A stretch of DNA of 64,000 nt from Felis catus (Eukaryota): positions 744,001 to 808,000 of the forward strand of contig NC_058381.1 of assembly GCF_018350175.1 (NCBI RefSeq), in the 5' to 3' direction. A model generated the notes under the pieces. That model was not told the DNA's origin. It was given only the letters and a program-made list of their open reading frames with translations, and made no database searches. Position 1 is the first letter of the stretch. The number at the start of each line of letters is the position of its first letter. Below, in pieces: positions 1-64,000 of this stretch. A program made the position numbers and the translations under genes.

Positions 1-109
1 GTTTGAGCCCCGTGTCGGATTCTGTGTCTCCCTCTCTCTCTGCCCCTCCCCCGCCCGTGCTCTGTCTGCCTCTGTCTCAAAAATAAACAAACATTAAAAA
101 AAAAAAAAA
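1..109 (+). mobile_element. CAN-SINE (SINEC) 3' part
   Basis: GAGCCCCGTGTCGG..ATTCTGTGTCTCCCTCTCTC, CT-rich tract, AATAAA, poly-A tail. Confidence 0.85.
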
Positions 110-929
110 TTTTTTTAATGTTTAAAAGAAAACCCTGCACAACACGATTTTGTCACTTAATTCAGCAGAAGAGACCGCTCTCTGGCGTCTTTAACAACAA
201 AATGCAACGTGCCACAAAAGCACACGTTCCGGCCGTGGAAACCAGTGCTTTCCTCCTCCCCATCGATGGCCGGACCTGACAGAGAGGAGAAGAAAAGGAC
301 TGACGAAGAGAATTCCGTGGCATTCAGCGCGAAGGGACCTGAATAATTAGGGCAAAGGGGAAATTTTGAGACGTCCGGGAGCCCAGAGGGGTCCGCGTGC
401 CAGCCCGTCAAGCCAGCGTCACTCGTTCACAACACGAAACTTTGGACCCGGCACCGACCTGGAAGGGGGATCAAAGTGCACATTCTACCCGGGATGTCAC
501 TGATGGACACAGCGATAAAAACAAAACAAAACTCACCTCGCTCCAAAACAACACGGTTCGGCCGCTCTCCGCCCCCGGGGCTCTGGGGTGCGGGGCGGCT
601 CAACTTTCAGTTATTTCGTCCGAAAGGCTGTTTCCTCTCTCTTACGCCTGGAGCCTCACTCCTGCCGTTCTGGTGCTCCGTGTGTGTGCAGGCCCCTCCG
701 AAGACGTCACACACGCTCACTTTGCCACACTCAAAATATGCGAGGAAGCGCGGGGACCACACGGCGGACGCCCCTGTGTCCCCCGCGAGGCAATAAAACG
801 TTTCAGACACAGTGGGGGCCCCGCTCCGAACAGCGGCCGCCTCCCCAGCGGGTTAAGACTAGAGCCAACGTGATGTTTATTTGTATCGTCTTTTCCTACG
901 TCTGTCTGTAGCCCAGAGCAAACCCACAG

Positions 930-2350
930 CACGACATGGCACGTTTTCAGCCTAAAAGGCTATCACGCGGTGAGACTTGGTGCGTCCGTCAGCGCAACGA
1001 GGATAGAGAATGTCCAGTCACCGCGGAGACTCCCCCCCAGTCACCTGCTTGGAGCCACATGCTCCCCAACCCTGCTCCCCGGGAGCCGCTGGTCTGTTCT
1101 CCCTCTTAACTTCTTTACTTGCAGAATGTCAGATAAACGGAGTGATGCGGTACGTGGCCTTGTGAGATGGGCTTGTTCACTCAGCAGGATCCCCTTGAGA
1201 TCCATCCGGATACGTTCTTTCTCCCGGCTGAATGGTATTTCGCCGCATGGCCTGCTGGCTGTTTACACCCTCACCCGTGGAGGGACGCGGGGATGCTGCT
1301 GGCTTGGGGCCGTCATTAACGACATTGCTACGAACATTGACACTCAGGCTGATGTGTGAACGTGCTGTCTCTTCTCCAGGATGATGCATGTTCGACTTTA
1401 TAAGCCAGACTGTTTCTACGTCTAGGCTGCCATAAACTCCCAGCAATAGTGTGGGAGAGACCCAGGCGCGACGTGCCCTCGCCAGCACCGGGCCAGAACC
1501 TTTTTTTAAATTCTCATTTCAAGACAAACGTAATCGAAAGCCAACCTTTTTTACCTTTGCCACAGACAAGTGGATTTGAAAGCACATGGGGCCAATAGAT
1601 GACATCCACCCTGTGCTTTCACATTTTTTTAAATATTTATCTTTGAGAGAACAAGACAGAGCACATGCGGGGGAGGGGCAGAGAGAGAGGGAGACACAGA
1701 ATGTGAAACAGGCTCCGGGCTCTTAGCCGTCAGCACAGAGCCCAGCGCGGGGCTCGAACCCACTGACCACAAGATCATGACCTGAGATGAAGTCGGTTGC
1801 TGAACCGGCTGAGCCAGCCAGGTGTCCTCAGCTCTAAATATTTTTAAGACAATCCTAGTCTTGGCCCCCAGTGATGCTGGTCTGTATGAGTGTCCAGAGC
1901 CGCGACGGCCTGTGAAGATGTTACGCTTGCCTTACATTCTCATCATCACTCAGCTCTTCTCACAGAACATCGATAGGTGTGCTTTCGGAGGCTGTTCTGC
2001 AAAGTCGTTTTGCTCGATAGATGGTTTCGTAAATGAACAAGTGTGCTGGGGAGGCGGCCTGCAGGGCTCAACATGAACAGCGTTCTGTAAATTCTGATGT
2101 GGTTGCACCTGGGTTTAGGGGATTGAAAAGCCGTTACTACATTTGTGTAATTTCTAGAGTCTGATTCTGGCCATCGCATCCGCCACCTAACGGTATCTAA
2201 GGGAATTCTCATCTCTGTTTTCATCAACACCCCATTTTCATGTCTTAGAAATTCACCCATAGGCTGGTACAGTTTCAAAAATTTAAATTGCACACGAAGC
2301 CCATTGTGTCTTACCAGAAAGTAGTAACTGCTAATTGAAACTGAGGTCAA
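930..2350 (-). mobile_element. Old LINE-1 (L1M-type) antisense fragments, interrupted by a SINE
   Basis: Degenerate L1 3'UTR/ORF2 antisense phrases (ttcactcagca...gagatccatcc; ttcccagcaatagtgtgggagag; tttgctcgatagatggtttcgtaaat); boundaries approximate. Confidence 0.5.
1624..1828 (-). mobile_element. CAN-SINE
   Basis: Reverse-complement tRNA-derived head, GA-rich tract, poly-T. Confidence 0.9.
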
Positions 2351-2365
2351 ATTGATATACCTCAG

Positions 2366-2575
2366 TTTTTAAAAAAATGTTGATTTATTTATTTTGAGAG
2401 ACGGGGGGGCGGGGGCAGGGAGGGGCAGGGAGAGAGGGAGAGAGAGAATCCCAGGCAGGTTCCGTGCTGTCAGCACAGAGCCCGACGTGGGGCTCCATCT
2501 CAAGGACCATGAGATCATGACCTGAGCCAAAATCAAGAGACGCTTAACAGACTGACTGAGCCCCCCAGGTGCCCC
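2366..2575 (-). mobile_element. CAN-SINE (older subfamily)
   Basis: gagagaatcccaggcagg..gagatcatgacctgagcc..aggtgcccc. Confidence 0.88.
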
Positions 2576-2607
2576 ACTGCCTTGGTGTTAAGATTAAAAT
2601 TCTATTA

Positions 2608-2824
2608 GGGGTGCCTGGGGGGCTCAGTCGGTTGAGCGTCCGACTTCGGCTCAGGTTACGATCTCGCAGTTTTTGGATTCGAGCCCCGCGTCAGGCTCTG
2701 TGCTGACAGCTCGGAGCCTGGAGCCTGCTTCCGATTCTGTGTCTCCCTCTCTCTCTGCTCCTCCCCTGCTCATGCTAGGTCTCTCTCTCTCTCCTTCAAA
2801 AAAAAAAAAAAAAAACATTAAAAG
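2608..2824 (+). mobile_element. CAN-SINE (SINEC_Fc-like) with 16-bp TSD
   Basis: TSD GATTAAAATTCTATTA at 2592-2607 and 2825-2840. Confidence 0.93.
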
Positions 2825-3024
2825 GATTAAAATTCTATTAAGTTATTCAGATGGGGATAAAAGTTGCATTACACAATTACAGATGATATACATTATGACC
2901 AAATATTCCAAAATAATTTTAATTTTGTGTATATCAGTAAAAACACTTTTAGTTAGGGAACTATTTTTATCTTCAAGAAATATATCCTAATGTTTGAATC
3001 CATATCTTGAGGAACATCATTTTT

Positions 3025-3254
3025 ATTTATTTTTTATTTAAAAAAATTTTTTTAACGTTTATTTATTTTTGAGACAGAGAGACAGAGCATGAATGGGGGA
3101 GGGGCAGAGAGAGAGGGAGATACAGAATCTGAAACAGGCTCCAGGCTCTGAGCTGTGAGCACAGAGCCCGACGCGGGGCTCGAACTCACGGACTGCGAGA
3201 TCATGACCTGAGCCGAAGTCGGCCGCTTAACTGACTGAGCCACCCAGGCGCCCC
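3025..3254 (-). mobile_element. CAN-SINE (SINEC_Fc-like) with 16-bp TSD
   Basis: TSD GAGGAACATCATTTTT at 3009-3024 and 3255-3270. Confidence 0.93.
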
Positions 3255-3477
3255 GAGGAACATCATTTTTAAAAAGCCCCAAGGGGAAACAATGCAGAAC
3301 AGATCCTGAGGGGGTAGGTTACTCCAAGCAGCCACATCGAGATACGACGTTTGACACCTAATATAGTTAATCCATTTTTCGGTAAGTTACCAATACAAGA
3401 TATAAATTGATACACTCCTTTTCATTACTTCATTTATTATCATGCAATGTTAACAGGCTAAAATTATAAGCTTTTTT

Positions 3478-3700
3478 GGGGGCTCCTGGGTGACTCGGTC
3501 GGTTAAGCATCCGACTTCGGCTCAGGTCATGATCTCACGGTTCGTGGGTTTGAGCCCCGTGTCAGGCTCTGTGCTGACAGCTCGGAGCCTGGAGCCTGCT
3601 TCAGATTCCGTGTCTCCCTCTCTTTCTCCGCCCCTCCCCTGCTCGCACTCTGTCTCTCTCCCTCTCTCTCAAAAATAAATACATTAAAAAAAAATTTTTT
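3478..3700 (+). mobile_element. CAN-SINE
   Basis: Full head-to-poly-A element flanked by TAAGCTTTTT. Confidence 0.92.
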
Positions 3701-5479
3701 TAAGCTTTAAGCTTTTTGTAAGTGGGAGTTTGATAAAAAACAACAGAGTTTTCTGCTGGTAAATATATTTGCATTCGAAAATCGAACCTTTATGTTCAGC
3801 TTTTGGAAATAACTAAATAAAACTCATGAATACAAAAATGGGAAATAAGTTCATTAATTTATTAGATATTACCATCACGCTGTTCCTACGTGGTCCACAT
3901 GTTTAGCGAAAGACAAATATCCCTGCTGCTAAAAACTAATTAGTCTAACGGCTGCCAGTGGGCACTGAATCTCCATCAGTCTGTCTTGTCCGTCAAGGTT
4001 CCATATGAGCGTGCACAGTCCGTTTCTAGGCTCTTTAATCTGGTGACCTACTTTTTTCTGTCCCCATGCCGGTAGTGAGTGATGGCACCAATTACTATGA
4101 CTTCGTAAGCCTTGAACTCTGATAGGGCAATTTCCTTCCATTACTCCCCGCAAACGTCTGAATTCTAGACCGCTTGTGAGATGAAGACTCCGTGGGGGTT
4201 TAACGGGAATCGAATGGGACTTGTTGATTGACTTGAGAGACGCGTGTCTCTTTACGGTGTTTGGTCTTCCCGTCCACGAATTGATAGAATCCCTCCATCC
4301 ACGTGGTTTATTTTCTCGTCGCAGTACTTACGTTCTAGGGCTAAATTTCTAAAGTTTTTTTTTCTCAACAACTTTGTTATTTTTTCGTTCGCTGATGGAT
4401 TCTGACTAGCCTCCACTGCTGCCTGGCAAATCTTACTCAGCTCCGAGGTCTCAGCTCAAATGTCACCGCCTCCGTGAAGTCTTCCCCCATCGCTGCTGCA
4501 ACTCAGAGCATTTTTTGGATACTGGTAAGAGCGAATCTTTCCCGACTGCTTCTCGGATGCCAGAGATCGTGTTGGCTCTCTGAGCGTTGACTCCTGCAAC
4601 CTTCAAGGCAACTTTTTGGAATCAGTGGGTGTTACTACCCCCATTTAAGAAAAAATGAGTTTCATGTGATAAGGCCGGGACACAGATCCAGGCAGCACGG
4701 CTCCGGGGTCCACCTCTACCCGGGTCGTGCCCCCTGGAAAGCCGTTGTGTTAACCTACCGAAATGGTTTCCTTGTCTCATTCACACGTCCCGGAGCAAAG
4801 GCTCTGAGAGAGTGCACCGCACCAGCCACGTGGAAGGTGCTGGCTGGCAGACGGTGAGGAATAAAGCAGACATTAAAGAAAGTCCACGCCAGTAAACATA
4901 AAGGTACAGATTGTGGTGAGTGTGCGGGGTGTGGGGGTAGAGGGGTGGGGGTGGGGAAGGCAAGGGGGGAAATTCTGAGAAGGACAAAGCAGGAGGGTGC
5001 TGGCAGGAGGCTCGCAGAGGCAGGAGGGGTCTGGGGGACCTCCTTAGGTGGGGGTCACGGGAAAAGTCACCGGCCTGACTTAGGATGTGTTGTTTTAGGT
5101 CCTGCTGTGCGTCCTGGCGGGAAAGGTTGGAAATGCGATGCGGGGCTCCAGCACCAGGGCGGGATGAGACCCGGCCTGACCACTAAGGGGCAGGCTGGGG
5201 TTCAAGCCCAGGCTGGGTGCGACTCACCAACAGAAAGCTGCAGGATGAGACCGGCCTGCGGAGGAGAAGGGAGGGAAGGAGGCAGTGAGGAGGCGTATTG
5301 TCTGCACCTTGGTCTCCAGCGCCCCAGCCAGGGGCCCGGCACACAACAGGCGCTGAGTAAGTGTTTTCAGGAGAGAGAATGTTTGAAGGGCCCTTCCACC
5401 GGAGACCCCCTGCCCCGCCGCCATCCCCTCTGTAACTTGGCAACAGCAGCCTGGGTCAGGCGGGAGCCGCAGGCAGGCG

Positions 5480-6480
5480 GCTGGTGTCCGCTGGAGGGCG
5501 AAAGGCGCTCGGCCCTCGGCCCTCGGGGACCTTAGCGCGGCCTCCTCGGCGATGGCTGCAGAGCGCGGGATGCGCTGGGTCGGGGAGGGCGCGCGGAGGG
5601 GGGGAGGGGTCCTGAGCCCAGCGCAGCGCGGACGCGGCCGGGAGGCCGGGGTGACCTGCGGGCGCAAGGCCGGCGGCTAGGAGGGCGCGGGGACGTCTCC
5701 GCCAGAGACCCTTCTGGAGTGCGGGAGGCGGGGGCGGGAGTAACCGGCAAAGGAGGGAGCGGCCGGGGCGTCAGTTCCGAGGGACCCAGGGGCTTGCGAG
5801 GACTTTCCGTCTGGGAGCCCCGCGGAGACCAGGAGGCTGCAGGTGGCTCTGGGGACGGGGGCTCACGCCAAAGCCGGCACCACGAAGGACCTATCGCCCC
5901 TGGTCGGCAGCCCCGCGCGCGCCTCTGTCCTGGGTGGCGCAGGAAAGGCTTGGAGAGCCGGCGGGTGCCCGGGCCCAGGACGCTCCCGGGCGGGGTTGGC
6001 GGAGTTGGGGGCCGGCGCGCCCCACCGACCCCAAGCGGTGGCCCCGCCCCTGGGGCCGCGGGGAGGCCCCGCCACGGGGGCGGGGTTGGCACTGCCCCCC
6101 CTCCCCTTCCCGCTGCGGCCCCTTCTTAAGCCCTCGGGTCGCTGGCTGCCGTCACTCGCCTCTCCCGCCGCCTCCCTCCTGCGTTATGGCCTCGGCGGCG
6201 CGCACCTATGTCTCCAGGTTCAAGTCCTTCGTGATCTTGTTCCTCACCCCGCTCCTGCTGCTGCCACTCGTCATTCTGATGCCCGCCAAGGTCAGTTGCG
6301 TCTCCCCGCAGCCCCGCCGACCCCCTGGGCCCTGCGCGGGTCGCGGGCACCGACCCGGGAGCACAGAGCTGGAGCGCGGGGATCCCTGGGCGCGCACTCT
6401 GGCGGGAGCTCCGGGGGCCAGATGGGAGGTGACCACAAACAATGTGGAGGGGCACGGAGACCCCAGGGCGCAGAAACCCG
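5480..6480. promoter_or_regulatory. CpG island / SLC13A5 promoter
   Basis: Dense CpG and GC boxes (e.g. GGGGCGGGG near 6078) immediately upstream of and spanning exon 1. Confidence 0.75.
6186..6290 (+). CDS. SLC13A5: Na+/citrate cotransporter NaCT, coding exon 1 (MASAARTYVSRFKSFVILFLTPLLLLPLVILMPAK)
   Basis: ATG at 6186 in a CpG island, donor AAG|gtcagt, 105 nt. Peptide matches the SLC13A5 N-terminus. The 12 exons sum to 1716 nt = 571 aa + stop. Confidence 0.96.
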
Positions 6481-8235
6481 CAAGCTAGCTGGGATCCTGC
6501 CACACGGGCTGTCCATGGGCTCAGCCCCTGGCTCGGAATCTCCCTCCACTTCACCCTCAAGTGTCGCCCGCACCCACAGGGAGCCTGGGCGCCTGTGTAC
6601 CCCCACCCCCTCTTAGCAAGTGAGGAATTTGCAGCTGTGGGGGGCTCCCGAGGCCAGTGAGGGACGCTGGCAAAAACCCCTGAGTGGATGCCAAAGGGCT
6701 GTTTTTGCCTCTCCCTGGCCCTTCTCTGAGCCTCAGTTTCCCTCTCAGTGATGCACATTTCTTCCCTGCTCCGAGGCCGGGAAGCCGCCGGCTGAGAGGC
6801 TGGTCAGAGTTGGCCTGCGGCTCCAGGCAGGAGGCGGGCGCGTTCCCAGGCTCACGCCTTGGGTGGCACGACCCAGGGCTTCGGGGAAGCCGCGGCCCTT
6901 ACCCGGCTGCCCAGCGCTCAGGGAGGGAGGCCTGGATGAATGGCCTTGGCCGCAGGGCGGGGGCGGGCCGGGAGCCCTGGCCGCTGGGCCGTGGAAGCCC
7001 GTTTGGCAGAGGCCCGAAGCCCTTTGAAGCCTTTTGTGGCTGCTGGCTGCTCCTTCCTCCATCCCTCTTTGAGCGCCTTCACTCTGAGCCCAGACAGGAA
7101 ACCTCCGGTTCCCCACCCCCACCAGGGGGCAGGTTCAGGGGAACAGAGGAGCTCTTTAGGGGGTGCCCCGGGGGCCAAGGAGGTAGGGGGGCTGGGCTGG
7201 GAGTTCGGGGAGCCCACCTGTGACAGATTTCACTTCCACCACCGCCTTCTCTGTGCGACTTTACCCAAGAGCCCGCACTTTCTGGGCCTTGGTTTTCTCA
7301 TCTCTACAGTGGGCGAGGAGGTGTGCTTCTGACGCTTTCCGACTTTGGGCACCAAAAGCGGACGATGCCAGTTCCTAGGATGGGGGAGGGAGGCCGGAAG
7401 GACCCTTGGGTGGGCTGCGCGTGACCCTGGACCGGCCAAGGGCCTCAGATCCGGCCGTGGGGGGCCCTTCAGTGCCGCACCAGCTGCGAGAAGCCGTATT
7501 TTCTCGTGGACGGCGAGGGAGCCAGGCAGGAAAGCTGGCCTCCTCTGTGCTGGCAGGGAGTGAAGTTCCTGGGAGGGTGACAGCAGCTTGGCTGACCCTC
7601 CTGCTCAGAGAGAGCGTGGCTGAGACCCCACCCCCCCACCCCCGGCCCACACACACCTCTACACGCCCGCATGAGCGCACACAGGGGGGTCCTGATGGGA
7701 CCCTCAACTCGGGGTGTGTATGCACGTCAGCAACCCGCCCTGGGGGCGAGGATCAGGCGAGGAAGGGGAGACCCTCGTGAGAGGCGTCCTACAGGCAGCC
7801 TTCCGTGCTGTCCCCTCCCCCCCTCCCCCGCCGGCGTCAGGACCCTGTGTTCTTGTTCCCTCCCGCGTGCATCTTGTTTTGGTCACCAGCAAAGAGCTCG
7901 CTGCCCCGCCCCCACAGCGCCCCCTCGTGCAAGGAACCCAGGTGCACCTGTCGGGGACAGGGCTTCCGGGAAGGCGGCGGGCGGGCGGTCAGCAGCGTGG
8001 GCGGCCGTCCCGGTCCCCGAGCGCGCGGAAGCGGCTCCCAGGCAGCCACTCTCTGCTGGTGCCCGGCCCTCTCCCCGGCTTTGCTCTTTTTCCACCTTGA
8101 TCCTTCCTGGCTTCATCTCTGCTCCACTTCTTGGGAGTTTTCTCTGGGTCCTTCCCCGAGAAGGTTGCTCTTTAACAAAATAAACAATATGTTCATCCTA
8201 TTGTTTGTTTTGTTAAAATTATTAAATAATTCTCT

Positions 8236-8458
8236 TTTTAAAGTTTTTTTTTTTGTGTTTATTTTTGAGACAGAGAGAGAGAGAGAGAGACAGAGCACGG
8301 GCAGGGGAGGGGCAGAGAGAGGGGGAGAGAATCCCAAGCAGGCTCCACAGTGTCAGCCCAGAGCCGGACGCGGGGCTCGAACCCACCAACCGCGAGATCA
8401 CGACCTGAGCCGAAACTAAGAGTTGGACGCTCAACCGACTGAGCCACCCAGGTGCCCC
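8236..8458 (-). mobile_element. CAN-SINE in SLC13A5 intron 1
   Basis: Reverse-complement SINEC head and poly-T tail. Confidence 0.9.
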
Positions 8459-9239
8459 AAAATTATTTAAAAATTCTTAATTGCAAGGTCTGTTACATAT
8501 AATATGAACATGAAAACACCCTTAAGTGCCCTAACACACACCCACGCACAGATGTGCTCTCACCCACGTTTCCCCGTTAAGCACCGTGTCACAGACACCC
8601 TTGCTTGTTAATTAGTTTCATAATGAGCCATGGTTTTATTCACTTGTGCATCAGGCAGACGGCTGTTGACCCGCTGCGTGCTGGGCACTGCCCTGTGACT
8701 CCCACTGTCCACCTTTCTCTCGGAATTAAGCTCCCTTCCAGACGCATTCCCAGCGGGTTATATTTGGTGCCTCCAGGGACCGGGCCGTGAAAAGTGGTTA
8801 CACGTGTCACGTTGCTGAGTTTAGACGACATGAGTCACACCCAGCCCTCTCTGCACACCGGACGTTAATGGGTGCTCTTGGCTGGGCAGCCGGGAGAGGG
8901 CCGGGCTGGGAGTGGCGGGGGAGGGGGGGCGGATATCTGCGACCTTGCTGAGCATTGCTACGGCAGGATGATGACGAAGAGAAGGATTTGGGGATAGCGT
9001 TGCTGTTTTTAAATTCTCTGCAATGTACCTCCTTATTGTCCGCCGCTGGAGGGGATCATTCCTAGCCTCCCCCCACCACGGAACCAAGGTCCAGACACAT
9101 CAGGGACCCTGAAGGCCAGACAGTGGCAGACAGTAGACAGGGATCGGGTCTGTCTAGCGCCAAAGCCTGGGCTTCTAACTGCGCTGCAGTCCTGCCTTGA
9201 ACCTTGCGACTCCAACTAGCATTGGCCCCTGCAGGCCCC

Positions 9240-9380
9240 GGGCCCCGGGACGTCTGGCAAAGTCTGGGGACATTTTTACGATCACCCCTGGAGAGGGCCC
9301 TTTCTACTGGCGTCTAGTGGGGGCAGAGGCCACGGATGCTGCGTCTACAGTTCAAGGCTGGCTCGGTCCCCCGCAGAACC
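9240..9380 (+). mobile_element. MER20-like hAT DNA transposon fragment
   Basis: ggacgtctggcaaagtctggggacattttt...ctactggcgtctagtgggggcagaggccacggatgctgc. Confidence 0.65.
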
Positions 9381-11381
9381 GCTGGTCCCCACGCGGCAGT
9401 GGCCAGGCCGTCGGGCAGTGCCCCGGGGTGCTCCTGGGAGGCCGATGGAGAATTTCCAGGTCTTGGTGCAATGTTTTCTGCACACAGTAGGTGGTCTCCT
9501 GGGTGACGAGAAGGTGACCGTGCACAGGTGCATCTGCCGTCAGGTGGATGGCTCGGGCTCGGCTGGTCTGTCCCCGCATCGGTACTCGGCCAGTGTCCCC
9601 TGAGTGTCAGCTGGTGCTGGGTGCTGAGGACAGAGTGACCCACGGGCTCGGGCTCTGCGCCCAAGCTGGTCGCTGTTGGCTGTGTGTGCTGGGTGGGGGC
9701 CAGCCGTGACAGCCCAGGGTGCGAGCTGCTGGGGACACAGGGTGGGTGGGGCGGGGGAGGGGCTGGGGAGAACCCCGGAGCTGTGCGGCCAGCGGTCCCT
9801 CCAGGCGGTGGGGGGGGGACAGGTAGCATGTGTGCAAGAGAAAAGTGGTGACAGTCACCGCCAGAGAAGTTCAGGGTACAGGGCGGGGGGGGGGGGCTGT
9901 GTCTGTAGGGCCTGCTCCTCACAGGGGGTCTCCTGAGCCCTGCTGAGGCATTTGGGTTTTGTCCTGAAGGCAACAGAAAGCTTTTAAATGGGGGATGCCC
10001 TGAACAGATTCGCAGATTGGGAGAGGGAGCCACAGTGTGCAGGGCCGGACGTGGGAAGGTCAGAAGGGTGCAGGGGGGCGGTGGCACGGTGAGGGGCAGG
10101 GGCGGCAGGTGTGGCTGACTCGGGGGAAGGGCCGGGAGGGGGGAGAGGGCGCTCTGGGTGGGCACCCCAAATGCCAGCCTAGGGAGGCGGGCCAGGTCAT
10201 CCCCGTCCCCGGAGGCGATGGGGCCGAGGCCCCAAGTCCTACAGCCGGTGAGCGGCCGGCCTCCAGCTTGTGCCAGAACCAGGCCTGTCTCACCACAAAG
10301 CCGAGGTCCCAGGGGCTATGCGGCTAACGGCACCGCCGGACGGTTCGCCCAGGGTTAGACTCCACTCGGAAGCTCGAGGCCTTTGTGACGGGAGGTGCTG
10401 ATGAGAAAGCCCAGTGATAAAAACAAGCCTGAATACCCTGCACCAGTGGTTCTCCACACGGGCTGGTTGGCAGCTAGTTTCCGGGAGCAGGCGCTCCGGG
10501 CAGCCCTTTGGGACGGGAATGAGAAGCCGAAGCAGGAGTTGGGGCGAGCGGGTCCCCTGGAGAACGTGGGGCGGTCCCGACCTCCCGTGCCGGCCGAGAA
10601 GAAACACTTCCTCCACGGCAGGGGGCCAGGATCCCCGCCGCATCTGCTGTTGTGAGAGGGACCAGCGCGTTACTGAACAGGTGCAGATCTTCCTGGACTT
10701 GGGACGGGGCTGTGTCCCCATCAACCCACGGCCAGCGGAAGGTATCTAGGCGGAGAAAGCATTCAGCCCCTGCCGTGGCGCCTGGAGCTCACCAGCCGGC
10801 CCCGCAGTTGGGCACCAGCCTCTCCGACCTAAAGTGTTGAATGTCTTGTGCAATTCGTGGAGTGCGGTCGCGAGAGTGACCACCGGGAGGCCCGTGGGGG
10901 CGCAGAACGGTTGTTCTGAGCTGAGGCCACTGTCGCCAGGGTCACAGAGGAGGCCGGCCGCTCGTGCGGAGCCCGGGGAATTCTAAATACGGATCCTCCT
11001 TCGTGTGGCCACGATGGCACCTTGGAGGGTCGAAAAACCATTAGGTCAAACAGTGGGAAGCTGGGGACCTCTGTATTCTGTCCTCGTCCTCGTCCTCGTC
11101 GTCCTCCTCCTCCTCCCCCCTCTTCCTCCACGCCCCCTCTCTTGCTGTGTCCTGCACAGGTGCAAGGGCTTGCCCAGGACCCAGCTGGGAGGCAGGGGCA
11201 CGAGGTCCTGGGTCCCCTCGGGTCCTGGGCCGGGGAGGCTGTGCCGGTGGAGCGGCCCGAGGGCAGGCCCTCTGACTACGGCAGCCTGCTCCGGCCGTGC
11301 CCGCGGCTGCCGGCGGGGAGGGGGGGTGCCTGGTGGGGGAAGGGGGCACCAGGTGCCGAGGCCTCAGGGCTGCTCCTTCAG

Positions 11382-11510
11382 TTCGTCAGGTGTGCCTACG
11401 TCATCATCCTCATGGCCGTGTACTGGTGCACGGAGGTCATCCCCCTGGCCGTCACCTCCCTCATGCCGGCCTTGCTCTTCCCGCTCTTGAAGATTCTGGA
11501 CTCCAAGCAG
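11382..11510 (+). CDS. SLC13A5: SLC13A5 exon 2 (FVRCAYVIILMAVYWCTEVIPLAVTSLMPALLFPLLKILDSKQ)
   Basis: ttcag|TTC ... CAG|gtgagc, 129 nt; contains the DASS-family W-x-TE-x-IP motif. Confidence 0.96.
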
Positions 11511-11637
11511 GTGAGCGCCCCCGGGGGCCCCCGGCGGCATGCTGCGTCTGCCCCGTGGCACACTCCCCGAGCCCCTGTCGGAGCTGCCCGGCCCCCCCGG
11601 GGACCCGACGTGTCTGGCCCGCGGACGGACCTCCTGA

Positions 11638-11859
<222 letters not shown>

Positions 11860-11865
11860 TGAGTG

Positions 11866-11867
<2 letters not shown>

Positions 11868-11908
<41 letters not shown>
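11868..11908. repeat. (CT)n microsatellite just 3' of the SLC13A5 exon 3 donor
   Basis: ~20 CT units seen directly. Confidence 0.95.
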
Positions 11909-11912
<4 letters not shown>

Positions 11913-13711
11913 CAGGGCTCTGCACGGCCGGGCCGGGGCGGGACGCGCCACACCAGATGCCCCGTGGGCGAGGGCCGGCCGCCAGGGCTTGGCAGGCATT
12001 GGACCCCTGGGTGGGGCGTGTGAGCAGCGGGGAGTAAAGGTCCTCTGAATGCAGAAGAGACTGGGCAGGGAAGGCCCCGTGTGTTCAGAGGACCTGGGGG
12101 AGGGGTTGCAGGTCCCGCAGGGAACCGAGCGGGTGGAGGCTGGATCAAGCCCTGCCTGATACCCCTAGGGGTTCTGTGGGGAAAGCAGGAAATGGGCTTG
12201 ACCCTGACCGCAGCACCTGCCACCTTGCCCTCAGGCTAAAGACTGCTGATGGCCACATGGGGGTCGGACCGGCCTGAGCCTCTAACTGGGGACTCAGGCC
12301 GCACCTTTCTCTTGGGGCTCCCTCAGTGAGGGCAGGCCTGTGTCCCTGTGTCTCCAGCCCGGCCTCCGGAGGCAGCGGCTGGTCAATTCCTGGTACATCC
12401 CTCCTGGGGAGTCCATGTGCCGGGGTCGTGGCGGGCACTCCCAGACCCCGGCCCCCGATCTGTCACGCTCCATGGAGCTTCTGCAGGGAGCTTCTACGGG
12501 GTCGAATGCAGAACCCCTGCATAGTCTGGAGGCTTGAATTCTAGAATTCTCAGAATCCTCACTCTCGGGATCCTTGGAGGGTGTGGCTTCTCCACAAGCA
12601 GGTGGACCTCGTTCTGGAGCGAGCTGCACAGATTTGCCTTCCAGACGAGGGACGGCCACACACTGGTCTCCGCTCTTCCTGGGAGCTCGGCCTCCGGCCG
12701 TCCACGGCACTGCCCGTCCTGGGGGGGCTTTTCGTTGAGCCTCTGTGGGGCCTTGACTCATGCAGACATGGCCTCCTCCTGGCCTCTGCTCTTCTGGGTC
12801 CATGGGGCCCATCTGCATGGACAACTGTTGAACCTTGGGCAGTACAGCCCTGGATCCTTCCTCGGGCCGGTCGGTGACCTCGGGGAGGGGTCTGGCCCAC
12901 AGGAGCACGGAACCACCAGCAGCAGAGTCCCATTCAGCCAACCCCCCCTCTCCCCCCCAGCCTTCCAGTCCTGGCCCTGGAGCCTCGGGGAAGAATCAGA
13001 CCCTCCCTGCTCACAGCCGAAAGGGGGAGCAGATGTGGGAACGTTCCTCCAGATCCGGCCAGAGACGAATGTCCCAGGGAGGCTGGGGGGTGGGGGAGGG
13101 GATGTGCTCGGCCCTGGTGGCGGGAGCTGGGAGGGAGGCCATGGAGAAGGCTGCGGTCCGACAGGTTCTCCACGAGGAGCCAGTCTAGACGCTGGGGAAG
13201 GTGGGGTGTTACCAGTAAAGGGACATGTTTCCAGAACAGTCTGTGGTCCTGGTCCACTGTCGAGTGGAGGGGGCAGAGGGCGTGGATGGAGCGGGGGGCA
13301 GGCTCCCACCCCCTGAGGGCTGGCCACCCAGCCTGGTCACTCTGGGGCCAGCTCTCCCCACTGGGCCGGTTCCAGCTGGATGTTGGTGCTCACTTGCTGG
13401 ATGGCAGCCCCTTACAGCCCTGACTGGGTCTGAGGCTCTCGGTGACCCCGTAGCCGGCACAGGGGTGTCAGAATGTTTGTGCGGAGGGTTGGGGGGGGGA
13501 GGCACTATAGTTGTGACACCCTCTGACACCATCCGGTCTCACACCGGCTTCCACGCCTCGGCCCCAGCCCCTGCCACCCCTGCAGGGCCGTCCTGTCCCC
13601 CGCTGGCTCCCGAGGGGGGGGGGCCGGGGGAACCTGTGGCCTCCCTCCCCGCCCCGCCTCTGCAGGCTGATGCTGAGAACCTCCCTCCCCACCCCCCCAC
13701 CCTCCCCACAG

Positions 13712-13896
13712 GCTGATGCTGGGCTTCATGGGCGTCACGGCCTTTCTCTCCATGTGGATCAGCAACACGGCCACCACGGCCATGATGGTGCCCATCGTGG
13801 AGGCCATGTTACAGCAGATGGAGACCGCCGGCTCCGCCGAGGCCGGCCTGGGGGCCCTGGAGCTGGCAGACAAGGGCAGGGCCGGCCAGCTGCCAG
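13712..13896 (+). CDS. SLC13A5: SLC13A5 exon 4 (LMLGFMGVTAFLSMWISNTATTAMMVPIVEAML...)
   Basis: cacag|G ... CCAG|gtgagc, 185 nt; contains the first SNT motif. Confidence 0.95.
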
Positions 13897-14454
13897 GTGA
13901 GCCCCCGGCCCGGGTGCCCCTCACCCCTGCCCGCACCTGCCCCTGCCCGGGGGGCCTCTGCTCCCACAGGCATCGGGGGGCGGGGGGAGGCCCCGGGGCT
14001 GGCTAGAGAGCGCCCGTCTCATTCATTCTCTGCCGCGTTCACCGCACGTCCCCGGGGTGGGGGGGCGATGGCCTTGTCGCCGGGCCCCGGGCCGGGTTCC
14101 GGCTACAGAGGTGCACAGACACGCTCCCCGGGGACGGCAGAGCCCGGCAGGCCGGGTAGGGAGGCCCCCGGCGAGGCTCATCTGACCCAGGGATGCCTCG
14201 GCCGGACGCCGAGGGAGCGCTGGAGAGGGACGGGCCTTGTGGGGGGAGAGGGCCCTGAGGTGGATTCGGAGGGCTGTCCCTGTCCCCTAGCGGAGGGAAC
14301 AGCCTGAGCAGGGACAGGGCACCAGGAGAGAAGGGCATGTGTGAAGCCACCGGATTTGTGTGGAGCTGAGCTCCTGGAAGGAGGTGGAGGCAGGCCGCAG
14401 GGGCCCGGGGCAAGGTCAGGCGCTGGAGCTCAGCCTGCCGCGTGCCCCCCACAG

Positions 14455-14623
14455 GGAGCCAAGTGACCTTCGAAGGGCCCCCCGAGGGGCTGCGGGCCGA
14501 CCGCGACCGGAGGAGCGTGCGCAAGGCCATGACCCTGTGCGTGTGCTACGCGGCCAGCATCGGAGGGACCGCCACACTGACAGGGACGGGGCCCAACGTG
14601 GTGCTTCTGGGCCAGATGCACGA
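14455..14623 (+). CDS. SLC13A5: SLC13A5 exon 5 (...[28 protein letters not shown])
   Basis: cacag|GG ... GA|gtgagt, 169 nt; contains the [14 protein letters not shown] signature. Confidence 0.96.
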
Positions 14624-15619
14624 GTGAGTCACGGGCCTGCCTTCTGGGGACGTAAGGAGGGCCCGGGGCCGGGGGGCCCCCAGCTCTCCTTCCTGCTCAG
14701 CTGGGGCCGGGGCCGGGGCCGGACAGCCCTGCACCTGCCCGAGACCCCACAGGCTGGCTTCTGCTCTGGGGCGAGTCCTGCCCTCCTCCCCGGGCTCTCG
14801 CTCCGACGGGAATGCGCCCTGAATACGGAGCTGAAGTCGAGGGAAACGACAGTGTGGCGCGAGAGGCCGGGTCCCTGTCAAACTTGCAGAAAACAGACAC
14901 AGAAGCCCCCTCCAGCGGGCTCGATGCGTTAACAACCCCGGCTGTTAACGGTGGTGCCCTATGGGAGGGTCACAGGTCAGGTTACTTGTTGCCTCTAAGC
15001 GCCCTTGAAGGGGCTGCAGAGAAACCACAGGGCTGGTGGGCACGTTCCCGCCCTGGCCACAAAGGGACACAGGCCTTGAGGAGTCTCATCCTGGGCCCGG
15101 CTGGTGCGGGTGGGGCTGGGATCACCGAGTGAGGGGCCCTGACGGGCAGCTACCCGCTGGACCAGGCCGGCAGGCAGGACAGCCGGGAGGCGGGAAGGAG
15201 CCCAGCCCGCAGACACTTGAGGCCCAACACGCAGACTGTTTTGATCTTCGAGGACCTTCTATAATGATGGCCTTACCGTTCTCCCCGGAGTTCCTCTGGG
15301 AAAGGCAGCTGAGTGGGGAAGGCTGTGTCTAAGGGAGCCGGTGCCTGGGGGCAGAGGGCCGGCCGCCGCGGAAGTGACCCTCCGCCAGCCCCAGGAGGAT
15401 CTGGAGGGTGGCTTTCCCAGGGCCCCCCTGCCCTCCCACCTCATCCGTGGAGCCCTGAAGCTGTTGGCCGGCTCCTGTGTGTAGGCGAGGTCCCCAGGGG
15501 GGCCCGGATGCTCAGGCAGGGCGCTCAGCCACCCCCCGGTCTTGTTCTGTGCGTGGCGAGGCCCGGTCTCAGCGTCCACCCTGGGGACACCGTGCACAGC
15601 TCAGTGTCTCTCCCTTCAG

Positions 15620-15742
15620 GTTGTTTCCGGACAGCAAAGACCTGGTGAACTTCGCCTCCTGGTTTGGCTTTGCCTTTCCCAACATGCTGGTGATGCTGCT
15701 GCTGGCCTGGCTGTGGCTCCAGTGCGTCTACATGAGGTTCAG
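15620..15742 (+). CDS. SLC13A5: SLC13A5 exon 6 ([40 protein letters not shown])
   Basis: ttcag|G ... AG|gtgagc, 123 nt, phase-consistent. Confidence 0.95.
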
Positions 15743-17504
15743 GTGAGCGGCTCCGGTGCGTCCGTGCGAGGCTCAGGCGAGCCCGTCTGGCCGGGGGTTA
15801 GGGCTTCAACACGTGAACGTGGGGGACACAGCGGAGTCCCTAAGAGCCCCTCTTGGGGAGGCCGAGGGTTACTGCCCTTGACTGCCACGAGGCCCGGTAC
15901 AGCCAGGCGTCAGGGGCACCAGCCCGAGCTGGGGGGCTGCCCGAGGCCCCGAGGCCCGCTGAGCTCCTGGCAGAGAGAGCAGGGGGCGCTGGGCTGGCCC
16001 CGAGGCCACAGGGGCACTGCCAGCGTCAGGGGATGTCATGTCAGGAACCCCAGCTGTGGCCCCCCAGCCTGGCGAGGCTTCTGCTGCCCTTCTGAGGAGG
16101 GCGTCCGCCCGTGTCTGCCTTCTGGGCTGCCGCGCCCACACTGCCGGCCCGCCGCTCCAGCCCCGTGGTCCTTGCTAACCCGACGCGGAGCCTGGTGGGT
16201 GGGCAGCTCCCCGGAGCCTCGCCGGGACAGCTTTTCCCACTCAGCCCCGATGGCGGGAGCAGCAGGCCGTGCCTGGAGCGTTTCGGGCCCCGGGGGCCCC
16301 TGCTCCAGGCTTCCTAGATGCCCTCACCGGATCAGGGGTAGCACCTGCCTCTTGCGGTGCCCTCATCCGGGTCCCGCATCTGGATGGTGGTGGGGATCAA
16401 CCTCAGGTCATGGGGCACGACCTCAGGGAGGCTGCCTCCAGCCTCCTCTAGGAAGCTCGTCCGGGAAGCCGCCTTCCGAGTTCACGAGTTCACGTCCAGC
16501 CCTGGGGTCCACAGGTCCCCAGCACTAACAGGACATCACAGCCGGCTCGTACCCGGCTTTCCTGAGCAGGCTGTCCCCGGGGCCAGGGATGGGGGTTCCT
16601 CTGCGCACCTTCCCCGGCGACGCCCTTGGGGGTCCAAGGGCCTCCCCGCCCCGGCTCTGCAGCACTGGGTCAGGGGCTCCGTGGCGGCCATTCTACAGGA
16701 CCCTGCACCCCCCAGCCCGGGGCTCCCGCGGGCAGCCCGACCCACCCGCCGGCATCGGGTGCCAGCCCGGCAGCCGCCAGATTGGCCCTGAGCCGGGAGC
16801 GAACCGCTTCATGTCAGGGAGGGGGCGTCCGGGAGGCGTGGCGGCAACGGCTGGGGGCCGGCATGGACACCCACCTGCCCGAGGGAGTCCCGTCTGCAGC
16901 CGCCGTGGAGTCGGTGTCGGGACATGTGGCACCGGACACGGGCCGGGCAGCTGAGAGCACCGAGCGGCCCCTTATCCCGGGAGCCGGCGTCACGAGAACG
17001 GCTCACAGACTGGCCCTTGGTGCCGATTCCGTGCACCCCTGCCCTCCCGGGAAGTGTGCCCCAGGGGTCAGGAGGCGCTCCCGCCAGGGAGGGCTCTCCA
17101 GGGACAGTCCTGTTGGCCTCGCCCAGTGCCTTCAGGCTGACGGGGGCTGGAATGCCCGGAGAATCCCGTGGGCCGTGTCCGGGGCCCTGTGGCCCTGGCG
17201 GGCCCTTCCCACGGCTGAGGTACCCTTACAGCTGCCCAGGGATCCCTCCTCCTCCTTGTCCCTCATGCCAGCACCTCCGGGGGAGGTCCTGCAGGGCGCA
17301 CTGTGGTGGCCGTGGCCACAGGCTCCCGGGGAGCCCCCTCCGGCTCTGGGGACGCCCTGGGCCACGCGCTGGGCACACCTAACAGAGACTTTCCCGCCCT
17401 GCGCACTGCGGGGGAGGGCCGGCAGGGGAGGGCCGCCGTGGGCGACAGGCAGCGCCGTCTGACCGTCCGGCCGGCCTCGCCGCCTTCTGTCTCTGCACCT
17501 CCAG

Positions 17505-17720
17505 TTTTAAGGCGTCCTGGGGCTGCGGGCTGGAGAGCAGGCATCACGAGAAGGCCGTGTATGAGCTGCTGTGGCAGGAGTACAGGAAGCTGGGGCCGTT
17601 CTCCTTCGCCGAGGCCAACGTCCTGCTCTGCTTCCTCCTGCTGGTCGGCCTGTGGTTCTCCCGGGACCCCGGCTTCATGCCCGGCTGGGTGTCGCTGGCC
17701 TGGGAGGAGGGCGAGACAAA
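17505..17720 (+). CDS. SLC13A5: SLC13A5 exon 7 ([11 protein letters not shown]...[12 protein letters not shown]...[13 protein letters not shown]...)
   Basis: tccag|T ... AA|gtaagt, 216 nt; contains the [13 protein letters not shown] motif. Confidence 0.95.
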
Positions 17721-18420
17721 GTAAGTTACGGGTTCCCCGGCCCCGCGCATGACTTCTGCAGCGCTGCCTTGGTTCACGGCTGGTTCTCTTCTCCCCAGTC
17801 CTCGCGACAGGCCCGCAGACAGTTCCTGCTGGCCAGGCAGGGTGGCCGGGATGTGACGGAGAGAGATTTGCTGAGCCCGGAGCTCTAGCTTCCAAACTTC
17901 TGTTCTGCCGTCTTTCCTCCCTCTGAAAGCAGACGGAGTCCGGGGTCCAGGGCCTCTTTGGCCCGGAGGATGTGTGCCGCCTCCCTCCAGGTTGAGCTGT
18001 TCTGTGGCCAGAAGGAAGCAAGGTTGAGAAACACCCGTGTCCTAGACAAGGCAGGCCATGCGGGCGGGCGGACAGCTGCCTGTGGCCACCTGTGGCATTT
18101 GAAGGCTCTTGAGTTATCACCAAAGCCCTCGTGGGCACCCTGGTGAACCCAGGATTCCAGAGAGTCTGATGAGCAGAGGTCATGAGGCTCGTCCACGGAG
18201 CAGCACAGACCGAGAGGGAAGCCAGTGGCTGAGGGTCACCCAGCTGGGGGCAGAGCTGGGCAGAGACGTGGACATCCTGGTTTCCAGCCAGGGTTCCGTC
18301 TACACGGCCCTTAGGGCTCCAGTCCTCACGCTCGGCTGAGCCTGTAGACGCAGAGCAGGCTCGCCGAGTGGTGATGGTCCCAAAACTGAGCTGGGCACGT
18401 CCGTGTGCTCTCTCTGCTAG

Positions 18421-18521
18421 GTACGCGTCTGACGCCACCGTGGCCACCTTTGTGGCCACCTTGCTGTTCGTAGTGCCTTCGCAGAGGCCCCAGTTCAACT
18501 TCCGTGGCCAGACGGAGGAGG
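18421..18521 (+). CDS. SLC13A5: SLC13A5 exon 8 (YASDATVATFVATLLFVVPSQRPQFNFRGQTEE)
   Basis: gctag|G ... G|gtaagg, 101 nt. Confidence 0.95.
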
Positions 18522-18936
18522 GTAAGGCCCCCGGGAGCGTTCGTCAGGCCTTCCCTGGGGACTGTTTTCTGCAGATTCTTCTCTTGTGCCCTCCAGACGT
18601 TTGAAACCTTGGCAATATTATAAGAGAACCGACAGACGTTTCCAATTTCCCGCAAGGCCATCCGTGCTTTTTCCGGTTTCTCTCCTCCGGTCTTTGCTGG
18701 GATGCATGTGTGTTACACGGGCCGCTCAGATTCCGTTTCTCGGTTGTTTGGGTTTTCGTGTCTTTACGGTGTGATCACTTCCTGTTAATGCCACAGGCTT
18801 CACGTCCATTTTCTGTAATTATGGCATCGTAGCGCATCGAGGGGCGGAACTGTTCTCTCTTGTGGAACGTTCTGGCCGTTTGGAATTTTCCGTTGCTGTC
18901 AATTAGTGTTTTCAGGTGCATAGGTGTTTCTTCTTT

Positions 18937-19156
18937 TTCTAAAATTTTTTTAATGTTTTTATTTATTTTTGAGACAGAGAGAGACAGAGCATGAGCAGGG
19001 GAGGGGCAGAGAGAGAGGGAGGCACAGAATCGGAAGCAGGCTCCAGGCTCCAAGCTGTCAGCACAGAGCCCGACGCGGGGCTCGAACCCACAAACCATGA
19101 GATCATGACCTGAGCCGAAGTCAGACGCTTAACCGACTGAGCCACCCAGGCGCCCC
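18937..19156 (-). mobile_element. CAN-SINE in SLC13A5 intron 8
   Basis: TSD TAG(G/A)TGTTTCTTCTTT at 18921-18936 and 19157-19172. Confidence 0.93.
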
Positions 19157-19458
19157 TAGATGTTTCTTCTTTAGGATAAATTTCCAGGAGTCGTGTTATT
19201 GTAAGGGCATATATGCCAAATGGCTTTTCAAAAAGATTGGGCCAATGCGTATGCTCCCCAGGAGTGGGTGACAGCGTTACCCAGCATTTTTCACCAGCAC
19301 TGGGTGTGGCGTTCATTGTGAGTTTCAGCTGATGCGAAACCTCGCTCTGGGAGGGCGTCCCTGGTCCACACAGGCTTTGATTCCCCTGGAATCGATCTCT
19401 TTTGCTTCCCGCTGCTGCTCTGGCTTGTGTATGTGTGTCTTTTGTTGTTTCTTCCCAG

Positions 19459-19577
19459 AAAGGAAAGCTCCATTTTATCCCCCTGCGCTGCTGACCTGGA
19501 AGGTGACCCAGGAGAAAGTGCCCTGGGGCATCGTGCTGCTGCTGGGGGGCGGCTTCGCACTGGCCAAAGGATGTGAG
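19459..19577 (+). CDS. SLC13A5: SLC13A5 exon 9 ([39 protein letters not shown])
   Basis: cccag|AA ... GAG|gtaacg, 119 nt; contains the [15 protein letters not shown] motif. Confidence 0.96.
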
Positions 19578-20156
19578 GTAACGCCCCCGGCTGCCGGCTG
19601 CCAGGGCCCCTCTTGCACAAGACGGCGGCAGAGACCTGAGGTGTCCCTCTGCCCACACCCCTGCTCTGTGCTCTGTGGCTCTGTGTCTGCTCCGCAGAAC
19701 TGCACGCGTCTTGAGGACAGGGGACTCTGTCTCGTCACCGAGAGGCCCTGCAACACGGGCAGTGCCTGCAAGAGAGAAAGTGCTCTTTGAAAAATTGTAG
19801 AAACGAGTGAATAAGTGACCAAGAGAATAAGTTAACCAAGAGAGGCAGGGGACGCTGTGAGGGCTGCCCTGGGGGTTGGCGATAATGATCTCTGCTTTGA
19901 TTTGTTCTGGGAGGTCTTTCTTTCGAGTCCCTGTGACCACTTCCACCACTGCACCTGGTTCTTTTACTTGATGAGTTCCTTGTTGATACAGTTGACATTT
20001 AAGCATTTTTCTCTAGATAGGTATGTAACAGCAGAGAAGGAGAGCACTGGTGTTTAGGAGAAAACACACACAAATGAAACTTTCTTACTTCTATTCCTCC
20101 CCAGTAGGGAAGAAGTAGGGTTGAGGGAGAGATGAGCCAGCTTCGTGCTGATATCC

Positions 20157-20693
20157 NNNNNNNNNNNNNNNNNNNNNNNNNNNNNNNNNNNNNNNNNNNN
20201 NNNNNNNNNNNNNNNNNNNNNNNNNNNNNNNNNNNNNNNNNNNNNNNNNNNNNNNNNNNNNNNNNNNNNNNNNNNNNNNNNNNNNNNNNNNNNNNNNNNN
20301 NNNNNNNNNNNNNNNNNNNNNNNNNNNNNNNNNNNNNNNNNNNNNNNNNNNNNTCCCTGCATCCNNNNNNNNNNNNNNNNNNNNNNNNNNNNNNNNNNNN
20401 NNNNNNNNNNNNNNNNNNNNNNNNNNNNNNNNNNNNNNNNNNNNNNNNNNNNNNNNNNNNNNNNNNNNNNNNNNNNNNNNNNNNNNNNNNNNNNNNNNNN
20501 NNNNNNNNNNNNNNNNNNNNNNNNNNNNNNNNNNNNNNNNNNNNNNNNNNNNNNNNNNNNNNNNNNNNNNNNNNNNNNNNNNNNNNNNNNNNNNNNNNNN
20601 NNNNNNNNNNNNNNNNNNNNNNNNNNNNNNNNNNNNNNNNNNNNNNNNNNNNNNNNNNNNNNNNNNNNNNNNNNNNNNNNNNNNNNNNNNNNN
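20157..20693. other. Assembly gap (N run) with an 11-bp called island at 20354-20364
   Basis: Seen directly. Confidence 0.99.
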
Positions 20694-20699
20694 TGGACA

Positions 20700-21600
20700 A
20701 ATTTGGTCTATCTTATTTCTGCTGTTCCCTCAGCATCTAGAATAGAGCCCAGTGCATAGCAAGGACATAAATATCTTTTGGATGAACAAATGCATCCATC
20801 TGGTCAACTCACCCATCCATCTGTTATCTCCCATTCATTCATTCATTCATTCATTCATCAAACATTCCCTTTATGTCCCTGTTAAATCAGTCTGAGCATT
20901 ACAGAGGAGATTGATATATGTCCCTGCTTTTGAGGCCTTTGCTGCCTGGCGAGGGGGACGCATCTGGAAAAGCATGTCAGGGAGAAGTGACACTTGAGTG
21001 AAGGGGGAAGTGTGCCGTTTCTAGTGCAGGAGCAGCAGAAGAGGAGGCTGGTGCAGCCACTCCACCGGGGGTTACAACAGAGAGAGTGAACTTACTGTGA
21101 AGACAGCGGGTGACCACTGAAGGGTGGTGGCCGCGGCAAATCAGTCAGATCTGCACTTGGGAAAACACCCTGAGGTCGAGTAGACCTAGCAGGGAGGCGT
21201 TGAGGGAGATCCAGCAGGCGCCCCATACAGTCGGTCATCCAACCCAGTCTCAGAGCGTGAGGCCCCGTGAGCTATTCTCTCCTGAGACTCGCTCCTGCTC
21301 TAAATCCCCAGTGTCTGCCTCGGATCCCTCTCCTGAGCGTGGAGAGCTACCGGGGGCTGAGAGGAGATGGTGATGAGGAGCTCTGGGTGACTGGGTGGCT
21401 GAGTGGGCATAAGGAAGAAGGGGACAGGGACCCCAGGGCGGTGTCCAGCTTCCCAGGGTGGGCGGCAGGTGTATGGGAGCCCCGGGGAGCAGACTCTGGG
21501 CCAGAGAGAGTGAATTCAGGTAGAGGCATGTTGAGTGTCACTGGGCCAAAATTCAGTTATAGACCAGCTGGGCTGGAAACGGATTTAGGAGACAGCAGGG
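20700..21600. mobile_element. LINE-2 fragments, including the (TCAT)n 3' terminal repeat
   Basis: cagcatctagaatagagcccagtgcatag..aaatatc; (tcat)n at ~20833-20858; gagttcaggtagaggcatgttgagt-like L2 core; boundaries approximate. Confidence 0.55.
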
Positions 21601-21738
21601 CGAGGGTGGGGATTGAGGGTGTGGCCTCGTGGAGCCCACCCGTGGCTCTTATGCAGAGAGAGAGCCAGACTTGCAGGAGGGGCTGAGCTCCTCGGGCCCG
21701 CAGCCTTTGGTGACTGTCCCCCCCCCTCCGCTTTCAAG

Positions 21739-21900
21739 GCCTCGGGGCTGTCGGAATGGATGGGGGAGCAGATGGAACCCTTGCACTCTGTGCCCCCGGC
21801 GGCCATCACCTTGATCCTGTCCCTGCTTGTTGCCGTGTTCACCGAGTGCACGAGCAATGTGGCCACCACGACCCTATTCCTGCCCATCTTCGCCTCCATG
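21739..21900 (+). CDS. SLC13A5: SLC13A5 exon 10 ([15 protein letters not shown]...[21 protein letters not shown])
   Basis: tcaag|GCC ... ATG|gtgagt, 162 nt; contains the second SN(V) motif. Confidence 0.95.
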
Positions 21901-23395
21901 GTGAGTGACCCACCAGGAAGGGGACCCTTAGCCGTCATGGCACAAGAAGCCGCCAAGCTGGGACCGTGTCCTGGGTCCCTGAAGGGACGGAGCCCAAACA
22001 CGCTTTGCGGGCCTGGGCCTCTGAGCCTCTGATGACCCTCGGTCTCTGTCCTCGGGTCCTCCGCGGTCCCCAAAGTGCACAGCAAGAACCAGGCCCTCAA
22101 AATCCATTTATAAATGTGGCTAGTTATTTCTCAAGCTGAGGAGACAGGATTTGCGGGCCAGTGTCATGGGGGTGTTGGAGGGTCTGGAGCACGTAGCCCG
22201 GGGTGTGCACGAGGGCGGCGGGGCGGGGCCGCCAGGAAGAGAGCCTGGGGGACTGGGTCTTGGGGAGGCGGGAGGGAGAGGACGGTCAGGGCGGGGGCGG
22301 GGGGCGGTGCCAGGCTAGAGGTCTGTGCTGTGGGCAAGCATGTGCGAGCCAGAGCTCAGGAGGAGGCAGGGCACGGAGAGGCTGTGATCTCTTACGCTTC
22401 CTTCCAACGCCCATCGCGCGGCGGTCCCGACCTCAGGGTGGTGCAGCAGGAGGCTGGGCTGGCGGTCGGAGGACCTGGGTCCAAGCTGTGGTTAGGGCCA
22501 AGTAAGACGGGGGCCGTGGAAATCTTCTGTGGGCGACAGCCCGAGCCTGGGAGAGACCGTGGTTGTCACCCTGGAGTCAGGAGTCTGAGCCAAGAGCTCA
22601 GGATTCAAGTCAGTAGATTTCCACTCTGTGCCCCGGCGTCCGCGCGTATGGAAGTAAAACCCAGTGGTTTTGTCCTTCCGTTCCGGGCAGGGATGAAAGT
22701 GTTGGAACTCGGTTCCCCTAAGCGGGCTGCTGGGCCAGCGCTGGTGAGCGCCCCCCGCCCCCGGGAAAGGCCTCCAGCCCAGAGCCAGACAAATGGAGGT
22801 CTTCACCTGGGGGTGTGGCCAGGCCCTTGGCAAACAGGCTTTCCTAGAAGCTGAAGCCCACGGTACCTCTGAGGCCCCCGGAGCCCCGGCCTCAGCACCC
22901 ACCCCCGGAGAGGGGGCAGGCGGCGACCCCCAAGCTGGGTCACAGAGGCACGTGGGGTGCATACACCATGCACATCCAAGGCCAGGACGAAAGGGGGGTC
23001 AGGACACAGACGGGGTCCCTGCCTGGGCCTCTCAGCCCTCCCCAGAGGGCGTGTGCCCGGGCGTGGCCTTTCCTGAGACCTGTTTACCCACAGGAACCCT
23101 AACCTGAGGTCCGCCCCGGCAATTTCATATCTGGGAATGTATCTCGGGAAGATCTCCAGAGGTGCTCATTCCAGAACAACCCATCACAGAGTTACTTGTT
23201 ACAAAAATATTTTCATAACAGCAGAGGATTGGGGAGATTAAATATAGTCATATGGAATGATACTATCAAGCATGGGGGGGGGGATCACAGCTTTGAAGGG
23301 TATTTAGAGTTGAAAACATGATACTTACACGTGGCTAACAAATGTCCAATAACGCCAGACCCTGACCCCCCAGCTTCCATTTCTGTTACTAATGT

Positions 23396-23608
23396 CTTTT
23401 TAAAAATTTTTAAAAATGTTTATTGATTTTTGAGAGAGACAGAGCACGACCGGGGGAGGGGCAGAGAGAGAGGGAGACCCAGAATCCGAAGCAGGCTCCA
23501 GGCCCCGAGCTGTCAGCATAGAATCCGACTTGGGGCTTGAACTCATGAACCGTGAGATCATGATCTGAGCCAAAGTCAGACGCCCAACCGACTGAGCCCA
23601 GGTGCCCC
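23396..23608 (-). mobile_element. CAN-SINE in SLC13A5 intron 10
   Basis: Reverse-complement SINEC sequence. Confidence 0.9.
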
Positions 23609-23644
23609 TCTGTTATTCATTTCTTAGGTATCTTTCTGGATGTA

Positions 23645-23645
<1 letters not shown>

Positions 23646-23679
<34 letters not shown>
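23646..23679. repeat. (CA)n microsatellite
   Basis: Seen directly. Confidence 0.95.
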
Positions 23680-23683
<4 letters not shown>

Positions 23684-24467
23684 CTTTTTAAACCAATGGC
23701 CTCATTCTGTGGTCCTGCTCTGCACCTGAATTTTGTTTTCCTGTGCTGTCACTCTTCACAGCCCCAAGCTGTCCCCTTGTTTGTAGGTACGTTTTCATTT
23801 AAGCAGTCTGCTTCTGCGGCCACCTGCTTAGGGATGAGTCTGTCTCCTGAGTGCTTTGCTGATACAATGTTGCACAGGCCTCTGTCATCACGTGCACATA
23901 AATCTGCACGAGGGATCATCGCTAGTTTCCATAGACACGAACAACTATTGTGAGCTGTATCATTCGTCCATTCAGCAAACATTTAATGAACATCCACTGG
24001 GTGCAGGGCGCTGTCTGATGTGGCTGAATTTTAAGTTGTAAAGAGCGGTATCGAATTCCGTATGCAAACGATCCCAGACGTGTGTAAGAGCACGCGTGTG
24101 CATAGGTGAGGAGACGCGGGCCCTCTAGGTCCGTGGCAGGACGGACAGCCATGTGCACACGTGGGCCGCGGGGACGCCGCGAGATTCGGTGCGGCCTGAG
24201 CACCCGGCATGGTCTGTGGCACGTAGCTGGTGCCCAGGAAGTAGGTGCTGAATGGACCGAGGGGGCCTTCGGGAAGGCCTCCCCAGGAGGTGGCTGCGGG
24301 TTCAGCCTTCAGGGCCCAGCAAGGCTCTTACCGAGACCCGTGCCGACGGGAAGAGGGGCCGGCGGGACGGAGGCACAGGGCGCATTAGGGGGACGCGTTT
24401 CAGAGAGGTGGTCCCTGGAGCCTTCGGCACCTGCGTGTGTGACCCGTGGCGCCGTGTTTCTCCCCAG

Positions 24468-24605
24468 TCACGTTCCATCGGCCTCAACCCGCTGTACGTC
24501 ATGCTGCCCTGCACCCTGAGCGCGTCCTTTGCCTTCATGCTGCCCGTGGCCACCCCGCCCAATGCCATCGTGTTTGCTTATGGACACCTCAAGGTTTCTG
24601 ACATG
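24468..24605 (+). CDS. SLC13A5: SLC13A5 exon 11 ([46 protein letters not shown])
   Basis: cccag|TCA ... ATG|gtaacg, 138 nt; contains the [14 protein letters not shown] sodium:sulfate symporter signature. Confidence 0.97.
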
Positions 24606-25271
24606 GTAACGCACGACTCCCGGCTGGCGTCAGGGGTACCGACCGGTGACGGCCACGACCCGTGTGTTTGCATGCATGTGCTCCTTTGCTTCTTTTCTGA
24701 GACGTTCTCACGTTCCGGGGACCGCTCTGCCCCCAGAGCTGGGAGGTGAGGCGTGGAAGCTCTCACCTGGGGAGCCCTCGCTGAGCCCTCGGAAAGGGTG
24801 AGGGCGGGGGTCCCGCGTGGCTGTGACGGGCTTCCAAGACCAGCGGGAGCCCGCGAGGACAGTCAGGAGAAGCAGGGAGGCGGCGGGAGAGGCCACTGCC
24901 TGGGAGCGGGGGATGTCCTGGCCGCAAACGCAGACAGAGGACAACCCCCTCCTTTCTGCTTTGGCTCCGTCACCTGGGATGGGAGGGGGAGGCCAGAAAG
25001 GAAGGCCCTAGTGGTCACAGAGCCTCCGCTGGGCCTCAGGCCACCTCCCCGAGGCTGTTTCCAAATGCTGGCCTGGGTGTGGAGGTTTCCCGGAGGCTCT
25101 GAGCACCGAGGACACCTGCCGACCCGCCTTGCTCTGCCTAGGGGCCAGCTGAGCACAGAGCACAGGGCACAGAGCACAGCCCAGGGACAGGAGCCCAGCA
25201 GATCAGCCGTCACGGCTGTTCTGACGGCCCGGCCCACCCGGGGGTGCTGACTCTAACCCGTCTTTTTCCAG

Positions 25272-25403
25272 GTGAAAACAGGACTCATGATGAACATAAT
25301 CGGAGTCTTCTGTGTATTTCTGGCTGTCAACACGTGGGGACGGGTCATCTTTGACTTGGACCATTTCCCTGACTGGGCTAACCTGACACACGCGGAGACC
25401 TAG
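25272..25403 (+). CDS. SLC13A5: SLC13A5 exon 12, terminal (VKTGLMMNIIGVFCVFLAVNTWGRVIFDLDHFPDWANLTHAET*)
   Basis: tccag|GTG; TAG at 25401-25403; C-terminal FPDWAN motif with an N-glycosylation sequon (NLT). Confidence 0.96.
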   Translation: MKTGLMMNIIGVFCVFLAVNTWGRVIFDLDHFPDWANLTHAET

Positions 25404-28400
25404 GGAGAGCCTCGCGACCCGGCACGCCGCCCCCACCCTCCTGAGGACCCGAACCTCCCAGCACACCTCCCGGCACAAGTTTGGGGTTCGCTCCCCAAAG
25501 CGATCCAGTGTTGCCCACACCCCCACGGAGACCCAGCCTGGGGGCTCCATGCAGAGCTGGGAGGGGGAGGGCTCTGTAGGGTGGGAGAGGGGGGAGCCCT
25601 CCGGGGGCCTGCTGTCACTCCTGGGACAGGGATCAGGACACAGGCTCCTGTCCCAGCTCGGCCGCCAGCCGGCCCCAGGCTGGGGTCTGGCGTCATCTAA
25701 GGGGGACTCCGATCACAGCTTGGGAAGCGAGAAAACAGCCTCCAGAGCCCGTCCCTCTTCCAGCGTCTCCTGGGCTCCTCCGCTCCTTCCTGTCGCTCGG
25801 CAGGGGCCACCCGGCCTGGGGACGGCCGCTGGGGTCGGAGCCTCTGGGACCCGTGGGGACCGTGTTGCGGCCGCCCGAGGATGAGGACTTTGGCTGACAT
25901 TAGCCACCGCACACCGCTGGCTAATCTCCCCTCCTGGCCTCGCCCCGTGTCAGCAGACGACGCGGACCCTTGCGCAGCCCTCCCACGCACCCCTTCTGTT
26001 GTCCGGGCCCACATATGCTCGGACCCCCGGACCGGGGCCCCCTGCACCCCGATCCTGCAGGCGGTGAGCCCAGCCTTGGGGGTGCTTTTCCTGACACCGC
26101 ATGCGGCCATGGCCGCACTCCACGTACGGGAGGCCGTGGCCCCTTTGGGGCCACCGGTGGGGATCCGGGTGCTCCTGCACCCGCAGGCCCGGCGTGGACA
26201 CAGCTGCTGACGGCCAAGAGCAGGGTCCCCATAGGGTCTCCCTGCCGGAGTTTCAGCTCCCTGCCGCTGACTGGTGGCCACAGAGCTGAGGATAAGCAGT
26301 GCTCGGCGGTCCCTGGGCTGACAGCATCTGGTGCCGCCGGGGGCAAGGACGGCAGGGCGGCGTGGGGACCCTCGGGACCTCCACCGCCCCCCCCCCCCCC
26401 CGCCAGCCTCCTTGGCCGCTCTGGAAGCAGAAGCACGTCAGGATCCTTGAAGGCATTTTTCAGGGCAGGACACCGTTCAGGACTCAGGGCAACGCCCTTG
26501 GGGACCACGCTCCCGGGAGGGGATCATTCCGGGCCCTGCCCTGCGTACCTTCCACGGACAGGTGCACTGGCTCTGAGAGGGGGCAGGTGGGTGAGTGAGC
26601 CTTACTGGCCGCCCACCTCTCGTCCCCGGTGCTGCCCCGGGATCTGTACCTGGGTCCCCGCGGCAGCCACATGGGCTGGGCCGGTGTTATCCTCACTTGT
26701 CTGTCGAGGACACGGGCTCCGAGGGGCCAAGTCATGTGTCCAAAGTTGCGTCCAGGTTGGCGGCAGTTAGGGCTCCATCCGGACCTTCCACCTTGGTGTC
26801 CACTGCTCCCCGTCTGGCCGAGAAGGGCCTGGCCCCCAGGGGCCTGTCGGGGACAGTGGGGGGCCACGGGTTCGGGGAAGAGAGTCGCACCGGGGCCCCC
26901 ACCGCTGCCTCCTCAGAGGCAGGCTCAAGACAGCACGGGGCGTCTGTGTCCGAGGGAGCAAAGTGTCCGGTTGGGGAGAGTGTGAGGATGGCCGGCTGCT
27001 CCTCCAAGGTGAGGGGACGTGTCCGTGCCCCTGTCCGGCGGCCCCGAGGGCCTGGGCCCCCCGCCGGCCGGGAGCTGGGACGTTGGCCGGGCCAGAGGGG
27101 CCCCTGTGGGTGCGGCCGGTGGACACGCCAAGAGGGTGGTCGTGAGAGAGGTCACGAAGGCCGTCCAGGGGGCCTGGCTGGGGGCTGGGGGCAGGGGGGC
27201 TCCAGCTAGCTGACAGGAAGCTGGGCGGGGGCTTCCGGAGAGCAGACCCTTGGCCTGGGGACCCAGACCACAGGCTGCTTCTACACAACTTCTCCCGAAG
27301 CCGCGCGCGCCCCATTGTGGCCAGTGCCCGCCAGGACCGCGTTCGGCCGCAAAGTAACCATCGGGCGTGTGGTGTCCCCGGGACAGGAACTCTGAGGTCG
27401 ATGGCCCTGGACTCCTGAGCACACGGAGCTTTCACTGTGACGCTTGCCCCTGCGGCCCCTGGCGCTGGAGGCGGGAAGAAGGGAGCGTGAGGTCTGCTGC
27501 GACTTCCCCTTTTACCAGGAAAGCAAACGCTTTGTCCGAAGGCCCGAGTCTCCCCTCCAGGGGCTGCCGGCCACAGCGTGGCCACAGGCCACCGTTAGGC
27601 GGGTCGTGGGCCCAGGGCAACCGGAGCGTCGTCAGGACTTCAGGAGGCCAGTCGGGACTCCTCTCCCGGGCCTGGGGAATGGGCCCACGTTTCCTCCACC
27701 CACCACAACGTCGGGGTTCTGGCAGGAAAACGGTGGGGGTGCTGTTGGGCCGCTGGCCACCAGGGCTACTCTGGCCCCTCCGAGGGCCCTTCCCCAAGGG
27801 ACCCACGGCTCCCCTCACCCACCGCCGCCCCCACCCGGTCTTCGCCATTTGCCGGAAGGCCTCTCGCACCTCTGCCCCGTCAACATTTTGCCTCTGAGAG
27901 GTTCTGCCCGAGACCCTTGTTCTCTCTTCTTGGCACCTGCCTGGACGTTTGGGCCCGAGGTGCACCGAGCACGCGGTCCTGACCGGGACGGCTCTCTCAG
28001 CCGCATGGCCGGGGACTCAACGACCCCACGGGGGTCCCGCGCGTTGCCCAGGTTGTGCAGCGTCTACCCCCGTCCCGCGGGCTGAGAGCTTCCTCAGGGA
28101 AAGGCCCCAGCCTCCCCCGCTGGCAGGGCCACTGAGCCGTGTCCCCGTGTCCCCGGGACGGGTGACCGGTCCCTCCTCCCCACCGTCCGTCCCACGGTGG
28201 CCGACGAGGGACAGTGAGTCATCTGCTCTGGGCTCCGAGCGGGGATGAGCTCGGCAGCATGGAGTCCAGCCTCAAAGTGAACACTCAGTGGGCTGTTGGT
28301 GGCTTGTCCTCGGAATAGAAGTGAAGACCAGTTCCAGGACTGTCTGGAGGTCCTGCTCGTGGCTCAGAACCCCTTCTTCTAGGTGCTTCTCCCTCAGGTC

Positions 28401-29099
28401 CTATGGCCTCTTAGGAGCTGTACCTCCCAACCCGCCAGGGAAGCTTCCTCTCACACACACACACACGCAAAAAACTAGAAGTTTCCACCAGATAACCCCC
28501 CTGTGCCACGAGCTGGGTTTTCACGTTCTTCAGTGGAAATCTGACCATCTCGGGCTGAAATCCTCGCAGTCCGGTACTGGGTTCGTTTCTCTTGGTGCCC
28601 TGGTTCGGGATTCCGCTTCTCCCTTCCCTGGTCTGCTTGTCCACGTGCCCACGTCCACCCCGAGCGACGCAGGCCGCCCCCGGCCGGCCGCCGTAAGGCA
28701 GCGTTTGTGGCCCCGCTTCCAGAGAAACCCCAGACTCGAGTCTCGGAAGGCTGTTACCCAGTCGGGAAAGTCTGGCTGGTTTTTGTATTTAAAAAGTTAA
28801 CACCAACACGGTACAAGAAATTCCGACGGTACCAAACAGCGTTGAGATGTGCCCTCCACGCCGGACCTCAAGGCCTCCAGCCCCTCCGGAAAGGGGTTTG
28901 CCAACAGTGTCTTCCACATCCTTCCAGAAACATCTTGTATATATGAGCTGTTGAAATAGATGTACATCCTCCTTACCACACGGGGCATGCTGTGTGCACT
29001 GTCCTTATTCCCGCCGCTCCCCTTAATTTATTTGGAGATCATTCCATTCCAGGGCATGTTAGGTTTGACTCGTTTTTATGTCTTTCCATTCAGCGGTTA

Positions 29100-29890
29100 A
29101 TTTTGTTTTTAAATTGAGGTGAAATTAAATCCAGTGAATTGTACGGGTCTTGAGTATACAGCTCAGTGTTTTAAGCAACCGTCTACACCTTGTAAGCGAC
29201 ATCGCCGCCCCCACCCCGGCCCACGTTCCCGCCTCCCTCCGCCTGGAAGGCCGCGGCCCCGTCCCGTAACCCACCCCCTCCCCCAGGCAGCCCCTGTTCC
29301 CGTAAACCTCCCTTACCGCGGGCTAGCTTTGCTCGTTGAACTTCATACACACACGGATCCGTAAAGTACACACCCTCTTGTGTCTGATGTATTTGCTGAA
29401 CCGAATGCTTCTGGTAATTCACTCCGGTCGCTGTTGCTGAGTGGCGATCTGTCGTGCGAACAGGCTACAGTCTGTTTACTGTCCTCGGGTGGACCCTTGG
29501 GGTGTTCCAGTGTGGGGTTATTACGAATAAAGCCGTTCCCTTCTCTGCACGGGTCTGTTTGTGGACGTGGGTTTTCGTTTCTCCTGGGCACGGGCCTAGG
29601 AGCAAGCCCCAGGCTTTTTAAAAGCTGCATCGTACTCCGTTGTAAGAATGTACCGTCCGACACCGTAGTGAACGTGCCTGGACTTACATCTGCATGAATC
29701 TACTCTCCCAGGACGGCAGGCTGCAGGGAAGGGTGTGTGCATTTAAATCTGGGACAGATGCTGCCCAACGGCTTTCCAAAGAGGCTCTGTGTGACGCCCT
29801 ATTGTCGCACATCTTAGCAACTCCGTGTACGATCAAGCTTCTCAATCTTCGCTAATGTGACCATTGAAGAATACGAACTCATGATTTTCA
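29100..29890 (-). mobile_element. Old LINE-1 3' end fragments (antisense)
   Basis: tttaaattgaggtgaaatt..., tgttccagtgtggggttattacgaataaagc..tgtttgtggacgtgggttttcgtttctcctggg. Confidence 0.55.
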
Positions 29891-29895
29891 ATTTC

Positions 29896-30122
29896 TTTTT
29901 TTTTTAATTTTTTAAATGTTTTTATTTATTTTTGAGACAGAGAGAGAGACAGAGCATGAGCAGGGGAGGGGCAGAGAGAGAGGGAGACACAGAATCGGAA
30001 GCAGGCTCCAGGCTCCGAGCTGTCAGCACAGAGCCCGACGCGGGTCTCAAACTCACAAACCGTGAGACCGTGACCTGAGCCGAGGTCGGACGCTTAACCG
30101 ACTGAGCCTCCCAGGCGCCCCC
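29896..30122 (-). mobile_element. CAN-SINE
   Basis: Reverse-complement SINEC_Fc-like sequence. Confidence 0.92.
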
Positions 30123-30253
30123 CGATTTCTTGAAATTACATAGAACAAGGAACATGAATTTTTTCCCCACATATTTATAAACCATTTGTGTCTCTTTTTG
30201 GTGAACTCCCTTTTCCCACTTTTCTTCAAAAGTTTTTTAAAAGGCCTTTCCTT

Positions 30254-30450
30254 GGGGCCTTTTTTGGGTGGCTCAGTCGGTTGAGCATCTGACTCTTGAT
30301 TTCAACTCAGGTCATGATCTCAGGGTCTTGGGATGGAGCCCCACGTCAGGTTCTGGGCGGACAGCACGGAGGCAGATTGGAATCCCCCCTCCCCCCGCCG
30401 CCGTCCCTCTCTAGCTCACTATCTATCTCAAATACACATGAAAAAGTAAG
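30254..30450 (+). mobile_element. CAN-SINE (older, diverged)
   Basis: gggtggctcagtcggttgagcatctgactcttgatttcaactcaggtcatgatctc. Confidence 0.8.
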
Positions 30451-30725
30451 TTTTTTTAAAAGGTCTTTTCTTATTCATTTGTAAGAACTCTTTATATATT
30501 AAGGACACTGGTCATTTGGCATAGGAATGTTCATAGTCTATGTTAAGATCTGGTGAAGCTCGTTACTCTCTGCTTATTCTTCTCTGTAATCTCCCTCAAC
30601 CCCCGCCCTAGCGATTCTCACAAACTTTTCCATAAGAATTTCTGAATCAGCTTCTCTAGTTCCAAAAACAACCCGGTGGGCATTTACCTCTCCGGCCATC
30701 TCTCCCACTGCTCTCCCTCCCCCTC

Positions 30726-30892
30726 CAGGGTTTCTGGGCCTCGGCGCTGTTGGCACTTGGGGCCGAATCGTTCTGTGCTGTGGGATATTCAGCAGCGTCC
30801 TGGCTTCTATTCACCAGATGCCAAGAGCAGCCCCACACCCCCACCCTCCCGCCGGGACAGTGAAACACGACTCCACGTGTTGCCAAGCGTCC
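30726..30892 (-). mobile_element. MER20-like fragment
   Basis: cagggtttct..cctcggcgctgttggcacttggggccgaatcgttct..accagatgcca. Confidence 0.6.
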
Positions 30893-33057
30893 GGAACCGC
30901 GGGCAGAGCCTATCTGGCTGCACCGGACCCCTCGCTGCTCCCTGACCAGGCGAGCCACACTCTGTGCCAGTGGCCCCACGCACTCCATACGTTCCTTCAT
31001 TTTTCTGTGCTGGCTGTCCATCCTCCAGCAGAGTATAATTTGCTTCTCGAGTTCTTTCGTTTGCGTCCCCTGCACCTTGAGGAGTGCCAGCCTCGCGAGG
31101 GCAGGGGATGTGGGCTGTCTTATACTCCCGCATCCCCGAAGCCTGGAGCACATCTGGCACTTAGTGTAGTCTGACTCGGGTTGTTTCCGTTCAAGAGCTC
31201 ATTCTGTTTTTAAATTGGAGAAATGAGTAAATCGGAATAGGTTTGTAGTCGAACTCAGATGACAAAGGACATCTACACAGAAGATGCCCTTTCCCGTGTA
31301 CCCGAGCTCCTCCTACGCCCTCCCGTCCGGTGCAAAGTACGCTGTAAATAAGCAGCAGTAAATGTTTTTCGTGGTGAACATCTGTCCAGCCTGTTTCTAT
31401 TTTCCCTGTTAGTGGGCTTGGGAAGCTGGGCCTCCGACTCACAGGGTGTGGGGACGGGCTGCCAGCAGGGGACGGGCCCCAGGACTGACCTCAGCCGGGG
31501 TAGGTCGTGTCCGGGACCCCTCCCGGTCTGGTCTCTCTCCTCGGCTGACCGAGCTTCCCAGGCGCGCATCTCCGCCCCCCTCCCCGTGGGGCTCCAGCCC
31601 AGGGACACGGAAGAGAGATTGCTGAAGCGGGTCCCACCTCATGCCGTGTCCCCAGAAACCCAGGGGCTCAGCTCCGAGCTCTGCTGCGGGGCAGGTGACA
31701 GGTCGGAGAGCGACCTTTCTTGGCCGGTTCCCTCGCCTGAAGGGAGGGTCTGTGCCAGGGACAGACTGTCCAGTGGGGCAGGGGTGTTAGAGGAGAGCCT
31801 TTCCTTCCCTTTCCGTTTCCCAGACCCTTCTGGCCGGGCCTGCCCCCCACCTGGTGCTACACTCCCGCCCAGGCCTGCAGGGTGGGGGTGGGGGGAGGCC
31901 GGCCCCTCCTCCCGGGGTGGCCCCCGGCCTGTGAGGGGTCACGAGGACCTCTCCAGGGTTCTGAGAGCTCTGGGCCATCATCACCGCCTCTCGTGGGACC
32001 CCCTGTTCACCAGTGCCTGGGAGCAGGCCCCAGGCCCACCCCAAGGTCACCCTGACCATGCCTGGGGCAGCCCCCAGATGGGTCTGAAGCCGTGACCTGG
32101 ACCTACCCCGGCAAGGGTCAGACCTGCAGAAGAACACAGCTCCAGAAAGACCATATAAACCAAGCTGAAGGGGGTGGTGCAGAGGCCCCGAACACGGGTG
32201 TGCCAAGCGCTGTGCGGTGTCCCGCCTGCCCTGCCCCCAGCCGGGCGTTACACCGGCCCCCGTGGCCCTCTCAGCCTCGGAGCTGGGACACGGCTTCCAG
32301 GGACCCGGGGCTCCTGCCCACGGCAGGCTCTGTGGTGTCCGCGGTTGGTCACTTGACATTTATAGCCACAGAGCCTCTCGGCTCACTGTCCCTGCGGTGG
32401 GGCCCGGCTCTGGGGACAGCACGGCTGTGGTGAGCTGGGAGCTGGCCACAGCCCCGAGGCTGAGCTGGGAGGGAGGCCCGGCGCCCGCCACGGGCTCGCC
32501 CCGAGCTCTTTCTAGAACCTGGCTTGAGGCTGGGGAAGCTGCCGCGGTGCTGAGGCCACCCCCCCCCCCGACCCCCGTCCCCCGGACCTCTGGCACTCCG
32601 GGCCTAGGCGCGGGTGCAGGGGTGAAGGAGCCATGGACTGGAGACGGGCTTACGGGAGGGCTGGATGCCAGGGGCAGGGGCCTCGGGGGGCCTCTGTGTG
32701 CTGGCCCCACCTGCATTTTGGACCCTGCGGCCCTGTGCGACCCTGCCCTGGCTGGCCCTCAGCACACACGGGCAGCAGCCACGTCTCCCTCCGGCCAGAG
32801 AGAGGCTGGGCTGGGAGGGGCTGAGGAGGCGGGCAGGGGGTCCAAACACGCCAGCCCCAGCAGAGCCGACCCTGACATGGTTCTGACTCCAAAAGCCCAC
32901 TGCTGGCACTGGGAGGACTGGAGTTGTGTTGAACGTGGAAGGGAGGTCCCGCGGGCCTGAGACCTGGGAGGGGCAGGGCTTGGCTCCCCTGTGCCCAGCC
33001 TCCACTCTGCTCTGCTGTGGCTCAGTGAGGGGCCACCCAGTCACAGACTGGCTCCCT

Positions 33058-33219
33058 GCCCTGACTCTGGCCTGCCCCTGCCCCCCACCCACCCCTGGAC
33101 CCTGGGGCCTGACTCTGGCCTGCCCCTGCCCCCCACCCACCCCTGGACCCTGGGGCCTGACTCTGGCCTGCCCCTCCCCCCCACCCACCCCAGAACCCAG
33201 GGCCCTGACTCTGGCCTGC
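33058..33219. repeat. 48-bp tandem repeat, ~3.3 copies, C-rich
   Basis: CTGACTCTGGCCTGC recurs at 33061, 33109, 33157 and 33205. Confidence 0.92.
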
Positions 33220-36200
33220 TCTTGGAGAACTCTGGGATTAACAGTCAGGTCAGGGAGGGAGGGAGGGAGGAGGGAAGGAGTCTGGGGCCAGGCATGAGTC
33301 GGGCCTCTGGGCGTCTGGAAGCTCACACCCTACAATCCAGGGAAATTCCAGAGAGCAATCAGGGGAGAGGACGGGTGCAGGTAGGGCCTGATTATGGGGT
33401 GGGGTGTGGAGCGGGCCTGTGGGAGGGCAGGGCCACCTTGGGGAGGTGAGGCAGGACAGCTACCTAAAAATGGAGCCGATTTTCATATAAATAGAACACT
33501 TCTGGGTCTGTTTCTTTTTTAGAGTTAGGACTTATTTCAGCACTCTATCCTCCGCAAACGTCCTGGCAGCCCCTGGTGGTTTCAGCCTGGTGACACGGGC
33601 AGCTGGTTGGCTCAGGTCACCGTGCCCTGAATCTGGGTCCCCGCACCAAGGAACGATTCAGTCTTCCATTCGCCGGCCCTGCCAGATGCCTGCTGTGCGC
33701 CTGGATGGGGTCTCAGGGAAGAACCCGGCTCTGTCCCTGCCGTCCAGGGTGGACCCGGGAAACAGCCCTCAGCCGCACAGACTGTGGAAGGGCACGTGTT
33801 ACCTCGGTCTGTGTGAATCAGCAAAGGCTTCCCGGGATCCATTCTAAGCAGAGTTTTGAAGGATGCACACTTTCGTAGATTCTCCTTTTTTCTTTCTTTC
33901 TTCTTAACAAGCGGTAAACAACTGTGGCAAATATCAGACCAGTGACAGAGAGACAGACGTGGACCCTGGCCTGAGGATTCTGGTAGGAGAGTCACGTGAA
34001 CGGTGACAAGGGGGCACATCACGATAGACAGGAGAGGAGTCAAAGGCAACACAAGGGAGCCGTCGGCCCCACAGCTGGCTCGTCCTGGGGTTTGGCTGGG
34101 GCAGGGGGCAGTGCGTGTGGCCGGGGGGGGGGCAACAGGTGCACGGAGGGGCTTAGGCCGCCGCTTGAGCCTCAAGCGGAGATGATGACTCCAGTTGTGT
34201 CTGCCTGGCAGGGGTGACAGCGACGAGGGCACACGGGAAGGGCCTTCAGTTGACCAGCAGGGCTCCCGGGACCAGGGCTCAGGACAGTGTGGGGGCCCCG
34301 CGGGGAAAGGGCTGGTGCAGCTCCAGGTGTGCGAGTGGGGGCCCAGTCCCACTCTTGCCCCCTCAGGGGTGTCTCCGTGGGGCTGAGAAGGGCTGTTCCC
34401 TGGTGGGTGGAGGGGGGGGGTCCGGGGACAGGTCTGGCCCCTTTCTGCTCCTTGGATTTTTTTCTCTTTTCTGAACGGGGCCCCTTTGGGCAAAGCCAGC
34501 CCGTCTGTGACAACTGTCCCCAATGGCCAGGGCTTGGCCTATCTGACCCTGAGGTGAGGGGCAGGGGCAGAGCAGCATTCAGGAGCCTTCCAGAGGGCAG
34601 AGGCTGAGATCACCCTGACCGAGGACGGAGCCCCACCGGCCCCCTCAGCAGCTCGGCAGGCCCCAGGCTCAGGCCCGAGGCCGAGGCCGGGCAAAGCTGG
34701 GGCGTCTCGTCTGCTCACAAGCATCGGTGGTCTTGACCGAGGCCGGTGCTGACTCTGACAGCTGACTCTGGCTCTAACAAGACTGGCCCTGCGAGAGGCC
34801 CGTTACCTGCCAGTGGTTGGCATTCAAAATAGAATCTCGAGTTGCAGCAAAGCCTTTAATTCGATGTGTCCCAACAGCGGGTCGGTGTGTGGATGACTAT
34901 GATCCGGTCGGTCCCGGGCTGTAATCACGGAGTCAGAATGAAAAATTACAGGCATTGTGTGGGCTTGTTTTAAATATAACGTAATCCACACCGTCCTCTC
35001 TCTTATTTGCTAGATTTGAAGTGGAGTCTTTGGCAATTGGCACAGGTTTTGCCTGACGTGTAGCGGATAAAAATGGCCCTTGCTCCGTGAACAGGGCACA
35101 AGGAAGGCCTCCCCAGACCCCGAGTGTTCCCTACTGCGCGTGGCCCGTGCGGCCGTGGGCTCAGACTCGGGCCCTGCGTCCGCCCAGCCGTGGGAGAGTC
35201 CCGGCAGGTAACAGATGCGTGGGCTCAGCTCTGTCGCGACGAGGAGGCCGCGCATCCTGGGGCGACCCCAGGGCCGCCACAGACACGCATGCCCTCTCCC
35301 TCCCCAAGCCTCAGCTGACCCGCTCAAAGCAAGCGGTAGACGCACCGCCTTTCGAATCAATGTTTCCTAACGGTGTTTTCCCCGGTGTCTTTGTGTGTGG
35401 TGAGGTGGGCACGGGTCGGTTCAGCCTTTCTGGAAAGAAAAAGTAGAATTGCACACGTATTCCTTCGGGGAGGAATCCGACCCGAGGGAAATAAATCAGG
35501 GACCAAGATTTGTGGTCAAAATAGGTTCACCGCGGTGTGTTTCGACGCTCTTGAAAGGCTGAGAAGAGAAACAGACGCTTCCCCGGGCGACAGCAGGAGT
35601 TTACAGCGTGCTCACCCTGCAGCCCCTCGAGGTCATGGCACACGTCTCGCTGGGGGGCAGAAGCCTACGACAGAAAGTGAAACACAGAAGCGCGCACGCT
35701 GTCCGACCCCAGCGATGGCACGGCACGGCCGCAGGAGGGAAGGGCGCGGCGAGTCTGTGGGATCGAATTTCGTTGGGGATGTTTTCTCCATTTTCCGAAT
35801 GTTTTCTATCTGGTGTAATAACAACCGTAAAACAGCTGAGTGTTGAAAAACGTCAAATACGATGAGTAGGGAGGGGGGACCTGCCGTCCGGGCTCCCGTC
35901 CGGCTTTCGCCGGCCGTCCTCGGGGTCCGCGAGGTGACCGCGGAGACCGGGGCTCCCCCTGCCTCAGTGGCGGGCAGCGACGGGTCCCACGCCTGGAGTC
36001 AGCGATCCGCCAACCGCGGGGCTTCCCCAGACGTGTCTGCCTGAGTAGATTAGTGGCCTTCTAAAATCTTCCCAGGCGCCCCAGAAACGTCAAAGCCGTG
36101 GGAAGCAGGGCAGCCGCCGGCCCAGCTCATCCCTGCTGCGCCACGGAGCGCCCGTGGCCCCCCACCCACCTGGGGCCCAGTGGGCTTTCTGCCGGAGACG

Positions 36201-37415
36201 TGAGCTCTCCCTGCCATTTAGGCGGGGGGCCCCGTTGCTGCCCACACATCTGGGCTTTGGGGACCCCCTCCTGGCTCTGCTGGACCACCCATCCCCAGCT
36301 GCCAGGACACGCGGGCCCACCTGGCGAGCTGTCACGAGGGTAGGGAGCCTCTGGGAGGGTCGCTCCCTGCCGCCTCTCGGTAGGTCAGCCCAGACGAGGC
36401 CACCTGCAGAGACGAGGGGTGGGGCTGCAGAGGCCGGTGGCCAGTGTCCGGGTCTAGCTGGCAGCTTGCCTGGGACTTCCGTGAACCAGACCCGTGCCTG
36501 CCCAGTCAGCCGCTGAAGACGGACAGGATTCAGAAGCTGAAAGGCTGAGACGGACAGACAGACAGGCCTCAGAGGGAGGTGGAGCGGGAAGGACGGACGC
36601 AGAGGCTGTGACGTGGAAGACGCCCCCGGCCAAGCGCGCTCACCCTGGGGCAGACGTCTGCGGTGCCCACGACGCGCCCCTCCAAAATCAGCACACGCTG
36701 AGGAGGTGATGGCACCTCGTGCCGTCCAGACGGCGGGAAAACCATAAAATCCGCAAACACGTTGCCAGGGGCCTGTCAGCACAGCCTCGTAGGGAAGAAA
36801 TCGGGCAATGCGTGTTGCCAGGGCTACTAAAACGTTTATCCCGCCTTCCGCGGTAATCCCACCGCCGGGAACGTGTGGGAAGCACGTAATTCAACCGAAA
36901 AATGGCAGACTTGTCCGTAGGAGCTGACGAGTGCAGGGACAACCCTCGTGTCCGACGTGCTCCAGTGTGGCCGCCGTGAGCGTTTTTAGAGATAGGGAGT
37001 ATGAAGGCTATCTGACAACGTTTAAGGATCCTTAGAATACGTGCAAACAAGCAGAAAATAAAACTACCTACACGTGAAAATTAATAATTACGTAAAGCAG
37101 CCGCCGGGACGTTGGGGCGGCCCCGCCTCTGCTGGTGAACGTGGTCTGTGCCTCCCCGCTGGCCACACAGACACTCCTGTCTTCCTCGGGGCCCTGCCCT
37201 GCTGTGCCCTGTCTGGGGCTCTCTAACTGCGAAGCCGCAGACCTCAGGCTGGTGGGGACACAGTCCCGGCCGAGCCCGCCCACCCGGCCAGCTCACCCTG
37301 GTGGCCCCACAGGGTCTGGGTGATGCCCACTAAGTCATTCCAAGCTCACACCTCGAGGCACCAAACCAGAACAGGTACGGGGGGGCTGGGTGTCGGGTTA
37401 AGAAAAGGGACGAAT

Positions 37416-37643
37416 GGGGGCGCCTGGGTGGCTCAGTCGGTTGGGCGTCCGACTTCGGCTCAGGTCACTATCTCGCGGACACGTGAGTTCGAGCCCCGCG
37501 TTGGGCTCTGTGCTGACAGCTCAGAGCCTGGAGCCTGCTTCAGATTCTGTGTCTCCCTCTCTCTCTGGCCCTCCTCTGTTCATGGTCTGTCTCTCTCTGT
37601 CTCAAAAATAAACATTAAAAAAAAAAAATTAAAAAAAAAAAAA
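37416..37643 (+). mobile_element. CAN-SINE with TSD
   Basis: TSD AAGAAAAGGGA(C/T)GAAT at 37400-37415 and 37644-37659. Confidence 0.93.
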
Positions 37644-39849
37644 AAGAAAAGGGATGAATGAAATGGCTTTGAAGGCTCTTGCTGTTTGCAGGCGAAGCCA
37701 TCTGGGTAAGCCCGCGCAAGTCCGGACTCCCAGCTACAGCGTCACAGGGCGACGGCGCTTTGTCACGGACTGAGCCCTCCTGGCCTACCCGGCAGCAGGC
37801 ACAGACCTGAGCCCGAATCGCCCGGCGCTCCTGGCGACCAGCACGGCCCACGGCACTGCGTAGGGACTCCGTACATGCTGGGGAGCGGGAGGGGACGGGA
37901 AGGACCGCGCGGTGCGTGGATGAACACGTCCCTCGGACAAGTGTGTCCTTATTCAGAGCCCGTCTGCCTCCAGATGCCCTTTGCCGGTGTTCCCACGAGG
38001 CTGCGCCCCCCAGCCGGCCCGGCCTGTGCCTGCCGCACGGGGGCCAGGAACGCTGGGTGACGTGCCTGTGTCCACACCAACCTAACCTCGTTCGTTTGGT
38101 CCACGCGTGCTCACCGGACAAAGAGAGGCTTTAGGACGGTCCCTGCCCTTGATGGGTTTCCAGTTGCCCGGGAGGCACAGGGGCAGGTCAACGAGGCAGC
38201 GTCCCAGGGGGAGCCACACGGGTGCTGTGGGGGGAGGTGCAGCGGGGGCATGGGAACACCCAGCAGGTGGGCTCGGGGGTGCGGGGAGGCCTGGGCAGGG
38301 CCTCGGGACAGGTTGCACGCCACCCGGCAGAAGGAGCGTCCGAGCGTCTGCTCAGGGTCCACCTGGGCCCCCCCTGGCCGCCCACGGAGGAGCCAGCGAC
38401 CCCGCGCAGACCCACGGGGATTCAGGGGCAGCCTCAGTCTGAGTCCCAACAGTGGAGGGTCCTGAAGTCCCTCCTGACCATTCGTTCACTCGTTCATCCG
38501 TCCTTAGGGCGAACACGGTGCTGGCCTGCTCTGCACCAGGGGGCGGGAAGTCGTGACCCGCAAGCCGAGGTCCTTGTTCTTCCCGTGGGGCGCGCAAACT
38601 CCAGTGCGGGCTGTGTAAGTGCCGTGCACAGATCCTAAGGGCTGGGGTTGGGAGCGACGGAGGTGGGGGAGGGGGCATTTAATTGGTAAAATCAGCACGT
38701 GATCGAGCGCCTGAAGGATACCAAGGGGCAGATCCTTACCAAATCCGGGGCAGAGCGCTCAGGCAGCAGCCGTGGAAAGTGCACAGGCCCTGAGGATTAG
38801 CCGAGGCCAGCGAGGTGGGAAAGGGTGGAGGGAGCCGGGACACGGGGCAAAGGCGGTGGGGAGCCCCCCGGGTCGTGGTGCTGACTCCTGGGGGGCTCCG
38901 GCTCAGGCTCAGGGTTCCCGCATCTCCGCCAGGCTCCTGCCACGAGCACAAGGCCCCAGGGCTGGATCCAACAGGCTTGCCCGTGTGGGGGCCCACGCCA
39001 TGCCCCACCCACAGTGCCCGCTGGGTCGGACGAGGACGGGGGACAGGCCACACGACGCCGGCCCCCGTGGCCCTGTCTCCCTCCGCGGCGGCTCTGGGGA
39101 GCACGGGCTGGACAGGAGTGAGCACCAGCAGGGTGTGATGGGAGCACGGCGCTCAGCCCGCGGCCAGGCTGCGCGCCGTGTCGGAGGCGCAGAAGCACCA
39201 CAAGGGTGTGAGGACGTGGGAAGGGAAGGGTGAAACGTTTCAGAAACGCACCCGTGGCTGCACTTTGCAGACGGGCCAGCAGAGAGGAAGGGGACGGTGG
39301 GGGACGGTAAACTGCACTAGTGGGGCCTGGGGCTGGCCGGGGACGGTCCCGAATCCCGGTTTTCCAAGGTGAATGTGGCCGGGGCCCAAGCCTCAATGCC
39401 AGGACCTTCCCCTGAAGTATCCGGGGGTGTCCTGACGTCCAAAGAACCCGGTCTAGGGGTAGAGGAGGGGGAAGGGTCCTGCGGCAAGGCCTCGCCGGGG
39501 GGGAGGACGGCGGGCTCTCCCAAGTGGTCACCCCAAGGCAAGACAGCTGGGGTTTCTATTAACAGCTGCCACCTCGGGCCTGTTGCTTCTCGGCTAAGGT
39601 CGGGCCTCCGCCGCCCTGCGGGGATGGCCTGACCTCTGCTGTCCACTGCCTGTCATGGCATGGATGCTAAGCCGGGCGCGGACGGACTCGGAGGGGCTCT
39701 GTAGCGGGAGGAGGCCTCGGATAGCGCTTTCCTCCAACGGGTTTGACGTGACTCCCAGTGTGAGCATGTCCCACACGGTCACAGCACACAGCACCTCCAC
39801 AGGCACTTCTCACCTTTACGGCGTGTGAACGCTCGGGCAGATTCCGCAC

Positions 39850-40950
39850 TTTTCTGTGTTCGCTTCGTTAATGAGAAGAACGCAGGTTGCCATCCACAGA
39901 ATTGACGTCACAGTCCCAGATTTTCTTCTGGAGTTTAGTGTGCTGAATGCCCACCCTCGCTTCCCAAGCTCCGGCCACAGATCCCAAACACGCAGTGAAC
40001 CCCGAATGAGAAACAGGAAGAGGGTGGGGGTGCCTGGGGGGCTCAGTCGGTTAAGTGTCCGACTCTCGATTTCCACTCAGGTCATGATCTCACGGTTCGT
40101 GAGTTCGAGCCCCGCGTCCGGCTCTGTGCTGATGGCTCACAGCCTGGAGGCTGCTTGGGATTCTGGGTCTCCCTCTCCCTCTGTTCCTCCCCTGCTCACA
40201 CTCTGTCTCTCAAAAAATGAATAAATGTTAAAAAAAAAAAAAAGAAGGCATTGGAATAACACTTTTAATGTACAGAGAGAGAAAGAAAGTAAGGATTCTC
40301 TGTCCAGGAAAAAACATATTTCAAACACGAGGACAAACTCACAGCTTTACTGGACACACAACACCGGGAAACCTGCACTGACAAAGGGCTTCGGGCAGGA
40401 GGGAGGAAGGCGCGAGGGGACCGAGACCCTCTGCACCCACGCGAAGGGACGGGCCTCCCGCGTCCCTGACGGTGCGAGGGAATAGGACCTTCAGAAGTTG
40501 TTATTGACATTTCTAGAAAACATCATCGAATACGCCAGCCACGAACGCGGGGTCTGCGACGTGGGGGACACACAGGAGGACGGCAGCGGAGGCGGGGGAC
40601 GGGGGCGAACCCTCCAAGGCTCCCGTGCTGCACGCCACGCACATAGCATCCACGTGTGGGCACAGCGTGGTCCGAAACGGGCTCTGTGAACCCTGACGAA
40701 ACCCGTAACGGGAAAGAGAAAGAGTAAATCAGCCAACCCCGTCAATAATCACAGAAAATAGAAGCTGCCTACACATCCCGAGTTAAAGGCTGAAACGATT
40801 ACGTCAGGAGAAAAAACCAAGATCCGGCTACATGATACAGCATGTCCTCCATACACGGGAAGACGGGCATTTCCTACCCGTAAAGGGCCAATTTATCAAC
40901 AAGACATGATGACGCTTCTGTACCTAATAACACCTTCAAAGGTATAATGA
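39850..40950 (+). mobile_element. Decayed LINE-1 ORF1-end / ORF2-endonuclease remnant, interrupted by a SINE
   Basis: tggaataacacttttaatgtacag (WNNxFxV), aaaaaccaagatccggctacatg (KxQDP), taaagggccaatttatcaacaagacat..gtacctaataac (KGxIxQxD..PNN). Confidence 0.55.
40027..40243 (+). mobile_element. CAN-SINE
   Basis: SINEC head, CT tract, poly-A. Confidence 0.9.
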
Positions 40951-41835
40951 GCTGTTTACAGAGTCTCCTGGGAATGAGAGTGTCTGGAGAATTCCACAGA
41001 AGTGTTGCTCCTGTCTCTCCTCCTCCTCTGGTTTTAGTCTCGTGCACAGTGCTCCCTGCAAATTCACCTTAGGGACACCACGCTCACACTCACCTCCACT
41101 TGGCTATGACAAGAAACCGTCCCAGGAGGCAGGAAGCAGTGGTTGTAAGGATGTCTGCTCCCGGCCAAACTGCCTTCGGCCGCTGTGGACTTCAGCCTTT
41201 CCATCTGTACCACGAAGATCGACTGTGATGGGGGGAAAATGGGGGTGGGGTGGGTTTAAACAGTGAAGTCTTTCTCTGGGCCACAGCATGCGGAAGCCCC
41301 TAGAAGCTGGGTCACGGATCCAGGGCAGGATGCCCAGAGCACAGACCAGATGCCTCACTGGTTCTTCCCATGGCTTGTGTGATGGGGGGGGGAAAGAGGG
41401 TCCCGTTAAGGGCATTCTTTCGAGCCTTTTCCACACAGCTGACCGCGGTTACGCACATGCTGGAGTCCCTGAGCTGCCCTCAGCTTACGTTTAAACGGAT
41501 GGATTACGAGGATGGTGACAGGTGCTGACTCGTACTTGCTTAGTTTTCCAAACTAACCTGGTCGGCGAGAACCACAGACAGCTACCTAGCTCGATCAACC
41601 CAAGGGATTAGTAGACGGAGCCATTGACGGCGGGCGTTCTTGGCAGGGGCGGAGGGACAGCATTGCTCTCTGCTTCTTGTGCACCTGCTGGGCTCAGCCT
41701 CACATCCACGTCGCAGGTACAGAAGCTCCCACGGTGTGTGGTGGGGGGAGGGCACACAGACACGGTACACAGAAGGTGCTTCAAACATTATGACCGATAG
41801 AAACTTCTTTAACATACAGGGCATTTTATTTACTC

Positions 41836-42045
41836 TTTTTAAGTTTAATTAGTTTTGAGAGAGAGAGAGAGAGTGTGTGTGTGTGTGTGTGTGTGTGTGA
41901 GCGGGAGACAGGCAGAAAGGGAGACAGAGAGAATCCCAAGCAGCACAGAGCCCTACGTAGGGCTCGAACTCACGAACCGTGAGATCATGACCTGAGCTGA
42001 GATCAAGAGTCAGACGCTTCACCGACGGAGCCACCCTGGTGCCCC
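41836..42045 (-). mobile_element. CAN-SINE with internal (GA)n(GT)n microsatellite
   Basis: Reverse-complement SINEC head at 41950-42045. Confidence 0.85.
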
Positions 42046-42624
42046 AACACACGGGGTCATTTTAAACCTGTGGACTCGCAGATGTAAAGCAGAGTACGTG
42101 ACAAATACCTTGTGATATCCTTTTCCTTCATAACTCGTGTCTTTTGTTGGATGCCATCTTGCTCTGTGTATGCCTCTCTGGGTTTCAGCTTTGAAGCACG
42201 GATAAGTGAAATTGGGAAGGACAAACTTACACAAAACCCCTTTTTTTATGGCATGATCATAACAAAGAGAAGGAAGCTCCCAGAATCCCGTATCCTTTCA
42301 AGAGAACCAATCATCTGGAAATCAAGTCTTTGGCGTTTCCAGTAATCTTCCAAGCCGTCTTCCCCGTGCTACTACGAAGGGGTACGGAAGCGATGGATGC
42401 AGAAAGGTCTAGAAGGATATGCACCAGGCTGCTGACATCAATGATTTCCAGAGGATGTAATGGAAAGGAATGATGACAAATTATTAAATTTTTCTTTACA
42501 CATCATTGAATTATCTTCATTTGTTACACGTAACACATATCACCTTTGTAATAAAAATGTCAGTAAGGAACATTGTTAAAGAAAAGCAACTACTTTGTTC
42601 ATTAAAAAAACCCCGCTGATTTCT

Positions 42625-43336
42625 GGGGCACCCGGGTGGCTAGGTCGGTTAAGCATCCGACTTCAGCTCAGGTCATGATCTCATGGTTCACGAGTTCGAG
42701 CCCCGCGTTGGGCTCCGTGCCGACAGCTCAGGGCCTGGAGCTTACTTTGGATTCTTTGTCTCCCTCTCTGTCTGCTCCTCCCCCACTCATGCTCTCTCTG
42801 TCTCTGTCTCTCTCTCAAAAATAAGTAAACATTAAAAAATGTTTAAAAACCCCATTGATTTCTGGGCGACTGGGTAGCTCAGTTGGCTAAGCGTCTAACT
42901 TGGGTCATGATGTCGCAGTTTGTGAGTTCGAACCCTGTGTCGGGCTCTGTGCTGACAACTCGGAGCCTGGAGCCTGCTTCCGATTCTGTGTCTCCCTCTC
43001 TCTGCCCCTCCCCTGCTCACACTCTGTCTCCCGCTGTCTCTCAAAAATAAACAAACAGTAAAAAAATTTTTTAAACAAAAAAATTTAAAAAAATAAACAT
43101 AAAAACCACTGATTGGGGCGCCTGCATGGCTCAGTCAGTTGAGTGCCCAACTCTTGATTTCGGCTCAGGTCATGATCTTGCGGTTCGTGAATTCGAGCCC
43201 TGCATCGGGCTCTGCGCTGATCCCTGCACGGAGCCTGCTTGGGATTCTTTCTCTGCCCCCCCCCCCCCACTAGTACACTATCTCTCTCTCTCTCAAAATG
43301 AGTATTAAAATAAATTAATTAACGAATTAAAAAAAA
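42625..43336 (+). mobile_element. Three head-to-tail CAN-SINEs (starts at 42625, 42864, 43115)
   Basis: Three heads, CT tracts and A-tails separated by copies of the same target site. Confidence 0.92.
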
Positions 43337-43876
43337 CACCGATTAAGAGAGTGTTTGTATATAATGCACATGGTCTGTCATGCTAAAAAGAATTAGTAAG
43401 CTCACCAGAGACTAAATTCCAAAGTCTAATTGTTAGTTTACAGCATCAGTTTTATGAGTCAGAAGCTTTAGGGTAGCCTCTGGGGTTTTACACCACCCCC
43501 CTGGCCTGAGCCCCTGAGCCCCCGAGCCCAGGGCACTGCCCCGTGATTAGATGAAGTGGTGTGGGTCATGACTTAGCACAGTGCCTGGCAATGGCCAGTG
43601 CCCGACCCCACCGCGAGGCCCTGCAGAATCAAGGTCACCTACACCTGCTAGATGGGACTGCCCACCCACCTTCCCTCCAGGGATAAATGTCACAGGAGTC
43701 ACTGACAGCAGGCAGGTAAGGTGTCCTCAAAATCAACATCTCCCTCTCTCGGAGCACCTGTCCTGACATGTGACAGAGGCCACTGCCTCTAACCCTCTCC
43801 AGCAGCAAATCCTTCTACCAAGTGGGGTGCTTCCCCCAACGGACCACGCTCTAGCCTTCTAAGCTGCTAGAATCTT

Positions 43877-44097
43877 CAGAATTTTCAACCTTGATACCGT
43901 TGGTATTTGGGGCCGAGTGGTTCTCTATTGTCGGGGGTGGGGCGGGGTCCTGCACATTGTGGCACGTTTATTGGCATCCCTGGGCTCCACCCGCTAGATT
44001 CCAGAAGCGTCCAACCCGCACAGTTGTGACAAAAATATCTCCAGACACTGCCAAGTGTCCCCTGCGGGGCCAGAGTGCCCCCAGTGGAGAACCACTG
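43877..44097 (-). mobile_element. Near full-length MER20
   Basis: Ends in gagaaccactg; internal gttgtgacaaaaatatctccagacactgccaagtgtcccct; ~220 bp. Confidence 0.8.
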
Positions 44098-44449
44098 TTA
44101 CCGGTTCAGGTGGCCTTGGCCCTCCCATGAGGACCTGGGACTAGGATGACAGGCTGATAGCCACACCCCCCGCCCCCGCCTCCCCCGCCAAAAACAAAAC
44201 CAAAAACCCAGGACATGAACCTTGGAGACCTTCCCAGGAGCAGTAGTAGCCTGTGAAAGCCAAGATTTGTCTACCATTTTAGTGCAAACTTTCTCCCTTT
44301 TGGGTGGCCACCAGGAGGCTCTGGGCAAGGGAAAATTGTGGCAGGTCCCTGTGGGGCTGAGAGAGGGGAAGGGGTGTTCAGCCAGCTGGTACTCGCGAAT
44401 CCATTCACGGGGCATAAAAGGAGCGGGACAGACTGGCAGGTGACAGTCA

Positions 44450-44770
44450 CTCAGTCCCGTGGCTTTAATGCCACCCATGCACCCACGAGCTCTCAATTTG
44501 TACTTCCAACCCTCACCCGTCACGGTAGCCAGCCTCCTGCACCCCGCCGCCCCTCTGCGTCTGCGGGTATTCTGCAGGCATCTCAGACTCAACATGCCAC
44601 ACCTCAACTGGGTTTCCCCCCCAGACCTGTCTTCCCTAGTGACCCTCATCCCAGGAACTGGCACCACCGCGCACCGGACCGCTCGAGTCATTCTTGGTTC
44701 TCTTGTTCCTCTCCCTCACCTTCCACGTCCATCAGTCATGTCAGCCCTGCCTCCAAAACACGTCCCTATC
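44450..44770. mobile_element. LINE-2 fragment
   Basis: tcccgtggctttaatgccacc..., caggcatctcagactcaacatgcc.., ctgcctccaaaa. Confidence 0.55.
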
Positions 44771-45620
44771 GGCCGTGTCTCCTCTAGCTCCCCCTCGGCC
44801 GGCGCCGCGGCTCTGCCTCTGACCCTCTGCGAGCCGCCTCCCGAGGCTGCGCGGGGCCGGTGGGCGGGGCCTGCGAGGAACCGGAGGAGGGGCCTGCGCG
44901 GAGCCAGGGGGCGGGGCCCGCGGGAGCCAGAGGAGGGGCCTGTGAGGGGCCGGGGGGCGGGGCCTGCGAAGGGCCGGGGGGCGGGGTCGCAGCCGGAGCT
45001 GGAGAGCGGGGCCTGCACGGGTCCGACCCCGCCCCGCATCCCACACTGCCCCGCGACCGGAAGAGGGGCCGCCGCTTCCGGAACCTGCGGGCAGATTGCT
45101 CGTGGGGCCGGTGGCAGCGGGGCGGCTTTGCTCGCGATGGCCGCGGCCGTCGCTATGGAGACAGGTAAGTAGCGCTCGGGACCCTAGCAAACACAGGTGC
45201 CCCGGGCCAGACATCTCTTCCCGCTTCCCCGGGGACTCCTTTGCGGCGCAGCTCCGGCGGGGCTCCTGTCCGCGGCTCCTTCCTTCTCACCTCTGCCGTT
45301 CGGACGCCGACCCCATCGGCCTCCCGGCGAGGCCCCAGTGGCAGGACGTGCTCCCGAACCGTCCCTTCCGCCGCTGGTTTTCCGCGTCCCCGATGAGCGT
45401 GCTTAAGTGTGAGATGTCGCCCGACTGTGAGCCTTTCTGCCCCTGACATTTCTCGAACCGGCGCACGTCCCGTCGGCCCGTTTGCAGCTTGCATTCTGGA
45501 CTTTCCCCGGGGTACTTAGCGGGGCTCTGAGGCGCGGTTATTACGACCTTCTCCCGCTGATCAGTCTGGAAATCTCGGGTCGTGGCTCCCGGGTGGTGGG
45601 TGTCCTGCCCCGTGGGTGCG
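44770..45620. promoter_or_regulatory. CpG island / MED31 promoter with GC-box array and ETS (CCGGAA) sites
   Basis: Multiple GGGCGGGG/GGAGGGG boxes at 44860-45015; CCGGAAG at ~45057 and TTCCGGAA at ~45076. Confidence 0.75.
45137..45164 (+). CDS. MED31: Mediator subunit 31, exon 1 (MAAAVAMET)
   Basis: gcgATGG start, ACAG|gtaagt donor, 28 nt. The four exons sum to 396 nt = 131 aa + stop. Confidence 0.93.
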
Positions 45621-45857
45621 CCTTTTGCTCTTGTCTTTAGAGGAGCGCCTCACTTGATCTTGTTGAGCAGAGCGCTCTCTGCTTCCCCCGGACTAGTGGA
45701 GAAGGGCCACCTTCCCCCACGCCCAGTTTAGGAAAACCACGCCGTGCCCTTACTTTTGCAGAAATACGTTCTCAGCGGCAGTCACGTCTTTTTCTACAAG
45801 TCAGTGTTCTAGATGGTGACCTTTATTTTGGGTGACTTTTGCTGTATTCCGTCCTAG

Positions 45858-45935
45858 ATGATGCTGGAAATCGACTTCGGTTTCAGTTGGAGTTGGAATT
45901 CGTGCAGTGTTTAGCCAACCCCAATTACCTTAATT
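45858..45935 (+). CDS. MED31: MED31 exon 2 (DAGNRLRFQLELEFVQCLANPNYLN)
   Basis: cctag|AT ... T|gtaagt, 78 nt; SOH1/Med31 signature RFQLELEFVQCLANP. Confidence 0.96.
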
Positions 45936-46062
45936 GTAAGTTGTTGGGCGCCTGATGGAATTGAGTACCTGTTAACATCTCTGACAAGAAGAATTGCAGT
46001 TCGTAATAATGTCTACTTTTATGTATGCTCAGTTCAGTGGGATCACTGCTACACTTAAACGG

Positions 46063-46112
46063 GTGCGCGCGCGTGCGTGCGTGCGTGCGTGTGTGTGTGT
46101 GTGTGTGTGTGT
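46063..46112. repeat. (GC)n(GCGT)n(GT)n alternating purine-pyrimidine tract in MED31 intron 2
   Basis: Seen directly. Confidence 0.9.
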
Positions 46113-46260
46113 CTGAACGGACTGGGACTTATGTTCTGAATTCAGTGTGTGGTGGTGGTGGGGATTTACATACGTAGATTCTGTATGCTAGGGGTCATCG
46201 ATCGGTATTTCCAGGATTGGTTTGCTCTACAGATATATTTTTTGTTTTTATGCCTTTCAG

Positions 46261-46357
46261 TTCTTGCCCAAAGAGGTTACTTCAAAGACAAAGCTTTTGT
46301 TAATTATCTTAAGTACTTGCTTTACTGGAAAGAACCAGAATATGCCAAGTATCTAAA
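46261..46357 (+). CDS. MED31: MED31 exon 3 (LAQRGYFKDKAFVNYLKYLLYWKEPEYAKYL)
   Basis: ttcag|TT ... AA|gtaagt, 97 nt. Confidence 0.96.
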
Positions 46358-46904
46358 GTAAGTTTAATTTTTACAGTCCTAAATATGTATGTAGTGTATT
46401 TATTCCAAGATACTGACATTTAACAGACTTTGTAGTTTCACATTGGAAAAAATGTATTTTGAACCCCTCTACGTCTTTAGTTTCTCCGCCTCATCTCTAA
46501 GTTGGGTTACTGTGCAATCTCACTGCTCATCCCTGCCTCTCTTACCCTCATCCTGTGTCCTCCCGCCTCCAAGCCAAAGGAAGCAAAATAATTTTCTACA
46601 CAGAAGCCATCTTGCTCTTTCAAAAATGTTACGACAGGACACTTTGCTGCTTAGAGCCTGTCAGTGCCCTCCCATCCCATGCAGAACAGAGTCCCTTCTC
46701 TTTACCTGGGCTCAGGCTCTGTGTGCCCTAGCTCTGTCTTGTCTGACTGTACTTGTACTGCTCACCCCATCTCTCTGCGTTTCCGACCCTGATGAACCCA
46801 CAGTCTTTAAATGCAATGGCATAGTCGTCGGCTGAAAACTGAAGAACATAGGGCACTTATCAGCAAGATTTTCTGGAGGGGGTGACCTTATCTGATTCTT
46901 ATTA

Positions 46905-47318
46905 CGGTCACATCTCAGATTTTGTGGGTTTGTTCCAGACCATTGCAAGAAGGTGAACCCTGCAGTAAAGCAAGCCAAATGAATTTTTCGGTTTCCCAGT
47001 GTATAAAGCTTATGTTCACACAATACTGCAGGCTATTAAATGTGCAATAGTGTTTAAAAAAAAAAGGTAGATATTTTAATTAAAAAATATATTGTTAAAA
47101 AATGCTGACCATCATCTAAGCTTTTAGGAAGTCGTGATCACAGATCACCATAACAAATATAATAATAATGAAAAGTTTAAAATGTGAGAATTATTAAAAT
47201 GCGACACGGGGACATGAGGTAAGCAAATGCTGTTGGAAAAATGGTGCGGGCAGACTTGCTTGATGAAGGGTTGCCACAAACCTTTAGTTTGTAAAAGAAA
47301 AAAAAGGCAGTATGTCTG
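46905..47318 (-). mobile_element. Internally deleted Tigger1-type (Tc1/mariner-pogo) non-autonomous element
   Basis: Both Tigger1 ends recognisable (gttccagaccattgcaa; tgctgttggaaaaatggtgc..agacttgctt..gggttgccacaaacctt; gtatgtctg), flanked by TA on each side. Confidence 0.8.
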
Positions 47319-47452
47319 TAGCTATTGTCTTTCTTTAGAGCTCATATGTGCAAGAATTGTGTTCTTTAAACCTTGAACTCAGGCCTTTTCTTTGTCTAGG
47401 TAATCAGAAGGCAATGGTGAAACTTGTCTTTTTTTTTTTCCCTTGTCTTTTT

Positions 47453-47678
47453 CTTTAAAAAGAATTTTTTTTTTTAATATTTGTTTTGAGAGACAGGGCG
47501 AGAGCATGAGTGGGGGAGGGGTGGAGAGAGAGAGAGAGAGGGAGACACAGAATCTGAAGCAGGCTCCAGACTCTGAGCCGTCAGCACGGAGCCCGATGCT
47601 GGGCTCGAACCCACGAACCGCGAGGTCATGACCTGAGCCGAAGTCAGATGCTTAACCAACTGAGCCACCCAGGCGCCC
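47453..47678 (-). mobile_element. CAN-SINE in MED31 intron 3
   Basis: Reverse-complement SINEC, flanked by CTTGTCTTTTT. Confidence 0.92.
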
Positions 47679-47852
47679 TTCTTGTCTTTTTCTTTTTTAA
47701 ACCAAACACATTTGAGAGGGAAATGACTCAAACTTGTACTTTATCCAATTCACTTTTTTGATCTGTGTCTAATAACTGGTTTTTGAAGCCCGCATCTCTC
47801 TGCCTGCAGGACCCCTTTGCTCCCTTACTGGTCCTTTTTAAACAGCCACTTA

Positions 47853-48091
47853 CTTATTTTTATTTTTATTTTTTTTTTAAATTTTTTTCAATGTTTATTT
47901 ATTTTTGGGACAGAGAGAGACAGAGCATGAACGGGGGAGGGGCAGAGAGAGAGGGAGACACAGAATCGGAAACAGTCTCCAGGCTCCGAGCCATCAGCCC
48001 AGAGCCTGACGCGGGGCTCGAACTCACGGACTGCGAGATCGTGACCTGGCTGAAGTCGGACACTTAACCGACTGCGCCACCCAGGCACCCC
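47853..48091 (-). mobile_element. CAN-SINE (young SINEC_Fc-like) with TSD
   Basis: TSD AACAGCCACTTA at 47841-47852 and 48092-48103. Confidence 0.93.
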
Positions 48092-49199
48092 AACAGCCAC
48101 TTATTTAATAATCACAGTGAAGACTTTATTAGGTGGTGTGTGTACGTAGACTTGGAGACTCCGTGTGGACACAGGGCCACAGGCACGGGGAGTTCTGTGT
48201 CCCCCCAGTGTTGGTGGGATGGCCAGCTGCGCTCTGGAGGGCTCCAGGGAGGGCCTGTTGCTCTGTTTAGGGACAGCCGGTTCCCTTGCTAGCTGCGTGA
48301 CGGGAAGTGTTTCCTTTTATTGGGCTATGATACCCCCGTGTGCAGCTTCAACCCAGATCTCCAGTTTTGCCCCTGAGTCAATCCGGAACCGTCTGTGACC
48401 CCTTGAGGCAACGGCCCTTCAGATGTTTGCATTCAAGAGAGGTTGCAGGCTAACCGCTGTGGGCGTGTGTCATCAGTCGCAGGAGGCTTTTGTTTAAGAG
48501 TTGCTGACCTTAAAGGTCGGAGAGTTTCGTATAATAATCCAGACTTGTAGTTACTCCCTAAATCTGGAGGGTCTGCTCACTGCGGGGCTTCCCCCTTCCA
48601 TGTTGGGGCTGGCTCACCTGAGGGGCGGCCGCCGCGTGCAGACCCTGGCACCGCTCGTCCTGCTTCCCTGGTAGCCGGTACCCGCCCCTGCGACGTAGCC
48701 CTTACCCGTGCTTTCTCAGCCGCTGTCAGCCGTTTCTCACGCGCCCTCCCTGGGGTATTTTGCAACCGTGCCCTCCGCTGTTCTGCCAGGAACTAGACAC
48801 AGGCCTTCGGGTTCAGTCAGGGTCCGGTGGACCAGCCACACTTCTTCAGGTGGACGTTACGCTCCAGTAAGTGTAACTTGAGTTCCTGTTACTTTTTCAT
48901 GGGGGGGGGGGGGGGGCAGGGATTCACATCGCCGACTCGCCGAGAGCTTTATGCCAACTCCAACTCCTCTGTTCTTGTTTTCATCAGTGCTGTTAACTGA
49001 GTTCTCCGTTTATGCCTCATTTACTTTTCCGAAATCTAAAGGGGCAACTTTCCTTTGGTACCTCTTACTTCCTCTTGTCAGTTAAGGCCAGAGTTGTAGC
49101 CTGTGAAAATACTTACTCTGAGCGTTGTCTTTACAAGTTTGAGAGATGATCACTGTGTGTCCGAGTTCCGTTTACTGACCGAATGCCACCTGAGACCAC

Positions 49200-49320
49200 T
49201 CTCTTGGTTGTCACGGTGGTTTAGGTTACAGGTGAGGAAGCTAAAGCTGCCCGAGGTTGAGAACCTGGTCCAAGGCCAGCCAGCTGGTGAGTGGCGGGGC
49301 TGGTATTCAAACCCAGGTCT
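49200..49320. mobile_element. MIR core
   Basis: ttacaggtgaggaagct..gaggttgagaacctggtccaaggcca..cagctggtgagtggcggggctggtattcaaacccaggtct. Confidence 0.75.
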
Positions 49321-49931
49321 CTCCCCGTCCCGATGCCCTTCAGACCCAGGTCGTTCCCCGTCCCGATGCCCTTCACACCCAGGTCTTTCCCCGTCCCGAT
49401 GCCCTTCACACCCAGGTCTTTCCCCGTCCCGGTGCCCTTCAGACCCAGGTCGTTCCCCGTCCCGATGCCCTTCACACCCAGGTCGTTCCCCGTCCCGATG
49501 CCCTTCACACCCAGGTCTTTCCCCGTCCCGATGCCCTTCACACCCAGGTCTTTCCCCGTCCCGATGCCCTTCACACCCAGGTCTTTCCCCGTCCCGATGC
49601 CCTTCACACCCAGGTCTCTCCCCGTCCCGATACCCTTCAGACCCAGGTCTCTCCCCGTCCCGATGCCCTTCACACCCAGGTCTTTCCCCGTCCCGGTGCC
49701 CTTCACACCCAGGTCTTTCCCCGTCCCGATGCCCTTCACACCCAGGTCTTTCCCCGTCCCGGTGCCCTTCACACCCAGGTCTTTCCCCGTCCCGGTGCCC
49801 TTCAGACCCAGGTCGTTCCCCGTCCCGATGCCCTTCACACCCAGGTCGTTCCCCGTCCCGATGCCCTTCACACCCAGGTCTTTCCCCGTCCCGATGCCCT
49901 TCAGACCCAGGTCTTTCCCCGTCCCGATGCC
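49306..49931. repeat. 33-bp minisatellite (VNTR), ~19 copies, in MED31 intron 3
   Basis: Unit CCCAGGTCTTTCCCCGTCCCGATGCCCTTCACA with few variant positions. Confidence 0.97.
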
Positions 49932-50061
49932 TGCATGAGAAGGAAAGAGGTTGGGTGTGAGCAAGGCATTCAGGCTCAGGCACCAACAGCTACAAGCAGC
50001 TGTGTCTTTGGAGTGCCGATAGCATACCGATGTTGTCTCAGAAGGACAGCAGTGGGGTTGC

Positions 50062-50215
50062 GCCCTGCTCCTCAGCGTGGTCCCCAGACCAGCAGCCCTG
50101 CTGTCACTTGGGAGCCTGTTAGAGATGCAGAACCCAGGCCCCCGCCTCAGACCTGCTGAATCAGAGTCTGCGTTCAGGGAGTGATTTACGTGCACACGAA
50201 GACGTGGGAAGCACC
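50062..50215. mobile_element. MER5A-like hAT fragment
   Basis: gtggtccccagaccagcagc..tcacttgggagcctgttagagatgcagaa..cagacctgctgaatcaga. Confidence 0.75.
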
Positions 50216-50324
50216 CCGCGGTATATACGGTTTTCATCCTTCCGTCCTGTCTATACCGCCTGCACAAGTCTGGCTCCGAGCTCTCTTACAGTTGAAGGTT
50301 TTTTAATGGATTCAGATCTCATGT

Positions 50325-51348
50325 CTTTTCTATTTGAAATAATTTCACTTATGAAATAGCTGCAAAAATCATAAAGAGAATTCCTATATATTCTTCACCC
50401 AGATATTTTAAATGTTAACGTTTTCTGTAACCACAGGACAGTGATCAAAATCTGAACATTAACATTAACATATTATCTAGTCTGCAGACTTCATTCTGAT
50501 TTTGTCCGCTGTCTCATTAATGACCTGTGTCTGGGACGGTATCCAGTCTAAGCTCCTGTGCTATATTTTGTATTTATGCCTCCTTAAGTCTTTAATCTTG
50601 AGTTTCTTGCTCCTTCCCCCTGCACTCCCCTCCTCTGCCCCCCCCCCCCAACTGTGACCCGGAAGTGATTTTCTAAACTTCTTGGTATATATCCTGTCAG
50701 GAGTTGCAGGAAGTCAATTTGACCTGCTACTAGTGATGTTAATTTTGGCCACTTGGTTGAGGCAGGTGGTAACTGCCAGGTTTTGCCACATCAAGTTACT
50801 AGTTTTCCTTTTGTATTTAATAAGTGTCTTGCGGGGAAATGCTTCGAGACTGTGTACATACTTTGTTTCGTGTCATACTTTTACCCCCTAATTTTGGCGT
50901 CTGTTGATACCTGCCCGAAGCAGTTTTTACTTGATTTTCTAATTCTGTCACTTTCTACGTTTATCAGTTGTGGTTTAGGTATGAGGATGAATCATTCCTC
51001 TTTTCCCTATTTATTTATTCATTTAAAAGAGTCACATCAATATGGACTCCTGGATTCTTATTTTTTGGATTATAATTGTGTTTTCTTGTAACGGTTCCGG
51101 ATTTGGCCACCAGGAGCCCCTTTGGGTTGCCTCCTGCGTCCTCGTGACTCATCCCCACGATTTTCTGGGCACTCCTCTTTCTGGCACTCCATAACATTCC
51201 CGGCTCATCTTGTACCTTCCCTGCCTTAGCCCTGGAGCCACCATCTCGCCGGGGGCCCTGGAAAATGGTGTTTCACAATCCATCATCTGAGCGTGCTTGT
51301 TGGTACTGGTGTCATTGCTGCTAGGCCCTCTCAGGACACACAGCTAAG

Positions 51349-51399
<51 letters not shown>

Positions 51400-51650
51400 C
51401 GTACTTCTAATCCCTGTCTGTTTCTGTGTCTCTATATTAAAAGCCAGGAGTTCATACTGATGTTTCCAATTGCAGCTCCTTAACACGGGGTCCATCCCAG
51501 CCTCCCCCGCCATCCTTGTGTGTAACAACTTTCCTAACAGTCAGAGATCTGGGTCTCTTTATCTCAGGTGTGCTTACGTACTCAGTTGCTCAGTCTCAGA
51601 GTACCTGTGAAGCAATTCCAGAGCTGTTACGTCCCTGTGGAAAGTAGGGT
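50325..51650 (-). mobile_element. Old L1MC/L1MD-type 3' region (antisense) with internal (GT)n at 51351-51396
   Basis: tttgaaataatttc..gctgcaaaaat..agagaattcc..cttcacccag; ttccggatttggccacc..; boundaries approximate. Confidence 0.55.
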
Positions 51651-52100
51651 ACAGGGCTCGTGCGTAGGTATTTCTGAAACGGAGTCGGTTTTGAATAAAA
51701 CTTGTCTTTCTCACTAGTGATGGAAAACTGGTAGTTCTCAACTATAAACAGGTAATTACTAAAATAAAAAGTGTTTATGGTCCTCACCGTGGACACCACC
51801 ACAGAACTGAATGATGGCCCCCAAAGCGTGACTCTGCTTACCAGCTCCCGTGTAGTGTTGGGCGGGCTATTCAGTCTTTCTGAACTTAAGTTTTTTTCCC
51901 TTTGGAAACTTTTGCTTCATGCTGACTTTTGATGAGCGGCTTCTTTGCAGAAGCAGGAAAAACAGAACCTGTACTACCAAAGTGAACAAATGTTCTAGAA
52001 ATGGTAGGCTATGACATCAGTTTTGAGCGAGAAACTGAGTTGGAGCCTGGCGCGATTGACCTAGACCGTGCCGGTCGTTAACTTGTCCACTCGCACCCAG

Positions 52101-52293
52101 GTACCCACAGTGTCTGCACATGCTCGAGCTGCTTCAGTACGAGCACTTCCGCAAGGAGCTGGTGAACGCTCAGTGCGCCAAGTTTATCGACGAGCAGCAG
52201 ATTCTGCACTGGCAGCACTATTCCCGGAAGCGGATGCGCCTTCAGCAAGCCCTGGCGGAGCAGCAGCAGCAGAATAACGCAGCGGGAAAGTGA
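52101..52293 (+). CDS. MED31: MED31 exon 4, terminal (YPQCLHMLELLQYEHFRKELVNAQCAKFIDEQQILHWQHYSRKRMRLQQALAEQQQQNNAAGK*)
   Basis: cccag|G; TGA at 52291-52293; 193 nt. Confidence 0.96.
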
Positions 52294-52513
52294 GAGCCGG
52301 GTCCGGGACGGGCTTCTGGGACGCGTCCATACTGCTCTCGTGCAGAGAACACAGAGACTCTCCTGGCTGCCTGCCCTGGGGCAGCGCCTAGAACTGTAGT
52401 CTACTGTTTAATGCAGCTGACTTTTTGCTAATAGATTACTTCTGTCCAACCAGAATTGTTCTCCTTTGGTTTCCCTGTGGATTTGTAAGTTATTATTAGT
52501 ACTTGACCAACTG

Positions 52514-52519
52514 AATAAA
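52514..52519 (+). terminator. AATAAA polyadenylation signal, probable MED31 3' end
   Basis: Canonical hexamer ~220 nt after the stop; a second AATAAA lies at 53153-53158. Confidence 0.65.
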
Positions 52520-52736
52520 AACAGAAACGTTAGGTGCTTTAAACCAGCTTAAGGAGTCGTGGGGAGGGGGGCAAGGGGAGGGCCACCAAAGGTCCCAAAC
52601 TCTAATAAGCCTAGCTCTGTTCCTTACACGTGGTGGGGCCTGGGCAAGTCCGTCTCCCTCCTTCTTACTGTCCGTCTGAACAGCTACCCTGCCTACCCTC
52701 TGTCTACAGAATGAGGGGAATAGAGTGAATGATTCC

Positions 52737-52960
52737 TTTTTTTTTTTTTTTTTTTTTAATGTTTATTTATTTTTGGGAGAGAGAGAGACAGAGCATGAAC
52801 GGGGCAGGGGCAGAGAGAGAGGGAGACACAGAATCGGAAGCAGGCTCCAGGCTCTGAGCCATCAGTCCAGAGCCCGACGCGGGGCTCGAACTCACGGACC
52901 GCGAGATCGTGACCTGAGCCGAAGTCAGACGCCTAACCGACTGAGCCACCCAGGCGCCCC
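52737..52960 (-). mobile_element. CAN-SINE between the MED31 and TXNDC17 3' ends
   Basis: TSD GTGAATGATT at 52725-52734 and 52962-52971. Confidence 0.93.
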
Positions 52961-53814
52961 TGTGAATGATTTCTTTAAATCAGAGCAGGAACTGCAGAAA
53001 GGTTCTTAAACTCTGCCCAAAAGGAGGACTTATCCGTATCCCCACTTGCTTTGCAAGAGGGCTTAAAGGAACAGGCGGCATGTCACTGACCCGGTGACCG
53101 GAAGGAGAAGGTTGTTGGTTAACTTTCATTGCACCCTTGGACCTTGGACTGGAATAAAGATGAGGAGCCTCAAATACTTGTGATCATCCAGCACAGCTGA
53201 CGTTTCCGTGGCCGGTACTACACCCCAGGGCCACGTTACCTGCCTTGTCCGGCTCTCGTGTCACTTGCAGAACCACCCACGTCCATAGAGGAGGAGACTG
53301 AGGTTCAGACAGGTTAAGAAGCTTGTCTGCGGTGGTGATCGGCGTGACTGACTCGTGGCTGGGACTCTGGCCACCACCACTCGACGACATGGTCTCTGAC
53401 CCACCTGTGCCACCTGCCTCCGCCAGAGCCAGAAAGCCTCTTGAGACAGGAGAGCAAAACTGTCCGCAGTGAGTAGGGAGGCTGCATTAGGTGCGCTGTG
53501 CTCTCCGTCACTGGCTACGGGAAGTTGTACGTTCTAAAGCCAGACAAGGTGTTTTAGGAGCCATTCTTTGTAAATTTGTGGCATTTACGGTAAAAGATCC
53601 TAACTCCTTTGGAGATTTGGAATTTGCCTTTACTGGTAGGGACTTTTAGATATTTCTGTCACCTCCAGTAATGCATCCCCAGTGCTGTTACTGTCACTCC
53701 TGAAGGCGTATTTTACCTGTATCTTAGAAATTCCCAAATATTACAGGCAAACTGAGGGTTCGTGAGCATTTTAATAGCACTGTTTAGACAAACTATTTTT
53801 TACATCGTCATTCA

Positions 53815-53828
53815 TTTATTTATTTATT
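53815..53828 (-). terminator. Three overlapping AATAAA signals, probable TXNDC17 3' end
   Basis: tttatttatttatt on the + strand, ~90 nt past the stop codon. Confidence 0.7.
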
Positions 53829-53913
53829 GCTAACATGAATTCAAAGCAAGTACGCAACTGCTTTTATGTCAGAGCAGATCAGGAAATCAAGACACAACTG
53901 TCATCATCAACTC

Positions 53914-53982
53914 TTAATCTTCGGAGAACAACATCTCCACGAGGTTGGCCTGGAGACACTCGGATTCCACCAGTTTTTGAGG
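53914..53982 (-). CDS. TXNDC17: TXNDC17 exon 4, terminal (PQKLVESECLQANLVEMLFSED*)
   Basis: tacag|CCT; TAA at 53916-53914; 69 nt. Confidence 0.95.
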   Translation of the reverse strand, partial: PQKLVESECLQANLVEMLFSED

Positions 53983-54615
53983 CTGTAAGAGAAGAGCAGT
54001 CTAGTCTTAACCCACAGCTACAAAAATGCCATTAGGGAGGGAAGGAGTTGTTCTTCCTTGAGTTAACACAGATCTTACGATGGAGAAACCATGCTATTCA
54101 AAGACCATCATCTAGTTGTAACAAGTCTTATTAGATAGTTCTAATAACTATTTGCCTTAAGATAAATCATTAAAATACTCAGCTCCGTGGACTAAAACAA
54201 GAGACAGCAAGCCCAGCACCATCGCCTTCCCTCAACTCGTTAGTTTAGAACTCGTTAGTTTTGGCCATGGCCAAACTGGAGGAGGGGCCTTCTTTGTAGC
54301 CAGAATCCTGAAGTCAGTAGAAAACAACCATTGATGCTAGTATTTTAAGGAAATACGTTAACCAACTTTCTTGAGCAGTGCTTAGAGAATTTTAAAACAG
54401 AGTGGCTTTCACAAAGCACGAAAAAGACCTAATACTTAAGATACTGGCATTTTTAATAGTTTATTTGATTGCCCATAGGGATGGACAGCCAAGCTGTGCA
54501 TTTTCATAGATCCCCACCGGGAACAAACATCAAGATCTTTTAAAACCTGAATCCAGAACAGGAGTTTTGACGGGGGCAGTTGTAGTCCCGCCACAATGAC
54601 ACGACAGACACTTAC

Positions 54616-54691
54616 TGTTCCGTATTTAAGGAGTGTAGGCACCGCAGTTACTTTCAGGTTTTTTCTGAACTCGTTATTTGGATCTTTCCAA
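54616..54691 (-). CDS. TXNDC17: TXNDC17 exon 3 ([25 protein letters not shown])
   Basis: aacag|T ... ACA|gtaagt, 76 nt; cis-Pro VPTL motif. Confidence 0.95.
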
Positions 54692-54956
54692 CTGTTTCGA
54701 AAAAGAAAAAGTGATTATGGGTAACATTTACTTGGTTTCTCCCCATTTAATATTTGATAGATTCCTACATTTAGTCTTTCAGTAGTCACTGGTTTCTTTG
54801 TAAATGTTTGTAAAAGCTTGAGGACTAGGACTTTAATAGTGTCTGTTTGACTTGCCCGACCGCCCTAAGCATGCAGACCCTTAGTCGCCGAGGCCCTTCC
54901 GCCTAAGTGCGCGAGTCTAGCATCCGGGACAGGAGGGACTGCACACGGGCACTTAC

Positions 54957-55038
54957 TAAGGTTTCTCTCCCACTTGGCAGTAGATGAACACACATCCTTC
55001 ACTGACGTGCTTCAGCCCCTCTCGCACGACTGGCTCCG
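54957..55038 (-). CDS. TXNDC17: TXNDC17 exon 2 ([26 protein letters not shown])
   Basis: taaag|CG ... TA|gtaagt, 82 nt. Confidence 0.95.
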
Positions 55039-55429
55039 CTTTAAAACAAAAGTTGATATAAAATAATTACTCTTCGGCTCTAGAATCCGGCACCGAGGAA
55101 CAGCGTCCCTCCCCCCTCCCTTCCGTCTTCGCTCAAGTCCTCAGACTGTAACTGAGGTCGACCAGAAAACCACTTGAAGGCCGAGGGCCAAATCCGAGGG
55201 CAGATGGGCCCCCGCGCCACGGGCACCCAGAACGCTGCGGGGCGTCCTCGCTGACGGCGGACGACCGGCTCCCCTGTCCCGGACACACGAGGCGCACCGG
55301 GGTCGGGACAGGTGTTCGGGGACTGGATGCGCGCGGTATCCGGGTCGAGCGGCGGGGAGGGTCGGCGAGCCCCCTCGTCTGGCTCTCGCTCGGCTCCCAC
55401 GCCGCGGGCCCCGAGTCCCGGCCTCTCAC

Positions 55430-55574
55430 CCTGCACGCAGTCGGGGCACCAGCTCTTCCCGCCGGCGTCCTTGGAGCCGGTAAAGTAGGCGAAGATGGTC
55501 TTGCCGTGGTGCTGCTCCACCGCCCGGCTGAACTCCTCGAAGCCGGACACGCTCACCACCTCGTAGCCGGCCAT
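55430..55574 (-). CDS. TXNDC17: Thioredoxin domain-containing protein 17 (TRP14), exon 1 ([15 protein letters not shown]...[11 protein letters not shown])
   Basis: WCPDC active site diagnostic of TRP14; donor CAGG|gtgaga; 145 nt. The four exons sum to 372 nt = 123 aa + stop. Confidence 0.96.
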
Positions 55575-55903
55575 CGGGAGGGCGCGCCGCGCACCGCCGG
55601 CCGGGTCTCCGGGAGGCGCCGCCGCGGGACGGGGCGGGGAGCGGCCGCTTCCGGGGGCGCGGCCGGCGGGGCTCCACGGCGCTACGGGAGCCTGGGGCAG
55701 CCAGAAGGCCTCCGCGCCGCGTCCCGCCTCCGGCTGTGGCTGGCCCGTGCCCTCCGTGCTGGCTCTGCGCAGGCACCCGGGCTTCTGCCCCAGCCGCCCC
55801 GGCCCGGGCCCCATGGGCGGCGGCTGCCCACCCTGCCGCCGTGCAGCCCCGGGACCCCTAGGCGGCTCGGGAGCCCTAACGGCTCCCAGGCCGCCCTGCG
55901 CCC

Positions 55904-55917
55904 GTTGCTATGGCGAC
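55904..55917 (+). promoter_or_regulatory. RFX X-box (GTTGCTATGGCGAC)
   Basis: Near-palindromic match to the GTTGCCATGGCAAC consensus, typical of ciliary/centriolar gene promoters such as KIAA0753; followed by a possible exon-1 donor CAG|gtgggc at 55993. Confidence 0.6.
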
Positions 55918-56225
55918 CGCGCGAGCGGCCGGAAGCGCGGCCTAGCCGGTCCCCCCGCCCGCTCCCCGGTAGCCGCGCCGCGCCCCAGGCCAGGTGGGCT
56001 CGGGCCGGGGCCGGGGGGACTCTGGGAAGCCGCGCCCGGACTCGTGGGCCCGGGGGACAGGAGCCCCTGAGCCGCGGCCGGCCCCGCCGCTCGCGGGCCC
56101 CGTCACCGCCGCTCCTGCGGAGCTCGGGGGGCCGGGGCCGAGCGCGTGCGTGCGTGTGTGCGGCGGCCCCGGCGGCGGGCGGCGGGCGGGGGGCCGAGCG
56201 GGGCGGCGCGGGCGGGCCTGCAGCC

Positions 56226-57028
56226 ATGAGCGGGGCGGCGGGCCGCTGCGTGGGGCCCAGCCGGCCGGGGCGCGGGCGCGGGAGGCCGTGGGGGAAGAGG
56301 GGCGCCGCGGGGGCGCCGCGCGGCCGGGGAGCGGGGCGCCGGGCGACGACCTCGGCGTGGGACACGCGCTGCGTGAGCGCAGAGAGGCTGCGAGACTGTC
56401 GGCGGCCCCGGGGGAGGAGAGCGGAGGCCGACGCGGCCGGGGCGGCGGGGGCCAACGGGCCGGAGGCCTCGGAGACCGCCGGCGCCGCAGGCTCGGCGGA
56501 GGCCGCGGGGGACCCGGGCGCCGTGTGGGTGGACGGCGCGGTGGGGGAGCCCCAGGTGGTGGGGCCTGTCGGGTCGGTGTGGGTGACGGGCACCGGCGGG
56601 GAGGAGGACGGGGCGCCTTACCAGAGCCCCCGGGGCTGTGAGCGGAAAGGCCGCCCGGGATCCATGGGGCACGAGAGCATCCTGGAGCTGTGGCTGAAGG
56701 TGCAGGCTATGCGGGCGGCGGCGGGGTGCGGGGAGGGAAGCAGAGTGGAGCTCCACCCGGTGCCCGCGGGAGAGGGCCCGGTTGACAGGGGCGTCCCCGG
56801 CAGGGCCTCCTGGGTGGAGACGAGCCGGGGTGGTCTCACGGGGCCCTGGGTGAAGGGACAGGCTCGGGCAATGCCCCGGACCTCGGGAGTGTCCACAGGC
56901 GTTGGGCCCGGGGCGGGTTGTGAGAGGGTCCCAGGCCTGTGCGGGCGGGGACAGGCGGCTGGCCTGCTGCCTGGGGGTGTGCCTGGGATGGTGCCCTACC
57001 TGCTGGGGAGAGGACAGGCCGCGGGTGG
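56226..57028 (+). CDS. 5' half of an uncharacterised intronless Gly/Pro/Ala/Trp repeat ORF (MSGAAGRC...MGHESILELWLKVQAMRAA...GRGQAAG)
   Basis: gcagccATGa start, open frame; non-repetitive helix-like segment ESILELWLKVQAMRAA, then repeat units that continue in the -1 frame after ~57027. Confidence 0.5.
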
Positions 57029-59080
57029 CCCGCGCCTGTGGACAGGGAGAGGGGCTGGGGGAGTGCCCCTGGTCCGTGGGGCAGAGGGCAGTCCCTGCAG
57101 GTGCGGGGGGCTCCTGGCCCAGAGACCGTCTGTGGGGACACCCCGGGCTCATGGAGAGGGGGGCAGGCCTCGAGGGTGCTGCCTGATGCTGTGGGGGCGC
57201 CCGGCAGGGTGGAGGAGGAAGCCAGCTGTACAGGTGCCCTGGGCGCGTGGCACAACGGACAGGCCGTGGAGGGGATGGGGTCTGGGGGTGCTCCTGGCAC
57301 GTGGGGCACTGGACAGCCCGTGCGGGTGCCTTGTGCTGTTGAAGAGGAAGCTAGATGTGGGGGTGACCCAGGATTCAGGGAACGGGGGCAGGCTGTGTGG
57401 GTAGAGACCGGCTCTGGAGGGGACCCGGGTTCCTGGGCAGCCGCACACGCTGCAGAGGCATGCGGTCCTGCCGAGCTGCAGGTGGGCCCTGGAGGCGCTC
57501 CAGGCCTGTGGAGTGTGGAGCAGGGCCTGGGGGTGCCCACGGCCCTGGGGAGGGAGACGGGCTGCGGGAGCATCCCTGGTGTGTGGGGGACCCAGCAGCC
57601 GGTGGGGGCAGCGGTGGCGGGACCAGGGGCCCTGGGAGGACAGGCGGGTTACGGGGCTGCCCCAGGCCTGTGGGACGGGCAGCGGGCCCTGGGGGCGCCG
57701 GAGGTGGTTGTGGGGGACACAGGCTGTGGGGGTGTTGTGAGCCTGTGGGACGGGAGGCAGGCTCTGGGGGAGCAGGAGACCCTGCTGCCCGCAGCGTTGG
57801 GGGCACCCGGGCCTGCGGGTCAAGAGGCCAGCCCCAGGGACGTGTCTTGTCTGTGCAGAAGGAGACAGGCAGAGGGGCTGCCTGGGGCCGCAGTCCTGCC
57901 CAGGCACAGGTGCGGCCCGGGGGGGTTCACGAGGGCGCCTGTGGCCGTGCCCGCCGCCGTGTGGGTGTCCGGCTCCACGTGCCAGGATGGCAGCTCTCGA
58001 GGTGGCTTGAGCCTGTGCGACGGCGTCTCTGCTGCCCTGTTACCCGTGGCTCCCGAGGGGCCGTGGTCTGCGGGGGAGACTGCAGCTTCTGCAGCTTTCC
58101 CAGGCCCGTGGGAGAGGGGGCAGGCCATCGGGGGTCCTGAAGCGCCCGGGCTTGCGGGGCAGGAGACGGGCTCTGGGGGTGTGCCGAGACCTTGGGGACG
58201 GAGACCGAGTGCAGGGGCGTCTGCCGCTGCCCCGGTGCCCGTGGCTCCCAGGACGCCCCGGCCGGTCCGGGAGGAGTCCACCCCCGGGGGTGTCGCAGGC
58301 CTGTGGGGGGAGAGAGACACGGTACAAGCACCCGTAGACGCCAGGGGTCCCTCACGGATGGGGCTGCCCCCCAGCGCCGGGATGCCTGGGCCCACGGGGG
58401 AGAGGCTGGGCCCGGGGGGCCCCTCCGGCTCGCTGGGAGGGGGGCAGGCTGCTGAGATGCCTGGGGCCGAGGGGGTGCCCATGGCGGCGGGGGCCCCCGG
58501 GCCGATGATGGCCAATGCCAGCTGTGGGGATGTCTCGGGCGTGTGGGGACAGAGACCGGTGACGGAGGGACCTGTGGATGGCCCGTGGAGGAGAAGAGCC
58601 AGCGGGCCGGTCCCTGAGGCTGCCAGGGTGCCCCTCCCTTTGGGGGTGCTCGCGGCTGTGGGGGTGCCCGCCGCGGGGCGCGTGCCTGCCGTGGTGTGGG
58701 TGACTGGGTGTGCCGGGGAAGAAGCCGCTGAGGCTGCCGCCGGCCTCCCAGTGTCCGGGACGCCGTCTGCGGAGGGAGCTGGGGCTTCGTGGGGGGAGGC
58801 GGGAGGCAGACAGGCAGTGGGGGCGCCTCTTGCCCACGGGTGTGGGACCCGGTCCTGGAGCTGTCCGCGGCCCCCAGGGGAAGAGAGCCACTGTGAGAAC
58901 GTGCCTGCGGCCTCAGGGACAAGAGGCCCTGTGCCCCCGGTTGCAGGGCAGGAGACGGGCATCGGCCATTTCAGAGGTCACCTGCAGCAGAGTGGGGGGG
59001 CACAGACCGGAGGAGCGTCTGCAGTGAGGGTCCGGGGGAGCCCTTTGGGGGAGGACAGGTTGAGGGGGGCCTTCTCATAG
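57029..59080 (+). CDS. 3' half of the same repeat ORF (PAPVDRERGWGSAPGPWGRGQ...EDRLRGAFS*)
   Basis: Part of the 713-aa track ORF 56939-59080; recurring ETGxGGxPGxWGxGQAxGxP motif kept in one frame for ~2 kb. Confidence 0.5.
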   Translation, partial: PAPVDRERGWGSAPGPWGRGQSLQVRGAPGPETVCGDTPGSWRGGQASRVLPDAVGAPGRVEEEASCTGALGAWHNGQAVEGMGSGGAPGTWGTGQPVRVPCAVEEEARCGGDPGFRERGQAVWVETGSGGDPGSWAAAHAAEACGPAELQVGPGGAPGLWSVEQGLGVPTALGRETGCGSIPGVWGTQQPVGAAVAGPGALGGQAGYGAAPGLWDGQRALGAPEVVVGDTGCGGVVSLWDGRQALGEQETLLPAALGAPGPAGQEASPRDVSCLCRRRQAEGLPGAAVLPRHRCGPGGFTRAPVAVPAAVWVSGSTCQDGSSRGGLSLCDGVSAALLPVAPEGPWSAGETAASAAFPGPWERGQAIGGPEAPGLAGQETGSGGVPRPWGRRPSAGASAAAPVPVAPRTPRPVREESTPGGVAGLWGERDTVQAPVDARGPSRMGLPPSAGMPGPTGERLGPGGPSGSLGGGQAAEMPGAEGVPMAAGAPGPMMANASCGDVSGVWGQRPVTEGPVDGPWRRRASGPVPEAARVPLPLGVLAAVGVPAAGRVPAVVWVTGCAGEEAAEAAAGLPVSGTPSAEGAGASWGEAGGRQAVGAPLAHGCGTRSWSCPRPPGEESHCENVPAASGTRGPVPPVAGQETGIGHFRGHLQQSGGAQTGGASAVRVRGSPLGEDRLRGAFS

Positions 59081-60641
59081 CACGTGTAGGGAACGGGGTG
59101 GGGGGTGTCCTGGGCTCTTTGGGAGGGGACAGGCTGGGGGGAGGTTGGTCCTGGGTTGTAGACGGAGGCGCAGGCCGTAGGGGTGTCTTGGGGATCTGGG
59201 ACAGATGCTTTGTGGAGGCTTCCTGGGTCTATCGGGTGACAAGTTAGGAGGTGTCCTGGAGCAGTGGGGAAGGGACAGGTTGCAGAGAGAGGGGCGTCCC
59301 AGGAATGTGTATAGGGGAACAGTGGGGTGGGTGTCACTGGACTCTGTGTACGTGTGTGTGTGTGTGTGTGTCAGTCACTCGAGGTATCCTGCAACGGGGG
59401 GCCGGGGCGGGGGGGGGGGGGGCGGTCACCTTGTGTTTCCCTAGTGCAGCCCTGAGTCCTAGGCCTTTGGCTTCTGGGGAAGGTGTCGGCCACATAGAAC
59501 TCGCAGGGGCCCCGGCCCCAGCTCTGCGGGCTCCTCCGTTCTGCGGCGGCTGCCCTGGACTGTGGTGACCGTGGTGACCAAAGCCAGCGGGACTGCCTCG
59601 CTCCCGTGCCCTCCCGTCTTCGTTGTCGCTCTCGTCTCTGCAGCTGTGGGAACAGGGAATCTTGAACAGCTGCCCTTCAGTTCCTACACGTGTATCTGTC
59701 TTGAAGCAAATCCAGTCTACAGACCTTGAGTTTACTCAAAAGCTTAAATTAGGGATTTTTTTTTTTTTAAACCTGGATTTCCCAATTGATTTGCTGTAGG
59801 ATTCTTTGAGAGCACAAACACACCAGTACATCTAAAATGAATCGGTTTGTGGAAAATCAGCTTAATTCAACAGACGTTGAGTTCAATTATCTGCTCTGCT
59901 CAAAACCCTGTATTGTGGGGAATCTCAGAGCAGCGGGACCGGGCCCGGCCCCCCGGGAAGCTGGCATAGCTGGAAGGCTGGGGCCTGGCCGTGAAGTAGG
60001 TCAATAACAGAGACCGGTGTGTGGTCGGCACGCCCCGAGGCAGGCGTGATCGGCGTCTGAGGAGGCGGTCCGAGACAGCGGGGTGAGCGCGGCCACGTCC
60101 CTACAAATCCTGACAAAACGCTTTCCGGGCTGTCAGCTCACGGGGTGCGTGTGGGGGGTGTGGGGTTGCAGGTCTGGGGCCCTTCCGCTACTCAGTGGCA
60201 GATCCTGGCAGGGATCTCGGTGTTCTGACCCCGAGGCCTCACCCGGAGCCGGTCGGCTCTGCCCTGCCGAGCTAGCCCAGGGAGTGAGCACGCTGCCCTT
60301 CGCCGAGTGGCTAGGGTTTGCTCACGCAGACTGTGAGCAGAAGGCTGCCTGGTTCCCGTGGCAGAACCGTTTCTGGAGTAACGCCTCACTGGTGGCCCTT
60401 GAGGTTTGGGCTCAACGGGTAGCCACTCACACGGTGTCCCCCGTTCTCTTGGAAAGGAGGATTCCAAAAGGGAAGACACTTTTGTGGAGGACCCTGGCCG
60501 GTACCTTCCCGGAGTACCCGCTGGTCAGCGCGAGGCTGCTGCGGGCCTCCTCTAGAGTACTGTCCTCTGAGGGTGGCATGGTGTCCCCTCCTTCCGGTGT
60601 TTGATCGCCCTTAGTCTGAAAGCAACCTCCTCCCGTTGCAG

Positions 60642-60791
60642 GCGATGACCGATGACCGATGACCGTAGGTGGGCTCTCGCCAGCGCTCCGCCCTCTGACG
60701 GAACGGGCCGGGGCAGGCCGGCTCCCCGCCGTGCTCATCTAGCCTGGCGTCCCACTGGACGGGAGGAGTGACCAGCCAGCGCCAGACCCAG
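60642..60791 (+). other. KIAA0753: Degenerate homologue of the first coding exon of KIAA0753 (moonraker/OFIP); start codon lost and frameshifted
   Basis: ttgcag| acceptor and CAG|gtact donor. Reads ACG-G-R-G-R-P-A-P-R-R-A-H-L-A / L-D-G-R-S-D / Q-T-Q against the remembered human N-terminus [31 protein letters not shown]. Syntenic position and strand fit. Confidence 0.65.
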
Positions 60792-61369
60792 GTACTTCTG
60801 TCGTCTTGTCTTCGGGTTTTTAGCGCGACGCGTTTGGAACAGAAGCTGCAAGAAAAAGACGGCCAATGCCTTTTAAACCACCTTCGAGATCTGACACTTT
60901 GAGCGGCGTGTGCTGTTCTGCCCTCCGGTGTTTGGGGAGCCGTTTCAAAGCCAGCTGCAGCCGTCAGCACACTCCACTGCTAAGTATTTTAGAGCAGTCC
61001 TGCTTACGCACTATCACACCTAAGAAAATGGACAAAGGTGATTCCGTAACATCACTTAATAACCAGTTACCCTTCGGCTTCACCTGGTCGCTACCAAAAT
61101 ACGTTTCCCTCCAACAGCGAACTTAGGAAAATCTTCACACAGCAAAGCCGAGTTCTACAGGGAACGCCCAAGTTCCGTTACTGTCCCACTAGTTTTCCTT
61201 GCGTGTCTGTTCTCCAGTCTGTCCTCCGCAATCCACTCACCGGCACGTCGCATGTTCTGAAATGCACAGCATGAGCTGCAGACCCGGCGCCGTGCAGAGT
61301 CGCCCTCCAGAACTGACTCTTGGAACTTACTCTCGGAATTTCCGCTTTCCCTCGATGCAAACTTTAGGT

Positions 61370-63760
61370 CTGAGTTGGATACCTCAGAATGTACACATCT
61401 TGTCACGTTTGCTGAGTTTAGACCAACGTGTACACAGGTGTCACTCATGCCTCTGTCAAGATAGAGATCTTTTCCATGGCTCCAGAAAGTTCTCTCACAC
61501 CCCTTCCTACCCTTCACAGGCAGCCATTCTGGTTTTTTCCACCGTGGGTTAATTTTGCCCATTCTAAGTAGAACCATATCGCGCCTACTCTTTGACGTAA
61601 GGCTTCTTTCAATGGGTGTGACCCTCTCTCTGTCCTTACGTGGGTCGTGGTCTGTTGCTTTGTAACAATCCAACCTCTCGTGTGGGTTTTTACAGATGAA
61701 GCTGCCGTGGACATTCTTGTACACGTTTGTAAACATGTTTGCGTTTCTGTTGTGTAAATGCCCGGGAGTGAGATCGCTGGGTCACAAGGCAGGGGTGTGT
61801 TTAGTTTTCTAACAAACCAGCGGACCTTTCTCCTGGGCTGTGCCGCTTCCTGTCCCTACCGGCGGCGATGGGCACCCTGGCCCCTTTGCCAGCCCGGCGG
61901 TGTTTGTGTTCATTAGGGCCATTCTGGTGGGCGTGGCGTAATTGCTCCGTGTGGTTTTCACCCAGGAAAGTTACAGTGACAGTACCCAGAATTCCTGGGT
62001 GCCCTGCTCCTACTCCCGGATTCCCCACATGCTAGCACTTCTGTTATGTTTTCCCTCCCTCCCTCCCTCGGTCCTCTGTCTCTCCCTCTCTACACACGCG
62101 TGTTACAGGCACACACATACATGCACACATGCTCACACATACGCACATACACACCTACACGCACATGCACACGCATTTTCTAAACTGGCAAAGTACAAGT
62201 GGCAGCCACGATACCTTTTTACCACTAAGGACTTGGTGTGTATTTCCTGAAGACAAGGACTTCTCTTACGTAGTCATAACGTGGTGATGGAAATCAGGAA
62301 GCACACGTGAGGACAGTGTGGCCATGTGATGTTCAGGCCGTCCTGAGGTTTTGTGAGTTGGCCCAATGATGTCCTTTACAGTGAAAGGAACCAGGGTCAC
62401 TGAGCTGCGGGACTCATCATGTTTGCTTAGCTCCTCGGGTCTGAACAGTTTCTGAGACTTTGTATTTCACGACATCAACATTCTTGACAAATGCAAGCCA
62501 GTTATTGGGCGACTTTCCATCCGTTTGGGTTTGCCCGACCTTTCTAGTGACCTTCGGGTTACACACCCGTGGCGGGAAAACCCCAATGTGCTGCTGAGTC
62601 CTCGTGTGTCCCGTTGGGAGGTACGCGTGTCGACCTCGTCAGTCCCCCACCCGGCAGTGTTCACTCCAGCCCCGGGATGAGGGTGACGGTGGCACCCGCC
62701 AGGCTTCCCCTGTAAAGTCGCTGGCCCATTCACCTTCCGTAGTTGGGGGTGTCTGACTTTGAGACCTTGTTCACACCCTTTCACCCCTAGACTGATCTCC
62801 TAGTTCAGCCTTCATTGGTACTTTTTAGCCTGATGGTTGCTACATGGTGACTGACCTCTTGGTATCAGAGCAGATTCATCGAGCCTGGCCGTGTCCGGGA
62901 GGGTACTGAGAAGGGCCCTGACCTGGCCAAGTGGGAGCTCCTGCAGGCTGACTCCACTGCCCCTTCACACGTCTCTGTTGATCTGTGGCCACATTTGGTA
63001 TAAAAAGGTATTCCGGGGCCAGCATATTTTTCCCCTGTCCCAGCCCCGGAATTGGCCATCCTCCTCCCTCTGGTGGAGAATGGAAGTTAGAACTCACATG
63101 TGGGTACTGAGTAGGCACACTGATTCCCGGGGGCTCTCGTGTGAGGCCGTCCCGGAGGACACAAGTGGGGACAGGCGTCCGTACCCGTGTGCCTGTGCAC
63201 TTCCGCGTGGAGATCGACACGGGTGGTGCACCCTGCCTCCCCCGCCCCCGAGCCCGGGCCAGCTCACGCGCACGCCGTCCGTGGCAGCCCGGCACCTCCC
63301 ATTTGTGACTCCTGTCATCAACCCCAGTTATCCACATGTCGTGTCTGCTCGGTCTCAGAACGTGCAGGGATTTCACTGCTGCAATCTCATCCTTACCTCC
63401 CCGGGCAGAGCCCCGCCCTCAAGAGCTCAGCATTATTTTAACCCGAGGCTGCATAACCTAGTTACTCAGGTTTATTTTCCTTACCCCTCACTCTGTGTGG
63501 TTATGTTACTCATTACAAATTCAGTTTGGCACACAGGTTTCTGTTAGTATTCATTTTCAGGGTTTTCCTTTATTCTTACGGATTTTGTTCCTTCCCTTCC
63601 TGCCTCCCTGTCTGCTCCATGTGACACATTAGCAGGGCCCCCCATGTGCCGACGCCAGAAGGCGTCGGAGAGTGTGATCCCCTCCCACCCCCCACGCACG
63701 TACCTGACCGAGTCAGTCTCTGATGTTCCGTTCCTAGGTTTCTTGGCACAAGTGATCAGA
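61370..63760 (-). mobile_element. Patchwork of old LINE-1 3' fragments (antisense)
   Basis: tgtcaagatagagatcttttccatggctccagaaagttc; gggagtgagatcgctgggtcac; ggtgtgtatttcctgaagacaaggac; boundaries approximate. Confidence 0.5.
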
Positions 63761-64000
63761 CGCACGTGTATCTTGTCGTGAGAGATCCGTTCCCCGCTCG
63801 AAGGGTAGCAGTCACGGACCGTCTTTGTGCACCGGCCCTTTGCACGGAGCAGGGTGTCTCAGCACCGCCTGCTGGGGTTTAGAGAGGGGTGCACACGGAG
63901 GCTCACTCTTTCTTCCTTCTTCCAAGTGCTCCCCGCTGACTCGGCCGCTCTCCTACATGGACCTTCAGGTGGGTTCCGCACTTTGCAGTTACCAGCGGGG

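Follow-up and report, generated by a model that had tools for sequence, protein, structure and literature searches.

The plus-strand interval 56226-59080 of the window (the whole 64,000-nt stretch of DNA analysed here) very probably holds the cat-family orthologue of a protein-coding gene that is restricted to placental mammals and still uncharacterised. Two overlapping plus-strand ORFs, 55506-57404 (632 aa) and 56939-59080 (713 aa), are halves of one 951-codon frame running from an ATG at 56226 (gcagccATGa) to a TAG at 59078-59080, and both ORFs, the start and the stop were found just as the first-pass annotation had described them. Stop-free stretches span 55149-57402 in frame +2 and 56921-59078 in frame +1, and no internal stop was observed over 56921-59080, against ~12.5 expected per plus-strand frame from dinucleotide shuffles. 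Part A of the frame (56226-57025, +; codons 1-267) is 98% identical to residues 1 to about 269 of the tiger protein XP_042823112.1 (263/269, ungapped). Part B (57026-59080, +; codons 268-951 followed by TAG) is 96% identical to tiger residues 267-951 (657/685, ungapped) and 99.3% identical to a 601-aa ENA protein (P0053). The tiger model is itself intact at 951 aa, with equal start and stop, and intact orthologues occur among placentals, which bears out the initial proposal of a real intronless gene of ~951 aa.

The assembly copy does not carry an uninterrupted single frame, being split by a 1-nt deletion at 57025/57026 (+; context GCGGG^TGGCCC), where one base is absent from the assembly sequence relative to Panthera. 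Alignment to the tiger protein identifies it as the third base of the Gly267 codon, which is left incomplete at the end of part A, and adding one base gives 951 codons and a stop, equal in length to the tiger protein. A change of frame had been placed within 57018-57034, which is where it falls, but the absent base lies 1-2 nt upstream of the exact spot proposed, and the restored residue is not the Val then suggested (G-V-P): since the residue after Gly267 corresponds to the Trp that other mammals conserve in 'GWPEAV', the junction reads G-W-P. This deletion distinguishes the window copy from its orthologues, with which it shares the start region, the core and its helix, the Trp repeat layout, the GEDRLRGAF-type end, and full-length colinearity.

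More than 65 clusters of 900-1200-aa orthologues represent all four placental superorders and cover carnivores, bats, ungulates, primates, rodents, lagomorphs, shrews, Afrotheria, and armadillo, and matches to 50 clusters ranged from E = 0 down to 1e-60 with full-length colinear similarity. Non-triplet indels were among the features that the first-pass annotation had singled out for checking, and every indel between orthologues proved to be in frame; macaque and gibbon differ by no indel at all over 1141 aa at 91.2% identity, and from the protein divergence of this pair we estimate a dN/dS of ~0.5. Among 30 placental species, 35 alignment columns are invariant and ~100 are at least 90% conserved, with 40-60% identity between orders and weak constraint outside the core. 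Feliform proteins are ~150-200 aa shorter than those of most other orders, partly through a repeat-unit deletion exactly at the frameshift junction. A profile search of 1.84 billion representatives returned 30 matches, all orthologues or their fragments, with no paralogue and no non-placental relative. Likewise, no family was found in Pfam (both window halves and the tiger protein, E ≤ 1), no relative in a PDB sequence profile search, none in an ESM Atlas search with the core (best score 0.75, below the useful range), and no host-derived contig in a metagenome scan with the felid-specific repeat region. A pangolin model joining the ORF to KIAA0753 (P0050; PF15718) was rejected as evidence of a fusion transcript because its similarity to the window is confined to the repeats and the model carries a low-quality label.

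The protein opens with a basic Arg/Gly-rich segment (56226-56513, +; residues 1-96; with a pI of 11.7 for the tiger protein) that gives way to a periodic Ala/Gly stretch, the DNA of this N-terminal portion showing TRF periods of 24-30 nt. A near-invariant core of 116 residues (56514-56861, +; residues 97-212) holds 34 of the 35 columns invariant among the 30 species, including the VWVxG, VWVTG, and SWVET motifs, and has a mean conservation of 0.83 vs 0.52 in the repeats. Identity to the tiger core is 67-98% in 65 clusters; residues 97-212 of the window are identical to tiger, and therefore all of the invariant core columns (34/34) are present, the pattern VWVxG ... VWVTG ... HESILELWLKVQAMR ... 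SWVET ... GPWVKGQ being readable in the window. The segment around MGHESILELWLKVQAMRAA, picked out initially as unique and amphipathic-looking, falls within the best-conserved portion of the protein and supplies its sole confidently predicted helix. In an AlphaFold2 model built on a 30-sequence alignment, this amphipathic helix, ILELWLKVQAMRAAA (56679-56723, +; residues 152-166), is the sole predicted structured element and sits in the only high-confidence blocks (10-residue block means of ~81), with 916 of 951 residues below pLDDT 50. The protein is thereby predicted to be disordered apart from one conserved helix, and the model, together with the Trp spacing, upholds the disordered layout with regularly spaced Trp that had been proposed. 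The C-terminal segment (58925-59077, +) ends in a GEDRLRGAF-type sequence, which in the window reads ...GEDRLRGAFS and then TAG; most orthologues have a matching end, and the stop position is conserved across placentals.

Between the core and this end lies a degenerate 25-aa (75-nt) Gly/Pro/Trp repeat region (56869-58924, +; residues ~215-900) with 22 Trp. The peptide repeat, claimed at ~20 copies, is real: we counted 29 Trp and ~20 units of the type G(C/S)GGxPGxW(G/D/E)xGQAxG.P, with a modal Trp spacing of 25 aa. Trp columns are the best conserved in the repeats (0.77 vs a mean of 0.525), a value reached by none of 20,000 permutations. At the DNA level, the repeat has a degenerate 75-nt period with spacings of 75/150/87/162, autocorrelation peaks at lag 75 and lag 37/38, a unit identity of about 63-75%, and a strong G skew (0.17-0.30); TRF detected no array in 56900-59100, the repeat being too decayed. 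GC3 is not raised in the repeat half (0.73 vs 0.75 for GC1). Repeat-like units occur beyond the stop at 59098-59289 (+), out of frame and with a spacing of 146 (families D3 and D13), in what is presumably a 3' UTR or intron.

Described at first as hidden and not recognised as a named gene, the locus turns out to be annotated already, with models in RefSeq, Ensembl, and UniProt, and mass spectrometry has picked up the human protein. The tiger counterpart bears the automatic name 'collagen alpha-1(I) chain-like', and 'collagen-like' and 'mucin-19' are used elsewhere; the mouse counterpart is LOC122526781 (RefSeq NP_001382938.1, UniProt A0A0N4SUT6), and the human one is AC004706.3 (OpenProt altProt IP_250569), still labelled TEC/lncRNA (PMC10787177). 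IP_250569 is 1178 aa long, has the gene biotype TEC, and is listed with 11 other MS studies and 2 translation studies (PMC10787177 Table S1). It was recovered in HEK293T affinity purifications with ribosomal-protein and transcription-factor baits, and its unique peptides in BioPlex number 10 with NEUROG3 as bait and 4 with RPS2 (PMC10787177), a recovery that could reflect the stickiness of a disordered prey. A search for MS peptides had been recommended, and 10 or more unique human peptides are spread across the whole ORF (PMC10787177). Five human peptides map to residues 188, 233, 438, 945, and 1123 of the 1141-aa gibbon/macaque orthologues, one agrees with window residues 174-188 except for one substitution, and another with window part B except for two. 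Translation of the human orthologue extends along its entire length. Gm43951, whose identification as the mouse version of the gene comes solely from the UniRef name of the Phodopus orthologue, appears in differential-expression lists from mouse heart and endothelium. Literature searches found nothing on LOC122526781, A0A0N4SUT6, LOC134480818, or ENST00000634965, and no functional study of the gene.

The first-pass annotation had placed the gene head-to-head with TXNDC17, and this arrangement was confirmed: the coding part of TXNDC17 exon 1 is found at 55434-55574 (-) from its translation and its match to Pfam PF06110 (TXD17-like_Trx, E = 1.8e-12), and its ATG (55574-55572, -) is 650 nt from the ATG at 56226. 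A shared CpG island (55000-56800, no strand; GC 0.61-0.85, CpG o/e 0.8-1.08) spans the TXNDC17 start, the presumed plus-strand promoter, and codons 1 to ~190 of the ORF. Within it, the palindrome GTTGCTATGGCGAC (55904-55917, +), 309 nt upstream of the ATG, resembles an RFX X-box; GTTGCYATGGCRAC has one exact match in the 64-kb window, at 55904-55917, against a chance expectation of 0.10, and the RFX box claimed earlier is thus present as a putative site. A KIAA0753 exon-like segment (60642-60791) is located downstream of the ORF end, and nesting of the ORF inside KIAA0753 intron 1 would agree with this layout. KIAA0753 is a ciliopathy gene.

Such a layout raises the question of whether the ORF is an independent nested gene or is instead translated from a KIAA0753-promoter transcript that is unspliced or has a long first exon. 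In the latter case, to which we give somewhat less than an even chance, one RFX-driven promoter would yield either KIAA0753 mRNA, with intron 1 removed, or the ORF, with intron 1 retained. The ATG at 56226 is the first plus-strand ATG past 55910 and beyond the X-box region, with a donor-like CAG|GTGGGC upstream of it at 55994, and the KIAA0753 exon-like segment follows the ORF, all of which would suit a common transcript, as would the lack of a canonical AATAAA or ATTAAA on the plus strand from the stop to the window end. UniProt also enters the proteins of mouse, Mus spicilegus, and Nannospalax under 4933427D14Rik, as Kiaa0753 is called in mouse. RefSeq, however, lists the gene under LOC identifiers of its own in mouse, rat, and numerous further species, and the human model is a separate TEC gene, which argues for independence. 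The filing under 4933427D14Rik also hints at a corresponding locus in mouse.

Two further alternatives concern the coding status of the cat copy itself. The open frame could be a side effect, with no coding role, of a decayed G-rich minisatellite whose period is by chance a multiple of three, and the 75-nt period with its 37/38-nt sub-period, the units running on past the stop, the ORFs of 100-380 aa in all six frames of this GC-rich DNA, and the 718 codons attained by 1.15% of six-frame shuffles (chiefly on the minus strand) all point that way. We nonetheless consider this highly improbable: the frame, start region, stop, Trp positions, and 116-aa core are kept across all placental superorders, orthologue indels are all in frame, human peptides cover the whole ORF, and the ~12.5 stops expected per plus-strand frame are missing. 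The antisense and alternative-frame ORFs of 100-380 aa were dismissed as expected from composition. With the coding reading retained, the frameshift may still be real and fixed in this felid lineage, leaving a young pseudogene or a truncated 392-aa product (residues 1-267 plus ~125 out-of-frame residues, with a stop at 57402-57404) that would keep the RG-rich end and the conserved core and lose the Trp repeats. The deletion is present in the assembly sequence, and the 90%-identity felid cluster consists of three Panthera models and one unnamed fragment; other cats are absent from it, possibly because annotators skip the gene where it is broken. This absence is weak evidence, since automatic prediction is patchy even within Panthera. 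LOW QUALITY flags on one mustelid and one fur seal model indicate, in turn, that lesions or errors recur at this GC-rich locus. An old inactivation should carry more lesions, yet the single base aside there are no indels or stops vs tiger across 2.85 kb at 3.6% protein divergence, and the site is a short G run at ~75% GC, where consensus errors are probably common. Since neither half shows any other indel or stop when set against tiger, we favour an error in the assembly or consensus, or else a lesion that is very recent or polymorphic, as likelier than an old fixed inactivation; a frameshift fixed in this felid lineage we regard as a real but lesser possibility.

The composition and conservation of the protein tentatively suggest a multivalent scaffold or adaptor, whose basic RG-rich N-terminus would direct it to RNA or to the nucleus or nucleolus, and the invariant core, with its helix and VWVxG/WVET motifs, may dock a specific partner. 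The ~25 short Trp-centred motifs, ~25 residues apart in Gly/Pro spacers, would then provide numerous weak contacts, acting as Arg-Trp stickers or else as ligands of Trp-binding pockets. One could go further and combine a de novo gene of ~1000 aa, an either-or switch at intron 1, and a Trp scaffold or condensate former into a joint reading, which is unlikely to hold in all of its parts. The gene would have arisen in the placental ancestor from a ~37/75-nt GC-rich minisatellite in the first intron of KIAA0753, and would be expressed from the shared RFX-controlled bidirectional promoter when intron 1 is left unspliced. Its Trp motifs would be ligands for Trp-binding pockets like the ones in Argonaute or CNOT9; alternatively, it might form Arg-Trp condensates at ribosome-biogenesis or nuclear sites. 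Were this true, a large gene would have originated de novo, with an either/or switch relative to its host gene built in. More broadly, this is a large protein kept by all placental orders for about 100 million years, and an invariant 116-residue core, one helix, and ~25 conserved Trp motifs in a disordered chain make it a good 'dark proteome' candidate. For the annotation of this genome, the two ORFs should become one gene with a flagged frameshift, and engineering of KIAA0753 5' alleles should take the ORF into account, with co-regulation or competition between the two possible at the shared RFX promoter.

Compared with known systems, the protein shares high Gly, Pro, and Ala with fibrillar collagens, but it lacks a G-X-Y triplet array, Gly recurring at every third position for at most 3-5 triplets in a row, Pfam Collagen is not matched at E ≤ 1, and no signal peptide is evident. 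The collagen name is an artefact of composition, and automatic names of this kind should not propagate. The elastin/spidroin likeness proposed earlier holds for composition, both being low-complexity, repetitive, disordered, and rich in Gly, Pro, Ala, and Val; it fails for the repeat unit, which here is different and Trp-centred, and no Pfam family matches. Unlike those of elastin and spidroin, the units occupy orthologous positions in every species and are not homogenised. With GC-rich minisatellites, the locus has in common a 75-nt period with a 37/38-nt sub-period, the G skew, and units past the stop, and it differs in having no exact match to the Jeffreys minisatellite core, a unit identity too low for TRF, and units fixed at orthologous positions in one conserved frame. 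The protein resembles the Ago-hook regions of GW182/TNRC6 in having a long, disordered, Gly-rich stretch with ~30 conserved Trp and spacers of at least 10 residues; 9 of the 29 Trp here fall in WG and 2 in GW dipeptides, all in disordered sequence. There is no sequence homology, however, and no Ago_hook, UBA, RRM, or PAM2 domain, and the Trp context is mostly P-G-x-W vs G/S/N-W-G in GW182/TNRC6. The resemblance to GW182/TNRC6 thus appears to be one of layout.

The repeat-protein frame at 56226–59080 on the + strand, head-to-head with TXNDC17, lies in very GC-rich DNA (GC content 0.63–0.86 across 55000–59500), in which G strongly outweighs C on the + strand (GC skew 0.17–0.43 over 56000–59500). 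Because ORFs of 100–380 aa are present in all six frames of the 55000–59500 region, ORF length alone is little proof of coding here. Two + frames are stop-free, one over 55149–57402 and the other over 56921–59078; the third + frame and the three minus frames have stops every 100–1200 nt. Across 56921–59080, ~12.5 stops per + strand frame would be expected from dinucleotide-preserving shuffles, compared to 0 inside the frame. Antisense ORFs of 245–380 aa overlap the gene on the minus strand (56103–58962), including one of 380 aa at 57820–58962 and one of 349 aa at 56103–57152, and these were rejected as composition artefacts since shuffles give such lengths on the C-rich strand (~5 stops per frame in 2.16 kb).

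As the first-pass annotation had read, the same degenerate peptide repeat runs through both overlapping + strand ORFs (upstream, 55506–57404; downstream, 56939–59080, 713 aa). The protein contains 29 Trp, most often 25 residues apart and usually in the context G(C/S)GG-x-PG-x-W-(G/D/E)-x-GQ-A-x-G-x-P. The DNA carries a decayed 75-nt period, with start-to-start spacings of 75, 150, 87, and 162 nt and autocorrelation peaks at lags of 75 (z = 3.7) and 37/38 (z = 3.9), and TRF detected no tandem array over the repeat DNA. Repeat-like units also occur past the stop, out of frame, at 59098–59289. One might speculate that these units, together with the 37/38-nt sub-period of the 75-nt unit, are compatible with a minisatellite origin. 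Just downstream of the ORF are a (GT)10 microsatellite (59352–59371) and, beyond it, a G-rich homopolymer-like run of ~27 nt (59396–59422), the type of sequence that lowers read quality and assembly accuracy nearby. The window also includes two N runs (20157–20353 and 20365–20693), corresponding to an assembly gap or masking.

With the 713-aa ORF as query, we obtained 50 protein clusters of ~900–1200 aa, every one from placental mammals, the top match being XP_042823112.1 (RefSeq, Panthera tigris, 951 aa), which bears the name “collagen alpha-1(I) chain-like”. From its ATG at 56226 onwards, the upstream ORF is 98% identical to tiger residues 1–269, and the downstream ORF 96% identical to tiger residues 267–951, both without gaps. 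The two halves abut at GRGQAAG/WPAPVDRE: Gly267 is encoded by GG only (57024–57025), followed at 57026 by TGG for Trp268, so that just one base is absent, at the third position of the Gly codon. Restoring it yields 951 codons followed by TAG at 59078–59080, as in tiger. The proposed split by one missing base was therefore correct, but not the proposed repair with an inserted T encoding Val, which was off by 1–2 nt: the junction residue is Trp, namely the one that other mammals conserve in “GWPEAV”.

This frameshift is probably either artefactual or very recent, as no further indel or stop separates the window from tiger over 2.85 kb, and the missing base falls in a run of G with a surrounding GC of ~75%. 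Protein divergence is 3.6% between the window and tiger, and 0.7% between tiger and jaguar, which places the source of the window among cats other than Panthera. A 601-aa ENA protein is 99.3% identical to 57275–59077 and stops short of the frameshift site. A real lesion, in favour of which are the deletion in the sequence as given and the absence of any non-Panthera cat model from the 90% cluster, seems less likely; its product would retain residues 1–267, with the basic end and the core, and the Trp repeats would be gone.

A second search, with residues 95–215 alone, matched 65 clusters; look-ups of cluster members gave felids and other Carnivora (hyaenas, canids, bears, seals, mustelids), bats, horse, pigs, ruminants, cetaceans, shrews, a mole, lemurs, monkeys, gibbons, colugo, rabbit, pika, many rodents, elephant, tenrecs, and armadillo. 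A 30-species alignment included 35 invariant columns, clustered in the core (residues 97–212), and ~100 columns conserved at ≥90%; mean conservation was 0.83 in the core, 0.61 in the N-terminus, 0.52 in the repeats (residues ~215–900), and 0.53 in the last 50 residues. A GEDRLRGAF(Q)-type C-terminal motif and the stop position are shared from tenrec to primates. At the protein level, length changes between close species are in-frame indels throughout. Between macaque and gibbon, 8.8% of residues differ and there are 0 indels in 1141 aa; hominoids and Old World monkeys diverge by ~6.5% genome-wide, a level at which we infer that ~20 indels would be expected per 3.4 kb of neutral DNA. Setting this protein divergence against the genome-wide value suggests, as a very rough estimate rather than a measurement, an overall dN/dS of ~0.5. 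Trp is the best-conserved residue of the repeat region (0.77 vs a mean of 0.525; 0 of 20,000 permutations as high), which is the opposite of the outcome expected from neutral decay of a TGG-containing repeat. Taken together, the 900–1200-aa placental orthologues, the conserved core and stop, and the exclusively in-frame indels bear out the earlier proposal of a real coding gene. A 30-species profile searched against 1.84 billion representative proteins gave 30 matches, all orthologues or their fragments, and the family appears to be without detectable paralogue or non-placental relative, unannotated genes being invisible to protein search.

The human orthologue has been detected by mass spectrometry (MS). 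Table S1 of PMC10787177 (Genomics Proteomics Bioinformatics 2022), in which the BioPlex affinity purifications were re-analysed against OpenProt, lists altProt IP_250569, 1178 aa, from gene AC004706.3 (biotype TEC; transcript ENST00000634965, single CDS), together with its detection in 11 other MS studies and in 2 studies of translation by ribosome profiling. It was recovered as prey with the NEUROG3 bait (10 unique peptides) and the RPS2 bait (4 peptides), and 3 of its peptides were re-measured as synthetic standards (PMC10787177). In the 1141-aa proteins of gibbon and macaque, the five peptides that we checked fall at residues 188, 233, 438, 945, and 1123, each with a perfect match in one or both species, and cover the ORF from the core to ~6 residues short of the C-terminus. 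One differs from window residues 174–188 at a single position and another from the downstream ORF at two, so that, with the primate positions, these peptides can be assigned to the orthologue of the window gene. In mouse, the protein has the RefSeq record NP_001382938.1 (“uncharacterized protein LOC122526781”, 962 aa), which UniProt places under 4933427D14Rik, the mouse Kiaa0753 gene; the rat record is XP_063126196.1, and a hamster orthologue is labelled “Gm43951 protein” in UniRef. The gene, not recognised in the first-pass annotation, thus already has entries in RefSeq, Ensembl, UniProt, and OpenProt, though with names that are uninformative or wrong, and does not count as a new gene. A literature search for its function returned no paper addressing it, Gm43951 (ENSMUSG00000107877) appearing only in differential-expression tables for heart and endothelium.

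At the locus, a PF06110 match (E = 1.8e-12) places TXNDC17 exon 1 at 55434–55574 on the minus strand, opposite to the ORF as anticipated. A CpG island (observed/expected ~1) spans 55000–56800, and the ratio in the repeats is 0.43–0.66, i.e., gene-body-like. The putative RFX-box noted earlier upstream of the ORF is an exact X-box-like sequence, GTTGCTATGGCGAC, at 55904–55917 (single match in the window, 0.10 expected), and ATG 56226 is the first + strand ATG past 55910. A donor-like CAG/GTGGGC at 55994, between the X-box (77 nt away) and ATG 56226 (232 nt away), is a candidate end for a short non-coding exon 1 of KIAA0753; donors of the GTRAGT class are absent from 55600–59800. An exon-like KIAA0753 segment with AG and GT borders at 60642–60791 puts the ORF between promoter and exon. 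This segment has a stop in every frame before its donor, and a tandem CGATGAC (7-nt unit, 3.3 copies, 60643–60665) offers three ATGs, each leading into a stop, which is consistent with a disabled canonical KIAA0753 start exon in this genome. It is quite possible, if short of our preferred reading, that the mRNA is a KIAA0753 transcript retaining intron 1 and not a separate gene, a reading compatible with the UniProt filing under Kiaa0753 and with the lack of any AATAAA or ATTAAA from the stop to the window end. In pangolin, a low-quality model (KAK2488563.1, Smutsia gigantea) fuses ~145 repeat-protein residues to the KIAA0753 protein (PF15718), indicating that automatic annotation can merge the two genes at this locus.

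Searches for known domains or relatives yielded no Pfam family, no relative by PDB sequence search, and nothing useful from the ESM Atlas. AlphaFold2, run with the alignment, predicts disorder nearly throughout (pLDDT < 50 at 916 of 951 residues), the sole predicted helix being residues 152–166 (ILELWLKVQAMRAAA), which falls in the only 10-residue blocks with a mean pLDDT of ~81 and inside the segment first described as amphipathic-looking. Residues 1–96 are strongly basic and RG-rich (pI 11.7), and the remainder is near neutral (pI 5.4–6.2) except for the basic C-terminal 51 residues (pI 11.4). A second motif class, [AVS][VSA]-W-V-x-[GT], occurs in six copies (residues 99, 117, 194, 390, 578, and 823), including the invariant W119 and W196 and the ≥90% conserved W101, W580, and W825.

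In sum, the protein is conserved and translated, and forms a disordered chain in which one helix and conserved Trp stand out; we tentatively propose that it may act as a multivalent adaptor. Its RG-rich end would direct it to RNA or nuclear/nucleolar sites, which would fit the RPS2 and NEUROG3 baits, although recovery with these baits could also be due to stickiness. The invariant core would serve as the docking site for a specific partner, and numerous weak contacts would come from the spaced Trp motifs, which would engage Trp-binding pockets or behave as Arg-Trp stickers. Despite the RefSeq name, collagen was rejected, the longest G-X-Y run being 3–5 triplets. GW182-type Ago-hook regions, with which the protein has no domain in common, resemble it in layout only, with 9 WG and 2 GW here among the 29 Trp.
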